A stretch of 64,000 nt of DNA from an uncultured Gammaproteobacteria bacterium (GTDB lineage Bacteria > Patescibacteriota > Microgenomatia > UBA8517): contig CAZOVJ010000002.1 in assembly GCA_964583685.1 (NCBI GenBank), positions 277,862 to 341,861 on the forward strand, written 5' to 3'. This document shows, in pieces, positions 1 through 64,000 of this stretch (its first letter is position 1; every line of letters begins with the position of its first letter). The notes under the pieces are model-generated. The model made no database searches. It was given only the letters and a program-made list of their open reading frames with translations, and was not told the origin of the DNA. The translations under genes and the position numbers were made by a program.

Positions 1-309
1 AAAATATTGTTCGCCAATGACAGTAAAGGGAACACCGGAAACATCAGTCTTGAGTTTTTTACCGGTTTCTATTAAGAGTTGCCGATTTTCATTGTTTTCC
101 CAAACCTCAAAATCATGTATTTGAACATAAGGATATTTGGCCTCCAATTTTCTCAGAAACGGTTTTTCCTCCTCACAGCGAGGGCAGGCCACGCTCCAAA
201 AGAAATAGATGTTTACCTCCCCTTGGGGTTCGTTTTGAGCCAGGGCAAAAGAAGAGGGGATGGCAAAGAAAGCAAGCAGGCTTAGTAGTAATAGAAATTT
301 TTTAATCAT
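1..309 (-). CDS. secreted thioredoxin-fold thiol:disulfide oxidoreductase (partial; N-terminal part in window, continues past position 1)
   Basis: Minus-strand translation from the ATG (rc of 307-309) gives MIKKFLLLLSLLAFFAIPSSFALAQNEPQGEVNIYFFWSVACPRCEEEKPFLRKLEAKYPYVQIHDFEVWENN... This shows a signal peptide plus a CPRC (CxxC) motif. It is absent from the ORF track because there is no stop inside the window. The listed + ORF 79..285 is antisense to it. Confidence 0.55.
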   Translation of the reverse strand, partial: MIKKFLLLLSLLAFFAIPSSFALAQNEPQGEVNIYFFWSVACPRCEEEKPFLRKLEAKYPYVQIHDFEVWENNENRQLLIETGKKLKTDVSGVPFTVIGEQYF

Positions 310-381
310 TACGGAGTAAATTGTAGCACTATGTATTACAATATGTATGAAGTGACTAAGAAATTTTGGAGAGGTTTTTAA

Positions 382-972
382 ATGTATCCGGAAATTTTAA
401 AAATAACAAAAGAAGATATCTTGAGAATATTGATGGAGACAAAGAAGAAGTCTAGTCTCAAACAGATAGAATCAGAGGCCAAGGCTCCTCGCTCAATTTT
501 ATCTCAGGCCCTTGAAGAACTGGCCGCTGAAAATTTAGTTGAGATTAAGAAGGGTCTTATTGGTCTGACTAGGTCGGGTAAAAAGCTGGCAGGAGAGCTT
601 CTTAAAAAACACCTTTTAATTGAGAGCTATTTTAGGCAAAAAAGAGGGGAAAAAGAGGCTCATCAGGTCGCCCACCTCCTTGAACACTATATTTCGGGAG
701 AAGTTATCAGAAATATAAAAAAATTATCGACGCTTAAGGAGAAGGGTGTTTCCTTAATAGAATTCAAACAAAAAAATGGCTTAATCACTGATATTATTTT
801 GGGTATTAGATTGTTTGAAAGAATTATCAGTATGGGGATATTTCCAGGAGAAAAAATAAAAATAATAAATGAAATTCCGAATGGTGTTGTTATCGAAGTA
901 AAAAATAAAAAATTTGTTTTGGCTAAAGAGATAGCAAAAGAAATTAGAGTCTTAGAATATGAAAAATCTTAA
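382..972 (+). CDS. DtxR/MntR-family metal-dependent regulator fused to a C-terminal FeoA (SH3-like) domain
   Basis: N-terminal wHTH and metal-sensor region. The C-terminal ~75 aa (GIFPGEKIKIINEIPNGVVIEVKNKKFVL) look like FeoA. It overlaps the feoB start by 14 nt. Confidence 0.65.
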   Translation: MYPEILKITKEDILRILMETKKKSSLKQIESEAKAPRSILSQALEELAAENLVEIKKGLIGLTRSGKKLAGELLKKHLLIESYFRQKRGEKEAHQVAHLLEHYISGEVIRNIKKLSTLKEKGVSLIEFKQKNGLITDIILGIRLFERIISMGIFPGEKIKIINEIPNGVVIEVKNKKFVLAKEIAKEIRVLEYEKS

Positions 973-2860
973 AATACTTTTAATTGGACAGCCGAATGTG
1001 GGCAAGTCCTCATTACTTAATGCACTAGTCGGTCCGAGAGTTACCGTATCCAATTATCCTGGTACCACTGTTGAGGTAACTAGGGCCAAAAAGAAAATTA
1101 ATATAACAGAAATTGAGTTTATAGATACTCCAGGGATATACTCGATTTCTGATAGAAGTGAAGAAGAAAAAGTTACTGAAAAGGCTTTGTTTGAAGAAGA
1201 TAAAGATGCGACAATAACAATTGCTGACACAACTTCTCTGGAAAGAAGTTTTTATATGGTCTTGCAAATATTAGAGGCTCAGGTACCTACTGTTTTAGCT
1301 TTAAATTTTGTAGAAGATGCTAAAAAGAGAGGGATAGAAATTGATTACGAAAAACTAGGGAAAATTCTTGGTGTTCCTGTTATTTCCTTAAATCCTTTAA
1401 CAAAAAAAGGGATAGACAAACTTTTAGATGCAGTTTTAAAAATTAAAAAAATACCAAAGCGGACTTTTACTATTGGATATGATGATGATATAGAAAAGGC
1501 AATAAATAAAATATCATCACAGATCAAAGAAACTTCTATACCAAAAAGATTTGTTGCCTTAAGAGTTTTGGAAGGAGATGAAGATTTTCATAAATATTTG
1601 AAGGACGAGAGAGTAATTGGAGATGTTAGAGAAAGCTTAAAAGAAGACCATCCAAAAGTTGCAGAGGATATATCCATAACCAGATATGGCACAGCCTCAT
1701 TTATAGTAGAAAAAGTTACTCAAATGACTTCTTTAAAAAAAGAAAAAATTTTGCAGGAGAAAGTAGACAACATTTTATTACATAGGATTTGGAGTCCGTT
1801 TATAACTGTCTTATTCTTTTTAGCTATCTTTGGTACTTTGTTATTTCTTGGCAATTTAATACAAAGTGTTCTCATGGGCTTGACAGAAAGCTTTTTATCT
1901 TCTTTTGGCACAGCGGAACACTCTATTATTGCTATGGTATTAGTTCAAGGTTTAACCGGACTTGCAGCAGGTGTTTCCATCGCCTTACCTTATGTTTTCT
2001 TGTTTTATTTGCTTTTAGGTTTATTAGAAGACATAGGGCTTCTTTCAAGATTTATTGTTAACGCAGAAAGATTTTTGAAAAAATTAGGTTTACCCGGGAA
2101 ATCATTTATTCCTTTAGCATTAGGCTTGGGTTGTACTGCACCAGCAATTAGAGCTACCAGAGTCTTGTCATCTAAAAAAGAGCAATTTCATACTGCCTCT
2201 TTATTTGCTTTTGTACCTTGTTCCTCAAGAATTGCCATCATTATGGGGATAGTAGGATTTTATGGAGGTATAAAGTTGGCTTTTTCTGTTTTCGCTACTT
2301 TAGTCATTGCTGGCTTGATCTGGGCTTTTGGAATAAAAAAAGTTATTCATCTGAAAAAAGAACCTTTACTTTTGGAATTGCCTCCTTATAGGAAGCCTTT
2401 GCTTAAAAATGTTCTTGCTAAAAGCTGGATTAGAATGAAAGATTTTGTCTATATAGTTATGCCCCTGTTGGCAATTGGAGGAATAGCCTATGGAATTTTG
2501 GATATATTAGGTCTTACCAATATTATAGTAGAACCTCTTTCACCAATCACTACTTGGTTAGGATTGCCTGCTGTAGCTATTATCCCCTTGGCATTTGGAT
2601 TTTTGCAAAAAGATTTAACTGGAGCAATGCTTTTGTCGGTACTTGGCAGTAATATATCTTTAGCTTTAACCCCTCTTCAGATATATACATTTGGAGTGGC
2701 TGCCACCATTGGAATTCCATGCATAATTGCTTTGGGAATGTTGAGCAAAGAATTTGGGTTTAAAAAAGCGATTATCTTGACAATCACAACCATCGGCTAT
2801 GGTTTTCTCTGGGCCGGCTTAAGCCAAAGAATAATTTCAATGGTCTGTTGCTGGTTTTGA
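959..2860 (+). CDS. feoB: ferrous iron transport protein B
   Basis: G-domain motifs GQPNVGKSSLLN and DTPG, followed by a long polytopic permease domain; 633 aa. Confidence 0.9.
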   Translation: MKNLKILLIGQPNVGKSSLLNALVGPRVTVSNYPGTTVEVTRAKKKINITEIEFIDTPGIYSISDRSEEEKVTEKALFEEDKDATITIADTTSLERSFYMVLQILEAQVPTVLALNFVEDAKKRGIEIDYEKLGKILGVPVISLNPLTKKGIDKLLDAVLKIKKIPKRTFTIGYDDDIEKAINKISSQIKETSIPKRFVALRVLEGDEDFHKYLKDERVIGDVRESLKEDHPKVAEDISITRYGTASFIVEKVTQMTSLKKEKILQEKVDNILLHRIWSPFITVLFFLAIFGTLLFLGNLIQSVLMGLTESFLSSFGTAEHSIIAMVLVQGLTGLAAGVSIALPYVFLFYLLLGLLEDIGLLSRFIVNAERFLKKLGLPGKSFIPLALGLGCTAPAIRATRVLSSKKEQFHTASLFAFVPCSSRIAIIMGIVGFYGGIKLAFSVFATLVIAGLIWAFGIKKVIHLKKEPLLLELPPYRKPLLKNVLAKSWIRMKDFVYIVMPLLAIGGIAYGILDILGLTNIIVEPLSPITTWLGLPAVAIIPLAFGFLQKDLTGAMLLSVLGSNISLALTPLQIYTFGVAATIGIPCIIALGMLSKEFGFKKAIILTITTIGYGFLWAGLSQRIISMVCCWF

Positions 2861-2885
2861 GATTGGAGGAGATATAAAATAGATA

Positions 2886-4346
2886 ATGATGAAGAGATTG
2901 CGCTTTTTATTTTTCGGTTTCCTTGGCCTAAGTTTTGGCTTCTTGCTCTTGGCATTGTTCAAAAATGATGCTTTGGCCGAGACCAAAGAGCCAACAGCCA
3001 TTGTTTATTTTACTGGTGTTGGTTGCCCTCATTGTGCCAAAGTAGACTTGGCTTTATTGGCCGGTTGGACGAGGAAGTACCCGAATTTAATTGTTTTTGA
3101 GTACGAGATTTACCAGCAGCGGCAAAATGCTGGCTTGCTAGAAAATTACAATCAAGAATACCAATCAGGCTTGGGTATTCCTTTGGCAATTTTTGATAAA
3201 AGCAGTAGCATTAGAGGTGACAGGCCGATTTTGGATTCTTTTGAAAATGAATTGGAGAAGCAAGAAGGCAACCGCTTTCTCTTACGGGACGGCTCTCAAA
3301 TTGCCTTTGAGAATTTAAATATCAATCTCTTACCAGGTTATCCGAAGATTTGGATGAATGATAGAATTGCTGTTAAAACCAAACCCACCATTCATAGCCC
3401 GGAAGGGGTTAGTCAGTTGGTTAAGGAGTTTTTAATTTCTGAAGACCCAAGGCAGGTTTTTGAAGGCCAGCCATACCAGCTTAAAGAGCCAGAAGCAATA
3501 GCCCTCTCTGGTTCTCAACAGGAATTTGGCAATGCAGCCCAATTGGATAGCTGGCTGCTTGAATGGAATGGTTTTCCCCTTGAAAAGGGGGCGGTAGAAC
3601 AGCCCAGGGATATTGCTCAGCAAGAAAGTCCTGAGCTAGAAATGGAGAGGCAAGAGATTTCTTGGCCCAAGACAATCTCACTTGCCTTTGTTGACGCGGT
3701 TAACCCCTGCGCCCTGGCCGTGATGACAATGATGCTCTTGGCCATCATTACCTATAATCCTCAAGATAAGAAAAATATTATCCTGGTCGGCCTGGCTTTT
3801 ACGCTGGCAGTTTTTCTGATGTATTTGTTTTATGGATTGGTGATTATCAGGTTTTTCAAAATAGTTCAGCTGATTACCAATGTTCGTTTAATACTTTATA
3901 AAATTCTGGCCATAGTGGCGATAATCTTGGGTAGCTTGCAGATTAAAGATTTCCTTAGATATAAACCCGGTAGTCTGGGAACAGAGATGCCTTTGGGTCT
4001 TAGGCCCAAGGTGAAAAAGATTATATCCGGTATTACCTCTCCCTTGGGGGCTTTTGGCGTTGGCTTGTTTGTGACTGTTTTTCTTTTGCCCTGCACCATT
4101 GGGCCTTACATCATCCTTGGGGGTATGCTTTCATTTTCAGAAAGCCTGAAAACCCTTCCTTATCTCTTGCTCTACAATTTCATTTTTATTCTGCCCATGT
4201 TGCTGATAACAGCCTTGGTTTACTTGGGTATTAGTAAAATTGATGATGTTTCGGCCTGGAAAGATAAAAATGTTAAAATACTTCATCTTATCGCCGGATT
4301 AATTATCATTTGCCTGGGAGTGGCCATGCTTTTTGGTTGGGTTTAA
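2886..4346 (+). CDS. thioredoxin-like domain (CPHC) fused to a CcdA/DsbD-type transmembrane disulfide-transfer domain
   Basis: Signal/TM segment, VGCPHCAKV thioredoxin motif, and a C-terminal polytopic region with paired conserved Cys (VNPCALAV and LLPCTIGPY). Confidence 0.65.
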   Translation: MMKRLRFLFFGFLGLSFGFLLLALFKNDALAETKEPTAIVYFTGVGCPHCAKVDLALLAGWTRKYPNLIVFEYEIYQQRQNAGLLENYNQEYQSGLGIPLAIFDKSSSIRGDRPILDSFENELEKQEGNRFLLRDGSQIAFENLNINLLPGYPKIWMNDRIAVKTKPTIHSPEGVSQLVKEFLISEDPRQVFEGQPYQLKEPEAIALSGSQQEFGNAAQLDSWLLEWNGFPLEKGAVEQPRDIAQQESPELEMERQEISWPKTISLAFVDAVNPCALAVMTMMLLAIITYNPQDKKNIILVGLAFTLAVFLMYLFYGLVIIRFFKIVQLITNVRLILYKILAIVAIILGSLQIKDFLRYKPGSLGTEMPLGLRPKVKKIISGITSPLGAFGVGLFVTVFLLPCTIGPYIILGGMLSFSESLKTLPYLLLYNFIFILPMLLITALVYLGISKIDDVSAWKDKNVKILHLIAGLIIICLGVAMLFGWV

Positions 4347-4361
4347 TATAAGTTAAAGAAG

Positions 4362-5486
4362 ATGAATAAGATAAAACTCTTGAACTCTTTTGTTTTCTTG
4401 GCTTTTTTGTTTCTTATTTTTATTCAGCCGATTTGGGCCCAAGATAAAAAAGTAGAGTCCCTTGATGAGGAAATACTAGAGGGAAGGATTGTTGAGGTTT
4501 TAGAGGAAGGTGTTATCACCCGCGATGGTCAGGATTATCTTCAGCAAAAACTCAAAATTTTGATTACCAAGGGTTCTTTGGAAAAAGAATTTATAGTGGT
4601 TGATGTCGGCGATGTGCCCCTGGTTGGTCAACCTCGTTATAAAAAGGGAGATATGGTTTTAATCGAGGCAAGTTCTGATTTCCAAGGCAATAAAGTTTTT
4701 TATATTAGCGATTATCTTAGGAGAAAACCCCTGATTGCTCTATTTTTTATTTTTGTGATGATGACCTTCTTGGTTGGGGGCTGGCAGGGACTAAGCTCTC
4801 TTGTTGGTTTGTTTGTTTCCTTTTTGGTAATCTTTAAATTTATTCTTCCCAATATCTATGCAGGCCATAATCCGATTTTAATAGCCATTGCCGGTGCCTT
4901 AATTATTGTTTTGGCCACCTTTTATCTATCTCACGGCTTCAATAAAAAAACCACCATTGCTGTTATTGCTACTTTCATTTCTTTGTCCATCACCGGATTT
5001 TTGGCCATATTTTTTGTTGATTTCGCCAAACTTACAGGCTATGCCTCGGAAGAAGCTGCCTTTTTACAGGCAACCACGCAACAGGCCTTTAATATAAGAG
5101 GCCTGCTCCTGGCCGGAATTATTATCGGCACCCTAGGAGTTCTAGATGATGTGACTGTTTCCCAGGCAGCCATTGTCCAACAACTAAAAGAAGCAAACCC
5201 TAAAATTAGTGCCAAAAAGCTCTTCCTGAGAGCAATGCGTGTTGGCCGGGACCATATTGCTTCCATGGTCAATACCCTGATTTTGGTCTATGCCGGTGGG
5301 GCCTTGCCCCTGCTTTTGCTTTTTCTTGACAGTAGCCATTCTTTTTCTCAAGTTGTCAATTACGAAATTATTAGCGAAGAGATTATCCGGGCATTGGTTG
5401 GCAGCATAGGCTTGATTAGTGCAGTGCCGATTACCACTCTCTTGGCCAGTCAATTTAATAAAACTATAATAAAAGGTAAGGGATGA
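4362..5486 (+). CDS. YibE/F-like integral membrane protein
   Basis: Signal peptide, a soluble N-terminal domain of ~110 aa, then ~6 TM helices; this overall pattern recalls the YibE/F family. Confidence 0.45.
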   Translation: MNKIKLLNSFVFLAFLFLIFIQPIWAQDKKVESLDEEILEGRIVEVLEEGVITRDGQDYLQQKLKILITKGSLEKEFIVVDVGDVPLVGQPRYKKGDMVLIEASSDFQGNKVFYISDYLRRKPLIALFFIFVMMTFLVGGWQGLSSLVGLFVSFLVIFKFILPNIYAGHNPILIAIAGALIIVLATFYLSHGFNKKTTIAVIATFISLSITGFLAIFFVDFAKLTGYASEEAAFLQATTQQAFNIRGLLLAGIIIGTLGVLDDVTVSQAAIVQQLKEANPKISAKKLFLRAMRVGRDHIASMVNTLILVYAGGALPLLLLFLDSSHSFSQVVNYEIISEEIIRALVGSIGLISAVPITTLLASQFNKTIIKGKG

Positions 5487-5875
5487 GATTTGTTGTTTCC
5501 ACTCAAAAACGCTATCAATTGGTAGATATCACCGAGCAAGTAGAGGCAATTATTAGCCAAAGCAAAATTAAAGATGGGGTTTGTTTGCTTTTTGTTCCCC
5601 ATTCAACCGCGGCCATTATTTTAACTGAAAATGAGTCAGGGCTTAAAAAGGACTTTTTAACGGTCATGGAAAAAATTGTTTCTGGCTTCGACTTTGAGCA
5701 TGACAAGATTGACAATAATGCTGATTCTCATATTTTGGCTGGAATTTTAGGCCAGGAAAAAATCTTAGCCATTGAGAATGGCCGGCTTGTCCGTGGAACC
5801 TGGCAGCAAGCATTTTTGCTTGAACTTGACGGACCAAGGGAAAGAAAGATTATTGTTAAACTCATCAAAGGTTAA
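5483..5875 (+). CDS. YjbQ/UPF0047 family protein (secondary thiamine-phosphate synthase-like)
   Basis: 130 aa; CLLFVPHSTAAIILTENESG and GTWQQAFLLELDGPRER are typical of YjbQ. Confidence 0.7.
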   Translation: MRFVVSTQKRYQLVDITEQVEAIISQSKIKDGVCLLFVPHSTAAIILTENESGLKKDFLTVMEKIVSGFDFEHDKIDNNADSHILAGILGQEKILAIENGRLVRGTWQQAFLLELDGPRERKIIVKLIKG

Positions 5876-5923
5876 TCAGTCTGTTTATGCTAGAATAAAA
5901 AAATACTAAGGGGGTGAGATTTG

Positions 5924-6097
5924 TTGAAAAGAAAAGACTGGGAGTTGGTTTCTCAAATTTTAATGGGAGGGGCAGTCATTGCTGTTACCCTTGCTGGCAT
6001 AGGTTATTTGGGTACGGATATCTGGTTGGCCTCTACCCAGTGGCTCTTGGTGGCTGCTGTTCTGGCTCTTTTTGGCCTCTATTTAAGATTGGGATAA
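5924..6097 (+). CDS. small two-TM membrane protein (57 aa, TTG start)
   Basis: Alternative frame to the listed 5914..6147 ORF. It gives LKRKDWELVSQILMGGAVIAVTLAGIGYLGTDIWLASTQWLLVAAVLALFGLYLRLG*. It is preceded by AAGGGGGTGA (5908-5917) 6 nt upstream, the same SD+TTG arrangement seen at 48831 and 53791. Confidence 0.35.
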   Translation: MKRKDWELVSQILMGGAVIAVTLAGIGYLGTDIWLASTQWLLVAAVLALFGLYLRLG

Positions 6098-6171
6098 AAG
6101 TCTGCAGTAATTTTGCGGTAAATATGCGGAGATTTGACATGGACTAGAGAATTTGTTAATCTTCGCCCAAG

Positions 6172-6666
6172 ATGAACAAAAGAGATATCTTCATCGGGTT
6201 GATAATCTTGGCCATTTTAGCAACAGTGGTTTATTGGCTTAGAAAACCAGGTCAGCCAACTCCAGAAATCCCGATGGCTCCAGCAGCTGAAGAGAAATTT
6301 GAGAGTGCCTTTAATCTTGAGATACCGGAGGATGTTGATAAGGCTATTTTAAAAGACGTGAGTGGGGGAATGGCCAGTGGTATTGCCACCAGAAGATTTG
6401 AAGATAATCAATTTTCCCATGCGGTCTTAGCGGATTTAGCTGACCCGGAAGCAGGCTCTTTTTATCAGGCCTGGTTGATTCGGGGTAAAGAAGGAGATTT
6501 GGATTTTGCTCAGCTTTCTACCGGAAAACTGAGGATAGCCAAGGGCGGCTGGCTGCTTGAATACCAATCAAAGACTAACTATTCTGACTATAATGATGTG
6601 CTTGTTAGCCTTGAAAAGATATTTGACCAGACCCCTGAGTCTCATATTCTTGAAGGCTCTTTCTGA
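6172..6666 (+). CDS. hypothetical N-terminally membrane-anchored protein
   Basis: 164 aa; single N-terminal TM (IFIGLIILAILATVVYWL), otherwise soluble; no recognisable motif. Confidence 0.4.
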   Translation: MNKRDIFIGLIILAILATVVYWLRKPGQPTPEIPMAPAAEEKFESAFNLEIPEDVDKAILKDVSGGMASGIATRRFEDNQFSHAVLADLADPEAGSFYQAWLIRGKEGDLDFAQLSTGKLRIAKGGWLLEYQSKTNYSDYNDVLVSLEKIFDQTPESHILEGSF

Positions 6667-6716
6667 TAATTCTCCAATTTTTTTTGACAGCAGAGATTGA
6701 ATAAGGTTATTTTATA

Positions 6717-7478
6717 TTGATGGCCCAAAAAGGGATTATTTTTCTTTTGTCTTCAATTTTGTTTCTTGGAGCCCTATTTTTATTGGCCAAACCAGCTCAA
6801 GCAGCTCTTGTTGTTTTGGACAAAGAGGGGGCAATTGTCTGGAATGTTCTTTCCATGAAGGCTGAATCCGGATTAGAGATACCTAAAAGAGAATCTTTGG
6901 AAGTGAGAGAAATCGCTCTTCAGGATTTGCAGCCCTCGGCCGAGGCACAGGTTTCTCTAACAAGGAAAGACGGCAGGGTTTTTTTGAATGTTTCAAGCCA
7001 ATCCGGGGAAAGGTTGGTAGATGTAACCGATTACCAAGATGAATTGATTAAAATTGAAGAAAGGGGAGAGATTCAGTCTATTAGTATCGCCAACATCGAG
7101 GACAAATTTGCCATAGGGCAGAAAAATGTTATTGCTCTAACAGAGTTTTCTATTAGTATAGATGCCAAGACAAGTGAGTTGTTGGCCTTAACACCTTCAG
7201 GTTCAAGATACATCGCTGTTCTTCCCTATGAAGCAGTAGCCAATGTTTTGAAAGCTAGAATTATGAGCAGATTGCTTTCTGATTCTGGAGAGATTGAATT
7301 AAAGGAAGGAAGTAAGGGTGAGCTGCACTATTTTATTCAGGGAGAGAAAGAAATTAATCTTTTTGATTTAATTTCTTTTCCAGTCGAGGTCAAGGCAGCT
7401 GTTTCTGCCTCCACTGGCCAGATACTGGAAGTTGAGCAGCCAACCTGGCTTAGGATATTGGGCTTTTTATTTGTTTAG
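6717..7478 (+). CDS. hypothetical secreted protein
   Basis: 253 aa; signal peptide ending AKPAQA; no recognisable catalytic motif. Confidence 0.4.
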   Translation: MMAQKGIIFLLSSILFLGALFLLAKPAQAALVVLDKEGAIVWNVLSMKAESGLEIPKRESLEVREIALQDLQPSAEAQVSLTRKDGRVFLNVSSQSGERLVDVTDYQDELIKIEERGEIQSISIANIEDKFAIGQKNVIALTEFSISIDAKTSELLALTPSGSRYIAVLPYEAVANVLKARIMSRLLSDSGEIELKEGSKGELHYFIQGEKEINLFDLISFPVEVKAAVSASTGQILEVEQPTWLRILGFLFV

Positions 7479-7496
7479 AAAAGGGAGGGGGAAATT

Positions 7497-7748
7497 ATGA
7501 AGATAGTTCTCTATACAACTACAACCTCTCCTTATGGCAAAATGCTTAAAGATTATTTTAAGACCCATAATTTTTCTTTTACAGAAAAGATGATTGACCA
7601 GGATGAGATGGCCCGCCAAGAGATGGCCCAAGAATCTGGTGGCTTTCTCGGTGTTCCCTTTACGGTTATTGTTAAAGATGATAATTCTAAAGAGAAAATA
7701 ATCGGCTTTAATAAAGGAAAGATGAGTAAGGTCTTGGCAATAGGATGA
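7497..7748 (+). CDS. glutaredoxin/NrdH-like fold protein lacking cysteines
   Basis: 83 aa; KIVLYTTTTSPYGKML sits where glutaredoxins have V.IY.K..CPYC; GVPFTVIV matches the Grx beta-strand. The protein contains no Cys at all. Strong SD AAGGGAGGGGG lies upstream. Confidence 0.5.
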   Translation: MKIVLYTTTTSPYGKMLKDYFKTHNFSFTEKMIDQDEMARQEMAQESGGFLGVPFTVIVKDDNSKEKIIGFNKGKMSKVLAIG

Positions 7749-8395
7749 TAGTTATTAATTTTAAAACCTACCAACAGGCTTCTGGCCAGAAAGCCTTAGA
7801 CTTAGCCCGGCTCATTAATGATGTGGCCCAGGAGACAGGAGTTGAAATTGTCGCCTGTCCTCAGGCAGTGGATTTAAAGGATGTTGTTGCTGTTTCTAGG
7901 GACCAGGTTTGGTTGCAGCACTTGAATCCTGAGCCCAGGGGTCGGTCAACCGGTTGGTTTCCAGTTGAAGTTGCCAAGGAGGCGGGGGCAAGTGGAACAT
8001 TACTTAATCATTCAGAGCACAAACTTACTCTGGGTAGACTGGCCGAAACCCTGGCAAGATGTAGGCAAACTAAATTGAAAACACTTGTTTTGGCTGATTC
8101 CCTAAAGGAAGCAAAATTGATTGCCAAGCTTAAACCCGACTATATTGGCTATGAACCCCCAGAACTTATTGCCAGTAAAGCAACCTCAGTAGCCCGTTCT
8201 CAACCAGAGGTCATTGAGAAAGTAGTTCGGGCCATTCCCGAGATTCCCATCCTGGTGGGCGCAGGAGTAAAAGATTATCAAGATGTCCGGGTGAGTTTGG
8301 AACGAGGGGCAAAGGCGGTGGGTGTGGCCTCGGCAGTTGTTTTAGCAGATGATCCTAAAAAAGTGCTTTTGGATTTGGCAAAGGGTTTCAAATGA
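7745..8395 (+). CDS. tpiA: triosephosphate isomerase, short archaeal-type
   Basis: 216 aa; LLNHSEH catalytic-region motif; length and sequence match archaeal-type TIM rather than the ~250-aa bacterial type. Confidence 0.8.
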   Translation: MIVINFKTYQQASGQKALDLARLINDVAQETGVEIVACPQAVDLKDVVAVSRDQVWLQHLNPEPRGRSTGWFPVEVAKEAGASGTLLNHSEHKLTLGRLAETLARCRQTKLKTLVLADSLKEAKLIAKLKPDYIGYEPPELIASKATSVARSQPEVIEKVVRAIPEIPILVGAGVKDYQDVRVSLERGAKAVGVASAVVLADDPKKVLLDLAKGFK

Positions 8396-8838
8396 AAATC
8401 TATCTTGCCTCAGATCACGCAGGTTATAAATTAAAGGAAGAACTGAAGAATTATCTCCAGGAAAAAGGCTATAAGTTTGAGGATATGGGAAATCTGAAGT
8501 ATGAACAGGAGGACGATTATCCGGATTTTGTCTTGCCTCTGGCTGAAAAGGTTACCCTAGATTCTCAGAGTTTGGGAATTATTCTGGGGAGATCGGGTAA
8601 CGGAGAAGCCATAGTGGCCAACAAAATAAAGGGAATCCGGGCAGCACTCTGTTTAAATGAAGTGATGGCTAAAAAGGCAAGAGAGGATAATTGGGCTAAT
8701 ATTTTGGCCCTGGGTGCGGATTTCCTAGATATAGAAAAAGCCAAGAAAATAGTGGATGTCTTTTTAGAAACCCCTTTTTCTGAAAAAGAAAGACACAAAA
8801 GGAGAGTTAAAAAAATATCTTCATATGAAGCTGCCTAA
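8392..8838 (+). CDS. rpiB: ribose-5-phosphate isomerase B (Glu-type active site)
   Basis: YLASDHAGYKLKE and LGRSGNGEAIVANK. The second motif has Ser/Glu where E. coli RpiB has the catalytic Cys, resembling the M. tuberculosis-type RpiB. Confidence 0.8.
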   Translation: MKIYLASDHAGYKLKEELKNYLQEKGYKFEDMGNLKYEQEDDYPDFVLPLAEKVTLDSQSLGIILGRSGNGEAIVANKIKGIRAALCLNEVMAKKAREDNWANILALGADFLDIEKAKKIVDVFLETPFSEKERHKRRVKKISSYEAA

Positions 8839-9910
8839 ACTAGAAGATTTACAAGTTGGAGATAAAAGGATTCTTTTAAGGGCAGATTTGGATATAAATA
8901 TAAATCTCAAATCTCAAATCTCAAATCTCTCCCGCAGAACGAGATCCCGCTTTGCGGGAAAAAATATAGATCTTAGATTGAAGGCCCTCATTCCTACGCT
9001 GAAATATTTGATGGCAAAGGGAGCCAGAATAGTTCTTATTGGTCACCGAGGCAGGCCTGCCCGCCTGGGCGGGCCGAAGGGGAAGATTGATAAAAGATTT
9101 TCTTTAGAGCCGCTTGCCAAAGAGCTGCAATTTATTTTGCAAAAAGAGGTTAAGCTTAGCCAAAAAATGGAGGCAGCTGGGCCTGGTGCTGGTGAAGTTC
9201 TGGTTTTTGAAAATCTTCGTTTTGATTCAGGTGAAGAAAAGAACGATGAGGCTTTTGCCAAAAAACTCTTTAGCTTAGGAGATTTTTATGTTAATGAGGC
9301 TTTTGCCGCTTCTCATCGCAAACATGCCTCGATTGTGGCCTTGCCTTTGATGTTTAAGTCCAGGTCCGAAAAGTCTCTGGCTGCCGGCCCCCATTTTATG
9401 GCTGAGGTGGAAAATTTAAGTAGGGTTTTTAGCAAACCTAAAAGGCCAGTGGTCCTGATACTGGGTGGTTTTAAGGGTGATAAACTATCTTATTCTAGAG
9501 AGTTTCAAAAAATTGCTGATAAAATTCTACTGGCAGGGCGCTTACCTGACTATCTCGAAGGAGTAGATGGAGAAAAAACAATCAAGGCCAGTTTATTACC
9601 AGATAAGGAGGATCTAACAACTCGTTCAATTGAGGAGTTTGAGAAGGAGATTGGTAAGGCAAGGACTATTGTTGTCAGCGGGCCGATGGGAAAATTTGAA
9701 GATAAGGAGCATAGGAAAGGAACAGAGAGGATTCTGGGGGCAGTAGCCAGCTCTTCAGCCTACAAAATAGCGGGGGGAGGGGATACAGAAAAGGCAATTG
9801 CCATGTTTGGCCTTGAAAATAAATTCGACTGGATTTCAGTGGGCGGCGGGGCCATGCTTGAATTTCTGGCTAAAGGAACTTTACCGGGAATAGAAGCGCT
9901 ACGAGCTTGA
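8825..9910 (+). CDS. pgk: phosphoglycerate kinase (with an N-terminal insertion)
   Basis: RADLD...IPTLKYL...VLIGHRGRP N-terminal PGK motifs and conserved C-terminal hinge/Gly-rich regions. An extra ~13-aa insert (NLKSQISNLSRRTRSRFAGKN) holds a heptanucleotide tandem repeat. Confidence 0.8.
   Translation: MKLPKLEDLQVGDKRILLRADLDININLKSQISNLSRRTRSRFAGKNIDLRLKALIPTLKYLMAKGARIVLIGHRGRPARLGGPKGKIDKRFSLEPLAKELQFILQKEVKLSQKMEAAGPGAGEVLVFENLRFDSGEEKNDEAFAKKLFSLGDFYVNEAFAASHRKHASIVALPLMFKSRSEKSLAAGPHFMAEVENLSRVFSKPKRPVVLILGGFKGDKLSYSREFQKIADKILLAGRLPDYLEGVDGEKTIKASLLPDKEDLTTRSIEEFEKEIGKARTIVVSGPMGKFEDKEHRKGTERILGAVASSSAYKIAGGGDTEKAIAMFGLENKFDWISVGGGAMLEFLAKGTLPGIEALRA
8902..8929. repeat. (AAATCTC)x4 perfect heptanucleotide tandem repeat inside the pgk coding region
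   Basis: Read directly from the sequence: aaatctc x4 at 8902-8929. The unit length is not a multiple of 3. Confidence 0.9.
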
Positions 9911-10288
9911 TTGGAGTTCTGGCAAGGAATTTAATATTTGAGTTTTGCCGAAGAATTTTAATCTTAGTAATTTTTTGTCGTTTGTTAAGAGAAACCTACA
10001 GTCTGCCTCGGCAGCTGAATGGAGTTGAATATTGTCTTCCAAATCTTTTGTTGGTCCAAACAAGGATTTCTCAAGGATTTCTCTTGTGAAGCCAACTATT
10101 TCAAAATTTTTGTGTACTTTTTCAAATTTTTTGCTTGGAACTTTAATTTTATATGTATAAAAAAGTATGTGATACGAAAGAGAGGAAACAAAGACATAGT
10201 TTAGATTCAATGGCTCTACAATTTTTAGAGGCGCTTTTCTTCCTAGGATATCTATAAAATAATTGGTGTCAAGGAATACTTTGGCCAT
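9899..10288 (-). CDS. vapC: PIN-domain ribonuclease toxin VapC
   Basis: MAKVFLDTNYFIDIL has the conserved PIN Asp. 129 aa. It overlaps the upstream small gene by 20 nt (typical TA coupling). Confidence 0.7.
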   Translation of the reverse strand: MAKVFLDTNYFIDILGRKAPLKIVEPLNLNYVFVSSLSYHILFYTYKIKVPSKKFEKVHKNFEIVGFTREILEKSLFGPTKDLEDNIQLHSAAEADCRFLLTNDKKLLRLKFFGKTQILNSLPELQSSS

Positions 10289-10532
10289 ATTTTCTCACCA
10301 GGTGTTCTCTATACTTTCTTTCTCGTTCTTTAGGGCTGAGTTTGGGTAAATCGAGGGCTTTAGTAGCCTTTTTAAACTCTCCTACTTTGAATGGGGGTAG
10401 TTCTTCTTTCAGGGGTTCGATTTTAGCGATAATTCTAGATCTATGTACAAGACTAACAACCCCGTTACTTTTCAGAGTTTTTACTAGTTGCTTTGTTTTT
10501 GTCCTTAATCCAGTTGTAGTTATCAATTGCAT
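10269..10532 (-). CDS. vapB: VapB-type antitoxin (small DNA-binding protein)
   Basis: 87 aa, basic, and sits immediately upstream of and overlapping the PIN gene. Family assignment (Phd/YefM vs AbrB-like) is not resolved. Confidence 0.45.
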   Translation of the reverse strand: MQLITTTGLRTKTKQLVKTLKSNGVVSLVHRSRIIAKIEPLKEELPPFKVGEFKKATKALDLPKLSPKERERKYREHLVRKYGQSIP

Positions 10533-10538
10533 ACTTCA

Positions 10539-10576
10539 ATTATATATTTAAATATACACTTGTCAACACTTGTCAA
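10539..10576 (-). promoter_or_regulatory. near-consensus sigma70-type promoter for vapBC overlapping a tandem 10-bp direct repeat (candidate autoregulatory operator)
   Basis: On the minus strand the sequence reads TTGACAagtgTTGACAagtg-(16 nt spacer)-TATAAT. The -35 is the rc of 10561-10566 and the -10 is the rc of 10539-10544. The implied TSS is at or within a few nt of the vapB ATG, so the mRNA would be leaderless. The tandem repeat CACTTGTCAA x2 lies at 10557-10576. Confidence 0.5.
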
Positions 10577-10607
10577 GTGGTATCCTCTCTTGTATTGTTA
10601 TATTTAT

Positions 10608-11705
10608 ATGGTCAAGGTTGGGATTAATGGTTTTGGTCGGATTGGTAGAATTGCCTTCAGGATTGGGCTTCATAAGTATCCAAATAAGATTGAGTTTATG
10701 GCCATTAATACCTCTGGCTCGATGAATGTCTCTGGCTGGGCCCATTTGGTTAATTACGACACCATGTATCGGAAGTTCAAGTATGAGGTACAAAGTGAGG
10801 AATATAAGGACCCCAATGATGTGACTGACAAGGGCCCCTTGATTGGTTATTTAAAAGTTCAGGCTAAGAAGATTCCGGTTTTGGCCCAGAGAGACCCGGC
10901 CAAGATTCCTTGGCTAAAATATGGAGTTGATGTGGTCATTGAATCGACTGGAAAATTTATTACCGAGCTAGATGCTAAGAAACATGCCCAAGCGGGGGCA
11001 AAAAGGGTGGTTATCTCTGCGCCCTCAAGGGGAGGTAATGTCGGCACCTATGTTTTGGGAGTCAATGAATATAAGGGAGAGGCAGAAGTGCTTTCCAATG
11101 CTTCTTGTACCACCAACTGTGTTGCTCCGGTAATGGCCGTTCTTCAGGCAGAATTTGGCATAGAAAAAGCAGCCATGACTACCATTCATGGCTATACAGC
11201 CGACCAAAGACTGCAGGATAATTCCCACAAAGACCTGCGACGGGCAAGGGCAGCGGCCGAGAATATTGTTCCCACAACAACCGGGGCGGCCCAGGCCACA
11301 GTAGAGACAATCCCAGAGCTTAAGGGTTTTTTTGATGGCCGGGCTTTGAGGGTGCCAGTGGCTACAGGCTCGATAACAGATTTTGCTGTTGTTCTTAAAA
11401 GAAATGCAAGTGTTGAAGAGGTAAACCAGGCCTTTATCAGGGCTTCAGAAAACGCAATCTATAAAGGTATTTTGGCGGTAACTGATAAACCTTTGGTTTC
11501 TTCAGATATCATCGGCACCAGTGAGTCGGCCATTGTTGACCTTTCTCTTACCCAGGTGGTGGGAGGGAACCTGGTCAAAATTTTTGCTTGGTATGATAAT
11601 GAATGGGGCTACGCCGAGAGACTTATCGAGCAGGTAATCAGAGTAGGCAGAACCATCGAAAGCAATCAGGCACCAACCGACCCGATAAGCTTAAGTTTTA
11701 GATGA
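10608..11705 (+). CDS. gap: glyceraldehyde-3-phosphate dehydrogenase
   Basis: MVKVGINGFGRIGR and the ASCTTNCVAP catalytic Cys motif. The ORF-track start at 10527 is an in-frame N-terminal over-extension; the true ATG is at 10608. Confidence 0.9.
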   Translation: MVKVGINGFGRIGRIAFRIGLHKYPNKIEFMAINTSGSMNVSGWAHLVNYDTMYRKFKYEVQSEEYKDPNDVTDKGPLIGYLKVQAKKIPVLAQRDPAKIPWLKYGVDVVIESTGKFITELDAKKHAQAGAKRVVISAPSRGGNVGTYVLGVNEYKGEAEVLSNASCTTNCVAPVMAVLQAEFGIEKAAMTTIHGYTADQRLQDNSHKDLRRARAAAENIVPTTTGAAQATVETIPELKGFFDGRALRVPVATGSITDFAVVLKRNASVEEVNQAFIRASENAIYKGILAVTDKPLVSSDIIGTSESAIVDLSLTQVVGGNLVKIFAWYDNEWGYAERLIEQVIRVGRTIESNQAPTDPISLSFR

Positions 11706-12349
11706 TAGAGATAATTCCCGTAATCCTTTCCGATAGTTTGAATGAGGTACAAAGTTTGATGGCCCAAGCTGAAGGACTGGTTGAGAGACTGCAAATAGAT
11801 ATTGTTGATGGTCAATTTAGTCAGAAGCGGACCATTAGTCCAGATGCTCTGGGAAGGATAGAGACAGATTTAAAACTAGATTTTCATTTAATGACCAAAG
11901 AGCCGATAAATTGGGTTGAGAGCAGCCTGCGCGGTGGAGCAGAGAGAATTTTCGGTCAGATAGAGAAGATGAAGAGCCAGACTGATTTTGTTGGCAAACT
12001 ACAAGAAATTGGTCTTTCTATTGGTTTGGCCTTGGATATTAGCACACCGGTTTCAGATATTGACTCAGTTATTCTCAATGATCTAGACGCAGTTCTTGTC
12101 CTGGCAGTTCCGGCCGGTTTGGGAGGACAGAAATTTGAAAATAAAGCCCTTGATAAAATAAAAGAATTGGATGAAATACGAGTACGGGATAATACTCCTT
12201 TTCGGATTTGTGTTGATGGTGGAATTACCGAAGAGTTAATGAGCGAGGTGGCTAAAGCAGGAGTAGACGAAGTGGCCATTGGTAGAAGATTGTTTAGCGG
12301 CGATTTAGAAGAAAATCTGAAGAGATTTAGGAAGGCCGCTTATGTCTAA
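11702..12349 (+). CDS. rpe: ribulose-phosphate 3-epimerase family protein
   Basis: IDIVDGQF, HLMT, VDGGI and a C-terminal GxxxxG TIM-barrel pattern, collinear with Rpe. Divergent at the N-terminal substrate motif. Confidence 0.6.
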   Translation: MIEIIPVILSDSLNEVQSLMAQAEGLVERLQIDIVDGQFSQKRTISPDALGRIETDLKLDFHLMTKEPINWVESSLRGGAERIFGQIEKMKSQTDFVGKLQEIGLSIGLALDISTPVSDIDSVILNDLDAVLVLAVPAGLGGQKFENKALDKIKELDEIRVRDNTPFRICVDGGITEELMSEVAKAGVDEVAIGRRLFSGDLEENLKRFRKAAYV

Positions 12350-12944
12350 GATAAAAAAAATATCTTATTTTGGCTTTGCCGATGCGGACAAAGATGACCC
12401 TTTATATAAAGAAGCATTTGAGTGTGCAAAATTCTTGGCGAGCAAGGGATATGTAACTATAAATGGTGGAGGCCCGGGAACAATGAGGGCCGTTTCTGAA
12501 GGGGCCAAGGCTGCCGGAGGCAAGACCATTGGAGTCACCTTTTATCCTAAAGATATAACCAATTTTGAAGGTAGAGATATTAAAAATCCGATTGATGAAG
12601 AAGTTAGGACTGCTAATTATTTGGAAAGAACCCTAAAGCTTTTGGATTTGGGAGATGCATATTTAATTTTTAAAGGCGGAACTGGAACAATATCCGAATT
12701 TGCTATGGCTTGGGGTTTGGCAAGGCTTTATTTTGGCCAACACAAGCCCTTGATTTTATATGGTCAGTTTTGGAATAAAATTATCAAAGCTTTTGTCGGA
12801 AATATGAGGATTAGAAAAGAAGACCTGAAGGTTTTTAAGGTTGTTGATACACCCCAAGAGGCTTATAAGGCAATTCAAATTTTTGAAGACGCCTTGAAAA
12901 AACAAGAGTGGGTTCACCCAGAAGAACAGGCATTTCAATTGTAA
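12342..12944 (+). CDS. LOG-family protein (cytokinin riboside 5'-monophosphate phosphoribohydrolase-like)
   Basis: GGGPGTM and KGGTGTISEF motifs characteristic of the LOG/TIGR00730 family. Confidence 0.7.
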   Translation: MSKIKKISYFGFADADKDDPLYKEAFECAKFLASKGYVTINGGGPGTMRAVSEGAKAAGGKTIGVTFYPKDITNFEGRDIKNPIDEEVRTANYLERTLKLLDLGDAYLIFKGGTGTISEFAMAWGLARLYFGQHKPLILYGQFWNKIIKAFVGNMRIRKEDLKVFKVVDTPQEAYKAIQIFEDALKKQEWVHPEEQAFQL

Positions 12945-12956
12945 AGCGAAAGCAAG

Positions 12957-13808
12957 ATGGAAAAGTTTAGTCCAGAGAAACTAGAGAAGAAAGCAAGGAC
13001 AATTCGTAAGGATGTTATAAAAATGCTGAGCATCGCCGGTTCTGGCCATTCAGCCGGGTCTCTGGGAATGGTTGATGTCTTAACCGCTCTTTATTTCCAA
13101 ATTATGAACAATGACCCTCAGAATCCTGATTGGCAGGAAAGAGACCGCCTTTTTCTTTCTCATGGGCACATTTGTCCTGCTCTTTATGCAACAATGGCTC
13201 ACGCAGGCTATTTTCCCTTGACTGAACTTAAGACCCTGAGAAAACTAGAAAGCAGGCTGCAAGGACATCCGGAGAGAGCCAGGCTTCCGGGAATAGAGAC
13301 CAGCTCTGGACCTCTTGGTTGTGGTTTGGCCCAGGCAGCCGGTTATGCCTATGTGGCGAGAATGGATAAAAAGCGCTTTCGCGTTTTTTGTCTCACCTCG
13401 GATGGCGAGCATGATAGCGGAAATCACTGGGAAGCAGTTCTCTTTAGCGCCAAAAACAGACTGGCAAACCTGACTGTTTTTGTTGATAGGAACAAGATTC
13501 AAGTTGATGGTTACACAGAAGAAGTTTTACCCCTCGAATCACTGGAAGAAAAGTATAAGGCATTTAACTGGAATGTTCTTAATATTGATGGTCACAAGAT
13601 GGAAGAGATTATTACCGCAGTTGAGCAGGCGAGAGCGGACTATGAGGAGCCAAGCGTGATTATTGCCCGAACAATTCCTGGTAAAGGGGTTTCTTTTATG
13701 GAGGATTCTCCGGAATGGCATGGTAGGGCGCCGACAAAAAAGGAGGCAAAAAAAGCCCTAGCAGAATTGAGAGCTCTGAGAAGGAACAATAAAAATGCTA
13801 AATCCTAA
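12957..13808 (+). CDS. transketolase, N-terminal (TPP-binding) subunit of a split enzyme
   Basis: GSGHSAGSLGMVDVL, HGHICPALYA and the GDG motif TSDGE. It overlaps the C-terminal subunit gene by 14 nt. Confidence 0.85.
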   Translation: MEKFSPEKLEKKARTIRKDVIKMLSIAGSGHSAGSLGMVDVLTALYFQIMNNDPQNPDWQERDRLFLSHGHICPALYATMAHAGYFPLTELKTLRKLESRLQGHPERARLPGIETSSGPLGCGLAQAAGYAYVARMDKKRFRVFCLTSDGEHDSGNHWEAVLFSAKNRLANLTVFVDRNKIQVDGYTEEVLPLESLEEKYKAFNWNVLNIDGHKMEEIITAVEQARADYEEPSVIIARTIPGKGVSFMEDSPEWHGRAPTKKEAKKALAELRALRRNNKNAKS

Positions 13809-14790
13809 AAATAAATTAAGCAAAAAGTTATTTAAAAAAGATATTGAAATGGTTCCCGGCAGAGATGGTTATGGGGAGGGGCTGGTACTAGCAGGAGAGA
13901 AAGATGAAAGGGTGGTTGTTTTGTGTGCAGATTTAAGCGAGTCAACAAGAAGTGCAGCTTTTGCCGAAAAGTTTCCAGACAGATTTATTGAGGTGGGAGT
14001 GGCTGAGCAGGCTTTGGTAACCATTGCCGCCGGTATGGCCAATTACGGCAAGATTCCCTTTGTCTCTTCATTCGCCGTCTTTTCTCCGGGAAGAAATTGG
14101 GAACAAATTAGAACAACAGTGGCCTTAAATGATCTGCCAGTAAAAATTGCTGGTTCCCATGCAGGAATTTCGGTTGGTCCTGATGGGGCCACCCATCAAA
14201 TGCTCGAGGACCTGGCCATAATGCGGGTCATGCCCAATATGACGGTGATTGCACCTTGCGATGCAATTGAGACTAAAAAAGCTGTTCTTGAGGCTGTCAA
14301 AATAGAGAAACCGGTTTACATCCGTTTTAGCAGAGAGGCGTCTGCTTTTTTTACAAGCGAGGATTCTCCTTTTAAAATTGGTAGGGCAGAGAACTTTTGG
14401 CAAGCAAAGGATCCTTTAGTTTCCATAATTGCCTGTGGCCCACTAGTTTATCAGGCTCTGCTTGCTAGCCGTGAGCTTAATAAGAGCAAAATAAACTCAC
14501 TTGTTATCAATTGCCACACAATTAAACCAATTGACGAGCTAGCGATTATTCGGGCTGCTAAGCTGACAGGGGCAGTTGTTACAGTTGAGGAGCATCAGAT
14601 AGCCGGGGGCTTAGGTGGAGCGGTCGCCGAAGTTTTAGCCAGGAATTTTCCCGTTCCAATCGAGCCTGTAGGTATGGCCGATTCTTTCGGCGAATCCGGT
14701 AAAGCAAAGGAGCTTTTGAAAAAGAACCAAATGACGGCAAACGATATTGTTGTTGCTGCCAAGAGGGTTATCAGAAGGAAAACCTCATAG
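13795..14790 (+). CDS. transketolase, C-terminal (pyrimidine-binding/C-terminal domain) subunit
   Basis: GVAEQALVTIAAGMA, GSHAGISVGPDGATHQ and a C-terminal domain; 331 aa. Confidence 0.85.
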   Translation: MLNPKNKLSKKLFKKDIEMVPGRDGYGEGLVLAGEKDERVVVLCADLSESTRSAAFAEKFPDRFIEVGVAEQALVTIAAGMANYGKIPFVSSFAVFSPGRNWEQIRTTVALNDLPVKIAGSHAGISVGPDGATHQMLEDLAIMRVMPNMTVIAPCDAIETKKAVLEAVKIEKPVYIRFSREASAFFTSEDSPFKIGRAENFWQAKDPLVSIIACGPLVYQALLASRELNKSKINSLVINCHTIKPIDELAIIRAAKLTGAVVTVEEHQIAGGLGGAVAEVLARNFPVPIEPVGMADSFGESGKAKELLKKNQMTANDIVVAAKRVIRRKTS

Positions 14791-14822
14791 TTGTCCTTTT
14801 AAAAAGGAAGTGCTAGATTGAA

Positions 14823-15590
14823 TTGATTATGAGAAAGATAGATTTGGCTAAGTTTTTAAGGCATGAAAAGGCGATATTCCTCGCTTACGACCATGGTTTT
14901 GAACACGGCCCAACTGATTTTGATGAAAGGAGCATAGACCCCAATTTCATCTTAGATATTGCCCGCAAGAGCAATGTCTATACAGCCATTATCTTTCAGG
15001 AAGGAGTTGCTCAGGCCTATTATAATCCCAAAAAAGAAAAAGTACCCCTTTTGCTTAAGTTGAACGGCAAAACGCTTTTCCGCAAAGGAGAAGAGCCTTA
15101 TAGCCCGCTTTTGTGTACGGTTAAGGAAGCAGTCAGATTGGGTGCAAGGGCAGTTGGTTACACAATTTATGTGGGCAGTGAATATGAGGCAAAGATGATG
15201 CAAGAATTCAGCCAGATTGAAGATGAAGCCCATGCTCAAGGATTGGTAGTTACGGCCTGGATGTATCCCCGGGGCAAAAAAGTAGAAGGTAAAGAGCACA
15301 CAAGAGATGTCTTAGCCTATGCAGCCAGGCTGGGTTTAGAGTTGGGCGCGGATTTTATCAAAATTCCCTATACCGGCGACCCCAAAAGTTTTAGCTGGGT
15401 TGTCAAAAGTGCTGGTACAACCAAGGTTTTGGTTTCCGGTGGAATGAAGAGAGATAGAGACAAGTTTTTGCAAGATGTAAGAGATTTTATGACTGTGGGA
15501 ACAACTGGAATTGCCGTTGGTCGTAATGTTTGGCAGAGAGGTAACCCTTTGGAAATTTCCAAAAAACTGGGAAAGATTATATATGGTTAA
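14823..15590 (+). CDS. class I fructose-bisphosphate aldolase, archaeal/DhnA type
   Basis: 255 aa TIM barrel, with the Schiff-base lysine context ADFIKIPYTG; length and motifs resemble archaeal-type FBA. Confidence 0.65.
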   Translation: MIMRKIDLAKFLRHEKAIFLAYDHGFEHGPTDFDERSIDPNFILDIARKSNVYTAIIFQEGVAQAYYNPKKEKVPLLLKLNGKTLFRKGEEPYSPLLCTVKEAVRLGARAVGYTIYVGSEYEAKMMQEFSQIEDEAHAQGLVVTAWMYPRGKKVEGKEHTRDVLAYAARLGLELGADFIKIPYTGDPKSFSWVVKSAGTTKVLVSGGMKRDRDKFLQDVRDFMTVGTTGIAVGRNVWQRGNPLEISKKLGKIIYG

Positions 15591-16575
15591 TTTCGACCTA
15601 CTTTCTATTGGTGATGCTACAGTTGATGTTTTTATTACGCCAAGCGAATCTGAGAGTTTGTGTAATCTTGATGACAAGGAGTGCTTTATTTGTTTTTCTT
15701 ATGGAGACAAAATTCCCGTTAAAAACCTGCAGTTTTCCATTGGCGGTAATGCAGCCAACAATGCCGTTGGTTCATCAAGGCTGGGAATTAGGGCGGCCTT
15801 GGTTTTGACTCTGGGAGACGACAAGATTGCTTCTCAAATTCTGGAAACTCTTAATGGCGAAAAGGTTGATACGAGTTATGTTTCTCAGCAAAAGGCAACA
15901 AACTCAAATTATTCAGTCATTGTCAACTATTCCGGTGAAAGGACAATTTTTTCCTACCACGCCCCAAAAAGCTATGAATTTCCTGTACAGTTACCGCTTA
16001 CTCCCTGGGTTTATCTGACCTCAATGGGCGAGTCTTTTAGACCTTTTTATAATCACTTAGTTGAATGGTTGAAAAGGAATTCTAATATTAGACTTGCCTT
16101 TAATCCTGGCAGTCGTCAATTAAGGGCAGGGCGAGAGATGATAGCTGATGTAATCTCATTAAGCGATGTTCTTTTTGTTAATAGGAAGGAGGCAGAAAAA
16201 CTAAGCCAAAGCAAAGATTCTCAAAATAAAGAAAAAGAGCTTCTTCTAGCTCTGGCTAAGTTGGGAGTGAAAATGCCCATCATTACTGACGGAGCGAATG
16301 GCTCTTTTGCTTATGATGGTCAAAGATTTTTTAAGGCAGGTGTTTTGCCAGTTGACGCTTATGAGCGCACTGGGGCAGGGGATGCTTTTGGCACCGGTTG
16401 CCTAAGTGCTTTGATAAAGGCTAAGAGTCTACAAGAGGCTATGGTTTGGGGCAGCTTAAATTCAGCCTCAGTTATCGGCTATGTTGGCTCGCAAAAAGGT
16501 CTTCTGACCCTCGAACAAATGCCCCAGTGGCTGGAAAGATTCAAAAGCAGTGGTGGGAAAGTTGAAGAGTTTTGA
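15583..16575 (+). CDS. PfkB-family carbohydrate kinase
   Basis: GGNAANNAVG near the N-terminus and GAGDAFGTGCL near the C-terminus are PfkB signatures. Start taken at M25 of the listed ORF (ATG 15583), overlapping the aldolase stop. Confidence 0.65.
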   Translation: MVNFDLLSIGDATVDVFITPSESESLCNLDDKECFICFSYGDKIPVKNLQFSIGGNAANNAVGSSRLGIRAALVLTLGDDKIASQILETLNGEKVDTSYVSQQKATNSNYSVIVNYSGERTIFSYHAPKSYEFPVQLPLTPWVYLTSMGESFRPFYNHLVEWLKRNSNIRLAFNPGSRQLRAGREMIADVISLSDVLFVNRKEAEKLSQSKDSQNKEKELLLALAKLGVKMPIITDGANGSFAYDGQRFFKAGVLPVDAYERTGAGDAFGTGCLSALIKAKSLQEAMVWGSLNSASVIGYVGSQKGLLTLEQMPQWLERFKSSGGKVEEF

Positions 16576-16591
16576 ATGCTAGAATATTGAC

Positions 16592-17572
16592 ATGAAAGTT
16601 TTTGTAACTCGAGAAATCCCCGGCAAGGCTTTAGAGAAACTAAAGAGACTAGATGTCAAGGTATCTGAATTTGACAGGCCGTTGGCAGAAAAAGAGTTAG
16701 TGGAGGGTGTTAGGGGAGTAGATGGGCTGATTACTCTTTTAACGGACAGAATTGATGAGGATTTAATGGATGCAGCCGGACCGCAGCTAAAGATAATTTC
16801 AAATTATGCTGTAGGTTTTGACAACATAGATACCCAGGCGGCCACAGACCGGGGAATAGTTGTAACCAACACCCCTTCTGAGGAGGTAGATGAGGCGGTG
16901 GCTGAACATACTTGGGCTTTAATTTTATCTTTAATTAGGAGGATTGTTGAGGCAGATGAAGCAACTCGCAGGGGTGCTTTTCGAGGCTGGGAGCCGGATA
17001 TATTTTTGGGAAGAAGAATAAAAAATAAGACCCTGGGGATTGTCGGACTGGGAAGAATTGGTTCAAAAGTTGCCTGGAGAGCCAAGAGTCTTGGGGTAAA
17101 AACCCTTTATTATCAAAGGCATAGGGATAAGAAGGCAGAAAAAGAACTCCAAATAAGCTTTGCTGATTTAGATAACTTGCTTGCTGCCTCTGATGTGGTT
17201 ACCCTCCATGTTCCTTTAACAGAAGAGACAAGACATATGATTAATAAAGATAGTTTAGCCAAAATGAAAAAAGGGGCTTATTTGATAAACACGGCCAGGG
17301 GTTCAATCGTTGACGAACAGGATTTAGCCGAAGCATTAAGATCTGGACAATTATCTGGTGCTGCCCTGGATGTTTTTGATAATGAACCAAACATTAATCC
17401 AGAACTGATTGGTATGGAAAATATTATCTTGACTCCCCATATTGCCTCAGCAACCTGGGAAGCCAGGGAAAAAATGGGGGAGCAGGCAGTCCAGGCAATT
17501 TTAGACCTTTTAAAGGACAAAAAACCTGAAAATTTAGTTAATCAAAAAGTGTGGAGTCATCGGCGCAAATAG
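16592..17572 (+). CDS. D-isomer-specific 2-hydroxyacid dehydrogenase (glycerate/hydroxypyruvate reductase-like)
   Basis: GIVGLGRIGSKVA Rossmann motif; NTARG...DE and the catalytic His region HIASAT. Confidence 0.75.
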   Translation: MKVFVTREIPGKALEKLKRLDVKVSEFDRPLAEKELVEGVRGVDGLITLLTDRIDEDLMDAAGPQLKIISNYAVGFDNIDTQAATDRGIVVTNTPSEEVDEAVAEHTWALILSLIRRIVEADEATRRGAFRGWEPDIFLGRRIKNKTLGIVGLGRIGSKVAWRAKSLGVKTLYYQRHRDKKAEKELQISFADLDNLLAASDVVTLHVPLTEETRHMINKDSLAKMKKGAYLINTARGSIVDEQDLAEALRSGQLSGAALDVFDNEPNINPELIGMENIILTPHIASATWEAREKMGEQAVQAILDLLKDKKPENLVNQKVWSHRRK

Positions 17573-17595
17573 GTAATTTCGGGTAATAAAACTAC

Positions 17596-18570
17596 ATGTC
17601 CTTTTTACAAAAAAAAGATTGGCAAAAAAAAGCTAAGAAATCTTCCACATCTTGGGGTAAAAAAGAGAGGTTGTTGGTTCTTCTCTTTTTTGGAGGAAGT
17701 GTGTTTTTGTCTGGGATTCTGGGGCTTTCTGCCAGGAAGTGGAAGTTGCCTGGTTTGCCCAGAATAACTCTGCCTAATTTTTCTTTTGAGAAAACCTTTA
17801 TTCTAGAAGGGGGTAGAAAAGACCTTCGGGAATTTGAGGAGATTAAGTCCAGGTTTAAAGAACAAACCAAAGACCTTTCCGGTGTTTATGGATTCTATGT
17901 TTTCAGCCTGATCGACTCATCTGAATACGGGCTTTATGAGGAAGAGATTTTTAGTGCAGCCTCGCTCATTAAACTTCCGGTCATGATTACCTTTTATAAA
18001 GAGGTGGAGATGGGTAACCTTGCTTTGGATACAGAATATTCTCTTAAGAGTGGGGACAAAAAAGCAGGTGCTGGTATTCTCTCAACCAAGGCGACTGGGA
18101 CGGTTTTCACTTATCGTCAATTAACACAATTTATGGGTCAATATTCGGACAATACAGCCTTTGGAGTTATTCGGGGAGTTTTGGGCGAGAGAAAGATTCA
18201 AGAGATGATTAATGGTTTGGGAATGAGACATACTTCTCTGGCTGAAAATGTTACTTCGCCGAAAGACATAGGAATTTTGTTTAAGAAACTTTGGCAAGGA
18301 AATATTCTTTCCGATAAAAGCAGAGATGAACTTTTGGATTTTTTAACAGAAACTGCTTATGAAGACCGGATTCCGGCTGGCCTTCCCTCGGATATTCGTG
18401 TTTCTCATAAAATCGGCACAGAAAGGGGAGCAATATCCGATGCCGGTATTGTTTTTACAGATAGCCCTTTTGTTTTGGTGCTGATGACAAAAGGAGCGAT
18501 TGAAAAAGAGGCAAGAGATATTTTCCCTAATCTAGCCAGGCTCATCTATGATTTTGAGATTGCTGATTAA
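17596..18570 (+). CDS. class A beta-lactamase-like serine hydrolase, membrane-anchored
   Basis: N-terminal TM; SAASLIK (SxxK), SDN and KIGT (KTG-like) motifs in the correct order. Confidence 0.5.
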   Translation: MSFLQKKDWQKKAKKSSTSWGKKERLLVLLFFGGSVFLSGILGLSARKWKLPGLPRITLPNFSFEKTFILEGGRKDLREFEEIKSRFKEQTKDLSGVYGFYVFSLIDSSEYGLYEEEIFSAASLIKLPVMITFYKEVEMGNLALDTEYSLKSGDKKAGAGILSTKATGTVFTYRQLTQFMGQYSDNTAFGVIRGVLGERKIQEMINGLGMRHTSLAENVTSPKDIGILFKKLWQGNILSDKSRDELLDFLTETAYEDRIPAGLPSDIRVSHKIGTERGAISDAGIVFTDSPFVLVLMTKGAIEKEARDIFPNLARLIYDFEIAD

Positions 18571-20807
18571 CGTTGAGTGCTGGCACCGGGTTCAAAAATT
18601 TGTCCCTCGAGGTTTTCTCCCTTTTCTTTAATTTGAGCAATTTGCTCAAAATTACAAGTTGCTTGAGGCTGATTCTCCTCCAAGAACCACTCTCTTCGAG
18701 TTGGACATCCTTGACAAGAGAGAGTTCCGGTTAATATACAAACTGGAATCTGGACCAGTCCAGCTGGAGCTTTCCAAGGTTGACTTTCTTCTTGGGCCAA
18801 AAGATGACTCATTATTTTATTGAAAATAGGGGCTGCTCCGGTGATGCCTGAGGCAACTCTGGCCATTGGGCTATTATCATTGTTTCCGACCCAAACAGCG
18901 ACCAGATATTTTTGATTGAAGCCAAGAGTGAAATTGTCGCGGAGATTATTGCTTGTTCCTGTTTTTACGGCCACCTCTGGGTGATTGGCTATGACTAGAC
19001 TGGAATTGCTTCCAAAGGCCGGTGTTCGGGCTGCATTGTCTCTGAGAATATCACTGAGCAAGAAAGCCACTCTTGAGTCAATTACTTGTTCTCCTTGGTG
19101 GGGAAGATTGATGGCTTCAAGGGTTTTCCCCTTGTAATTTTTAACTTGGAGGATGGTGGTAAGTTTGAGTCTTTCGCCATAATTGGCAATGGAGGCATAG
19201 ACTTGTGCCAAGTCAATTAGTTTTATTTCGCCGCCACCAAGAGTTAGAGAAAGGCCAAATCTTGCTGGTTCATTCCAGGTTGTTATTCCCATTTTTTGTC
19301 CTAGGTCAATCATTTTGCCTACTCCGTAGGAGGCCAAAACCTTGACAGCTGGAATATTTCTTGATTCAGCCAGTGCGCTTCTTAAAGGAATGGTTCCCCG
19401 ATAATTTCCATCATAGTTTCTCGGTGAATACACTGGCTGGCCTGGAACTGAGAAGCTAACCGGAGAATCAGAAATTAGGCTGGCTGGAGTAAATCCATGA
19501 GAGAGGGCATAGGCATAGTTGATAACTTTGATTGCTGAGCCTGGTTGTCTAAGACTGGTGGTTACATTGACCTTACCATCTATATCATTGGCAAAATAGT
19601 CTTTTGAGCCAACCATAGCCAGAATTTCTCCTGTTGACGGGTTGATAACTAGAACTGCTGCGTTGCTGACCCTGAGTTTTGTTAGTTTGCTTATTTCCTG
19701 GCTAACGATTTTTTCAGCCATTCTTTGGATTCCATAATCAAGAGTAGTAGTAATTTCGAGCCCGCCTTTTTCTAGGGTTTCCTCTCCATATTTTTCTGCT
19801 AGGATTTGTTTTATATACATTACGAAGTGGGGGGCTTTAATATCTATTTTGTTGCTGGCGAACTTTAATTCTTCTGTTTGAGCATTCTCGAACTGTTCTT
19901 TGTTGATGAAGTCATTAATGGACATGAGTTTTAAAACTTCTCTTTGTCGGCTAATGGTCAAGTTTGGCTGATGTCCAAAAGGAGAGAATTTACTTGGGCT
20001 TTTTGGTAAGCCGGCAAGTAGGGCTGCTTCGGCTAGGCTAAGTTTGTCCACATCTTTACCAAAATAAACATGGGCTGCTTCCTGAATTCCATAGGCTGTT
20101 CCTCCGTAAGAGACCTCGTTTAAATACATTTCCAGGATTTGGTCTTTTGTAAAAGCAGATTCAACCATAATAGCTAAAACTATCTCTCGCAGTTTTCTGA
20201 TAATTGTCTTTTCTGGGGAGAGAAGGGCATTTTTTACCAGTTGTTGGGTGATTGTTGAGCCACCAGATAACTGACCTCTGATTGCATTTTTGACTACTGC
20301 TCGGGCAATACCTTTAATAGAAAAACCCGGGTGTGCGTAGAACTCAGCATCTTCAGCCGCAATGGTTGCCAATCTTACCTGGAGAGGAATTTGCTTTAAG
20401 GGAACAAGAGTTCTATTTTGATTTTTGTAAATTTTGTAAAGCAGAGTTCCTTTCCTGTCGTAGATTTTTGTTGATACTTCTAGATTTCGGGTTATCAGTT
20501 CTTGGGGAGAGGGAAGTTTATAAAAAATTGCCAGCAGAAGAGTCAGGTAAAGGAAAGAGGGTATAAGGAAAATTAGAGTAAGTCCTCTTGGTTTAAGCCG
20601 TAAGAAAAGGGGAGCAAGTTTACGCTTGGAGGGTAGTTTAGCAAAAGCTCGGAACAATTGGAATAAATAGGTTATAAAAATTCGGGTAGAGTAGCCTATA
20701 AAATAGACAACTATCAAGATAGTTAAAAAAACATAGGAGAAGAGTATATAGAAGGGTTTGCCAATAAAAATTAATATCCTGGCCAAGAAGCTAGTGCCTG
20801 CCACCAC
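18567..20807 (-). CDS. class A penicillin-binding protein (PBP1A-type transglycosylase/transpeptidase)
   Basis: N-terminal TM; GT51 motifs (EDAEFYAHPG, RGQLSGGSTITQQL); transpeptidase motifs SAIK, SRN and KTGT. Confidence 0.85.
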   Translation of the reverse strand: MVAGTSFLARILIFIGKPFYILFSYVFLTILIVVYFIGYSTRIFITYLFQLFRAFAKLPSKRKLAPLFLRLKPRGLTLIFLIPSFLYLTLLLAIFYKLPSPQELITRNLEVSTKIYDRKGTLLYKIYKNQNRTLVPLKQIPLQVRLATIAAEDAEFYAHPGFSIKGIARAVVKNAIRGQLSGGSTITQQLVKNALLSPEKTIIRKLREIVLAIMVESAFTKDQILEMYLNEVSYGGTAYGIQEAAHVYFGKDVDKLSLAEAALLAGLPKSPSKFSPFGHQPNLTISRQREVLKLMSINDFINKEQFENAQTEELKFASNKIDIKAPHFVMYIKQILAEKYGEETLEKGGLEITTTLDYGIQRMAEKIVSQEISKLTKLRVSNAAVLVINPSTGEILAMVGSKDYFANDIDGKVNVTTSLRQPGSAIKVINYAYALSHGFTPASLISDSPVSFSVPGQPVYSPRNYDGNYRGTIPLRSALAESRNIPAVKVLASYGVGKMIDLGQKMGITTWNEPARFGLSLTLGGGEIKLIDLAQVYASIANYGERLKLTTILQVKNYKGKTLEAINLPHQGEQVIDSRVAFLLSDILRDNAARTPAFGSNSSLVIANHPEVAVKTGTSNNLRDNFTLGFNQKYLVAVWVGNNDNSPMARVASGITGAAPIFNKIMSHLLAQEESQPWKAPAGLVQIPVCILTGTLSCQGCPTRREWFLEENQPQATCNFEQIAQIKEKGENLEGQIFEPGASTQR

Positions 20808-20864
20808 CTATATTTTAGCAATTATGGGACTTTTTTGCTAGAGCAAAAATTCAGGACACACGCG

Positions 20865-23087
20865 TCAGTATCGGAGGGGATAATTTATGGTAACCGACTG
20901 ACTGGGGATAGGACAATCAAGACAGAATACAGCATTTAAAGGGTCATAAACTAGCGGATGATTTTGCATTTCAGTGTTTTCAGGGGCTGTCTTGGTGGTG
21001 GCCAGTTCACCAGTGGTCTTATCAATGAGAATGTCTTCTCTTTGACCATCAGGACCGCTTGGTAGATGATTTTCTAAAAAATACTCAAATCTTAAGGGAC
21101 ATTCGGGATTTTCCTCTGGCCCAGAAGGAAAGAGGCCGGAAGTCCAACAAACATTTTTACCAATGATTCCATCAGGCTTTCTTGGCCAGGCATGACCTTC
21201 ATCGTTTTCGTTATAGAAACCATCCTCGGCCTTATTCAAGGTCTCTCTTATTACCTTGTTCCAAATCGGTGAGGCACCAGAGATTCCGGAAACAGAACCG
21301 GTCATGGGTGTGTTATCGTTATTGCCAACCCAGGTAACAACCAAAACTTGGGCGGTGTAACCTATTGTCCAATTGTCTCGCCGGTCATTGGTCGTACCTG
21401 TTTTGACCGAGACTTCAGGGTGGCCGGCAACATTGAGATAGGAAGATCCCCCAAAGGCAGCGCTTCTGGAATTGTTGTCCAGGAGAATATGGGAAATAAG
21501 AAAGGTTATATCAGGAGTTAAAATCCGGTCTCCTTCCAGATCGTCAATTTTAATCTCTTCTAAAACTTTTCCTTTCCAGTCTTCAACCTTGAGAATAGCA
21601 GTAAGAGGCTGTTTTATTCCTTGATTGGCAAAAACTCCGAAGGCCACTGCCATATCATAAGGTCTGACTTCACCTCCACCTAGAGTCAGTGAGAGACCAT
21701 AATTAGAGGAATCAGTAAAGGTAGTGATACCCATCCTTTGGGCAAATTTTACAAAATTATCGATTCCATTTAAGGCAAGAACTTTTACTGCCGGTAGGTT
21801 ATATGAATTACCCAGAGCAAATCTGGCTTGAGGTGCACCATGAAATTGTCCATCATAATTCCTTGGGCAATAAAGAGGTTGCCCTGAAACAAGAAAGCAG
21901 GTCGGGACATCAATGAGTGTTGTCGAGGGCGTTATTTTTCCGTCTTTGAAAGCTAAAGCGTAATTTATGGGTTTGATTGATGAACCTGGCTGTCTTTTGG
22001 CAAAGATTACATTTACCTTTCCATCCTCATCTTGAGCAAAATAATCCTTGGAACCTATCATGGCTAAAATTTCTCCTGATGCTGGCCTGGTGACAAGTGC
22101 GGCTCCATTTTTAACATTAAAATTTTTAAGCTTGTCAAGTTCAGTCGTAACTGTGTTTTGAGAGAACTCCTGTAAATCTAAGTCCAAGGTTGTTGTTACC
22201 CGCAGCCCGCCTTGTTCAACCTTTTTTTCGCCGTATTTTTCGACCAGTTGCTCTTTGACCCATAAAACAAAATGGGGAGCACTTAGGGGTTGAATCTGAG
22301 CAAATTCGAGTTTTTCCTTTTTTACCTCATCTACTTGTTCTTGGTTAAGATGGCCTTCTTCAAGCATGCGACGTAAAACAGTTTCTTGGCGTCCTTTGGC
22401 CAGTTCTGGATGGGCCCCAAAAGGCGAATAGCGTGTTGGTGCTGCCGGCAGTCCGGCAAGAAGGGATGCTTCGGCCAAACTTAAGTCTTTTGCCGATTTG
22501 TTAAAATAAAGCTCACTAGCGGCCTCAATTCCATAGGCTGTTGAGCCATAAGGAATTTGATTGAAATACATTTCAAGAATTTGCTTTTTTGAATACAGGG
22601 CTTCAACAATCATCGTCAGGACAAATTCTCTGATTTTCCTTCTTATTGTCCGTTCAGGACTCAAAAGTGCATTTTTGACTAATTGTTGGGTGAGGGTAGA
22701 TCCACCCTGAAGTTTTTTCTTAAAAATTGTATTGAAACTGGCTCTGAGTATGCCGGTGAATGAAAAACCAGGGTGTTTGTAAAAATCTTTATCTTCTATG
22801 GCAATGGTTGCATTAATAAGATATTCAGGCAGTTCTTCTAATTTAATAGGGGTTCGTTTTTTTTCTGTATAAATTTCATAGATTAGCTTACCCTTTCTAT
22901 CATAAAGCTTACTGGATACGGGGAAGTTTTTAGAGCCAAGACGGGTTGGAAAGGGAATTCCCCAAAAAAAACAGAAAGCCCCGATAATGAGAAGTAAAAG
23001 AAATGAGCAAATAATAAATTTTCTTTTCTGTCTTTTTTTTATTTCTGTTGTGATATTTTTTTTCACCTCTTGAATTATACCTCGCAT
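20865..23087 (-). CDS. class A penicillin-binding protein (second PBP1A paralog)
   Basis: EDKDFYKHPG and QGGSTLTQQL GT51 motifs; SSIK, SYN and KTGT transpeptidase motifs; 740 aa. Confidence 0.85.
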   Translation of the reverse strand: MRGIIQEVKKNITTEIKKRQKRKFIICSFLLLLIIGAFCFFWGIPFPTRLGSKNFPVSSKLYDRKGKLIYEIYTEKKRTPIKLEELPEYLINATIAIEDKDFYKHPGFSFTGILRASFNTIFKKKLQGGSTLTQQLVKNALLSPERTIRRKIREFVLTMIVEALYSKKQILEMYFNQIPYGSTAYGIEAASELYFNKSAKDLSLAEASLLAGLPAAPTRYSPFGAHPELAKGRQETVLRRMLEEGHLNQEQVDEVKKEKLEFAQIQPLSAPHFVLWVKEQLVEKYGEKKVEQGGLRVTTTLDLDLQEFSQNTVTTELDKLKNFNVKNGAALVTRPASGEILAMIGSKDYFAQDEDGKVNVIFAKRQPGSSIKPINYALAFKDGKITPSTTLIDVPTCFLVSGQPLYCPRNYDGQFHGAPQARFALGNSYNLPAVKVLALNGIDNFVKFAQRMGITTFTDSSNYGLSLTLGGGEVRPYDMAVAFGVFANQGIKQPLTAILKVEDWKGKVLEEIKIDDLEGDRILTPDITFLISHILLDNNSRSAAFGGSSYLNVAGHPEVSVKTGTTNDRRDNWTIGYTAQVLVVTWVGNNDNTPMTGSVSGISGASPIWNKVIRETLNKAEDGFYNENDEGHAWPRKPDGIIGKNVCWTSGLFPSGPEENPECPLRFEYFLENHLPSGPDGQREDILIDKTTGELATTKTAPENTEMQNHPLVYDPLNAVFCLDCPIPSQSVTINYPLRY

Positions 23088-23156
23088 CCTACCCGATATT
23101 AAAGTTGACTCCTTGTCATTGGTGAACGGCTCATTAATTTTTGCTAAGATGGAATA

Positions 23157-23648
23157 ATGATGGAGATTAATCTCAAAGGAAAAGCATGGTGGGATTACCT
23201 AGAAAAAGATCTTCAGGAGCTTTTAGAGGAAGCAGTACTTTTGGCCAATAGGGTAGAGAGTTGGCAAGAGAAGTTTCATGACTATGCCTTTATAGTTTTT
23301 CCGGCAGCCAAGGCATATGAAGGGTTTTTAAAACATCTCTTTTTAGACTTGGGATTGATTAGCAACGAGGATTACTATGGCAAGCGCTTTAGGGTGGGCA
23401 AGGCCTTGAACCCAGCCCTAGAAAAAGATTTAAGAGAAAGAGAAGGAGTTTATGATAAATTGGTTGATCTCTCTAAGGGGAAAGAGCTTCCGGATAAGCT
23501 TTGGCAAACTTGGAAAAAATGTCGCAACTTGCTTTTTCACTGGTTTCCAAGGAAGAAGAATGCTATCACTCTTGCTCAAGCAAAGGAAAGGCTCTTGTTG
23601 ATTATCGAGTCAATTGATGAAGCTTCAGCCTTGACTTTGAATGAGTAA
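23157..23648 (+). CDS. hypothetical protein
   Basis: 163 aa ORF with a good SD; no recognisable motif. Confidence 0.3.
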   Translation: MMEINLKGKAWWDYLEKDLQELLEEAVLLANRVESWQEKFHDYAFIVFPAAKAYEGFLKHLFLDLGLISNEDYYGKRFRVGKALNPALEKDLREREGVYDKLVDLSKGKELPDKLWQTWKKCRNLLFHWFPRKKNAITLAQAKERLLLIIESIDEASALTLNE

Positions 23649-23671
23649 TTAATTATCATAATTACACCTGG

Positions 23672-24310
23672 ATGATTCGAAAGATTGCCTTATTTTCACT
23701 AGCAATAGGTTTTGCTTCGGCGATTCTGTTGATCTCGGTTTTGAGGACTGCCTCGGTCAAGTATGTTTTTAGTCAAGCTCCCGTTGTTCAAATTCCAGGA
23801 GGAGACAAAGAGAAAACAATAGAGATAAATTATCCTCTGGTATATCCTGGTCGGGTTTTGCCTGACAGCTTTCTCTGGCCAATTAAAGTAATCAGGGATA
23901 AAGTCTGGTTAATAATCACTACAAATCCCCTCAAAAAGGCCGAAATATTGCTTCTTTTTGCCGACAAGAGATTAGGTTCAGCTGAACTTCTTCTTAAAAA
24001 AGAGAAATCAGAGCTGGCTGTTTCAACCTTGACCAAGGCGGAGAAGTATTTGGAACAGGCTGTTAACCAAGAGCAAAAAACTCGTAAAAAGGGTATTGAA
24101 ACCGGTCAATTTTTGGAAAGATTGGCTCTAGCTACACTCAAACATAGACAGATAATAGAGGAAAATATTCTCTATCTTTGTCCGGAAGATGCTAAACAGA
24201 TTGTTGTTCAGGTAAATGATTATCCCAAGCGCCTTTTTCAAAAAGTAAAAACCGCTTTGATAGAAGTTGGTAGACCGATTCCTGAGAGTCCGTTTGTTGG
24301 TCAAAATTGA
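23672..24310 (+). CDS. hypothetical N-terminally anchored protein
   Basis: 212 aa; one N-terminal TM helix; no recognisable motif. Confidence 0.35.
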   Translation: MIRKIALFSLAIGFASAILLISVLRTASVKYVFSQAPVVQIPGGDKEKTIEINYPLVYPGRVLPDSFLWPIKVIRDKVWLIITTNPLKKAEILLLFADKRLGSAELLLKKEKSELAVSTLTKAEKYLEQAVNQEQKTRKKGIETGQFLERLALATLKHRQIIEENILYLCPEDAKQIVVQVNDYPKRLFQKVKTALIEVGRPIPESPFVGQN

Positions 24311-24450
24311 TATCTTTTTGTCCTCATAATTTTTTTAAATCCATAAGCCAAGAAAATATTTTTAATCTCGTTTCTTTCATGGATTGACCTTTTTTGAGAT
24401 AGATATTGCCACTTGACTCCATAGATGTAGTGCTAGACTATTAACCCCAG

Positions 24451-24464
24451 CACTACAAGTAGTG
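24451..24464. promoter_or_regulatory. NrdR-box-like palindrome upstream of nrdR
   Basis: CACTACaaGTAGTG is a perfect 6+6 inverted repeat 17 nt upstream of the nrdR ATG. A second GTAGTGC/GCACTAC inverted pair lies at 24427-24456. It resembles the NrdR box (CAC.A.AT.T.GTG-type palindromes). Confidence 0.35.
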
Positions 24465-24480
24465 ATTTTCTTTTTCATTT

Positions 24481-24927
24481 ATGAAATGTCCTTTTTGTGG
24501 AAGTTCTAATACCCAGGTTCTTGAATCAAGAGTTATTGATGATGGCCAGGCGTTAAGAAGAAGAAGGAAATGTCTGGCTTGCCAGAAGAGATTTACTACT
24601 TATGAAAGAGCCAGGAATACTTTACCTTGGGTGGTTAAAAAAGATGGAAGAAGAGAACTTTTTAATAGAGAGAAGATTAAAAAGGGTCTTCTTAGGGCAA
24701 TTGAAAAAAGGCCGGTGTCCTTGGACTTGATAGAAGAGATTACCAGTCAAGTAGAACAGGAGATGCTTAGGCAAGAAAAAGAAGAAATCCCCTCTCGTCT
24801 AATTGGACGGGCGGTTTTAAAAAGATTGAAAAAGATTGATAAAGTCGCCTGGTTGAGATTCGTCAGTGTTTATTTGAAATTTGAAGAATTAGGTGATTTT
24901 AAGCGAGCGATAGAGAAAGGAATCTAA
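24481..24927 (+). CDS. nrdR: transcriptional repressor NrdR
   Basis: MKCPFCGSSNTQVLESR zinc ribbon and an ATP-cone; 148 aa. Confidence 0.9.
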   Translation: MKCPFCGSSNTQVLESRVIDDGQALRRRRKCLACQKRFTTYERARNTLPWVVKKDGRRELFNREKIKKGLLRAIEKRPVSLDLIEEITSQVEQEMLRQEKEEIPSRLIGRAVLKRLKKIDKVAWLRFVSVYLKFEELGDFKRAIEKGI

Positions 24928-27230
24928 TGCCGGAAAAGATTTCCCTTAAGGCAATTAACAACAATAGCTTACAGGGATTAGATGATGGAGAGATTAAAAA
25001 AGTGAGGAAGCGAAATGGAAGGGTTGTGAATTTTGATATTAGCAAAATTATTAGCGCAGTTTATAAGGCGATGCTGGTTACGAGAGAAGGAGCTGAAGAT
25101 GATGCCATAAAAATAGCCAGAAAAGTATATTTGGAGCTTCTTAAAAAAGATTCTCGCCAAAAGGGGTTTGTACCCAAGGTTGAGGGAATCCAAGACCTGG
25201 TAGAGAAACACCTTATCTTTGCTGATTTTGTCCTGACGGCAAAGGCCTACATTCTTTACAGGAGAGAACGAGCGGATTTAAGAGTGGCCAAGATGTCTGT
25301 TTCCAATCAGTTGAGGCAAGAGATAAAAAGGAATAGTAAGTATTTTAGGAACAAGCTGGCGGAATTTATCTATTTTAGAACCTATTCAAGATGGCTGGAA
25401 AACAAAGGACGAAGGGAAAATTGGCAAGAAACAGTTGATCGATATATGGATTTTATGAGAGAAAATCTGGGTAATAAGTTTTTTGCCAAAGAGTACCAGG
25501 AATTAAGAAAGGCAATTTTAAATCAGGAGGTTATACCTTCTATGAGGCTTCTCTGGTCAGCTGGAAAAGCGGCCAGGAAGATAAATGTGACTGCGTATAA
25601 CTGTTCTTTTATCACTCCAACTAAACTTCAGGATTTTGGTGAAATTATGTTCCTTCTCATGTGTGGAGCTGGAGTTGGATTTTCAGTAGAAAGTCAGATT
25701 GTCCAGCAACTTCCACAGATTAAAAAGCAGACAGGAAAGATATTAAAAGCACATGTTGTCAGAGATAGTAAGGAGGGATGGGCAAAGGCATTTGTTAAAG
25801 GACTTCGAGTATGGTTTAGAGGAGAAGATATAGCCTTTGATTACTCCAAGGTTCGGCCCCAGGGTGCCCGGCTTAAAACAATGGGAGGAAAGGCTTCAGG
25901 ACCCGGACCTTTAATGGATTTAATAGATTTTTCCCGGGCAAAGATTTTAAAAAGACAGGGGAAGAGACTGACCAACCTTGGTGTTCATGACATAATTTGC
26001 AAGATAGGAGAAGTTGTCGTTGCCGGAGGGGTTCGTCGAAGTGCCCTGATTTCACTTTCTGATTTGGATGATGAAGAAATGCGTCATGCAAAGGATGGAC
26101 AGTTTTATACTCAAGAGCCGCAAAGAGTTATGGCCAATAATTCTGCCGTCTATGAAGAGAAACCTGATGCGGTTGAGTTTTTGAAAGAATGGACATCACT
26201 TGCCGAAAGCGGTTCAGGAGAACGGGGAATATTCAATCGTGGAAGACTAAGAGGACAACTACCAAAAAGAAGGAAAGAAAAGTTTGAAAAATTTATGGAT
26301 GTATCTGGGGTTAACCCTTGCGGAGAGGTTATCCTGCGTTCAAAACAGTTTTGTAATTTAACTGCTGTAGTTATTCGTCCAGAAGATACTGAAAAGAGCC
26401 TTTTGGAAAAAATAAGGCTAGCCACCATTCTTGGTACCTATCAATCAGTCTTAACTCACTTCCCCTTTTTATCTTCTGAATGGGAGAAGAACTGTAAAGA
26501 AGAGAGGCTTCTGGGTGTTTCTATCACTGGCTACTGGGACAACAAGATAGTTAGGCAAGCCCCTCTACTGGCTAAGATGAGAAAGGAGGCAGTTCGGGTT
26601 AATCGAAAATATAGCCAAAGACTTAAAATAAATCCCTCAACCTGTGTTACTTGTGTTAAACCCTCAGGCAACTCTTCCCAATTGTTGGATACTGCCTCGG
26701 GCATGCATCCTCGGTATGCTAAATATTATGTACGCCGGGTTCGGATTTCAGCCACAGACCCTCTTTACAAAATGCTAAGTGACCAGGGAATTCCCTGTCA
26801 GCTGGAGGTAGGCCAATCGCCTGATTCGGCAACGACTTATGTTTTAGAATTTCCGGCTAAAAGTCCTAAGGATGCAATTTTGAAAGATGATCTTTCTGCC
26901 ATTGAACTTCTTGAGCACTGGAAGCTTCTTAAGGAGAACTTTACTGAGCACAATCCGTCGGTAACCATTTATGTAGGCGAGAATGAGTGGATAAAGGTAG
27001 GCAATTGGGTGTATGAAAATTGGGATAAGATAGGCGGGGTTTCCTTTTTCCCCAAAACCAACCATGTTTACCAACTGGCTCCTTATGAAGAAATAGATGA
27101 AAAAACCTATAAAAAACTTGCCAAGCGAGTAACCAACCTGGATTTTTCAAAACTTCCTCTTTATGAGCAGGGAGATAGTACTCAAGGAGCCAAGGAATAC
27201 GCTTGTCAGGCCGGTGGTTGCGAACTATAA
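24927..27230 (+). CDS. nrdJ: class II (adenosylcobalamin-dependent) ribonucleotide reductase, monomeric-type with ATP-cone
   Basis: N-terminal ATP-cone, active-site NPCGE, and a C-terminal Cys pair (CQAGGCEL); 767 aa. It is adjacent to nrdR and a cobalamin adenosyltransferase. Confidence 0.8.
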   Translation: MPEKISLKAINNNSLQGLDDGEIKKVRKRNGRVVNFDISKIISAVYKAMLVTREGAEDDAIKIARKVYLELLKKDSRQKGFVPKVEGIQDLVEKHLIFADFVLTAKAYILYRRERADLRVAKMSVSNQLRQEIKRNSKYFRNKLAEFIYFRTYSRWLENKGRRENWQETVDRYMDFMRENLGNKFFAKEYQELRKAILNQEVIPSMRLLWSAGKAARKINVTAYNCSFITPTKLQDFGEIMFLLMCGAGVGFSVESQIVQQLPQIKKQTGKILKAHVVRDSKEGWAKAFVKGLRVWFRGEDIAFDYSKVRPQGARLKTMGGKASGPGPLMDLIDFSRAKILKRQGKRLTNLGVHDIICKIGEVVVAGGVRRSALISLSDLDDEEMRHAKDGQFYTQEPQRVMANNSAVYEEKPDAVEFLKEWTSLAESGSGERGIFNRGRLRGQLPKRRKEKFEKFMDVSGVNPCGEVILRSKQFCNLTAVVIRPEDTEKSLLEKIRLATILGTYQSVLTHFPFLSSEWEKNCKEERLLGVSITGYWDNKIVRQAPLLAKMRKEAVRVNRKYSQRLKINPSTCVTCVKPSGNSSQLLDTASGMHPRYAKYYVRRVRISATDPLYKMLSDQGIPCQLEVGQSPDSATTYVLEFPAKSPKDAILKDDLSAIELLEHWKLLKENFTEHNPSVTIYVGENEWIKVGNWVYENWDKIGGVSFFPKTNHVYQLAPYEEIDEKTYKKLAKRVTNLDFSKLPLYEQGDSTQGAKEYACQAGGCEL

Positions 27231-27262
27231 ACCCGGAAAAGTTAATTCTTAAAACTTTATTT

Positions 27263-27808
27263 ATGGCCATTTATACAAAAAGAGGGGATAGGGGTAAGAC
27301 GAGCATTTACCAGTTAAAACGCGAGAAAACAGCCTATGTCAATAAGGATGATACCCGGCTGCAGGTAATTGGTAGTCTTGACGAGGCCAATAGTTTTTTA
27401 GGTTTAGTAACTTCTTTTCTCTCTCAGCAGAAGGATGTTTTTAAACTCCAGAAAATTCAAGGCGACTTGTTTTTAATAGGTTCTATTTTGGCTGGTGTAG
27501 ATGGTCTTCGTTTTCCCAAAACCAAGGTGAAAATGCTTGAAATGGAGATAGACAAACTGGAGGCAGGCTTACCTCGCTTATCTAATTTTATCCTTCCCGG
27601 TGGATCGCCAGCCAGTTCTTTACTCCAAATTAGCAGGGCAATTGTTAGAAGGGTTGAGCGTCGGTTGGTGGGTTTAGATAAAATTGAGCCACTCAGGCCC
27701 CAGATAATTCCCTATATAAATCGCCTGAGCGATTTTCTTTTTATCTTAGCCAGAAAGATAAATAAGGACTTGGGAATAAAAGAAAAGATTTGGCCAGGTA
27801 GAAAGTGA
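27263..27808 (+). CDS. PduO-type ATP:cob(I)alamin adenosyltransferase
   Basis: IYTKRGDRGKTS N-terminal motif of PduO-type ACA. Start taken at M21 of the listed ORF. Confidence 0.7.
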   Translation: MAIYTKRGDRGKTSIYQLKREKTAYVNKDDTRLQVIGSLDEANSFLGLVTSFLSQQKDVFKLQKIQGDLFLIGSILAGVDGLRFPKTKVKMLEMEIDKLEAGLPRLSNFILPGGSPASSLLQISRAIVRRVERRLVGLDKIEPLRPQIIPYINRLSDFLFILARKINKDLGIKEKIWPGRK

Positions 27809-27823
27809 TACAATAATTATGTT

Positions 27824-28156
27824 ATGGCTGTATCACCAGAGAGAGAGCTGCCTCAACCTCCCGAAGGAGTTAAAGAAATACCCGAGACTCTTCCCCAGCG
27901 CCTTGAGAAGGGAGGAGGAGTCAGGGTAAGACCGAGCCAAATCACTGCCCAGGTGCATGATAAAAGGGGTCAGCCGTTAACTCAATCTCAGGCAACAAGA
28001 ATAATAAGCATTCAGCTTCCATCAGATAAAACCAGCCTTATCTCTTGGGCCAAGGGGCCGGTTACAGAATCTCTTACCTGGTTTGCCAATTTCTGGCTAA
28101 GGATTCTCAAAAAGGCAGTTCATTTTAAATGGAAAGTTGTAAACAAGCAGCAGTAA
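27824..28156 (+). CDS. hypothetical protein
   Basis: 110 aa ORF ending 10 nt upstream of the TraD-like ATPase; no motif. Confidence 0.3.
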   Translation: MAVSPERELPQPPEGVKEIPETLPQRLEKGGGVRVRPSQITAQVHDKRGQPLTQSQATRIISIQLPSDKTSLISWAKGPVTESLTWFANFWLRILKKAVHFKWKVVNKQQ

Positions 28157-28165
28157 TTTAAAGTA

Positions 28166-30499
28166 ATGTCAGAAATATTATCAATTAATATTGGAGCAAT
28201 ATTAATAATGGTATTGTTTGTTGGTCTAGTAGTTATTTGTCTTCTGGGATTGGGATTTATTCTTTTTACATTTTTTCGTTTTCGAGGAAGAGAAAAACGC
28301 TCTCTTGATTCAGTTCTTCTCCGGGTGGCTGTTCCTCATGGTAATGAGGTGAAGATTGATGCCATGGAGCAGTTGTTTGCCGCCCTCTTCTCCATTAAAA
28401 AAGGCGGTTGGAAGCAAAAACTTTCCGTTCAACCAACAATTTCATTCGAAATAGTTGCCCTGGCCGAGGATATCAAGTTTTATGTTTGGACACCCAAGAA
28501 ACTGCAAGACCTAATTGAAAAGCAGATACAAGGTGCCCACCCAGATGCAGAGGTTTTAGAGGTTCCAGAATATGATATTTTCCCAGAAAAGGGAAAGGTG
28601 GTCTATAAATCTTTTCAATTAAGCAAAGAGAATTATTACCCAATTAAAGTCTATAAAGATTTACCAACAGACCCCCTGGCTTCCTTGACTTCAGCCCTGG
28701 CCAAAATGGAGAAAGGGGAAGCAGCCGCTATTCAGATTTTGGTCTCACCTGCAGATTCCAAATGGCAAAAAAGGGGTGCTGATTTTATCTCAGAAACAAA
28801 AAAGAGGGAATCAGACCCAGAAGGGGCTAAGTTTTCTGTTCCCGCCAAGACATTGGAAGCAATAGAGTCAAAAGTAGGCAAACCCGGTTTTCAGGTTGCA
28901 GCTAGAATTGTTGTTGTTGCTTCTCAAAAAGAAAAAGCAGATATGCACCTGAAGAACATCTCTGGTACTTTTGCTCAGTTTTCCAGCGAATTGAATAGTT
29001 TTAAGGCTAGAAAAATTAGAAGAAGGGGAGCTTTTATGGATAATTTTCTTTACCGCTATCAGCCAATGTTTCATTTTTTGGGCAATAGGCTTTCTATTTT
29101 AAATTCAGAAGAGATGGCAACGATTTTTCACTTTCCCAACAAACAAGTTACTACCCCGCATATTTACTGGATTTACGCCAAGACAGCGCCTGCTTCAGCC
29201 AAGATTCCCAAAAAGGGGCTTTATCTAGGAGAGAGTAGATATCGGGGAATTGCCAGACCTGTTCATATAGAGGAAGAGGACCGGCGTCGCCATATTTATG
29301 TTATTGGCAAAACTGGAGTGGGAAAATCACAACTTCTCAAAGACCTTATTATTCAGGACATTAAGGCAGGCAAGGGTGTTTGTTTTATCGACCCCCACGA
29401 TACTATTGAGCAGCTTCTTCCCCTTATCCCGCCGGAGAGAGTGGAAGATGTGATATATTTTTATCCTGGAGATACGCAGAGGCCGATGGGCTTAAATCTT
29501 CTTGAGGCAGAAACCGAGGACCAGAGACATTTTGCTGCCACTGCTGTTATTAATATGATGTACAAACTTTTCGACCCTTACAAAACCGGTATTGTTGGAC
29601 CGCGCTTTGAGCATGCCGTAAGAAATGCCATGCTTACGGCCATGGTTGAAGGGGGGTCAACCTTTGTTGAGGTGGTCCGTATCTTAACCGATGCCAAATT
29701 TGTTAATGAGCTTTTACCTAAGGTAAAGGATCCAATGGTCCGTCGCTATTGGACAGACCAGATTGCTCATACAGCAGAATTTCACAAGTCTGAAGTTCTT
29801 GATTATATAGTTTCCAAATTTGGCCGCTTTGTTACCAACCGGATTATAAGAAACATTATTGGCCAATCCAAAAGCTCTTTCAATTTCCGGGAAGTGATGG
29901 ACCAAGGCAAAATTCTCCTCATAAATTTAGCCAAAGGAGAAATTGGAGAGGAAAACTCTAATTTTTTGGGTTTAATTTTAGTCCCTCGAATTTTGATGGC
30001 CGCCATGAGTAGGCAAAATGTTCCTGAAGAAGCAAGGCGTGATTTCTATTTGTATGTTGACGAATTTCAGAATTTTGCCACACCCGATTTTGCCCAGATT
30101 CTTTCCGAAGCCAGGAAATTTAGATTGAATCTTACTGTGGCCAATCAATTTATTGGTCAGGTAGAAGAAGAGGTCAAAAATGCTGTTTTCGGCAATGTGG
30201 GAACAATTGTCTGTTTTAGAGTCGGTGTGACTGATGCAAGCTATCTTTCTCATGAGTTTTCCACGGTTTTTGCCGAGGATGATCTTTTGAATATTGAGAG
30301 ATATCATGCCTATATCAAGACGTTGGTTCACAACGAGCCTGTTCCTCCCTTCTCTATTGATCTTTACAAAGATTTGGGCCTGGAAAAAGAAATGGGCAAT
30401 CCAAAAGTTAGCAAAATCATTAAAGAGATGAGTAGACTTAAATACGGAAGAGACGTTCGCCTTGTTGAGGCAGAAATCACTCGCAGAGCTAAACTTTAA
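28166..30499 (+). CDS. membrane-anchored FtsK/HerA/VirB4-superfamily ATPase, TraD/VirD4 (type IV coupling protein)-like
   Basis: N-terminal TM helices, Walker A IGKTGVGKSQLL, Walker B LYVDEFQNF, and a C-terminal region collinear with T4SS coupling proteins; 777 aa. Confidence 0.5.
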   Translation: MSEILSINIGAILIMVLFVGLVVICLLGLGFILFTFFRFRGREKRSLDSVLLRVAVPHGNEVKIDAMEQLFAALFSIKKGGWKQKLSVQPTISFEIVALAEDIKFYVWTPKKLQDLIEKQIQGAHPDAEVLEVPEYDIFPEKGKVVYKSFQLSKENYYPIKVYKDLPTDPLASLTSALAKMEKGEAAAIQILVSPADSKWQKRGADFISETKKRESDPEGAKFSVPAKTLEAIESKVGKPGFQVAARIVVVASQKEKADMHLKNISGTFAQFSSELNSFKARKIRRRGAFMDNFLYRYQPMFHFLGNRLSILNSEEMATIFHFPNKQVTTPHIYWIYAKTAPASAKIPKKGLYLGESRYRGIARPVHIEEEDRRRHIYVIGKTGVGKSQLLKDLIIQDIKAGKGVCFIDPHDTIEQLLPLIPPERVEDVIYFYPGDTQRPMGLNLLEAETEDQRHFAATAVINMMYKLFDPYKTGIVGPRFEHAVRNAMLTAMVEGGSTFVEVVRILTDAKFVNELLPKVKDPMVRRYWTDQIAHTAEFHKSEVLDYIVSKFGRFVTNRIIRNIIGQSKSSFNFREVMDQGKILLINLAKGEIGEENSNFLGLILVPRILMAAMSRQNVPEEARRDFYLYVDEFQNFATPDFAQILSEARKFRLNLTVANQFIGQVEEEVKNAVFGNVGTIVCFRVGVTDASYLSHEFSTVFAEDDLLNIERYHAYIKTLVHNEPVPPFSIDLYKDLGLEKEMGNPKVSKIIKEMSRLKYGRDVRLVEAEITRRAKL

Positions 30500-30502
30500 A
30501 AA

Positions 30503-31363
30503 ATGGCCAAAATCGGGATCATTGGCTGGGGAGTTGTGGGCCAAGCAACGGGTAAAGCTTTCTCAAAGACCCACGAAGTTTTATGGAACGATCCTGCTTA
30601 TAAATCTTCGACATTTCTTAATAAACTCATAGATAAATCAGAATATATTTTTGTTTGTGTGCCTACCCCGATGTTCTCCGATGAAAGCGGGATAGATTTA
30701 TCCATTGTTAACTCGGTTGTAAGAAAAGTTGCTCCAAAAATAAAAAATACCAATAAAGTTTTGATTATTAAGTCAAGTGTTGTTCCAGGAACGACAGCCT
30801 CTTTGGCTAAGCGCTATCCAAAGGTAAAATTTGCCATGAACCCTGAGTTTTTAACAGAAATAAACGCTCCTTGGGATTTTATTCATACAGACAGAGTTGT
30901 AGTTGGAGCTTTTGATGAGGGAGTTGCAGCTAGAATTGCAAAAATCCACTGGGATATAGTGGGATACAAAGTCAAAATATTCTTAACAGATCCGACAACG
31001 GCCGAGATGGCCAAATATATGAGCAATACTTTTATGGCGGCGAAGGTGATATTTGCTAATGAGATGCATGAATTAGCGGAAAAACTGGGAATAAATTATG
31101 ACGAAGTAAAAGAGATAGTTGCTGCGGATAAAAGAATTGAAACGTCATTTTTGAAAGTAACTTCTTTTATGGGTTTTGGAGGGAAATGCTTTCCAAAAGA
31201 TATCGTTGCCCTTTTAGGACTGGCAAAGAAATTGAAAGTAGATTTAACTGTTTTAAAAGCAGTCTGGAAAAAGAATCTAAAAATTAGAAAGATAAAGGAC
31301 TGGGAAGAGATTGATGGAGCAGTGAATTTTAAGAAGAGAAAACGTTCTTCAAAAAAGAAGTAA
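30503..31363 (+). CDS. UDP-glucose/GDP-mannose dehydrogenase family protein, C-terminally truncated
   Basis: GIIGWGVVGQA NAD-binding, NPEFL and the catalytic GFGGKCFPKD motif are present. The protein stops at 286 aa with a Lys/Arg-rich tail, so the C-terminal UDP-binding domain is missing. Confidence 0.55.
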   Translation: MAKIGIIGWGVVGQATGKAFSKTHEVLWNDPAYKSSTFLNKLIDKSEYIFVCVPTPMFSDESGIDLSIVNSVVRKVAPKIKNTNKVLIIKSSVVPGTTASLAKRYPKVKFAMNPEFLTEINAPWDFIHTDRVVVGAFDEGVAARIAKIHWDIVGYKVKIFLTDPTTAEMAKYMSNTFMAAKVIFANEMHELAEKLGINYDEVKEIVAADKRIETSFLKVTSFMGFGGKCFPKDIVALLGLAKKLKVDLTVLKAVWKKNLKIRKIKDWEEIDGAVNFKKRKRSSKKK

Positions 31364-31407
31364 ACTTCTCATACACCTGCCCATTTTGGTATAATAGCTT
31401 TAGTTTA

Positions 31408-31480
31408 GCACCCGTAGCTCAGTGGTTAGAGCGCGTGTCTTATAAACACGAGGTCCTTGGTTCGATACCAAGCGGGTGCA
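31408..31480 (+). tRNA. tRNA-Ile (anticodon TAT / UAU)
   Basis: Manual cloverleaf: acceptor GCACCCG/CGGGTGC, D-arm GCTC...GAGC, anticodon stem CGTGT/ACACG with loop CTTATAA (anticodon TAT), T-arm GGTCC-TTGGTTC-GATACC... The fold checks out; no CCA encoded. Confidence 0.8.
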
Positions 31481-31511
31481 CTAAGTTGCTTTTTGACATG
31501 TAGCCAGGAGT

Positions 31512-32375
31512 TTACAATTCTTCAAGAACCTGTTTTTTCCCCGGTTCTTTGATTTCAGCCAGTTCAAGGTAACGTTCGGTTGTTGAAAGTCTCTTATGGC
31601 CGACTACTTGGGAAACGGTCACCAGGTCAATGCCCCTTTTTAGGTTTTCCACCATGAATGTTGTTCTTAAATCATTAACCGAAAAACCAGAGATTCCCGC
31701 CTTTTGCATATAGCGGTCTATGGCTGCTCGAATGTTTCTTATTGCTAAGGGCCTGCCGTTTTTACTAATAAATACAAAAGGAGAACTGGTTTTAATCCGA
31801 TTCTTTAAATAGTTATCCAGAGCCTTTTTCCCAGGGCGGTTAAGAGGAACTGTTCTTTGAGGTTGTGTTGCGTAAGCCTCAATGATAATTTCATTACTTT
31901 TTATATTTTCGAGTTTTAAGTTAGCCACTTCAGAAATTCTCATTCCAGTTTGGAGAATAAGCTCAATAATGGCGGCAACCCGGATATCTGTTCGGGCAAC
32001 ATCTCTTAATGCCCGGTATTCAAGTTGAGAAAGAAATTTGGGAACTGAGATTTCTATTTTGGGATGGCTAACTTCTTTTGATGGGTCTTCTTTGATAACA
32101 CCCTCTATCTTTAGCCATCTAAAAAATGTTTTAATGGCATTGAGCTTTCTTGAGGTTGATTTGGGGGTGTACTTTTCCGCCAAAAGCCAGTTTTTGAATT
32201 CTTCCAAATAGTCCGGTCTTACCTGGCTGACCAGAACAGTATTTTTTTGTTCTAAAAATGAAATTAACTGTTCAAGGTCCGTTCCATAGGCTAAAATTGT
32301 TGAAGGAGAACGCCCTTTCTCTTTTAGATTTTTAGTAAAAGTAGGAAGCAGTTTTTTAAGTGGTTTTTCTGCCAT
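31512..32375 (-). CDS. tyrosine recombinase (XerC/XerD / phage-integrase family)
   Basis: 287 aa; N-terminal core-binding domain; C-terminal catalytic motifs (R...HKRLSTTERYLEL with the nucleophilic Tyr). Its stop lies 32 nt from the tRNA-Ile 3' end. Confidence 0.8.
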   Translation of the reverse strand: MAEKPLKKLLPTFTKNLKEKGRSPSTILAYGTDLEQLISFLEQKNTVLVSQVRPDYLEEFKNWLLAEKYTPKSTSRKLNAIKTFFRWLKIEGVIKEDPSKEVSHPKIEISVPKFLSQLEYRALRDVARTDIRVAAIIELILQTGMRISEVANLKLENIKSNEIIIEAYATQPQRTVPLNRPGKKALDNYLKNRIKTSSPFVFISKNGRPLAIRNIRAAIDRYMQKAGISGFSVNDLRTTFMVENLKRGIDLVTVSQVVGHKRLSTTERYLELAEIKEPGKKQVLEEL

Positions 32376-32447
32376 AATCTTTTTTTCTGTTATTAGATGT
32401 CCTATATAATAACATAAATCTGAGAAAGGTCAATATTATAGGTATCC

Positions 32448-32852
32448 ATGTTTGAGAATTTAGCGGACAAGCTCAAGTCTAAAATGCATGAGTTTATTCC
32501 TTATGTTTTACTTCTTACAGCCTTGTTTTTGGCATTTTCTGTTGTCCGCAATGTCTTTAAAATTTTAAAGGCAGGGGAGAGAATAAGGCAGGAAAGAGAG
32601 AAAGTAGAGGAGTTGAGACTTGAGAATGAGGGACTGAAGGAGGAAGTTAAACTTGTTCAAGGACAAGAATTTTTAGAAAAACAGGCAAGAGATAAATTGG
32701 GTTTGGCCAAAGAAGGAGAGATTGTTTTAGTTCTGCCCGAAAAGGAGACACTTAAACTGTTCATCCTGGAGACAAAAGAGGAAAAAGAAACATTACCTGA
32801 CCCAAATTGGAAAAAATGGTTGAAATTGTTTTTTTCTAACTTCTGGCCCTGA
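32448..32852 (+). CDS. FtsB/DivIC-like septum formation initiator
   Basis: N-terminal TM followed by a Leu/Glu-rich coiled coil (EELRLENEGLKEEVKLVQ); 134 aa. Confidence 0.5.
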   Translation: MFENLADKLKSKMHEFIPYVLLLTALFLAFSVVRNVFKILKAGERIRQEREKVEELRLENEGLKEEVKLVQGQEFLEKQARDKLGLAKEGEIVLVLPEKETLKLFILETKEEKETLPDPNWKKWLKLFFSNFWP

Positions 32853-32916
32853 GTTTGCAGTTTAGCTTGGAAATTGATATTATTGTTTCTGCAATAAGCT
32901 TGATAGATAGGCTATG

Positions 32917-32989
32917 TGCGGGGTAGTGTAGGGTTGCACGGGAGGCTCATAATCTCCCAGACTAGGTTCGACTCCTAGCCCCGCAACCA
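32917..32989 (+). tRNA. tRNA with CAT anticodon (elongator Met or Ile2/lysidine type), CCA encoded
   Basis: Manual fold: acceptor TGCGGGG/CCCCGCA, U8, anticodon stem GGAGG/TCTCC with loop CTCATAA, T-arm CTAGG-TTCGACT-CCTAG, discriminator A plus CCA. It lacks the three G-C pairs of initiator tRNAs. Confidence 0.7.
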
Positions 32990-33061
32990 GCTAGGGTAGC
33001 TCAGGGGCAGAGCAATCGTTTCATAAGCGATAGGTCGTGGGTTCGAATCCCACTCCTAGCA
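32990..33061 (+). tRNA. second tRNA with CAT anticodon, directly abutting the first
   Basis: Acceptor GCTAGGG/TCCTAGC (G7-U66 wobble), D-arm GCTC-AGGGGCA-GAGC, anticodon stem ATCGT/GCGAT with loop TTCATAA, T-arm GTGGG-TTCGAAT-CCCAC. No CCA encoded. Confidence 0.7.
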
Positions 33062-33075
33062 CTTCCTCCTGGAAT

Positions 33076-34062
33076 ATGCTCAGAAAAAAAAGGGTTTTAT
33101 CAGGTATTAGGGCAACCGGCAGACTGCATTTGGGAAATTATCTGGGTGCGGTTAAGGGTATGTTGGCCTTACAAAAGAATCCTGATTATGAAACTTTTTA
33201 TATGGTGGCGGATCTCCATTCTCTAACCACCCCCTATGAACCTGAGAGGCTGAAGACAGATATTGATGAGGTAGTTTTAGATTATCTTGCGGCCGGCCTT
33301 GACCCCAAAAAAAGCGCTATCTTTATTCAATCGCATGTTCCAGAACATGTAGAGCTGGCTTATCTTTTCTCCACTTTAGTTTCTGTAGCAAGAATGGCAC
33401 ATTTACCAACTTATAAGGAAAAGGCTAAACAATACCCCAAACATGTCACCATGGCCCTTCTTAATTATCCAGTATTAATGGCGGCCGATATCTTAATTTA
33501 TGGGGCAAACCTGGTTCCAGTGGGTATTGATCAGGAGCCGCATTTAGAAATTGCCCGAGAAATTACTCGAAAGATGAACGCTAAGTATGGTACTGATTTT
33601 CCAGAACCAAAACGCTTTGTCACAAAAGGAGGATACATTCCTAGTCTGACCGGAGGGGGCAAGATGAGTAAATCAATAGAGGGCAGCTATATTAGCTTAT
33701 CTGATGATTTGAAAGCGATTCGTAAAAAACTTGCTGCAGCTCCAACCGATAGGGGAAAAGGAAAAAGTGTTCCCAAAGAGGGTGGAGTGGTAAATCTTTT
33801 GAAGTTAGTCGAGCTTTTTCAGGGAGAAAAAAAGCGAAAGGAATATGAGAGGCAATATCTATCAGTCGGGGTTAGTTATAATAAGTTAAAGGCAGAGCTG
33901 GCAGAAGTTGTCTTTGGAGAACTCAGGCCAATTCAAAAACGCCGCTCTAAATTAGAAAGTAAATCAGGTTATTTGGAAAAGATTTTAGAATTAGGAGCCA
34001 AAAGAGCCCGAAAGATTAGCCGGCAGACTCTTTCTCAAGTCAAGAGCAAAATGGGTTTGTAG
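33076..34062 (+). CDS. trpS: tryptophanyl-tRNA synthetase
   Basis: HLGNYLG (HIGH-class motif) and KMSKS. Start taken at the internal Met (33076) because the listed ORF start overlaps the tRNA. Confidence 0.85.
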   Translation: MLRKKRVLSGIRATGRLHLGNYLGAVKGMLALQKNPDYETFYMVADLHSLTTPYEPERLKTDIDEVVLDYLAAGLDPKKSAIFIQSHVPEHVELAYLFSTLVSVARMAHLPTYKEKAKQYPKHVTMALLNYPVLMAADILIYGANLVPVGIDQEPHLEIAREITRKMNAKYGTDFPEPKRFVTKGGYIPSLTGGGKMSKSIEGSYISLSDDLKAIRKKLAAAPTDRGKGKSVPKEGGVVNLLKLVELFQGEKKRKEYERQYLSVGVSYNKLKAELAEVVFGELRPIQKRRSKLESKSGYLEKILELGAKRARKISRQTLSQVKSKMGL

Positions 34063-34071
34063 TCCTTTTCT

Positions 34072-35931
34072 ATGTTAAATAAAAAAATTGATAGAAAGAA
34101 AGGTCGACAACTGGGACTAAAGGTAAAAATAAACCTTTGGAAGATTTTACTTGCTTTTTTAATCTTTATCTTTTTAGCCCCTCTCTTTTTGGCTTTTTTT
34201 CAATCAAAGATTGATAGCGGTCAGATAGAATTATCTCAGGCATTGAACGATATCAAAGAGGATAAGATTAAGCAGGTAGTAGTTAATGAAGAAAAGCTTG
34301 TTTTTACCTATAAAGACGGTACTACTAAGATTGCCACCAAGGAGAAAAATATTAGTTTTCCCGAGCTTCTTGATAGGGCAAAAATAGACCCTGATTTAGT
34401 CAATTACAAAGTTTCTGACCAAACAGTGGCAAAGATAGTGGGTGAAATTATCAGTGTGCTTTTACCTCTCGGTCTTATGGCCGCTTTTTTCTTTTTTATA
34501 CTAAGGGCCCAGAACAAAGGAGTAAAGGATATTTTTTCTTTTGGTAGAAGTAGGGCCAAACTTTTTGCTAAAGGTAAACAGTCTGTTACCTTTGCCGATG
34601 TTGCCGGGGTTGATGAAGCAAAAAAGGAACTAAAAGAGGTTGTTGATTTTTTGAAACACCCGGCCAAATATCGGAGAGTAGGTGCTCGTACTCCAAAAGG
34701 AGCACTTTTGCTAGGCCCGTCTGGCGTTGGCAAGACCTTACTTGCTCGAGCAGTGGCTGGTGAGGCGAACGTTCCCTTTTTCTCCATGGCCGGAAGTGAA
34801 TTTATGGAGATGCTGGTGGGTGTGGGTGCCTCTCGGGTAAGGGATCTTTTTGGTCAAGCTAAAGCCTCTGCCCCTTCGATTATCTTTATTGACGAAATTG
34901 ATGCCATTGGCAGACAGCGGGGAAGGGGATTTGTTGGTGGACATGATGAGCGCGAACAAACACTAAATCAAATTTTAGTTGAAATGGATGGATTTACCCC
35001 CAATGATAATGTTATCGTTGTTGCCGCTACCAACCGCGGAGATTTATTAGACCCTGCTCTTTTACGACCAGGAAGGTTTGATCGCAGAATTAGTCTGGAT
35101 ATGCCGGACAGAGAAGGGAGAAAGGCAATTTTACTGATTCATGCACGAGGTAAAAAATTCAGAAAGGATATTGATTGGGAAAGAGTGGCCAATAGAACAG
35201 TTGGCTTTTCAGGAGCGGACTTGGAAAATATGCTCAATGAAGCAGCCATTCTTACGGCAAGAGATAATAAACTGGAAATCAAGATGGACGATATTGAAGA
35301 AGCGGCCACTAAGGTAAAATTGGGTCCGGCCAAGAAGAAACTTCAGAGCGAAGAAGATAGAAAAATTACTGCCTATCATGAAGCTGGTCATGCTATTGTT
35401 TCCCATAATCTGAGCAAAACAGACCCTGTTCATCGGATTTCAATTGTTGCCCGGGGCATAAGCTTGGGCTTTACCCTAATTCCGCCCTCTAGGGATAGGG
35501 TTCATGAAACAAAATCTCGCCTAATTGAACAGGTAATTGCCATGATGGGTGGAAGGGCAGCTGAGGAGGTTGTTTTTTCTGAGATGACTTCTGGTGCTGC
35601 CAGTGATATCCAGCAAGCAACAAAGATAGCCAGGGCAATGGTTATTGATTTTGGCATGAGCCCCTTGGGACCAATTAATCTAGGGCCTCAGATAGAATAT
35701 GGAGAACTTGGCAGACCCGGTTGGTTTGAACCCTCACAATTATCTCCGGGCATGCAGGAAAAGGTCGATATAGAAGTAAAGAGGATAGTTGATTCTTGTT
35801 ATAAGAAAGCGATTGAGATAGTCAAGGATAAGAGAAAGGATTTGGACAAGGTGGTTCAGGCTTTACTGAAAAAGGAAAATCTGGACAAGGAGGATTTTGA
35901 GAAAATTGTCGGCAAGAAGCCTACGAAGTGA
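34072..35931 (+). CDS. ftsH: ATP-dependent zinc metalloprotease FtsH
   Basis: Two N-terminal TMs, AAA module ([20 protein letters not shown]), SRH, and the zinc site HEAGHAIV. Confidence 0.9.
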
Positions 35932-35937
35932 TTTTTT

Positions 35938-36843
35938 ATGTCTAAACTTCTTCTTTTGGACGGGAACGCCATTCTTCATCGGGCTTATCACGCCTTGCCG
36001 CCTTTAACCAGCAAAAAGGGAAAGCAGATAAATGCAGTTTATGGATTTATTACCATGCTTCTTAGGGTGATTGTTGATTTAAAACCGACCCATATTGCCG
36101 TAGCCTTTGACAGCAAGAAACCAACCTTCAGGCACAAGGTATATCGTCAATATCAGGCCCAGAGACCGAAGATGAAGCCAGAGTTGGCCGGTCAGTTTAA
36201 GATTATCAAAAGGGTTTTGAAGGCCTTTGCCATTCCAACCTACTCACTTGTCGGTTATGAGGCGGATGATGTTATTGGCACAATTGCCCGGCAGGCTAAA
36301 TCAAAACCTAAAATTGATGAGGTTATAATTGTTACCGGTGACCAGGATATTTTGCAGCTGGTGGGCAGAGGGGTGAAGGTTTATATGCCGATTAGGGGTT
36401 TGTCCCAGGCAAAGCTTTTTGGAACCCGAGCGGTAAAAGAAAGATTGACTATTCTTCCTTCTCAGATTATTGACTATAAAGCCCTTGTCGGCGACCCTTC
36501 TGATAATTATCCAGGTGTTCCTGGTATTGGGCCGAAAACGGCAGTTGAGCTTTTGGCAAAATATAAGAATCTTGAGACAATATATGAAAATCTTGATAAG
36601 ATTCCAGAAAGTATAAGAAAGAAATTAATTAAAGGAGAGGAACTAGCCTGGCTTTCAAAGAAATTGGCAACGATTGTCATCAAACTACCGATTAAGCTGG
36701 ATTTAAGAGAAGCAAAAAAATGGGATGTCCAGAGAGAAGAAGCAATCAATCTCTTTGGTGATTTAGGTTTTAAAACTTTAAGCAAAAGAGTTGAAAAATT
36801 TGGCAAACAGCTTAATAAACAAGGACAGTTGACTTTAGTCTGA
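35938..36843 (+). CDS. stand-alone 5'-3' exonuclease (Pol I N-terminal-domain/FEN-like)
   Basis: LLLDGNAILHRAYHA, acidic metal-binding clusters, and an H3TH region (PGVPGIGPKTA). Confidence 0.8.
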   Translation: MSKLLLLDGNAILHRAYHALPPLTSKKGKQINAVYGFITMLLRVIVDLKPTHIAVAFDSKKPTFRHKVYRQYQAQRPKMKPELAGQFKIIKRVLKAFAIPTYSLVGYEADDVIGTIARQAKSKPKIDEVIIVTGDQDILQLVGRGVKVYMPIRGLSQAKLFGTRAVKERLTILPSQIIDYKALVGDPSDNYPGVPGIGPKTAVELLAKYKNLETIYENLDKIPESIRKKLIKGEELAWLSKKLATIVIKLPIKLDLREAKKWDVQREEAINLFGDLGFKTLSKRVEKFGKQLNKQGQLTLV

Positions 36844-36851
36844 TAAATGAA

Positions 36852-37970
36852 ATGAAAATAGCTCTAGTCCATGATTATTTAAAAGAATATGGTGGTGCCG
36901 AAAGAGTACTTGAGGCTCTCCATGAAATCTGGCCCAAAGCCCCGGTTTTTACCACTATCTATTTGCCAAAATATCTTGGACCCCATAGAAAAAGATTTAA
37001 GAAATGGACAATAAAGTCTTCGGTTTTGCAATATATTCCTTTTAAAGCCAAATTTATTAGTCTTTTCCGCCTGGTCACCCTCTTTATTTTTAGGACCATG
37101 GATTTTTCCGATTTTGATCTGGTTTTGGTTTCGGCGACTGGTGCCTATATTCCCAATTTAATCCCTAAAGGCCGGGCCATTCAGATTTGCTATTGCCATA
37201 CGCCGCCGCGCTATCTTTATGGTTACCCCACAGCCAGGCAGTGGAAAAAGAATCCGATTTTCAATATTCTCGGAGAAATAGCTAATCATTTTCTGAGACT
37301 GGTTGATTTTCGAGCAGCTCAAAATGTAGATTGTTTTATCGCCAATTCCCAGGAAGTTGCCAGGCGGATTAAGAAATTTTACCGCAAGAAATCCGTTGTT
37401 ATTTATCCGCCAGTGGATAGCCCCAAGCTGTTTAAGGGAAAGGGAAAGTATTATCTTGCCGGAGGTAGGCTGGCTCGACCGAAAAGAGTTGATTTAGCAG
37501 TAAAAGCCTGTACGAAACTGAAATTACCGCTTAAGGTCTTTGGCAAAGAATTTGCCGGATATGGAGAGGAGTTGAGAAAAATGGCTGGTCCCAATATTGA
37601 ATTTTTAGGCGAGATAGAAGATAAGAAAAAATGGGAGCTCATGCTAGGGGCCAAGGCCTTTGTTTTCCCGGCCGAAAATGAGGATTTCGGCATAACTCCA
37701 GTTGAGGCCATGGCCGTGGGAACGCCGGTTATTGCCTTAGCCTCAGGTGGCGTCTTGGAAACTGTGCTAGAAGGTAGAACCGGTGTATTTTTTAACAAGC
37801 CAACAGTTACCTCGCTGGTAAGGGCGCTCAAACACTTTAATGATTTGAACAATGATACTATTAAGAGTAAATATTGTATTCAACAAGCCAGGAAGTTCTC
37901 TAAAGAAAGGTTTAAAAAAGAAATTCGAGACTTAGTTAAAGCTCAATTATGCCGGAATTACCTGAAGTAG
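36852..37970 (+). CDS. GT4-family glycosyltransferase
   Basis: MKIALVHDYL...GGAERV N-terminus and a C-terminal E-x7-E-like region (FPAENEDFGITPVEAMA). Confidence 0.7.
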   Translation: MKIALVHDYLKEYGGAERVLEALHEIWPKAPVFTTIYLPKYLGPHRKRFKKWTIKSSVLQYIPFKAKFISLFRLVTLFIFRTMDFSDFDLVLVSATGAYIPNLIPKGRAIQICYCHTPPRYLYGYPTARQWKKNPIFNILGEIANHFLRLVDFRAAQNVDCFIANSQEVARRIKKFYRKKSVVIYPPVDSPKLFKGKGKYYLAGGRLARPKRVDLAVKACTKLKLPLKVFGKEFAGYGEELRKMAGPNIEFLGEIEDKKKWELMLGAKAFVFPAENEDFGITPVEAMAVGTPVIALASGGVLETVLEGRTGVFFNKPTVTSLVRALKHFNDLNNDTIKSKYCIQQARKFSKERFKKEIRDLVKAQLCRNYLK

Positions 37971-38764
37971 AAACCATTAGACGCGGTTTGTCAAAATTGA
38001 TTATTGGCAGAGAGATTTTGGCCATAGAAACCGACTCATCTAAGCAGCTCCAGCCTTCGCCGGCGAAAGTGAGAAAAGGAGTGGTGGGTGCAACCATAAA
38101 AGCAGTCAAAAGACGGGCCAAGCTTCTCCAGCTTTTCCTTTCAAACGGCAAAATTTTGGCAATTCATCTCAAATTGACTGGTCGGCTTTTAGTTAGGAAA
38201 AAAGGTATCCCTCGAGATGATTGGCAGCGGGTGACTCTTTTCTTAAGCGGGAATAAAGAGCTTCGTTTTACTGATTTACGCAAGTTCGGTTGGCTTAAAT
38301 TGGTAGAGAATGAAGAAGGACTAGAGAAATTGCTGGCCGCCTTTGGGCCCGAACCCCTAGATGACTTTAATCTGCCAAGGTTTCAAGCAGTTCTTGCTTC
38401 CAGCTCCCAACCAATCAAGATTGTTCTCATGAACCAGAAAAAAATTGCTGGCATCGGCAATATTTATGCCAATGAGGCTTTATTTGTGGCCAAAATTGAT
38501 CCTCGCCAACCAGCCAATAAAATTAGCCAAAAGGAGGAGAAGAGACTTTATCTGGCGATTGAGAAAGTACTGAAAGCGGGTATTAAATATCGTGGTGCTT
38601 CTCATCAATACTATCTGGATGTCCTAGGTCATAGGGGTTCCTACCAAGAGCATTTCCTGGTTTATGGTCGGCAAGGGAAGGCGTGCCCCAAGTGTGGTGA
38701 GAAGATTAAGAAGATAAAGGTTGGTGGCCGGGGAACATACTTTTGCCCAAAATGCCAACGATAG
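37949..38764 (+). CDS. mutM: formamidopyrimidine-DNA glycosylase
   Basis: MPELPEVETIRR N-terminus (catalytic Pro2/Glu3); C-terminal zinc finger CPKCGEKI...CPKC. Confidence 0.85.
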   Translation: MPELPEVETIRRGLSKLIIGREILAIETDSSKQLQPSPAKVRKGVVGATIKAVKRRAKLLQLFLSNGKILAIHLKLTGRLLVRKKGIPRDDWQRVTLFLSGNKELRFTDLRKFGWLKLVENEEGLEKLLAAFGPEPLDDFNLPRFQAVLASSSQPIKIVLMNQKKIAGIGNIYANEALFVAKIDPRQPANKISQKEEKRLYLAIEKVLKAGIKYRGASHQYYLDVLGHRGSYQEHFLVYGRQGKACPKCGEKIKKIKVGGRGTYFCPKCQR

Positions 38765-38768
38765 TGAT

Positions 38769-39857
38769 ATGTTACAAAAAGTCTCTTTATCCAATTTTCG
38801 CAACTTTAAAAGCAAAGAATTTTGTTTTTTTCCGAGAACGACTATTATTATTGGGCCAAATACTTCTGGAAAAACCAATATTTTAGAGGCTTTAGCCCTC
38901 TTATCGACTGGAAAAAGTTTTAAGGCCAGGATTGAGGAGGAAATGATTAGACATGGAGAGGCAATAGCCAGGGCTAAGGGGTTAGTAGAAAAGAGCAGCC
39001 TGGAGGTTGTTCTTACCAGGGGTGAAATAAGGGTTAGTTCGAAAGTAGAGAAGGTTGCTAGAAAAAGGTTGTTTATCAACAAAGTAGGCAAAAGACTGAT
39101 TGATTTTGCCGGGAATTTCAAAATGGTCCTTTTTGGGCCTTGGGACATGAAATTGGTGACAGAATCACCGAGTTTGCGGAGGGCCTTTTTAGATAGCGTT
39201 CTTTCTCAGGTAGATAGAGAGTATAGAAGGGCTCTTTTATCTTATGAAAAAGGATTGAGACAGAGAAATAAACTCCTTTTCAGAATTAGAGAAGGCCCGC
39301 CAGCCGGCGCGGCCGGGTCCCGTTCTCAACTACTTTTTTGGAACCAGCTTTTGATTAAAAATGGAGATTACATTTCCAGAAAAAGGGAAGAGTTCATTGG
39401 TTTTATCAATAAAACAGACCCGTTGAATAAGCAGGTTTTTGTTTTGCAATACGATAAAAATGCAATTTCAGAAAATAGGCTTGAGCAATATGGTCAAGAG
39501 GAAATTGCAGCCGCCACTACTTTAGTCGGACCGCATAGAGATGACATAATCTTCAAAATCAAAAGTCAATCCCGCCGAAGCGGGACAAAATCCAAAATAG
39601 CAAGGAACCTGGCCAGATATGGAAGTAGAGGAGAACAGAGAATGAGTGTTCTTTGGTTAAAATTGGCAGAGCTTGCTTTTATTGAGAAAGAAACAGAGGA
39701 AAGACCAACCCTTTTATTAGATGATGTTCTTTCAGAACTGGACAGGGAACACCGCCGGATTGTTGTTCAGATGGTCAAGGGAGGACAAACAATAATCACC
39801 ACTGTGGACTCGCATTTTCTTGAAAATTCTAAGAAAGATGAGATAATTAAGTTATGA
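38769..39857 (+). CDS. recF: DNA replication and repair protein RecF
   Basis: Walker A GPNTSGKTNILEA, signature-like region, and Walker B LLLDDVLSELD. Start taken at the internal Met (MLQKVSL). Confidence 0.8.
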   Translation: MLQKVSLSNFRNFKSKEFCFFPRTTIIIGPNTSGKTNILEALALLSTGKSFKARIEEEMIRHGEAIARAKGLVEKSSLEVVLTRGEIRVSSKVEKVARKRLFINKVGKRLIDFAGNFKMVLFGPWDMKLVTESPSLRRAFLDSVLSQVDREYRRALLSYEKGLRQRNKLLFRIREGPPAGAAGSRSQLLFWNQLLIKNGDYISRKREEFIGFINKTDPLNKQVFVLQYDKNAISENRLEQYGQEEIAAATTLVGPHRDDIIFKIKSQSRRSGTKSKIARNLARYGSRGEQRMSVLWLKLAELAFIEKETEERPTLLLDDVLSELDREHRRIVVQMVKGGQTIITTVDSHFLENSKKDEIIKL

Positions 39858-40135
39858 CCAAAGAACAAGATAGGGATCAGGGCGAGCCTGTTGAAGTTGG
39901 ACGCTGGGAATGGAAATGGAAATGGAAGGGGAAAACACCAGAGGGCACACCGTTTGGTTGGGAAAGAGCTAAAGTTAAAATCACTAGTCCTGAACCGCCA
40001 ACAGACAAGAAGCTTCCACTGCCAGATTGTCAAGGAGAGCTTTCAGAAACTAAACCCCCTCAAGCAGAAGAAGAAGAGGTGAATCCAGATGAGGATTGGC
40101 AAGACTTTGTCCATAAAAGCAACCCGGACCCCTAA
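39854..40135 (+). CDS. small acidic/Trp-rich hypothetical protein containing a hexanucleotide repeat
   Basis: 93 aa with WEWKWKWKGK encoded by (TGGAAA)n. Coding status is uncertain. Confidence 0.25.
   Translation: MTKEQDRDQGEPVEVGRWEWKWKWKGKTPEGTPFGWERAKVKITSPEPPTDKKLPLPDCQGELSETKPPQAEEEEVNPDEDWQDFVHKSNPDP
39905..39928. repeat. (TGGAAA)x4 imperfect hexanucleotide tandem repeat
   Basis: tgggaa tggaaa tggaaa tggaag, read directly from the sequence. Confidence 0.8.
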
Positions 40136-40139
40136 ACTT

Positions 40140-40988
40140 ATGGCCGGCTTATTCAATAAAAGTATTCTCAAAAAGCTTTATATACCCCAGGACAAATCAA
40201 ATAATGAAGAGAATGGTCAGGTAACGATTATTGGTGGCTCAAAGCTCTTTCATGGTGCCCCGATTCTTTCCCTCAAGGTTGCCTCGCGGATTGTTGACAT
40301 GGCCTTTTTTGCTTCTCCGGAGAAAAGCGTTGGCCGGGTAGCCGAAAGAGTAAAAAGCAAACTTACATCTTTTATCTGGGTTCCTTGGCAAGAGACGGAA
40401 AAATATGTCGAAAAATCCAACGCCGTTCTCATTGGCCCCGGGCTCATGCGTTTCAGAAGTGAAAAGATTCCCGACAACCAGCGACAAGAGAGGTGTGATG
40501 AAGCCTGTCAGGCTACAATTAAGATAACCAAGCATTTTTTGGCAAGGTTTCCTAACAAAAAATGGGTGATAGATGCTGGCAGTCTTCAAGTATTGGATAT
40601 AGACTGGGTTCCCCAGGAAGCGATTTTGACTCCAAATCAAAAAGAATATGAGCTTTTATTTAACAAACTACCTATTGAAAAAGCAGCCAAGAAACACAAA
40701 TGCATAATTGTTCTTAAAGGCCCCAAAACTTTGGTTTGCTCAGCTGAAAGATGTGTTGAGGTTAGAGGTGGGAATCCAGGGATGACCAAGGGTGGTACCG
40801 GAGATGTCCAGGCAGGCCTTACAGTTGGCCTTTTGGCTAAAAACGAGCCCTTTTTAGCCGCTTCTTCTGCTGCCCATATCACCAAGGTGGCTGCCGATCG
40901 CCTCTATAAACGGGTTGGCACCAATTATAACGCCGATGATCTAGCCGAAGAGATTCCAACCTTGTTTTTTCCGCAGAAAATGCGTTAA
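40140..40988 (+). CDS. ADP-dependent NAD(P)H-hydrate dehydratase (YjeF C-terminal domain family)
   Basis: GGTGDVQAGLTVGLLA motif (GxGDvLaG) and GPGL; start taken at MAGLF. Confidence 0.65.
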   Translation: MAGLFNKSILKKLYIPQDKSNNEENGQVTIIGGSKLFHGAPILSLKVASRIVDMAFFASPEKSVGRVAERVKSKLTSFIWVPWQETEKYVEKSNAVLIGPGLMRFRSEKIPDNQRQERCDEACQATIKITKHFLARFPNKKWVIDAGSLQVLDIDWVPQEAILTPNQKEYELLFNKLPIEKAAKKHKCIIVLKGPKTLVCSAERCVEVRGGNPGMTKGGTGDVQAGLTVGLLAKNEPFLAASSAAHITKVAADRLYKRVGTNYNADDLAEEIPTLFFPQKMR

Positions 40989-40999
40989 AATAATGATTA

Positions 41000-42082
41000 G
41001 TGTATACTCCTAAATTTGTAATTTCTAACAAAATCTTAAAAAACATTGGTCAAATTGAAGGAGCGCGTGAGGTAATTAAAAGTGCTCCTCTAGTACCCTC
41101 CTTTGAAAAGCAATTTCAGAGTGATGCCATTATTAGGACTGTTTATCATGGAACCCATATTGAAGGCAATGACCTGACTTTAATTCAAACAAAGAAAGTT
41201 TTAGAAGGACAGGAGGTCTATGCCCGGGCAAGAGACGTTCAGGAGGTTATCAATTATAGAAATGTGATTAAGCTTTTACAGGAGTTGATTGAGAAGAAAG
41301 GCAAATACGAAACGGATATGCTCAAAAAAATCCATTCTGTCGCAGTTTATAAAATTGTGGCCGAAGAGAAAGTGGGTATTTTTAGAACAAGTCAGGTGGT
41401 TATCAGAGAGGAGGGAACCGGGAAAGTTATTTTTACTCCGCCTTCTTTTGTTGAAGTTCCTTATCTTTTGGAAGGCTTTTTCGATTGGCTAAATTCAGAT
41501 AAAGCCAAAGAGGTTCATCCGGTCATTCGAGCGGCCATTAGTCACTATATTTTAGTTGCCATTCACCCCTTTGTTGAGGGAAACGGCCGTACTACCCGAG
41601 CATTTGCCAATTTTATCTTGTTCAATGAGGGGTATGATCTTAAGCGTTTTTTTTCTCTTGAGGAGCATTTTGACCAGGATCTAGTTTCTTATTATGATTC
41701 CTTTGCTTCGGTTGATAATCAATCAAAAAATATTGCTACGAGGGATTTGACTTCCTGGATTGAATATTTTAGCCAAGTGGTGGCTATTGAGCTGGTAAAG
41801 ATAAAAGAAAAAGTGCGTAAACTTTCGTTAGATACACGACTTAAGCTTAAAATGGGGAAACAAATAGCTTTATCCGAACGCCAGATGAGGTTGATTGAGT
41901 ACCTTTCTGACCAGGGCTCGGCGATTATGAAGGATTTAAAGCCTGTTTTGCCCATGGTTTCTGAAGATACGGTTCTCAGGGATTTAACCGACCTGATGAG
42001 CAAGGGTATAATTAAAAAAGAGGGGAGGACTAAGGCTGCCAGATATGTGATAGCGGTAAAAAGCTTAGGAGATGCCCACTGA
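41000..42082 (+). CDS. Fic-family protein (AMPylase-type motif) with C-terminal wHTH
   Basis: Canonical Fic motif HPFVEGNGRTTR; N-terminal GTHIEGNDLTL inhibitory-helix-like motif; 360 aa. Confidence 0.8.
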   Translation: MYTPKFVISNKILKNIGQIEGAREVIKSAPLVPSFEKQFQSDAIIRTVYHGTHIEGNDLTLIQTKKVLEGQEVYARARDVQEVINYRNVIKLLQELIEKKGKYETDMLKKIHSVAVYKIVAEEKVGIFRTSQVVIREEGTGKVIFTPPSFVEVPYLLEGFFDWLNSDKAKEVHPVIRAAISHYILVAIHPFVEGNGRTTRAFANFILFNEGYDLKRFFSLEEHFDQDLVSYYDSFASVDNQSKNIATRDLTSWIEYFSQVVAIELVKIKEKVRKLSLDTRLKLKMGKQIALSERQMRLIEYLSDQGSAIMKDLKPVLPMVSEDTVLRDLTDLMSKGIIKKEGRTKAARYVIAVKSLGDAH

Positions 42083-42272
42083 CCCACAGTTTTTATATAT
42101 GATTTTGGTCTTACCCGCCCTTTTTGGTCTGACTTTGGTTGGTGAAGGGTTAAATAAGGTTTTCCATGAAGAATGGAGTGGCTTTATTAGCATCTTTTTT
42201 GGTCTGTCATTTATCGCAGTGGTTATCTTTGCTTATCTTTTCTTTTCTTCCTATCTGGCTCAAAAGGTATGA
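42072..42272 (+). CDS. small membrane protein
   Basis: 66 aa with two hydrophobic helices. It overlaps the Fic stop and the ligase start. Confidence 0.3.
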   Translation: MPTDPQFLYMILVLPALFGLTLVGEGLNKVFHEEWSGFISIFFGLSFIAVVIFAYLFFSSYLAQKV

Positions 42273-44005
42273 AATTTAGAGAATTGAGTATTTATTTGGA
42301 TAAACTAGAAAAGACCTCTTCTCGTAATGAAATTACTCAGATTTTAGCTGAAGTTTTCAAAAAAGCTGGTTTTGATGAGATAGATGAGGTTTGTTATCTA
42401 CTCTTGGGCTCTTTAGCCCCCAAATCTGAGGGAATAGTTTTTAATATTGCCGAAAGAATGATGCTCAAGGTAATTGCCCAAGCATATAACAAGGATATTG
42501 AGAAAGTAAAGGAACTTTATAAGCAAAAAGGAGATTTAGGAGATGTGGCGGCCGTCCTGGTGCCAAGTCAAAAATCAACCCCACAGTCACGAGGCAAAAG
42601 TCGAGCTCTTAAAATTAAAGAAGTTTATGGAGTGCTTCTGGAAATTGCCCAGGATGAGGGAGAAAGAAGTCAGGAAAGAAAGATTAAAAAAATGGCAAAA
42701 CTTCTTGCCAGTCTTGATTCTCTAAGTGCCCATTTTGTTGCTCGGATTCCAGTTGGTAAACTGCGCTTGGGTTTTTCCGATAAGACGATTTTAGATGCAC
42801 TTTCTTGGATGAAGAAGGGCGATAAGAGTGCCAAAGCAAAACTGGAAAAAGCTTATCGGGTTACACCAGACGTTGGCCGATTGGCCCAAAAGGTTAAAAA
42901 ACTGGGTATAGATAGAGCTGTTGAAGGAACATTTCCCAGCTTGGGTATTCCCATTTTACCCATGCTTGCCCAGAGACTTAAAAATCCTCAAGAGATGATT
43001 AAGAAAATGGGTCAGGTGGCAGTTGAGCCAAAACTTGATGGGTTGAGGATTTCAATTCATTATCAGGCCGGAAAGAATGGTTTTGTTAAAGCCTTTACCA
43101 GGAATCTCAATGAGGCAAGCTGGATGTTTCCAGAGCTTAAAAAGATGGCTGAGTATGTTAAAGCAGATAAATTGATATTGGATACCGAGGCAGTGGGAGT
43201 GGATGAGAAAAGGAAGTCCTTGGTCAATTTTCAAACAACCATGACCAGAAGAAGAAAGCATGCAATCAGTGAGACCGCTTCTAAGACTCCAATTAAATTT
43301 TATGTTTTTGATATTTTGTTAAAGGATAATAAAAGTCTTTTAGATAAACCATATCTTGAAAGGCGAAAGATTTTGGAAAAAGAGGTTAATGAGGGTAAGC
43401 TTTTTCAAATTGTTGATTATCACTTAACAGATAATCCTCAAGAAATTAGTCGTCTCAATACAGAAAAGCGCAAGCAGGGTTTGGAAGGAATAATGCTTAA
43501 AAGGACAGATAGCCTTTATGTGCCTGGCAGGACCGGCTGGCGCTGGGTTAAAATGAAAGAAAGTGAGGGATTTCAAGCTAAGTTGGCAGATACAGTTGAC
43601 TGCCTAGTGATGGGTTTCACCGTTGGTAAAGGGAGACGGGCCCAATTTGGCTTGGGTCAGTTTTTGGTAGGCATAGTAGATGGGGAAAAGGTAAAAACTA
43701 TTACTAAAGTAGGCACTGGGTTAACTGATGAGCAATTTAGACAATTAAAGAAATACTTGAGTAAGCTGAAAGTAAAAGATAAACCAAAAGAATATCTGGT
43801 TAATAAAAATCTAGAGCCGGATTATTGGGTAAGACAAAGCTTGGTAGTAGAAATTGCCGCTGACGATATTACCAAAAGTCCGACTCACTCCAGTGGTTAT
43901 GCTTTGCGTTTTCCCCGCCTCGTTCGCTTCCGTGAAGACAAAAGTCCAAAGCAAGCGACAACCCTTCTTGAGGTTAAGAGACTCTTCAAATTGCAAAGTA
44001 GCTAA
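42269..44005 (+). CDS. ATP-dependent DNA ligase
   Basis: Motif I EPKLDGLR (adenylated Lys), motif IV/V regions, and an OB-fold C-terminus; 578 aa. Confidence 0.8.
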   Translation: MKFRELSIYLDKLEKTSSRNEITQILAEVFKKAGFDEIDEVCYLLLGSLAPKSEGIVFNIAERMMLKVIAQAYNKDIEKVKELYKQKGDLGDVAAVLVPSQKSTPQSRGKSRALKIKEVYGVLLEIAQDEGERSQERKIKKMAKLLASLDSLSAHFVARIPVGKLRLGFSDKTILDALSWMKKGDKSAKAKLEKAYRVTPDVGRLAQKVKKLGIDRAVEGTFPSLGIPILPMLAQRLKNPQEMIKKMGQVAVEPKLDGLRISIHYQAGKNGFVKAFTRNLNEASWMFPELKKMAEYVKADKLILDTEAVGVDEKRKSLVNFQTTMTRRRKHAISETASKTPIKFYVFDILLKDNKSLLDKPYLERRKILEKEVNEGKLFQIVDYHLTDNPQEISRLNTEKRKQGLEGIMLKRTDSLYVPGRTGWRWVKMKESEGFQAKLADTVDCLVMGFTVGKGRRAQFGLGQFLVGIVDGEKVKTITKVGTGLTDEQFRQLKKYLSKLKVKDKPKEYLVNKNLEPDYWVRQSLVVEIAADDITKSPTHSSGYALRFPRLVRFREDKSPKQATTLLEVKRLFKLQSS

Positions 44006-44029
44006 GAGCTTTTATGGTAGGATGGAGAT

Positions 44030-46513
44030 ATGCCTGCCGATATTCTGAAGACTGATCCGGATAAGGGTTTAACTTCAGAACGAGCTCATCAGAGATTGAA
44101 AACCTTTGGTCCGAATAAACTACCGGAAAGACCTCCTCCAAACGGTTTATTTATTTTGTTTTCTCAATTTAAAAATCCCCTGGTTTATGTATTAATTACT
44201 GCCGGCTTGATTACCTTATTTCTTAATCACATTTCCGATACAATAATCATCTTTTTTGCCGTTTTTATCAATGCCGTTCTTGGATTTATACAAGAACGGC
44301 GGGCAAATCGGGCACTTTATGCATTAAAAAAACTTATCCATCCAAATGCCCACGTCTTGCGTGACGGAAAATTGAAGACCATTGATGTTTCAGAAGTAGT
44401 TCCTGGAGAGATAATCATTCTCAATCAGGGCGATAAAATCTCGGCTGACGGAAGGCTTCTTGAAGCTAATAGATTGCATATTTCTGAGGCGATTCTTACC
44501 GGCGAGTCTGCTCCGGTCGAAAAAAAGCTAAAGGATAAGGTTTTAATGGGAACAGTTGTCTTAGCTGGTCAAGGAAAGATGCTGGTTGAGACAACCGGAG
44601 AAAAAACTGAGATGGGTAAGATTGCCGAGATGGTCCAAGAGCCTCAAGAAGACACACCTTTAAGGAGACAATTGGTCAAGTTTAGCAAGCAACTTTCTTT
44701 TCTGGCTTTTGTCCTGGTGATAGCTGTTTTGCTCATTGGCCTGGTTTCAGGCAGGAGTTTACTGGAAATTTTTACTACTTCTGTTGCCCTGGCTGTCTCG
44801 GCCATTCCCGAAGGCCTTTTGGTCGGACTGACAGTGGTTTTGGCAATTGGCATGCAGAGGATATTGAAAAGAAAAGGCTTGGTCAGAAATCTTATTTCAG
44901 CAGAGACATTAGGAGGAGTAACGACAATCTGTGTTGATAAGACTGGGACATTGACCAAAGGGCAAATGGAGGTGGTTGATGTCATAGGAGACGAGAAAGA
45001 AATTGTCAAACAGGTGCTTGTTGCCAATGATCTCGATGCTCCGATTGTTATTGCCGCTTATGACTGGGCCAGGAAAAGAATTGGCAACTGGAATTTGGAA
45101 GTTGGCGATTTGAAACGTAGGCAGCCGCGTCTTGATAGTATTCCTTTCTCTTCCAAAGACAAATTTTTTGCCTGTTTGAATAAAGGGGCTAAGCCGCTAG
45201 GCCGCGGTAATATCATTTTTGTCAATGGAGCCCCAGAGCTATTAATTGAATGGTCAACTTTAACTGCTACTCAGCGCAAGGCAGTAAAAGAAAAAATAGA
45301 AGAGTTAACCAAAGAAGGAAAAAGGGTTATCGGTCTTGCCAGAAAAGAAGTTTCTTCTGATACTAAGAAATTAAATCCTCTTGAGGTCAGGAAGAATCTT
45401 TCCTGGATTGGCCTCTTAGCCTTCTCAGACCCGGTCAGGCCCGGGGTGAGGAATGCCCTAGCCAGTACCAGAGCCGCAGGCATTAATCTGGTGGTGATTA
45501 CCGGCGATTATCCCCAGACAGCCATTTCTGTGATGAAGCAGCTGGATATAGAGATTGATAAAAGTTGTGTGGTGTTGGGAGATGAATTGAAACACCTTTC
45601 AGCTATCCGGCTTGCCCAGATAATAAAAGATTCCTGCAAACTAAGGCTTTTTGCCAGAACTACCCCGGTCCAGAAGCTTAAGATTGTTGAGGCTTTAAAG
45701 AAGAACGGAGAAGTGGTGGCTATGACCGGGGATGGGGTTAACGATGCACCAGCCTTAAACAAGGCAGATATAGGTATTGTTGTTGGAGATGCTACTGATG
45801 TGGCCAAAGAGAGTGCTGACCTTGTTCTTCTTGATTCAAGTTTCGCTACCATAGTGGCGGCCATTGAGGAGGGCAGGGGCATCTTTGATAATGTCAGAAA
45901 AATTATTCTTTATCTGATGAGTGATGCTTTTGAAGAAATTATTGTTGTTGTTGGCGGTCTTATTTTGGGTCTGCCGTTTCCTGTGACTGCTGCTCAGATT
46001 CTTTGGATAAATCTGATTTCAGATGGTTTTCCCGACCTTGCCTTGACAGTTGATCCGAAGAGACCGGGCATTATGAGCGAGCGGCCGCGTTCACCCAAAG
46101 AGCCTCTAGTTAGTTCCTGGATGAAAATGTTAATTTTGCTTGTTTCTGTCAGTGGTGGAATTCTTGCTCTTTGTGTCTTTATTTTGATTTTTAAAACAAG
46201 CGGAGACTATCTTCTTTCCCGCTCAGTAACCTTTGTTGTTTTGGGAATTAATACCTTGATTTATGTATTCTCAATAAGGACCTTACGAGAACCGTTTTGG
46301 AAAGAGGGCTTACTCAATAATAGGTGGCTTATCCTGGCAGTATTTGTCGGCTTTGCATTCCAACTACTCCCTTTTTACCTCCCTTCGGTGGGACGATTCT
46401 TAGGAGTGGTTCCCTTTCCTCTGCCATATTGGTTGCTCGCTTTTGCAACCTCTGGTCTAATGTTTATAATAATTGAAAGCAGTAAAGTTATTTTTCGCAG
46501 GTTATTTAAATGA
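44030..46513 (+). CDS. P-type cation-transporting ATPase (type II, Ca2+/Mg2+-like)
   Basis: DKTGTLT phosphorylation motif, TGES actuator motif, and GDGVNDAPAL; 827 aa with ~10 TMs. Confidence 0.85.
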   Translation: MPADILKTDPDKGLTSERAHQRLKTFGPNKLPERPPPNGLFILFSQFKNPLVYVLITAGLITLFLNHISDTIIIFFAVFINAVLGFIQERRANRALYALKKLIHPNAHVLRDGKLKTIDVSEVVPGEIIILNQGDKISADGRLLEANRLHISEAILTGESAPVEKKLKDKVLMGTVVLAGQGKMLVETTGEKTEMGKIAEMVQEPQEDTPLRRQLVKFSKQLSFLAFVLVIAVLLIGLVSGRSLLEIFTTSVALAVSAIPEGLLVGLTVVLAIGMQRILKRKGLVRNLISAETLGGVTTICVDKTGTLTKGQMEVVDVIGDEKEIVKQVLVANDLDAPIVIAAYDWARKRIGNWNLEVGDLKRRQPRLDSIPFSSKDKFFACLNKGAKPLGRGNIIFVNGAPELLIEWSTLTATQRKAVKEKIEELTKEGKRVIGLARKEVSSDTKKLNPLEVRKNLSWIGLLAFSDPVRPGVRNALASTRAAGINLVVITGDYPQTAISVMKQLDIEIDKSCVVLGDELKHLSAIRLAQIIKDSCKLRLFARTTPVQKLKIVEALKKNGEVVAMTGDGVNDAPALNKADIGIVVGDATDVAKESADLVLLDSSFATIVAAIEEGRGIFDNVRKIILYLMSDAFEEIIVVVGGLILGLPFPVTAAQILWINLISDGFPDLALTVDPKRPGIMSERPRSPKEPLVSSWMKMLILLVSVSGGILALCVFILIFKTSGDYLLSRSVTFVVLGINTLIYVFSIRTLREPFWKEGLLNNRWLILAVFVGFAFQLLPFYLPSVGRFLGVVPFPLPYWLLAFATSGLMFIIIESSKVIFRRLFK

Positions 46514-47481
46514 TACCCGGTTTAATTATCTTATTATTTTTCTTTTCTTTTCTTCTTATCCAGGCAGCCAATATCTTGGTGGTTGCCTTACAGCATATCA
46601 GTAGACACTCTAAGGCTGGTGTTTTTGCTCTTTCGGCCATAATTCTTGCTTTGGGTACTTCTTTTCCCGAGCTTTTTGTTGCCGTTACCTCGGCTCTCGA
46701 GAACGCTCCCCATCTTTCTTTGGGCTTAATTATTGGTTCCAATATTGCCAATATTTCTCTGGTAGCTGGACTGGCAGCCTTTATTGTCGGCCGGGTAAAC
46801 GTTCACGGCCAGTTTTTAAAGCGGGATATCTGGATTGCTCTGATTGCCGGAATTTTACCGGTAATTCTGATTTTTGATGGCAGTTTAAGCAGGGTTGATG
46901 GACTTATCCTCTTGACGGTTTATGCCGCTTATGCAACCAGTTTTTTTAAGGCCAGGTTTATGGAGATAGCTCAAGAACACAAAAAAGAGAGTTTTTGGCT
47001 TAGATTGTTACGCAAATCTAATATTCTGGATAGCAGTCGCCAGAAAGATTTTGGTCGCTTTTTTTTGGGGATTGCCCTCTTGCTTTTATCGGCAGATATC
47101 ATTGTGAGAATAGCCAAAACCCTAGCAATTACTGCCCATATTCCAGTATTTGTGGTGGGGCTTATTCTTCTGGCAATAGGAACATCTCTGCCAGAGCTGG
47201 CTTTTTCACTGCGTTCTTTGGGCGACAAGGAACCGAAAATGTTTTTTGGCAACCTTCTCGGTTCAACGATTGTTAATTCCACTTTAGTCATCGGCATTTC
47301 TGTGGTTCTTAATCCGATTACAGTCACTGCCATTAACGGATATCTGGTTGCGGTGGTCGCCTTTGTTTTAATCTATTTGGTCTTTTGGTACTTTATTCGC
47401 AGTAAATTCAGGTTAGAAAGGTGGGAAGCAGGTCTTCTTTTTCTAATTTATTTAATCTTTGTCCTAGTTGAATTTTGGTAA
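46510..47481 (+). CDS. CaCA-family cation/Ca2+ exchanger (YrbG-like)
   Basis: Two alpha-repeats (GSNIANISLVAGL and GNLLGSTIVNSTLVIG); 323 aa. Confidence 0.75.
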   Translation: MIPGLIILLFFFSFLLIQAANILVVALQHISRHSKAGVFALSAIILALGTSFPELFVAVTSALENAPHLSLGLIIGSNIANISLVAGLAAFIVGRVNVHGQFLKRDIWIALIAGILPVILIFDGSLSRVDGLILLTVYAAYATSFFKARFMEIAQEHKKESFWLRLLRKSNILDSSRQKDFGRFFLGIALLLLSADIIVRIAKTLAITAHIPVFVVGLILLAIGTSLPELAFSLRSLGDKEPKMFFGNLLGSTIVNSTLVIGISVVLNPITVTAINGYLVAVVAFVLIYLVFWYFIRSKFRLERWEAGLLFLIYLIFVLVEFW

Positions 47482-47502
47482 TGTGGTAGAATAACCCCCA
47501 CC

Positions 47503-48810
47503 ATGAAGGCAATTGCCGATTTGCATATTCACTCGCGTTTTTCCCGGGCGGTTTCCCAGCAGATGAACATTGCCACCATTTCTCAATGGGCAAAAAAGAA
47601 AGGTATTGATGTCGTGGCAACAGGAGATTGGACCCACCCTCTTTGGCTAAGAGAGCTTCAAGCAGAGTTGAAAGAGGTAGAAGAAGGGATTTATCAAAGG
47701 CGGTCAATGGGAAATGGACCTTATTTTTTGCTTTCAACCGAAATTAGCTCGATTTATAGCCAAGGCGGAAAAACAAGAAGAATTCATACCCTTATTTTTG
47801 CTCCCAACCTTGAAACTGTTGAAAAAATAAACAAAGAATTATTACTGAGAGGAGCAAATTTAATGAGTGATGGCAGGCCGATTATCGGTCTTTCGGCCAG
47901 GACTCTTGCCGAGATTGTTTTAAATGTAGATAAAAGATGTTTGGTAATCCCGGCCCATATTTGGACGCCCTGGTTCTCTTTATTGGGCTCCCGTTCTGGT
48001 TTTGACTCTCTGGAGGAATGTTTTGCCGATTTAGCTCCCTCTATTTATGCCATTGAAACCGGCCTATCAAGCGATCCGGCCATGAATTGGAGGATAGAGG
48101 AATTAGCCAATCGCCGGATTGTTTCCTTTTCTGATGCTCATTCTCCTGCCAAACTCGGCCGGGAGGCAACGGTTTTTGAAGTACCAAAAATAAATTATGA
48201 GAATATCAGAAAAGCAATTATTGCTAAAGGTCAGGCTAGCCGGATACTCCACACAATTGAATTTTATCCCGAAGAGGGCAAATATCATTACACGGGTCAC
48301 AGGAATTGTCAGGTGATTTATTCTCCCAAGGAGATGAGAAAAAAGGGAAACATTTGCCCAGTATGCGGTAAGCCCTTGACCATTGGCGTAATGTCCCGAG
48401 TGGAGAGCCTAGCTTCAGTCGATATTGAGACTGATTCTGAGACTAATAATTTTGGAGTGCGTTGGGTCAAAGATAAACAGAACAGGCGTCCACCTTACAT
48501 TATGTTGGTTCCACTCCTAGAAATTCTTTCTGAAGCTCTTTCTCTAGGAGTTTCCAGCCAGAAGGTCTCAACTGTCTATGAGCAATTGATAAATTCACTT
48601 GGAGGAGAATTTAATGTTTTAATAAGGACTCCTGAAAAGGAGATTGCCAGGATTGTCGGAGACAGGGTAGCAGAGGGAGTTATAAAGGTGCGTGCTGGAG
48701 ATATAATGATAGAGCCTGGATATGATGGAGTTTTTGGTAAGGTGAAGATTTGGAAGGAGAAAGAGGAAGTGCCAGGAAAAAAGGCTATTGACCAAGCAGC
48801 ACTTTTTTGA
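47503..48810 (+). CDS. PHP-domain protein with C-terminal zinc finger (endonuclease Q-like / TIGR00375-type)
   Basis: N-terminal ADLHIHSRFS PHP motif, downstream His/Asp metal ligands, and a C-terminal Cys cluster NC...ICPVCG; 435 aa. Confidence 0.45.
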   Translation: MKAIADLHIHSRFSRAVSQQMNIATISQWAKKKGIDVVATGDWTHPLWLRELQAELKEVEEGIYQRRSMGNGPYFLLSTEISSIYSQGGKTRRIHTLIFAPNLETVEKINKELLLRGANLMSDGRPIIGLSARTLAEIVLNVDKRCLVIPAHIWTPWFSLLGSRSGFDSLEECFADLAPSIYAIETGLSSDPAMNWRIEELANRRIVSFSDAHSPAKLGREATVFEVPKINYENIRKAIIAKGQASRILHTIEFYPEEGKYHYTGHRNCQVIYSPKEMRKKGNICPVCGKPLTIGVMSRVESLASVDIETDSETNNFGVRWVKDKQNRRPPYIMLVPLLEILSEALSLGVSSQKVSTVYEQLINSLGGEFNVLIRTPEKEIARIVGDRVAEGVIKVRAGDIMIEPGYDGVFGKVKIWKEKEEVPGKKAIDQAALF

Positions 48811-48845
48811 AAAGATAGATTAGCTAAGTAAAGGGGGTGATAAGT

Positions 48846-49175
48846 TTGGCAGGAAAATCACAGACAGGATTGAGCAGAAATACGGCCGCAGCCCTTTCTT
48901 ATGTATTGGGGCCAGTTACTGGAGTTATTTTTCTCATATTAGAAAAAGATTCTTTCGTAAGATTTCATGCTGTCCAGTCGATAGTTGTTTTTCTTGGACT
49001 TTTCATTCTTGATTGGCTTTTAGTCACAACGATTATCCTGGCAGTCTTGGTACCCTTGGTTGCCATTGTTGCTTTTGTGCTTTGGTTGCTTCTTATTTAC
49101 AAAGCCTGGCAAGGTGAAAAGTGGGAAGTTCCCTTGGCTGGTAAAATTGCCAATCAGTTGGTTGAGAAACTTTGA
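48846..49175 (+). CDS. small integral membrane protein (DUF4870-like)
   Basis: Two or three TM helices. Start reassigned to TTG 48846, 5 nt after the SD AAGGGGGTGA (48831-48840); the listed GTG start lies inside the SD. Confidence 0.4.
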   Translation: MAGKSQTGLSRNTAAALSYVLGPVTGVIFLILEKDSFVRFHAVQSIVVFLGLFILDWLLVTTIILAVLVPLVAIVAFVLWLLLIYKAWQGEKWEVPLAGKIANQLVEKL

Positions 49176-49195
49176 ATTGAATCCTGATAATTTCT

Positions 49196-49819
49196 ATGGA
49201 CTCCCGGGAAAGAATGGTTTGGGAGATTAAAGAGAGATATGGTTTAGATGCTCCTAAGGTATTTTTGGCTATGCTTCAGATTCCCCGGGAGGAGTTTGTA
49301 GCAAAAAGATACAGAAAGATTGTCTATGAAGATAGACCTATTTCAATAGGCTGTGGTCAGACAATTTCTCAACCCTATACCATTGCTTTTATGACCAAGC
49401 TTTTGGGACTTAAGGGCGACGAGAAGGTTTTAGAGATTGGTACAGGCTCAGGTTATCAGGCAGCCATTCTTTCTTTATTGGCAAAGGAAGTTTATACAAT
49501 TGAGATAGTTGAGAAGCTTGCTAATAAGGCTAAGACCAGATTGAAGAAATTAAGTTTTAGGAATCTTCAAGTAAAGGCGGGAAGGGGAGAAAGGGGATGG
49601 AAAGAAAAAGCTCCCTTTGATGCGATTCTTGTAACAGCAGGGATTGAAGGACAAGTTCCAAGAGTTCTTTTTAGCCAATTGAAACCCGGAGGTGTCTTGG
49701 TTGCTCCTGTTGGCAAAGGTTACGATAAGGTTATGACCAAATTTATCAAGGAAAAGGGCGGCAGGATTAGAAAAGAAAAACATGGTATTTTCCATTTTGT
49801 GCCCTTTGTAGAAAAGTAA
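49196..49819 (+). CDS. pcm: protein-L-isoaspartate O-methyltransferase
   Basis: SQPYTIAFM and VLEIGTGSGYQAA SAM-binding motifs. Confidence 0.85.
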   Translation: MDSRERMVWEIKERYGLDAPKVFLAMLQIPREEFVAKRYRKIVYEDRPISIGCGQTISQPYTIAFMTKLLGLKGDEKVLEIGTGSGYQAAILSLLAKEVYTIEIVEKLANKAKTRLKKLSFRNLQVKAGRGERGWKEKAPFDAILVTAGIEGQVPRVLFSQLKPGGVLVAPVGKGYDKVMTKFIKEKGGRIRKEKHGIFHFVPFVEK

Positions 49820-49835
49820 GTGTAAAATTACTTCA

Positions 49836-50357
49836 ATGAGATTAATAGTCGGATTGGGTAATCCAGGGGAAAGATACTTTCGTAATCGACATAATGTTGG
49901 GTTTATGGTTCTTGATAGATGGGCCTCCAACTTGAAAGGGAAATTCAAAATTAATAAAAAATTAGACAGTTCACTGTTCACCGTTGACCGCTCACTAATA
50001 TTGGCCAGGCCAACAATTTTGATGAACTTATCGGGTATTGCCCTGAAGAAATTGATTACTCATTTCAAAATAAAATCCTCGGATCTTTGGGTAATACATG
50101 ATGATTTGGATATCGGGCTAGGAAAGTATAAAATTCAAAAAGGCAAAGGCCCGAAACTTCACAAAGGCCTTCTCTCAATAGAAAAAGAGTTGGCAACAAG
50201 TGAATTTTGGCGGGTGAGAGTGGGGATTGAAAATCGGGCCAAAGACAATCGGATTTCAGGTGAAGTTTATACTCTGCAAAACTTTGAAGAAAAAGAGCTG
50301 AAAATCCTGAGGCCGGTTATTGCTAAAATAATAAAAGATTTACTTGAACGATGTTAA
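49836..50357 (+). CDS. pth: peptidyl-tRNA hydrolase
   Basis: MRLIVGLGNPG...RHNVGF N-terminal motif with the catalytic His. Confidence 0.85.
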   Translation: MRLIVGLGNPGERYFRNRHNVGFMVLDRWASNLKGKFKINKKLDSSLFTVDRSLILARPTILMNLSGIALKKLITHFKIKSSDLWVIHDDLDIGLGKYKIQKGKGPKLHKGLLSIEKELATSEFWRVRVGIENRAKDNRISGEVYTLQNFEEKELKILRPVIAKIIKDLLERC

Positions 50358-51517
50358 TACAAAGGTTGAGTAAGAAATTATTAACTCTTTTCCTGAGTAA
50401 CCTCAGCCGGACGGTGGCTGTCAGCCTTCTTTCCCTTTTTTCTCCAATTTATATTTTCCAGACGCTTAGGGCCTTTAGTTTTAGCCAGAGTAGGGCAATA
50501 ATTTATATCATCCTTTATTTTTCACTTCTTTTTTCGGTTAAGTTAGCTAGTTTACTGATATCAGAAAATCTAAGTCAGAAAATTGGCTTTAAGGGAGTAA
50601 TTTGGCTCTCTGTAATTCCCTTTATGTTTTTTATCCTGTCTTTGCTTTATGCTTCTTCTTGGCCGTTCCTTTTTGTCCTTTCAGCCATTCTTTGGGGGGC
50701 TCATGCCGGCTTTTTTTGGTGGGGTTATCATGGCTATTTTATCAAGGAAGGCGACAAAAGACATTTTGGCCGGAGTATTGGCGAGGCTGGTCTTTTTCAG
50801 ACAACCGCTTCTGTTTTCACCCCCTTTTTGGGTGCCTTGATAGCCAGCCTTTTTGGTTTTTCAATTCTTTTTCTTCTTGCCGGAGCTTTCATGCTCTTTA
50901 CCCTTCTGATACTTGGTAAAGACCATGACCGAAGGCAACGTCGGGACATTAAATTTCAAGAAGTCCTTAATTTGATTAAAACTCATCCCCCTATTTCCTT
51001 TGCTTATGTTGGTTCTTCAGCCGAAGCCGTCTTGCATTCAGTTGCCTGGCCTTTATTTCTGTTTTTATTTTTTGGCCAAGTGATGAGCATGGGAATTACC
51101 GTTTCCAGTGCTTCTTTGATTGCCGCCCTTTTTGCTCTGGTTGTTGGTAGCTGGGTTGATAAGCAGGGCGAAAGACAGGTTATTAGATTAGGCGTTCCTC
51201 TAGTTTTTGCTTCCTGGATCCTGAGATTATTGAAAAGATCCTTGGGCTTTTTCATCGCGGCCGACAGCTTGTGGAACTTTGGTCAAAAAATGATCGGCTT
51301 GCCCCTTAATACCCTGACCTACAAAAAAGCTATTGAGGGGAAGAGTACTGGCAGAGCCATTCTTTTCAGAGAAACAACTTCGACAATAGGTAGTATTTTC
51401 TCTCTTTTACTTTTACTGCTCTGGGTTTCTCTGGGGGGTAGTTTGTCTGGAGCCTTTGTTTTGGCTGCCTTATTCAGCTTGTTCCCTCTGATTGCGGTTA
51501 TCGGAAAGGATTTCTAG
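50351..51517 (+). CDS. polytopic membrane protein, MFS-transporter-like
   Basis: ~12 predicted TM helices in 388 aa; no sharp signature. Confidence 0.4.
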   Translation: MLIQRLSKKLLTLFLSNLSRTVAVSLLSLFSPIYIFQTLRAFSFSQSRAIIYIILYFSLLFSVKLASLLISENLSQKIGFKGVIWLSVIPFMFFILSLLYASSWPFLFVLSAILWGAHAGFFWWGYHGYFIKEGDKRHFGRSIGEAGLFQTTASVFTPFLGALIASLFGFSILFLLAGAFMLFTLLILGKDHDRRQRRDIKFQEVLNLIKTHPPISFAYVGSSAEAVLHSVAWPLFLFLFFGQVMSMGITVSSASLIAALFALVVGSWVDKQGERQVIRLGVPLVFASWILRLLKRSLGFFIAADSLWNFGQKMIGLPLNTLTYKKAIEGKSTGRAILFRETTSTIGSIFSLLLLLLWVSLGGSLSGAFVLAALFSLFPLIAVIGKDF

Positions 51518-51522
51518 GAAAG

Positions 51523-51843
51523 ATGGGTGATAGAAAAAGGCGGAGGTCCAATCAGGCACAGGGTTTTTCTTCCCTTGGTGATGTCCTTAAAAAGTTCAAT
51601 ACTCAAGAGGACAAGTATATTGCCTATGAATTTCAAAAGTTTGGTTATGAACTGGCCAAAGAGCTTGGAGATTTAAAGAGTAAATCTTTATATATCAAGC
51701 TGGCTAAAGAAAACCCCAGAAAATTATTGGAAACAGCCAGAAATTTTGTTAAGGATGCAATTAATGTCAAATCAAGACCACGACTGTTTATGTGGAAACT
51801 GACCGAGTTAAAGAAAAGTCAAAAGAAAGCCAAAAACTCTTGA
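51523..51843 (+). CDS. hypothetical basic protein
   Basis: 106 aa, Lys/Arg-rich, no motif. Confidence 0.3.
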   Translation: MGDRKRRRSNQAQGFSSLGDVLKKFNTQEDKYIAYEFQKFGYELAKELGDLKSKSLYIKLAKENPRKLLETARNFVKDAINVKSRPRLFMWKLTELKKSQKKAKNS

Positions 51844-52125
51844 ATGGCAAGTAAAATGAAAAGGGCTCATGTTATCGTCAAGGGAAGGGTACAGGGAGTT
51901 TCCTATAGGTTGTGGACATTTCGCCAAGCCCAAAGTTTAGGCTTGACTGGTTGGGTAAGGAATATTGGGAAGGCTGATGTTGAGGCGGTTTTTGAAGGCC
52001 CAGTGGATAAAATAAAACAGATGATAAAAAGTTGCCATCAAGATCCTCCCCATGCCAAAGTAGAAAAAATAGATGTTCTTTGGGAAAAGGCAACCGGGGA
52101 GTTTAGGGCCTTTAAAATTATCTAA
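51844..52125 (+). CDS. acyP: acylphosphatase
   Basis: VKGRVQGVSYR and GWVRN motifs; 93 aa. Confidence 0.75.
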   Translation: MASKMKRAHVIVKGRVQGVSYRLWTFRQAQSLGLTGWVRNIGKADVEAVFEGPVDKIKQMIKSCHQDPPHAKVEKIDVLWEKATGEFRAFKII

Positions 52126-52134
52126 CAAGTTAAT

Positions 52135-52872
52135 ATGGGTGAGGTATTAATAGGCACATCGGGTTGGCAATATCGGCACTGGCGGGGAGTATTCTATCCA
52201 GAAGATTTAGGTCAAAAAGATTGGTTGAAATATTATGCAAAACATTTCGACACAGTAGAGGTAAACTATTCCTTTTATCGCCAGCCCAAGCCCGAAACCT
52301 TTAAGAAATGGAAATCCTTGATACCTGAGAACTTTGTTTTTTCCATCAAAGGAAATAGATTTATAACCCACATCAAGAGACTTAAAGATTGTCAAGAACC
52401 GGTAAAGAGGTTTTTCGAATCTGCCAAGGGTTTGCTGACCGACGGTAGGGGTTGTAAAGACGTAATTCTTTGGCAACTGACTCCAAGCATGAAGGAGAAC
52501 TTGGATAGACTGAAGGGGTTTATGGACCTTTTGCCTTCGGATTTTCGTCAGGCTTTTGAGTTTCGGCATAAAAGTTGGATGAGCAAGAAAGTTTTTAGCT
52601 TTATTCAAAATTATTCGAGAATCGAAGCGGCCATGGTTTTACAAGATTGGCAGGAATGGCCAATACTTAAAGAGCCCGTTGGCGATTTTGTTTACATTCG
52701 TCTGCACGGCAAAGACCAGCTTTATGCATCCGGGTATAGAGATAAAGAACTTGAGAAATGGGCTGAAAGAATGCGAAAATGGGAGAGTAAATTGGACATT
52801 TACATTTATTTCAACAATGATGCCCTGGGCCATGCAGTTAATAATGCCCTGAAACTCAAGGCTCTTTTATGA
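52135..52872 (+). CDS. DUF72 (YecE-like) family protein
   Basis: IGTSGWQYRHW N-terminal signature of DUF72. Confidence 0.7.
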   Translation: MGEVLIGTSGWQYRHWRGVFYPEDLGQKDWLKYYAKHFDTVEVNYSFYRQPKPETFKKWKSLIPENFVFSIKGNRFITHIKRLKDCQEPVKRFFESAKGLLTDGRGCKDVILWQLTPSMKENLDRLKGFMDLLPSDFRQAFEFRHKSWMSKKVFSFIQNYSRIEAAMVLQDWQEWPILKEPVGDFVYIRLHGKDQLYASGYRDKELEKWAERMRKWESKLDIYIYFNNDALGHAVNNALKLKALL

Positions 52873-53402
52873 AAAAAGAAATTATTATTCACTTTTCTTT
52901 TCTGATTTTATTATTCTTTTTAATCTCCCTATTCCGAGGTTGGTTAAATTTGTCTTACTGGGTTTTTTGGTTTGGGGGAATTTTAGGAACTTTGTTGCCT
53001 GACTTAGAGCATCTGGTCTATGTTTATTTTTCCCGGCCTTATGAACTTACTTCCCAGAGAGTAAAGCAGATGTTGCAAGGGAGAAGAATAGTCCAGGCCC
53101 TAGAGCTTTTAAAAGATACCCGCTACGAGCGGACCCATTTGATATTTCACACTATTTGGTTCCAGGTTGTTTTCTTTTTTTTGGCTTTCTGGATTCTTAC
53201 TTCCTCGGGGAGCATTTTGGGTAGAGGGCTTGTCCTGGCTTTTTTACTTCATTTGTTAATTGACCAAGTGCTTGACTTATGGAAATTGGGGAATCTTGAT
53301 AAATGGCTTAGCCAAATGCCTTTAGCTCTTGATAAGAATCAGTCAAGAGCCTATTGGTTTTTTATATTTTTATTATTCTTGCTTTTGTGTTTTGTCTTTT
53401 GA
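52869..53402 (+). CDS. hypothetical polytopic membrane protein
   Basis: 177 aa, 4-5 hydrophobic helices. Confidence 0.35.
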   Translation: MKKEIIIHFSFLILLFFLISLFRGWLNLSYWVFWFGGILGTLLPDLEHLVYVYFSRPYELTSQRVKQMLQGRRIVQALELLKDTRYERTHLIFHTIWFQVVFFFLAFWILTSSGSILGRGLVLAFLLHLLIDQVLDLWKLGNLDKWLSQMPLALDKNQSRAYWFFIFLLFLLLCFVF

Positions 53403-53468
53403 TTATCAAAAAGGGTTTGTTTGCTTATTGACTTCAAATGTTTAGGGTCAGTATAGTGAAAAGCGTCA

Positions 53469-53789
53469 ATGGCAACGACCACAACAACAGATTCTGATTT
53501 TGAAAACAATGTGCTTAAATCAAAAATTCCCGTCTTGGTTGATTTTTGGGCACCATGGTGTGGCCCATGTATAACGGCCGAACCGGTCCTCGGAGAACTG
53601 AGCGAGACTTACCAGGGGAAAATTGAGGTGATGAAATTGAATGTTGATGAAAATCCCCAGACCGCGGTAAGATATAGAGTGATGTCAATTCCAACAACCA
53701 TTCTCTTTAAGGGAGGTCAAGAAATAGATAGACAAATTGGATTTGCCGGTAAAGTAGCATTTGAAATATTAATTAAGAAAGGATTATAA
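53469..53789 (+). CDS. trxA: thioredoxin
   Basis: WAPWCGPC active site. Confidence 0.85.
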   Translation: MATTTTTDSDFENNVLKSKIPVLVDFWAPWCGPCITAEPVLGELSETYQGKIEVMKLNVDENPQTAVRYRVMSIPTTILFKGGQEIDRQIGFAGKVAFEILIKKGL

Positions 53790-53806
53790 GAAGGGGGTGA
53801 TAGATT

Positions 53807-54085
53807 TTGAACCCAATTGATCAACCAGACCAGCCGACTCCTATAGGGGGTCCTGTTCAACCTGTAGGCGACACTCCGCCTGCTCAACCAAGTGAGGATA
53901 AGACACCACCTCCGCCTCCAGGTGGAATACCAGATACGCCAACACCAGAGCCAACACCAGGCCCGGTGACACCAGAACCGACACCAGAAACCCCACCTCC
54001 TGCCACTACTCCGGAACAACCGGCCGGTGGGCCAGTTGTTCCAAGTGAAGAAGAAAAGTCAGGAGAAATGCCTGGTAACGTCTAA
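53807..54085 (+). CDS. Pro/Thr/Glu-rich low-complexity small protein (TTG start)
   Basis: TPEPTPGPVTPEPTPETPPP repeats. SD AAGGGGGTGA (53791-53800) lies 6 nt before the TTG. It ends exactly at the trxB start. Confidence 0.3.
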   Translation: MNPIDQPDQPTPIGGPVQPVGDTPPAQPSEDKTPPPPPGGIPDTPTPEPTPGPVTPEPTPETPPPATTPEQPAGGPVVPSEEEKSGEMPGNV

Positions 54086-55035
54086 TGGCGAAACCCTGGG
54101 ATGTCATTATCATTGGTTCAGGCCCTGCCTCACTAACTGCGGCAATTTATACAAGCCGCAATGATGCTTCTACCTTAGTTCTTGGAGGAGAGAACTGGGG
54201 AGGCCAATTGATGTTGACCACGGCCGTTGATAATTTTCCTGGCTTTCCCAAAGGCGTTCAAGGCCCAGAGCTCATGAAGAAAATGAGAAAGCAGGTTGAA
54301 CGCTTCGGTGCTGAATTTATTGAAAAAGATGTTCAAGGTGTGAACTTTAATAAAACCCCCTTTGAGCTTTTTGTTGGAGGTTTAAAATATTCGGCCAAAA
54401 GTGTTATTATTGCCAGCGGTGCATCCTTCAAAAGACTGGCAGTTCCGGGAGAATCTGAGTTAATAGGTAGAGGAGTATCTTTTTGCGCCCTTTGTGACGC
54501 CCCTCTTTTTAAAGGGAAAAAAGTTGTTGTGGTCGGGGGAGGAGACAGCGCAGCCGAAGAGGCGTTGATTCTGAGCAAATATGCAAAAGAAGTACACATT
54601 ATTCATCGCCGAGATAAGTTAAGGGCTCAAGCGGCCATCCAGAAGAAAATATTTGCCAACAAAAAGCTCAAATTACTTTGGAATACTGAGGTTGAGCGGA
54701 TTGTCGGCGAAGAAAAGGTCGAAAAAATTATTCTCAGAAATAATCAAACAGGAAAGTCACAAGAGTTCATTGTAGATGGAGTTTTTATTGCCATTGGTCA
54801 TCAGCCAAAAAGTGACATTTTTAAGAATGCTCTTGAAACAGACGAGAAAGGATATATAAAGAGAATGACAATTGACAAACCGCAAATGCCAAATAGTTAT
54901 CAGATGGCAACCAGTATTCCCGGGGTTTTTGTGGCCGGAGATGTTCATGATTTTCACTATCGCCAAGCAATAACTGCAGCTGGTTTTGGTTGCATGGCGG
55001 CGATGGAAGTTATAAAGTGGCTGGATGAAAGATAA
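54085..55035 (+). CDS. trxB: thioredoxin-disulfide reductase
   Basis: IIGSGPASLTAAIY FAD motif, redox-active CALCDA, and VVGGGDSAAEEA NADPH motif. Confidence 0.85.
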   Translation: MAKPWDVIIIGSGPASLTAAIYTSRNDASTLVLGGENWGGQLMLTTAVDNFPGFPKGVQGPELMKKMRKQVERFGAEFIEKDVQGVNFNKTPFELFVGGLKYSAKSVIIASGASFKRLAVPGESELIGRGVSFCALCDAPLFKGKKVVVVGGGDSAAEEALILSKYAKEVHIIHRRDKLRAQAAIQKKIFANKKLKLLWNTEVERIVGEEKVEKIILRNNQTGKSQEFIVDGVFIAIGHQPKSDIFKNALETDEKGYIKRMTIDKPQMPNSYQMATSIPGVFVAGDVHDFHYRQAITAAGFGCMAAMEVIKWLDER

Positions 55036-55762
55036 TATTCTAGGAAGGCTTGTTCCTTTTCTTTTAGTGGCAACTGTCTGCTTGGCCTTTGCCGTTGGAA
55101 TTCTTTGGGAGAAGGTAAGGAAGCTTGAAAGTCCAACTGCTTCTCCTGTTCCCAAACCTCAAGTAGAGCAGGTTCTTGGTCAGGGCAAACTTGCTGATGA
55201 ATTGGCTGAGAAGATTACTCAGGTTAATGATCAGGACCATATTCAAGGTTCTCGAGACGCCAAAGTCTTTTTGATTGAATATTCAGACCCAGAGTGCCCC
55301 TATTGTAAAAAATTTCACCTAACAGCTCAGCAGCTTGTTGATGAATATAAAGGACAAGTGGCCTGGGTTTATCGGCATTTTCCCCTAGATATGCTTCATA
55401 CAAAAGCCAGGGCTGAAGCTGAGGCAATGGAGTGTGCAGGAGAACTGGGGGGCGAGGAGGCATTTTGGACCTTTAATGACAAACTTTACGAGATTACTCC
55501 TAGTAATAATGGCCTTGACTTGGATAAGCTTCCTCAGCTGGCCAGTCAGATAGGCCTTGATGTCGGTAAGTTTAAAGAATGTTTGGCGGCTAAAAGATAT
55601 AAGGATAAAGTTGAAGATAATTATCAGGGAGGGAGTGCGGCTGGAGTAACGGGTACCCCCGGTAACTTTGTTATTAATAGTCAGGGTGATGCCTGGTTTG
55701 TTCCCGGGGCCGTCTCTCTTGAGCTTCTTAAAAAGACAATAGACCAGGCACTTCAGGATTAA
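55025..55762 (+). CDS. DsbA-like thiol:disulfide oxidoreductase, membrane-anchored
   Basis: N-terminal TM and a CPYC active site (DPECPYCKKFH); 245 aa. Confidence 0.65.
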   Translation: MKDNILGRLVPFLLVATVCLAFAVGILWEKVRKLESPTASPVPKPQVEQVLGQGKLADELAEKITQVNDQDHIQGSRDAKVFLIEYSDPECPYCKKFHLTAQQLVDEYKGQVAWVYRHFPLDMLHTKARAEAEAMECAGELGGEEAFWTFNDKLYEITPSNNGLDLDKLPQLASQIGLDVGKFKECLAAKRYKDKVEDNYQGGSAAGVTGTPGNFVINSQGDAWFVPGAVSLELLKKTIDQALQD

Positions 55763-56285
55763 GTGATTCTAAGATTTTATAACTGACGACAGCCGCTGTG
55801 CCCCAGACATTGAAGGATTTATTGATACCAAACATAGGTAATTCAACGATGATGTCTGCCGCACCTAGGACCTTTGCATCAATACCACTGCTTTCATTAC
55901 CGACCACTATTGCCAAAGGAAAATTGGGCCTGAGCTCTGAGTAGGGGATAGAATTTTTATGTTGTTCTAGAACAATAATCTGAATTTTCTGTCCCCTGAG
56001 CTCTTTGATGGTTGTCAAGGTCGAGTCCCTTTTCTCCCAGGGAACCCAATTTTCAGTTCCCACCGCTGCCTTATGGATACGAGAGGAGGGAGGATATTCC
56101 ATCTGGCCACAGAGAAAGATTTTTTTACAGGCAATGGCGTCGGCCAACCTGAAAAAAGAGCCGATATTGTAAGTATCAATGATTTTATCCAGGACAAGAT
56201 AAATCGGATTTCTCTTAATCCTGGCCAGCTCCGACCTTTTAGGTTTTGTTTTTCTCAATTCAGCAGCACCTAGTTTTTTAGTCAT
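55728..56285 (-). CDS. SpoU/TrmH-family RNA 2'-O-methyltransferase
   Basis: LVLDKIIDTYNIGSFFRLADA, VVGNESSGI and a SPOUT C-terminal knot region. Its 3' end overlaps the DsbA-like gene convergently by 35 nt. Confidence 0.7.
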   Translation of the reverse strand: MTKKLGAAELRKTKPKRSELARIKRNPIYLVLDKIIDTYNIGSFFRLADAIACKKIFLCGQMEYPPSSRIHKAAVGTENWVPWEKRDSTLTTIKELRGQKIQIIVLEQHKNSIPYSELRPNFPLAIVVGNESSGIDAKVLGAADIIVELPMFGINKSFNVWGTAAVVSYKILESLNPEVPGLLSF

Positions 56286-56330
56286 CTTTAGAGAGTCCTC
56301 GGCTGCGGGGCAGGGTATCCTACGCTTAAG

Positions 56331-56654
56331 CTACGGATTACCATAGTATCCTTTCTTTTGCTTCGGACTACTTATCCTGCCCCTTAAGAAATCTTTCTTC
56401 AAGACTACAGAAATTAATCTCTTATAAGCAAATGCTTTACCTGAACCTGTTTTCAAATAAAGCTCAAAATCTCTAGCCTCCTTTTCTGTGTTAAATGCGC
56501 CGTACCAAACCAATTTCCAAGGCCGGTGTGCTTTCGTTGATTTTATCCTACCTTCGTTATGCAGCTTAAATCGTAACTTTAAATCTCTGGTTGAACCAAA
56601 GTAAAAGATATGAGATTTCTCGCTTAATAAGATGTATGAATAGAATCTTAGCAT
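56331..56654 (-). CDS. GIY-YIG nuclease-domain protein (UPF0213-like)
   Basis: FYSYILLSEKSHIFYFGSTRDLKLRFKLHN carries the GIY...YxG...R...E...N pattern; 107 aa. Confidence 0.7.
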   Translation of the reverse strand: MLRFYSYILLSEKSHIFYFGSTRDLKLRFKLHNEGRIKSTKAHRPWKLVWYGAFNTEKEARDFELYLKTGSGKAFAYKRLISVVLKKDFLRGRISSPKQKKGYYGNP

Positions 56655-56893
56655 GCCATTCTGTAGCTATACTTCGCTATTCCATAGCTACGTAGTAGCG
56701 ACGGATAGCCTTGGCGAAAGATGGCTGCACATCGTGAATAACATTAGAACAATACTTCAAGAGACAACTGAGTATGTTTACATCCCCGATGTCTGCCCAC
56801 AACAAGTGTAATTATAAAGAATTTACCTCACTAAATTCTAGTATGCCGTTAACTTCTAGATGCAACCTAAAGCCTGCTTACATCTTATCCTTT

Positions 56894-59131
56894 TTAACTT
56901 GCAGAGAAAGGAGATTTACTATCCAATATCGCTCTCCTTATAGAAAGTGGCAGGTTGTAAGTCATATTAAAAGCCCAATACTCAAGTAATTTACCTTCTC
57001 CTCCAAATACAGGCACAGTGTCAACTATTTTTGACACATAGTAATCACCGAGAAGAAGAGACATATCGTTATAGTAAGAGAACATCTCTAGTGGAGCAAA
57101 GATATTCCCTATAACTCTCCATGGTGCTGAAACAGCCCCTAAAGCTCGACTGAAAAGTAACTTACTATCTCTATTCTTAACGATATGTGGCATTTCAGAA
57201 GCGAGTTGAGCTAAAACATAAGCCTCTCTTAGGATGCCTGAAGGAGATATTGGATTTAATGCCGCAACTCCTAAAGGAAGGAAATCGCTAGTTGATAAAC
57301 CATAAGCAGCTAACACCAGGTAGAGAGTTTTTGAGACTGCTTCTGTGCCAACCGTAAAACCTAAATCTCTAATAAACCCCTGCATTCTTTTTTCTCCGAC
57401 CTGTTTTATCAACTCTTCCGCTTGTTCTGGTGTAACAATGCCTCTTTCAAGTTGGGAACTGACTATATCACCAAGCCAATCTTCTCTATATTTTCTATCA
57501 ACGAATAAACGAGCTGGTTGAACTATTAGTTTTCGAACCAGTTCTGTGCGAGTCTCTGAGTCCGTTGCTAGCCGATGTAAACCCTTTGGTTGCCAACTTA
57601 GGAACAATTTATCGGCTAAATATCTTGGGGTAGAAACAGTAAGAGATGTTGCTCTTTCCGTGGTTATTCGTTGTTGACCTTCCCACCCAAGAAGATCGTT
57701 GTATTTACTAATATCAATTACTTCTCTTAAATAACCTGGTTTTCTTAAAATGTTATTCAAATGTTGTCTATATCTTTCATTTCCCAAAAGACGCATCAAC
57801 GGCTGTCCTACCATAGGTGTATTGTCCAGGATGAGGTAAGGTAAATATCTTTTCGACCCGTCTCTTAATTGTGTTGCTTCTGCCTCTGAGACCTTACCAA
57901 GCCTCTGCCAATCACCGATAGTTGCTTTCCTAACTTTTTCTTGAAGTTCCTTGTCTTTTAGAATTCGTGTTCTCATATGCCATAAATTAGGCAAGCCGCT
58001 TCTATACCTTTCATCATCCTCTTTCAGTCGTTGTATTAAACCATCGACAGAACTAAACGATTCTGTATGCGCTGCAAGATAAGAATCTAGTTTCTTAAAA
58101 TCTACCTCGTCAAAGTGAGCAAAAACGCCTCTTTTTAATCCATCAAATATAATTCTTGCATGAACGGGTGAAAGAGGAAGGAAAAAAGGAACAGCTAAAC
58201 CTGGCTGGCAATCAACTGCCGCAAATTCTGAAAGACCAGTTTTTTGATCATTTCTGGTTAAAACATTTGCTTGAGAAACGAGAGTATACCACTCGTATTG
58301 CCGAGCAAGTCCCAAAGCACCAATATCATGGCACACCCTTACTAGATCGTCCATAAAAACTCTCTTACGCCTCATTTCTGAATCAGGATGTTCTCTTGTT
58401 TTTCCTAACAACCTTAAAACCATTTTGTCATCAGCTTCGTATCGTGAACTCCTTCCGTTAACCCATTCGTGAACTCCAGCAAAACTTCCAACTTCGCTAT
58501 CCCAGTAATATCCAAATGGTTTTGCTACCGCAGAATCTGTTCCAAGTTCAATGTTTGTGGCTACCCGAAGAAGTTGCTGCCATATAAGCGCCGATCTTAA
58601 AGCCTCTTCTCTCAATCGAGGGGTAAAAGAAGCCTGATAGCTTAACTTAAAAAGTAAATCACGGAAAGCCTCTTTCCATTTGCTTTTTGGTCTTAGTACC
58701 TTGAGTGCGACAGGATTTTTGTCTCCATCTTCTTTAGAAGCATCATAGATTACGCCTTTCTCAGGCATTGCTCGGTAAACTTGACCAGCAAACCCACTTC
58801 CTGGACTTGTTTCTATGTTAAATCGCTCTATACCCAAGCCGTTACCATCTAAGGCACGAACATTTGCCTCAACATTTTCACCAATAAAATATCCATTTCT
58901 TTTCGGTTTGACTAAAATCTCACCTGATTTAATTCTATTATCAAGTTGGCGTCGAAAAGCAGTTGCTGAATCTTCTGGTGGTTGAGAGGTTGAAGAATAA
59001 ATTAGAACCTCATGAGAGGTAGTATTGAGTTGCACAGAGGGCGTGGCATCTTGTTCAAGTTGGGCAGGCAATTCTGATTGTGGAACTCCTCTTGGAATAA
59101 AACCAGGGGGGTTAATTGCCTCTTTTGACAT
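56894..59131 (-). CDS. atypical protein-kinase-like protein (ABC1/UbiB-like glycine loop and VAxK), 745 aa
   Basis: GSGFAGQVYRA (rc of 58769-58801) followed by PVALKVLRP (rc of 58688-58711), a DCQPG (DFG-like) motif, and a ~300-aa C-terminal extension with no match. The Gly-loop nucleotide coordinates were derived arithmetically from the ORF start and not re-read from the sequence. Apparent GC is higher than in neighbouring core genes. Confidence 0.5.
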   Translation of the reverse strand: MSKEAINPPGFIPRGVPQSELPAQLEQDATPSVQLNTTSHEVLIYSSTSQPPEDSATAFRRQLDNRIKSGEILVKPKRNGYFIGENVEANVRALDGNGLGIERFNIETSPGSGFAGQVYRAMPEKGVIYDASKEDGDKNPVALKVLRPKSKWKEAFRDLLFKLSYQASFTPRLREEALRSALIWQQLLRVATNIELGTDSAVAKPFGYYWDSEVGSFAGVHEWVNGRSSRYEADDKMVLRLLGKTREHPDSEMRRKRVFMDDLVRVCHDIGALGLARQYEWYTLVSQANVLTRNDQKTGLSEFAAVDCQPGLAVPFFLPLSPVHARIIFDGLKRGVFAHFDEVDFKKLDSYLAAHTESFSSVDGLIQRLKEDDERYRSGLPNLWHMRTRILKDKELQEKVRKATIGDWQRLGKVSEAEATQLRDGSKRYLPYLILDNTPMVGQPLMRLLGNERYRQHLNNILRKPGYLREVIDISKYNDLLGWEGQQRITTERATSLTVSTPRYLADKLFLSWQPKGLHRLATDSETRTELVRKLIVQPARLFVDRKYREDWLGDIVSSQLERGIVTPEQAEELIKQVGEKRMQGFIRDLGFTVGTEAVSKTLYLVLAAYGLSTSDFLPLGVAALNPISPSGILREAYVLAQLASEMPHIVKNRDSKLLFSRALGAVSAPWRVIGNIFAPLEMFSYYNDMSLLLGDYYVSKIVDTVPVFGGEGKLLEYWAFNMTYNLPLSIRRAILDSKSPFSAS

Positions 59132-59185
59132 GTTTAATTTTAATTTTCATTCTATGCTTTTAACAGTAAATAATAAAACTTCGGT

Positions 59186-59220
59186 AATTATACATCTTTT
59201 TGATCAGAAATTGTATAATT
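59186..59220. promoter_or_regulatory. 9-bp perfect inverted repeat AATTATACA-N17-TGTATAATT forming two divergent extended -10 (TGnTATAAT) elements
   Basis: Read from the sequence: 59186-59194 and 59212-59220. Each arm reads TGTATAAT on the strand of the gene it faces (the kinase-like gene leftward, HTH and PHP-ATPase rightward). Confidence 0.45.
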
Positions 59221-59230
59221 GTGTTGAGGT

Positions 59231-59422
59231 ATGCCGAAGATTAAAGACGAATTACCAAAACTCTTAACCATAAAACAAACAGCTGACATTCTAAATGTGC
59301 ATGTAGAGACTTTACGGAGATGGGGCAAAAGCGGAAAACTAAAAGCTATTAGAGTTAATAAACGGGGTGATAGGCGCTATGACCCCAGAGATATTGAAGC
59401 AATACTGAAAAACAAAAAATAA
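59231..59422 (+). CDS. excisionase/MerR-type helix-turn-helix DNA-binding protein
   Basis: 63 aa; LLTIKQTADILNVHVETLRRWGKSGKLKAIRV is typical of the excisionase-family HTH (AlpA/Xis-like). Its stop is 2 nt before the large ATPase gene. Confidence 0.7.
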   Translation: MPKIKDELPKLLTIKQTADILNVHVETLRRWGKSGKLKAIRVNKRGDRRYDPRDIEAILKNKK

Positions 59423-59424
59423 AT

Positions 59425-62289
59425 ATGAAATATCCAAAAGGTTCTGAATGGCGAAAGTGGGATCTACATATTCACAGCCCGCTTTCAATCCTAGCCAATA
59501 AATACCCTAAACTGCCAGACGGCAAGCCAGATTGGGAAAAATTCTTAAAAAGCCTTGAAGAGTTGGACATTGCAGTTGTTGGTATAACCGATTACTTCTC
59601 AATAGAAGGATATAAAAAAATCTTAGATTTCAAAAAGGCTGGTAGGTTAAAGAATATCGATCTTATTCTGCCCAATATCGAGTTTAGGTTAAACTGTGTC
59701 ATTGCAAGTAAAAAGGATGGAGCTAAACCAAGACGATTAAATTATCATGTGATCTTCTCGAATGAGGTGTCACCTCAGGACATCGAAGAACACTTTCTGC
59801 ATGACCTTCATTTTTACTATGAGGGCAATCCCCAAAGCAAAGATGAAAGTCGTAAGTTAAAACTTTCCAATTTGAAGGTATTAGGAAATCAACTTATATC
59901 TCAACATGCTCCTTTCAAAGGAAGAGACCCGTTGGAGTTAGGCGCATCAAATGCTGTTGTAAGCCATGAAGAAATAACGGAATTGTTGAGTGGGGATAGT
60001 CGCTTCAAAGGAAAATATCTCCTTGTCCTTCCAGAGGAACTAACAAACTTGATTGACTGGGATGGTCAAGACCATCTTATTCGGAAAGGGCTTCTCCAAA
60101 AATCAGATATGCTGTTTTCCTCTAATCCCAAAACTGTCCAATGGTGTCTTGGGAAACCGCCCTACATGGAAGGAGAGAGAAAATTCAAAAAGGAGTTTAA
60201 GACCTTGAAATCCTGTATCCACGGATCGGATAGCCACTGTATTGATGATGTTGGGATTCCATGTGCCAAAAGGGGTGACCCCAGTCATAAGTGCGACGGA
60301 AAGCCAAATACCTGCGATTTAAGATTCTGTTGGATAAAAGCTGACCCGACCTTTGAGGGACTAAAACAACTTTTGTATGAACCAGAGGAGAGAGTCTCAA
60401 TCCAAACTAATTGCCCAATACCTCCCAGAAGTAATTTAACGATTGTCAAAGTTAAAATTCCAGAGTCGAAAATCAACGATGAGCTGTCCATTGCTAACAC
60501 AGAAATAGAACTTAACCCAGGCTTGGTTGCCGTAGCAGGAGGTAAAGGAACTGGCAAAACCGCCTTCGTTGACCAGATTGCTAACTGTTACTTTAATCGA
60601 GTGGATTCTGGCGATGAGAATTCCTTTGTGAGGAGAATTTCAGATCAGAATCCTGACTTAAAAATCGAATTAACTTTCAAGGATAAATCAACTTTTTCAA
60701 AAAAAGCCACAGACCTATTACTTTTTGAAGAGGGGCAAATTGCTTATATCGCTCAGGGAGAACTAGAACAGTATATTGGAGAAAGGTCGGATCTTGACGA
60801 ATATCTTAATGACTTAATCTTCCAAAGTCCGAAAATACAAAATTCAGTAGAAAAATACGAATTTTCAAAGACTCAAACATCAATAGACGATCTCAGACAA
60901 AAAATTCAGAAGAAGTCAGAATCGATTGAGTTAATAGAGCAAGCAACTAAAACAGAAGCCATTGAAAAGGCAAAAATTAAAGAAAAACAGTCCAAAGCAG
61001 AATTGGAAGATATAACCCAAAGAATCACAGAGCTTGAAAAGAGGCTTAGTGATAAAAAGGTCAAGCTCGCAAAGAAAAAACAAAAAGCAATAGCGAGATT
61101 AAAAAACAGAAGAGACTTGTTTATTAAATTAAAAAAGGAATTAACGCAGGCAATCGACTTCATTGATCAAGAATTTCCAAACTTTAACTCTTACATCTCC
61201 TCTATCAACAAACTGCTCAAAAAGTTAGAAATTCCAGAACCATTTCCCGATTTAGCGTATCCTGACAAGGATAAGTTGCAAGAAAAATTAGATTATATTG
61301 AGCAGGAAATAAACGAGGTAATTAAAAAGATCGGGAAAGCCCAAAAGGACATCGATAAGTTTGAAGCAGGCATACGAACCCACACATCAATGCTTGATAA
61401 AAAGAGAGAGGCTAAAATCACTCTAAATCAAGCTAAGGAGGAAAATAAAAAATTAAAGAAGAAGAAAAAAGAGCTTGCGTCTAAAAGCAAAGAAAGGAAA
61501 AAGTTATTTACCCAGATGGTTACTGCCTTCCTTGAACTGAAGAAAAAGTATGACGAGATTATCTCGCTATTTTCTGTAGACAAGGCACAAGTTCTATCTG
61601 ATCTCGATTTCGTCGCAGAGGTTAATTTTGATTCAAAACAACTACTCAAAAACGCAGAGGACATTGTTGACAACAGGAGAGTTACAGTCAGACCAGAAGA
61701 TGGCGATGACTGGGTATTCAAGGGCTTAGTCGGACTTTATAAGGAAGTTGCAGCTGGCGACGAAACCAAAATTAAAACTTTAACTGACGAGATAGAGCGT
61801 TTGAATAAGGACTTGAAGGATAAGATAAAAACTTCAAGCGCTATAAGTATTGGCGATTTTTATAAATTCCTATACGGCAGCTACCTGGAAGTCATCCCTG
61901 TTGTCAAATACAAGAATACCAGCGTCAATAAGCTCTCGCTGGGGCAAAAAGCGACAGTCCTTATCAAGATTTATTTAGCTGAGGGGGACAAACCTATTAT
62001 CATCGACTCGCATGACGACCATCTTGATAATGAATTCATCATGGACGAGCTTATTTGTTCTATAAGAGAAGCTAAAAAGTATCGACAGATTATCTTAGTA
62101 TCCAATAACGGCAATGTTGTTATAAATAGTGATGCAGAACAGGTCATTTTGGCAAACAGGGACAGCAATGGAAAAATCTCGTATATCTCTGGTTCAATAG
62201 AAGAGCCAAAGATTAGAAATAGAGCGGTTAAGGTATTAGAGGGCGGATCAGAAGCATTTAGGAAACGGCAACAAAAATACAGAATATGA
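59425..62289 (+). CDS. PHP-domain phosphoesterase fused to a Rad50/SbcC-like coiled-coil ABC ATPase (candidate defence/DNA-surveillance protein)
   Basis: PHP motifs WDLHIHS (59461-59478), GITDYF and HGSDSH (approx. 60220-60240); Walker A GGKGTGKT (60538-60561); a ~320-aa Lys/Glu-rich heptad coiled coil; ABC signature LSLGQKA (61933-61953); Walker B/D-loop PIIIDSHDDHLD (61993-62028). 954 aa. Confidence 0.6.
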   Translation: MKYPKGSEWRKWDLHIHSPLSILANKYPKLPDGKPDWEKFLKSLEELDIAVVGITDYFSIEGYKKILDFKKAGRLKNIDLILPNIEFRLNCVIASKKDGAKPRRLNYHVIFSNEVSPQDIEEHFLHDLHFYYEGNPQSKDESRKLKLSNLKVLGNQLISQHAPFKGRDPLELGASNAVVSHEEITELLSGDSRFKGKYLLVLPEELTNLIDWDGQDHLIRKGLLQKSDMLFSSNPKTVQWCLGKPPYMEGERKFKKEFKTLKSCIHGSDSHCIDDVGIPCAKRGDPSHKCDGKPNTCDLRFCWIKADPTFEGLKQLLYEPEERVSIQTNCPIPPRSNLTIVKVKIPESKINDELSIANTEIELNPGLVAVAGGKGTGKTAFVDQIANCYFNRVDSGDENSFVRRISDQNPDLKIELTFKDKSTFSKKATDLLLFEEGQIAYIAQGELEQYIGERSDLDEYLNDLIFQSPKIQNSVEKYEFSKTQTSIDDLRQKIQKKSESIELIEQATKTEAIEKAKIKEKQSKAELEDITQRITELEKRLSDKKVKLAKKKQKAIARLKNRRDLFIKLKKELTQAIDFIDQEFPNFNSYISSINKLLKKLEIPEPFPDLAYPDKDKLQEKLDYIEQEINEVIKKIGKAQKDIDKFEAGIRTHTSMLDKKREAKITLNQAKEENKKLKKKKKELASKSKERKKLFTQMVTAFLELKKKYDEIISLFSVDKAQVLSDLDFVAEVNFDSKQLLKNAEDIVDNRRVTVRPEDGDDWVFKGLVGLYKEVAAGDETKIKTLTDEIERLNKDLKDKIKTSSAISIGDFYKFLYGSYLEVIPVVKYKNTSVNKLSLGQKATVLIKIYLAEGDKPIIIDSHDDHLDNEFIMDELICSIREAKKYRQIILVSNNGNVVINSDAEQVILANRDSNGKISYISGSIEEPKIRNRAVKVLEGGSEAFRKRQQKYRI

Positions 62290-62432
62290 CATTTGCTTTA
62301 ATTGTAAGCCCCTGTGTTGACTTCTGTGGGACTTTCCAGCCTCAAGTGACCATATGCCAAGCTCAAATCAGCTTTGGGGGAGATTTGCAAAGGTTAGTGC
62401 CTAGTTTACCCGCCTACAGCTTTTGTCCAGTC

Positions 62433-63029
62433 TTATTTCACCTGGGCAAACTCTCTTCCATCAGGAGTAACACACTTTCTTGGTTCACCAGTTCTTTGAG
62501 AATACTGCTCTGATGAGAGCTGCCCTCTGGCTTCAACACAATCCTCATATGTTTCTACCCATTTGAATCTGTCATTTATTGAAGGGGCAAGATCGCCTCC
62601 AGGAAGAAGTTCTGGGTAGAACATGCCTGGGCAACCATGACTGCAATCATCAAACTTGCCTTCGTTCAGTAAAACTTCAGCCAACTCCCAAGCACTCATT
62701 GTTTGAGAAATCTCATAAGTAGTTTGAGTATTGATGGTGTTGTTGCTAATGCTAATTGCTCCCTCTTGCCCAGGGGTGGCATCTTCGGCATGCCCCAGGG
62801 CATATTTGAAGGCATCCTCGTCTTTGATAAAGCCATAGTAGCGAAGATTGCTGACAACACCCATTAAAGTAGCTTCTTTGCCGATGCGGAATTGAACCAC
62901 TTGGGCATTTTGTCTTGGTGCTTCAAACTTGCTTTGACGAGACTTGGTGAAATAAACGGCAATGCTTGCCAGCAAGACAAGAGCAACAACAATTAGTGGG
63001 ATAGTTGGTAGTTTTTTCTTCATGTTCAT
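62433..63029 (-). CDS. hypothetical secreted/membrane-anchored Cys-containing protein
   Basis: N-terminal signal/TM (LPTIPLIVVALVLLASIAVYF), a CSHGCPG motif, and a strong SD AAAGGAGGTGA upstream; 198 aa. Confidence 0.4.
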   Translation of the reverse strand: MNMKKKLPTIPLIVVALVLLASIAVYFTKSRQSKFEAPRQNAQVVQFRIGKEATLMGVVSNLRYYGFIKDEDAFKYALGHAEDATPGQEGAISISNNTINTQTTYEISQTMSAWELAEVLLNEGKFDDCSHGCPGMFYPELLPGGDLAPSINDRFKWVETYEDCVEARGQLSSEQYSQRTGEPRKCVTPDGREFAQVK

Positions 63030-63100
63030 TTTAATTTTTCACCTCCTTTCGTTAAGAATTAGCCTTAACTTACTAGAGGTTTCGGATGTTAACTTCCTTT

Positions 63101-63225
63101 GGGGGAGATTGTCAAATCCAGGGAAAACAAAAAGCTCCCCACAGCGATGGGCTTACGCCCACCTGCCACCCTTTCGGATGACAGCCTCGACGGCGCTCTG
63201 TGAAGAGCTTATTGCCGTCGAGGTC
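63101..63225 (-). ncRNA. candidate structured cis-regulatory RNA in the 5' leader of the 62433..63029 gene (unclassified)
   Basis: A GC-rich block in an AT-rich intergenic region. On the minus strand it folds as a 10-bp stem (63185-94/63214-23) enclosing an inner hairpin, a 9-bp hairpin with a GAAA tetraloop (63163-84; needs G-U pairs, so only stable on the minus strand), a GGGC-GUAA-GCCC hairpin (63148-59), and a GGGGAG/CUCCCC long-range pair (63102-07/63135-40). Confidence 0.35.
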
Positions 63226-63386
63226 TTCAATGCCATGCCCTAAAAGGGTTTAGGCAATATGCTTGTATTTTATCAATTTAACAATTTTCTTGCCATACCC
63301 CTTAGTTTTGGCTTAAAGACATCATATTTGATAAAATTATCATTAGAAGGCACTTTAGGTGGTGCAATTAAATTACCCGATATTAC

Positions 63387-64000
63387 AATGAGCGTATCGA
63401 ACATAATCCAGCAGGTTATCGAAATCACCAATCAGAAATTGGAAATCTCCCCAAAAAGAGACAAGTTTATTTCTATTTCTTTGTGGGATTTTAGAAATGA
63501 AAAGGGGAACACGATACCAAAAACCGATCTAAAGAAGGTTTTGAGAAAACTAGAGGAAGAGCAGTTAATTAAGTTGATCTTTACTGACCATTTAGACAGG
63601 TTGGGACGACAAGCTGGAGACAAGGTTGAATTTCAAATAAACAGAAACGCCTTCGATAAGTTTTATAGAAAAAACAGAAACCCACAACTTACCTCAAAGG
63701 TATCTCAAACAGCTAAAAATGGAGAAGTGTTCTATGAGGTTTTTTATAGTGAGATGTCCAGAGAGATTGTAGTCAACGGTTTCCAACTGGCAAAACCAGA
63801 TTTCGAGTCAGAAAATGAGCAATTCTTTGCTTATGCGTATAAAAACGCCTACAGAAGAATACCTATTAAAGAAATTGAAGAGAATTATAAGACAAAGTTC
63901 AAAAAGTCTCCACATAGAATCCTGGCTGATTTGGGTTTTACAGGTAGTTTTGCAAAAGCCTTCTTTAGTATATCGAGAAAGGGAGTTTTGTTTAGAAAGA
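63387..64000 (+). CDS. hypothetical protein (partial; continues beyond the window end)
   Basis: Open frame from ATG 63387 to the window end (>200 aa, MSVSNIIQQVIEITNQKLEISPKRDKF...). It is not in the ORF track because there is no stop within the window. AT-rich like the core genome. Confidence 0.4.

Follow-up and report, generated by a model that had tools for sequence, protein, structure and literature searches.

The 64,000-nt stretch of DNA that we analysed (the window) contains an intergenic gap of 358 bp, bounded by a minus-strand gene at 62433..63029 and by a divergent plus-strand gene starting at 63388. Within this gap lies a GC-rich block (GC 0.57, vs about 0.40 for the window), which the initial annotation had placed at 63101-63225 and interpreted as a functional structured RNA, specific to one strand and bearing GNRA loops, rather than as ordinary promoter DNA. 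The block is real, and its character as an RNA is borne out by an Rfam match, by the folds of the two strands and by covariation, whereas its 5′ start lies at 63256 rather than at 63225; hairpin P1 had been overlooked. The features of the locus, given in the direction of the minus strand, are as follows:

63267..63275, minus strand: extended -10-like promoter element TGaTAAAAT, 10 nt upstream of P1
63146..63256, minus strand: LOOT RNA core as in Rfam (P1, P1a, P2, P2a, P3 and P4), the match to RF03000
63231..63256, minus strand: P1/P1a hairpin, UGCC UAAA CCCU-UUU-AGGG CAU GGCA, with UGCC paired to GGCA and CCCU to AGGG
63185..63223, minus strand: P2 domain, a 10-bp stem (CCUCGACGGC, 63223-63214, paired with GCCGUCGAGG, 63194-63185) around a 19-nt apical region
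63195..63208, minus strand: P2a hairpin GCUCU-UCAC-AGAGC, 5 bp, -4.5 kcal/mol
63164..63183, minus strand: P3 hairpin of 8 bp, two of them G.U, capped by a conserved GAAA tetraloop (63175-63172)
63146..63163, minus strand: P4 hairpin GGUGGGC-GUAA-GCCCAUC with a GNRA loop
63208-63198 with 63144-63134, minus strand: pseudoknot of 11 bp between the P2 apical loop (X, GCUCUUCACAG) and the 3′ tail (X′, CUGUGGGGAGC)
63124..63133, minus strand: terminator-like U-run UUUUUGUUUU, immediately following the 3′ strand of the pseudoknot
63086..63115, minus strand: promoter-like block TTGACA-N18-TAACAT, 10/12 matches, with CUCCCC in its spacer
62433..63029, minus strand: downstream gene in the same orientation, encoding 198 aa with a membrane anchor at the N-terminus

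A scan of the whole window against Rfam matched RF03000 (LOOT RNA) at 63146..63256 on the minus strand (75.1 bits, gathering score 46.4), with an E value of 2.6e-12 that puts the element far beyond chance. The Rfam alignment is complete, as it covers model positions 1-121 of 121 and is not truncated. A model that we built ourselves (R1) scores 101.2 bits across 63119..63256. The element belongs to the LOOT RNA family; the RNA is roughly 130 nt long and spans about 63256-63260 to about 63124 on the minus strand. The initial annotation had matched it to no known class and had proposed cmscan against Rfam as a check; that search settles the identity. A faint likeness to glycine-riboswitch and SRP-RNA cores had also been suggested, based only on a visual impression of CCGAAAGGGUGGCAG. 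With a permissive cut-off of E<=10, a sensitive search of 62900-63450 against Rfam returned LOOT and one chance snoRNA match (E 3.5) and nothing else, and glycine riboswitch and SRP RNA are both rejected. We thus consider it next to impossible that the element belongs to a known riboswitch or housekeeping class of this kind, or that it consists of chance GC-rich hairpins in promoter DNA, since covariation in 115 listed homologs (below) excludes chance. A mechanical list of open reading frames also holds an ORF of 93 aa at 62962..63243 (+), which overlaps the LOOT RNA.

The source paper for LOOT RNA is Weinberg et al. 2017 (PMC5737381). The family has been labelled a "metagenomic-based RNA" (PMC7779021), and its consensus comprises six nested helices with about 43-44 bp (PMC7657543). 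The literature searched yielded no account of its function. As the family is already catalogued, the copy in the window counts only as an additional member, and for the window itself the outcome is modest: a catalogued RNA family explains the feature.

Homologs were collected with a pattern that fixed the P1 loop, GGCAUGG and CCGAAAGG, so that the set of at least 119 LOOT loci is a biased sample in which the invariance of these three motifs is by construction. Explicit Patescibacteria/CPR names occur in 49 of the 80 listed titles, and the homologs derive overwhelmingly from Patescibacteria MAGs. Tandem arrays or many copies per locus were rejected because each 8-kb locus holds a single match, apart from one (L042) with a 3′-half copy 2.6 kb downstream of the full copy; a search for further half copies among the listed loci found none. 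LOOT in viral contigs was likewise rejected, with seven pattern matches of which none was LOOT.

Measured against shuffled sequences, folding is more favourable for the minus strand (z -5.16) than for the plus strand (z -3.68). In the alignments of homologs 77-81% of cells are paired, vs 64-65% in shuffles, none of 500 of which reached the observed value, and vs 39-51% in slid controls. Compensatory changes accompany pairing of 87-97% in P1, outer P2, P3 and P4 among the listed homologs. Such covariation had been put forward as a check in the initial annotation and is found here across about 115 listed homologs. That annotation had also drawn three of these hairpins correctly. Its 10-bp stem with an inner GCUCU/AGAGC hairpin corresponds to P2 and P2a (63208-63195); in the model-based alignment of the listed homologs, pairing reaches 96% for the outer P2 pairs, which show compensatory changes, while the inner part aligns poorly (53-60% paired). 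Its GAAA hairpin, said to form on the minus strand only through G-U wobbles, is P3 (63183-63164), which is 96.9% paired with compensatory changes at 6 of its 8 pairs in the listed homologs; because of the two G.U pairs, P3 exists on the minus strand only and is missing from the plus-strand fold. Its GGGC-GUAA-GCCC hairpin is P4 (63163-63146), 87% paired among the listed homologs and with compensatory changes at all four core pairs. P2a in the register seen in the window was rejected as a conserved helix, as it is without covariation support, and local hairpins exist in other registers.

Outside the Rfam model lies the pseudoknot X:X′. In the window the duplex has an energy of -17.9 to -20.7 kcal/mol, and in the listed homologs cognate loop-tail duplexes average -22.0 vs -13.5 kcal/mol for non-cognate ones (-22.0 reached in 0/300 permutations). 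In a structure-blind MAFFT alignment compensatory changes are seen at all 9 core pairs, with 86% of cells paired; in the model-based alignment 7 core pairs are 93.9% paired. One example pair is composed of 50 CG, 39 UA and 4 UG. The pseudoknot covaries across about 115 listed homologs. Because 63208-63198 is shared by P2a and X:X′, the two are mutually exclusive, and in 113 of 117 listed homologs the 5′ strand of the pseudoknot overlaps the stem of a predicted apical hairpin.

The pseudoknot also reassigns a long-range GGGGAG/CUCCCC pair that had been proposed from the window sequence: GGGGAG (63140-63135) pairs with the P2 apical loop in the covarying pseudoknot. As a structural RNA helix the original pair is rejected, since CUCCCC is conserved inside the promoter-like block with no compensatory changes among close relatives. 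Complementarity between the tail and the sequence downstream is nevertheless enriched across the family, though more weakly (-13.55 vs -11.31 in the listed homologs, 0/300 permutations; -12.9 in the window). For the tail GGGGAG, CUCCCC (63107-63102, X″) would be no more than a second, weaker partner.

The most conserved internal loop of the family, CCUAAAC/GCAUGG in P1, lies between UGCC:GGCA and CCCU:AGGG, and the Rfam consensus gives its CCUAA..C and GCAUGG in capitals. This loop resembles the canonical 11-nt GAAA-tetraloop receptor (CCUAAG/UAUGG; PMC2615604, PMC11381326), in that it keeps the CC:GG pairs, the U and A of the UA-handle, the AA platform and the bulged U, but has A.C at the position of the G.U wobble. 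LOOT CCUAAA/CAUGG agrees with the receptor at 9 of 11 positions, plus A.C for G.U, and the same RNA carries the conserved GAAA loop. A metagenome scan for LOOT variants with a G.U or G-C receptor gave four matches, all <10 bits and none of them LOOT, so the receptor idea is without support from covariation. Judged from the sequence, docking of the P3 GAAA loop into this receptor-like P1 loop is probable.

The terminator-like U-run is also a family trait. At its position at least six T occur within 9 nt in 105 of 118 listed loci, vs a background of 25%, and a terminator scan of the window marks GAGCTTTTTG. A GC-rich helix is directly followed by a U-tract, as in an intrinsic terminator, and this helix is the covarying pseudoknot. 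The U-run probably marks where the RNA ends or is attenuated, and transcription could terminate there.

Upstream, a promoter scan found ATGGCA-18-TAAAAT with a TG extension. TGATACAAT occurs at the same upstream place in relatives and is conserved in L016, L020, L062, L074 and L119, and across the listed loci -10-like hexamers are enriched 12-22 nt upstream of P1. We infer that transcription starts just upstream of P1. A second promoter-like sequence, the TTGACA-N18-TAACAT block that follows the U-run, is conserved in L012, L014, L016, L020, L033, L034, L060, L062, L067, L074, L093 and L119. A normal Shine-Dalgarno sequence (GGAGGU, about 63046-63041) precedes the downstream gene. With this block and the Shine-Dalgarno between the U-run and the gene, expression of the gene need not depend on read-through. 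The 198-aa product gave no match in a search for Pfam families; its N-terminus is weakly similar to MltG, below the cut-off. Homologs of the gene follow LOOT in relatives, and one MAG contains two modules of LOOT plus homologous gene (L060 and L067) with differing upstream contexts. The gene of the window is also present on a contig of a metagenome run.

How LOOT relates to the gene that follows it is the point on which the interpretation turns. The initial annotation saw the leader of a secreted-protein gene, a view that finds support only in part. In favour of a leader, the downstream gene is co-oriented with LOOT in 111 of 115 listed loci (binomial p 3e-28; 92 of 112 listed loci in a stricter first pass; genes around the homologs were called with our own simple ORF caller), which favours a cis relationship, and the median distance from U-run to start codon in the listed loci is 42 nt. 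On the other side, a promoter-like block and a Shine-Dalgarno intervene in the window, and Rfam gives the family type as "Gene; sRNA". LOOT could instead be a free-standing, trans-acting sRNA with its own promoter and its pseudoknot/U-tract terminator, working by base-pairing, by protein-binding or as a structural or catalytic RNA, next to an independent gene that merely tends to be co-oriented. The Rfam type, the TTGACA-18-TAACAT block and Shine-Dalgarno after the U-run in the window and its relatives, and the U-run in 105 of 118 listed loci would all suit such an RNA, as would the lack of a functional relation among downstream genes and a combination of tetraloop, receptor-like loop and pseudoknot more elaborate than most attenuators need. 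However, if the genes were unrelated to LOOT, roughly 50% of them should be co-oriented rather than 111 of 115 at a median of 42 nt, and in about 20% of the listed loci the P2 5′ strand recurs precisely at the ribosome-binding position of the gene that follows. Furthermore, a second segment complementary to the tail lies beyond the U-run, where it is sensible only if transcription continues. We regard the free-standing sRNA as a serious rival, albeit a somewhat unlikely one.

Downstream proteins are very mixed: 110 proteins from the listed loci fall into 69 Pfam families, none of which occurs in more than four, and the coherent functional set expected behind a riboswitch was thus not found among them. 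With no function common to them, these genes suggest no ligand and make it unlikely that LOOT is a classical metabolite riboswitch. As a general mechanism, the repeated P2 5′ strand at the ribosome-binding site was rejected, given its restriction to about 20% of the listed loci and its absence from the window.

Neighbouring genes include divergent large serine recombinases, an integrase, excisionase-like HTH_17 genes, restriction-modification genes and defence genes. This context raises two further explanations. LOOT could be a DNA-level feature, namely a recombination or attachment site or the boundary of a mobile-element cassette, with its repeats and half copy as footprints of insertion. 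Near-exact direct repeats of the P2 5′ strand (10-18 nt, about 110 nt apart) are found in 24 of the 115 listed loci, the 3′-half copy in L042 lies 2.6 kb downstream, and serine recombinases and integrase are frequent neighbours. The pairing, however, is strand-specific and relies on many G.U wobbles, the GNRA and receptor-like loops are RNA tertiary motifs, and the helices covary while the sequence drifts, which is a signature of RNA and unlike a core site bound by protein. The repeats are moreover absent from about 80% of the listed loci, the window included, and the search of the listed loci gave no half copy besides that in L042, all of which makes a DNA-level feature very improbable.

Alternatively, LOOT might be another kind of cis-acting RNA of mobile-element operons, either a processive antitermination RNA similar to put or EAR, or a block to 5′-to-3′ decay that stabilises the message. 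It would fit this role in lying near a promoter, amid prophage- or mobile-element-like surroundings with divergent large serine recombinases and excisionase-like HTH_17 genes, and with a terminator-like site to be read through immediately downstream. But LOOT has neither sequence nor structure likeness to put or EAR, Rfam gives only LOOT, and the terminator-like stem is its own conserved pseudoknot and not a separate downstream hairpin. We consider this reading improbable.

The reading that we prefer, and to which we give about an even chance of being right, is that LOOT is a promoter-proximal RNA module whose pseudoknot and U-tract form a terminator or attenuator ahead of accessory genes. LOOT would be transcribed from its own promoter just upstream and would fold compactly, with the GAAA loop of P3 probably docked in the receptor-like loop of P1. 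Formation of X:X′ would displace P2a, and the pseudoknot helix together with the U-tract would act as an intrinsic terminator, so that transcription would be ended or attenuated just before the co-oriented accessory gene. In transcripts that read through, the tail may pair instead with X″ (CUCCCC in the window). LOOT would thus serve as a cis-acting leader or attenuator for genes of mobile elements and defence islands, which either senses some signal or simply sets the level of expression.

A bolder version, which we consider unlikely as it stands, is that LOOT represents a new class of cis-switch, restricted to Patescibacteria mobile elements and defence islands, in which the conserved pseudoknot of a compact fold braced by the tetraloop-receptor contact is itself the terminator stem. 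In read-through RNA, the 3′ flank would then supply second pairing partners (X″ at most loci, and the P2 5′ strand at the ribosome-binding position at about 20%), so that the same fold could form with either upstream or downstream strands. Such a switch would gate the transcription, and in a subset the translation, of newly acquired accessory genes, and its cue could be some ligand, protein or host signal.

The Patescibacteria (CPR) form a vast radiation, for the most part uncultured and with tiny genomes, for which, to our knowledge, very few regulators are known, and LOOT is one among many orphan structured RNAs that lack an assigned function. Should LOOT indeed prove to be a pseudoknot-terminator module that is widespread and promoter-proximal, heading accessory genes for restriction-modification, nuclease, membrane and other proteins beside recombinases, then Patescibacteria would have in it their first recognisable system of cis-regulatory RNA linked to mobile DNA. 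The extended model (pseudoknot, U-run and X″) points to concrete mutations for testing.

Compared with LOOT RNA as defined by RF03000, the copy in the window has all six modelled helices and shows no defining difference. The conserved CCUAA..C, GCAUGG and GAAA of the consensus are all present (63253-63248, 63238-63233 and 63175-63172), whereas P1a and P2a are shorter and the Rfam alignment flags non-canonical positions in P2/P2a. Like the family, the homologs of the window copy come from uncultured bacteria. Our description goes beyond the 121-position Rfam model in the pseudoknot, the U-run, the second complement downstream and the co-orientation, some of which the 2017 supplement may already note.

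The put and EAR elements are processive antitermination RNAs of phages and operons, and by analogy LOOT would likewise lie just after a promoter, in a mobile-element context and upstream of a terminator-like site. Like intrinsic (Rho-independent) terminators, LOOT has a GC-rich 3′ strand (GGGGAGC) that abuts a U-run; unlike them, it has a stem whose two halves are separated by about 60 nt and pair as a pseudoknot spanning P2, P3 and P4, which is unusual, and its U-run carries conserved G's (UUUGUGUU) that are not expected in a plain terminator. The c-di-GMP-I (GEMM) and ZTP RNAs are leaders that terminate transcription using a GNRA tetraloop-receptor contact and/or a pseudoknot. LOOT differs from such terminating riboswitch or attenuator leaders in that its terminator stem is the aptamer-like pseudoknot itself, in having no coherent regulon and no candidate ligand, and, in the window, in the separate promoter-like block that follows the U-run. 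It resembles these leaders in lying near a promoter and in the orientation of the next gene, in having pairings that exclude one another (P2a, the pseudoknot and tail:X″) and in its GC-rich helix followed by a U-tract.

The element lies in a 358-bp intergenic gap, as read on the minus strand of 62300..64000 together with an ORF listing that gives the two flanking genes:

62433..63029, minus strand, 198-aa gene, one flank of the gap
63388 to beyond the window end, plus strand, divergent gene, the other flank

A whole-window Rfam scan at the gathering threshold returned three tRNAs and one LOOT RNA (RF03000). The LOOT match (63146..63256, minus strand), at 75.1 bits where the gathering score is 46.4 (E 2.6e-12), spans model positions 1-121 of 121. 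The element is a genuine structured RNA that is already catalogued, the window copy adding one member to its family. A sensitive Rfam scan of 62900..63450 (E<=10) gave no other credible family, so the faint likeness to a glycine riboswitch or SRP RNA proposed in the initial annotation is unsupported and both were dropped. The tRNA genes (31408-31480, 32917-32986 and 32990-33061) are all on the plus strand, two of them just 3 nt apart.

Rfam types LOOT as an sRNA. The family stems from the survey of Weinberg et al. 2017 (PMC5737381), where its description is confined to the supplement; it is pictured as a ‘metagenomic-based RNA’ in the Rfam 14 paper (PMC7779021). The CaCoFold paper counts six helices totalling about 43 bp, and many cross-covariations (PMC7657543); two covarying pairs were added in Rfam 15 (PMC11701678). 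In the literature searched, which did not extend to the 2017 supplement, no paper gives LOOT a function.

The minus strand folds at -74.7 kcal/mol (z -5.16 versus shuffles), whereas the plus strand stands out less from its shuffles (z -3.68) and does not form the GAAA hairpin. Several helices drawn in the initial annotation are real: P2 (CCUCGACGGC 63223-63214 with GCCGUCGAGG 63194-63185), the inner hairpin P2a (GCUCU/AGAGC, 63208-63195), the GAAA-capped P3 (63183-63164, with two G.U pairs) and the GUAA hairpin P4 (63163-63146). The element had been made to begin too late, leaving out P1 (63256-63231). Conservation within the family peaks in P1, at CCUAAAC and GCAUGG, which the Rfam consensus prints in upper case.

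The homologs come from a scan of a single genome for each species by a strict pattern (GCCTAAACC..GGCATGG..CCGAAAGG), which fixes three motifs in the resulting set of at least 119 loci (numbered L001 onwards, each with its own coordinates). Among the matches listed, 49 of 80 titles carry explicit Patescibacteria/CPR names (Saccharibacteria, Microgenomates, Paceibacterota, Woese-, Uhr-, Doudna-, Davies-, Curtissbacteria and others), 12 read plain ‘bacterium’, and the remainder are labelled, for instance, ‘uncultured Gammaproteobacteria’ or ‘Bathyarchaeia’. Odd titles include Bathyarchaeia/Bathyarchaeota (L060, L067, L073), Pacearchaeota (L022) and uncultured Gammaproteobacteria (L003, L025, L027, L030, L037, L045 and others). 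Such records have LOOT regions near-identical to the versions in Woesebacteria or other Patescibacteria, so they are probably mislabelled or come from contaminated bins. One ‘Gammaproteobacteria’ record is a complete 886-kb chromosome with two LOOT copies. Genome loci L090 and L106 match the pattern yet are not LOOT, and neither is any of the seven pattern matches in viral contigs.

Directly 3' of P4 the homologs share a conserved stretch (CGCUGGCGGGGAGC-like), followed by a U-run, and this tail complements the apical portion of P2. For the window copy, the resulting pseudoknot pairs GCUCUUCACAG (63208-63198) with CUGUGGGGAGC (63144-63134) over 11 bp (-17.9 to -20.7 kcal/mol). The Rfam model stops at the final P4 base, and the helix is therefore absent from it. 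Cognate loop-tail duplexes average -22.0 kcal/mol, versus -13.5 kcal/mol when tails are swapped between homologs, a cognate mean reached by 0/300 permutations. On a structure-blind MAFFT alignment (A3, 115 sequences) all nine core pseudoknot pairs have compensatory changes, with pairing in 86% of cells. On a second alignment (A4), fitted to a model (R1) that left the pseudoknot out, pairing at the seven core pairs reaches 93.9%, on a par with P3 (96.9%); one example pair occurs as CG 50, UA 39 and UG 4. For the entire structure, 77-81% of cells are paired versus 64-65% in shuffles, a level that 0/500 shuffles reach, and a slid-partner control gives 39-51%. The covarying pseudoknot is new, and takes its place beside the LOOT identity and the nested helices. 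Since the pairing is both strand-specific and covarying, it is unlikely that the element is instead a recombination site acting as DNA.

The 5' strand of the pseudoknot overlaps the predicted local apical hairpin in 113/117 homologs, and P2a in the window's register shows no covariation across the homolog alignment; P2a and the pseudoknot are thus alternatives. P2 itself differs in length between homologs and is poorly aligned.

At least six T occur within 9 nt past the pseudoknot 3' strand in 105/118 loci, versus 25% in a background control, so the U-run is conserved. Downstream of it, many loci have a second tail-complementary segment, X''. Cognate tail:X'' pairs average -13.55 kcal/mol versus -11.31 when permuted (0/300 permutations reach it), and in a pseudoknot-blind fold of read-through-length RNAs the tail pairs with X'', leaving the U-run as a hairpin loop. 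In the window X'' is CUCCCC (63107-63102, -12.9 kcal/mol). The complementarity of GGGGAG and CUCCCC had been noticed correctly from the sequence but mis-assigned as the long-range pair, CUCCCC being the weaker alternative partner. We propose that the pseudoknot and U-tract would terminate or attenuate transcription, with P2a, pseudoknot and tail:X'' as competing states.

Gene calls around the homologs come from our own heuristic ORF caller. By these calls a co-oriented gene follows LOOT in 111/115 loci (p 3e-28; 92/112 in a cruder first pass), with a median of 42 nt from U-run to start codon. The 110 downstream proteins include 69 Pfam families, none with more than four members, among them zinc ribbons, DNA methylases, type I and MmeI restriction parts, NOV_C, DUF2726, T5orf172, SNase, YceG, trypsin-like proteases and bacterial PH domains. 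LOOT is thus strongly co-oriented with varied accessory genes, and this mixture argues against a classical metabolite riboswitch. Same-strand upstream genes are of a small excisionase-like HTH_17/MerR type in 9/41 cases, some ending just 15-24 nt before LOOT (L012, L021, L033, L034, L060, L093, L105 and others). Divergent upstream genes are large serine recombinases in 9/69 cases; others encode ParB-methylases, OLD-like and AbiEii-like ATPases, STAND NTPases and a small terminase. The setting of LOOT is Patescibacteria, in mobile elements and defence islands.

In the window, 59425..62289 (plus strand), which converges on the gene that follows LOOT, encodes a 954-aa TrlF-family AAA-like ATPase (NF045780, 508 bits against a cut-off of 350) whose C-terminal part is related to anti-phage Ppl. 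The divergent gene (63388 to 64000, plus strand) continues in L127:521-1204 (minus strand); its product (about 228 aa, beginning MSVSN...) matches no family in Pfam, NCBIfam, PADLOC or PHROGs. A small DUF5659-like protein follows it on the L127 contig, and DUF5659 lies upstream of LOOT in three further loci.

About a fifth of the loci (about 24/115, including L021:5935-6125, L115, L105, L027, L059, L035 and L049) carry a near-exact direct repeat, 10-18 nt long, of the linker plus P2 5' strand. The second copy lies some 110 nt further on and stops 0-6 nt short of the following gene's start codon, so the P2 3' strand could sequester the ribosome-binding site. The signal is bimodal (18-22% of loci versus 0.7-4% for non-cognate pairs), the other loci having none, and the window has no such copy by its downstream start codon (-7.5 kcal/mol). 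One locus has a 3'-half-only LOOT (L042:6701-6835, plus strand; P2 3' strand, P3, P4, tail, U-run and X''), 2.6 kb downstream of a full copy (L042:4061-4203). Its 5' half is unrecognisable, a gene again follows, and no further half copy was found in the homolog loci.

An extended -10-like element (TGaTAAAAT, 63275-63267), kept in relatives, precedes P1 by 10 nt, and all loci taken together show an excess of -10-like hexamers in the interval 12-22 nt before P1; their position and enrichment suggest that the RNA probably starts within a few nt of P1. A second promoter-like block, TTGACA-18-TAACAT (GATTTGACAATCTCCCCCAAGCGAAGTTAACAT; 63115..63086, minus strand), lies 3' of the U-run and is kept, spacer included, in at least 12 Microgenomates-type relatives (L012, L014, L016, L020, L033, L034, L060, L062, L067, L074, L093, L119). 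Conservation through the spacer hints at a protein-binding site, more than a mere promoter. Between the block and the 198-aa gene lie a 5' UTR with a hairpin and a normal Shine-Dalgarno sequence; the gene product has a weak N-terminal likeness to MltG and nothing more. Homologs of this gene follow LOOT in the relatives sharing the block, and a single MAG holds two separate modules of LOOT plus gene, L060 and L067, whose upstream contexts differ; LOOT and the gene behave as a unit. The gene nevertheless seems to have its own promoter, and this separate block gives local support to the main rival, a free-standing sRNA that uses the same pseudoknot/U-tract terminator. Family-wide co-orientation and the downstream complements point instead to a cis role, in which the LOOT module would act on the next gene.

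The P1 loop resembles the 11-nt GAAA-tetraloop receptor, CCUAAG/UAUGG (PMC2615604, PMC11381326): CCUAAAC/GCAUGG matches it save for an A.C where the receptor has a G.U wobble. The conserved GAAA loop of P3 would be its obvious partner, by resemblance only. LOOT variants with G.U or G-C at the A.C position were sought in a metagenome collection, which gave four matches, none of them LOOT; the docking idea is therefore without covariation support. Non-LOOT RNAs in viral contigs (L122:11361-11436, L125:5753-5828, L126:3350-3424) and metagenome contigs (L128-L131) carry the same short hairpin (GCCUAAACC-GAAA-GGCAUGGC or canonical GCCUAAGCC..GGUAUGG), then a CCGAAAGG hairpin. The viral ones scanned match no Rfam family at gathering score, and these may be unannotated structured RNAs sharing the tetraloop-receptor pair.

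The comparative results extend the LOOT structure and suggest a terminator or attenuator role that can be tested. The signature of an intrinsic terminator is a GC-rich helix abutting a U-tract; LOOT likewise has a GC-rich helix and then a U-tract, except that its helix is the pseudoknot.
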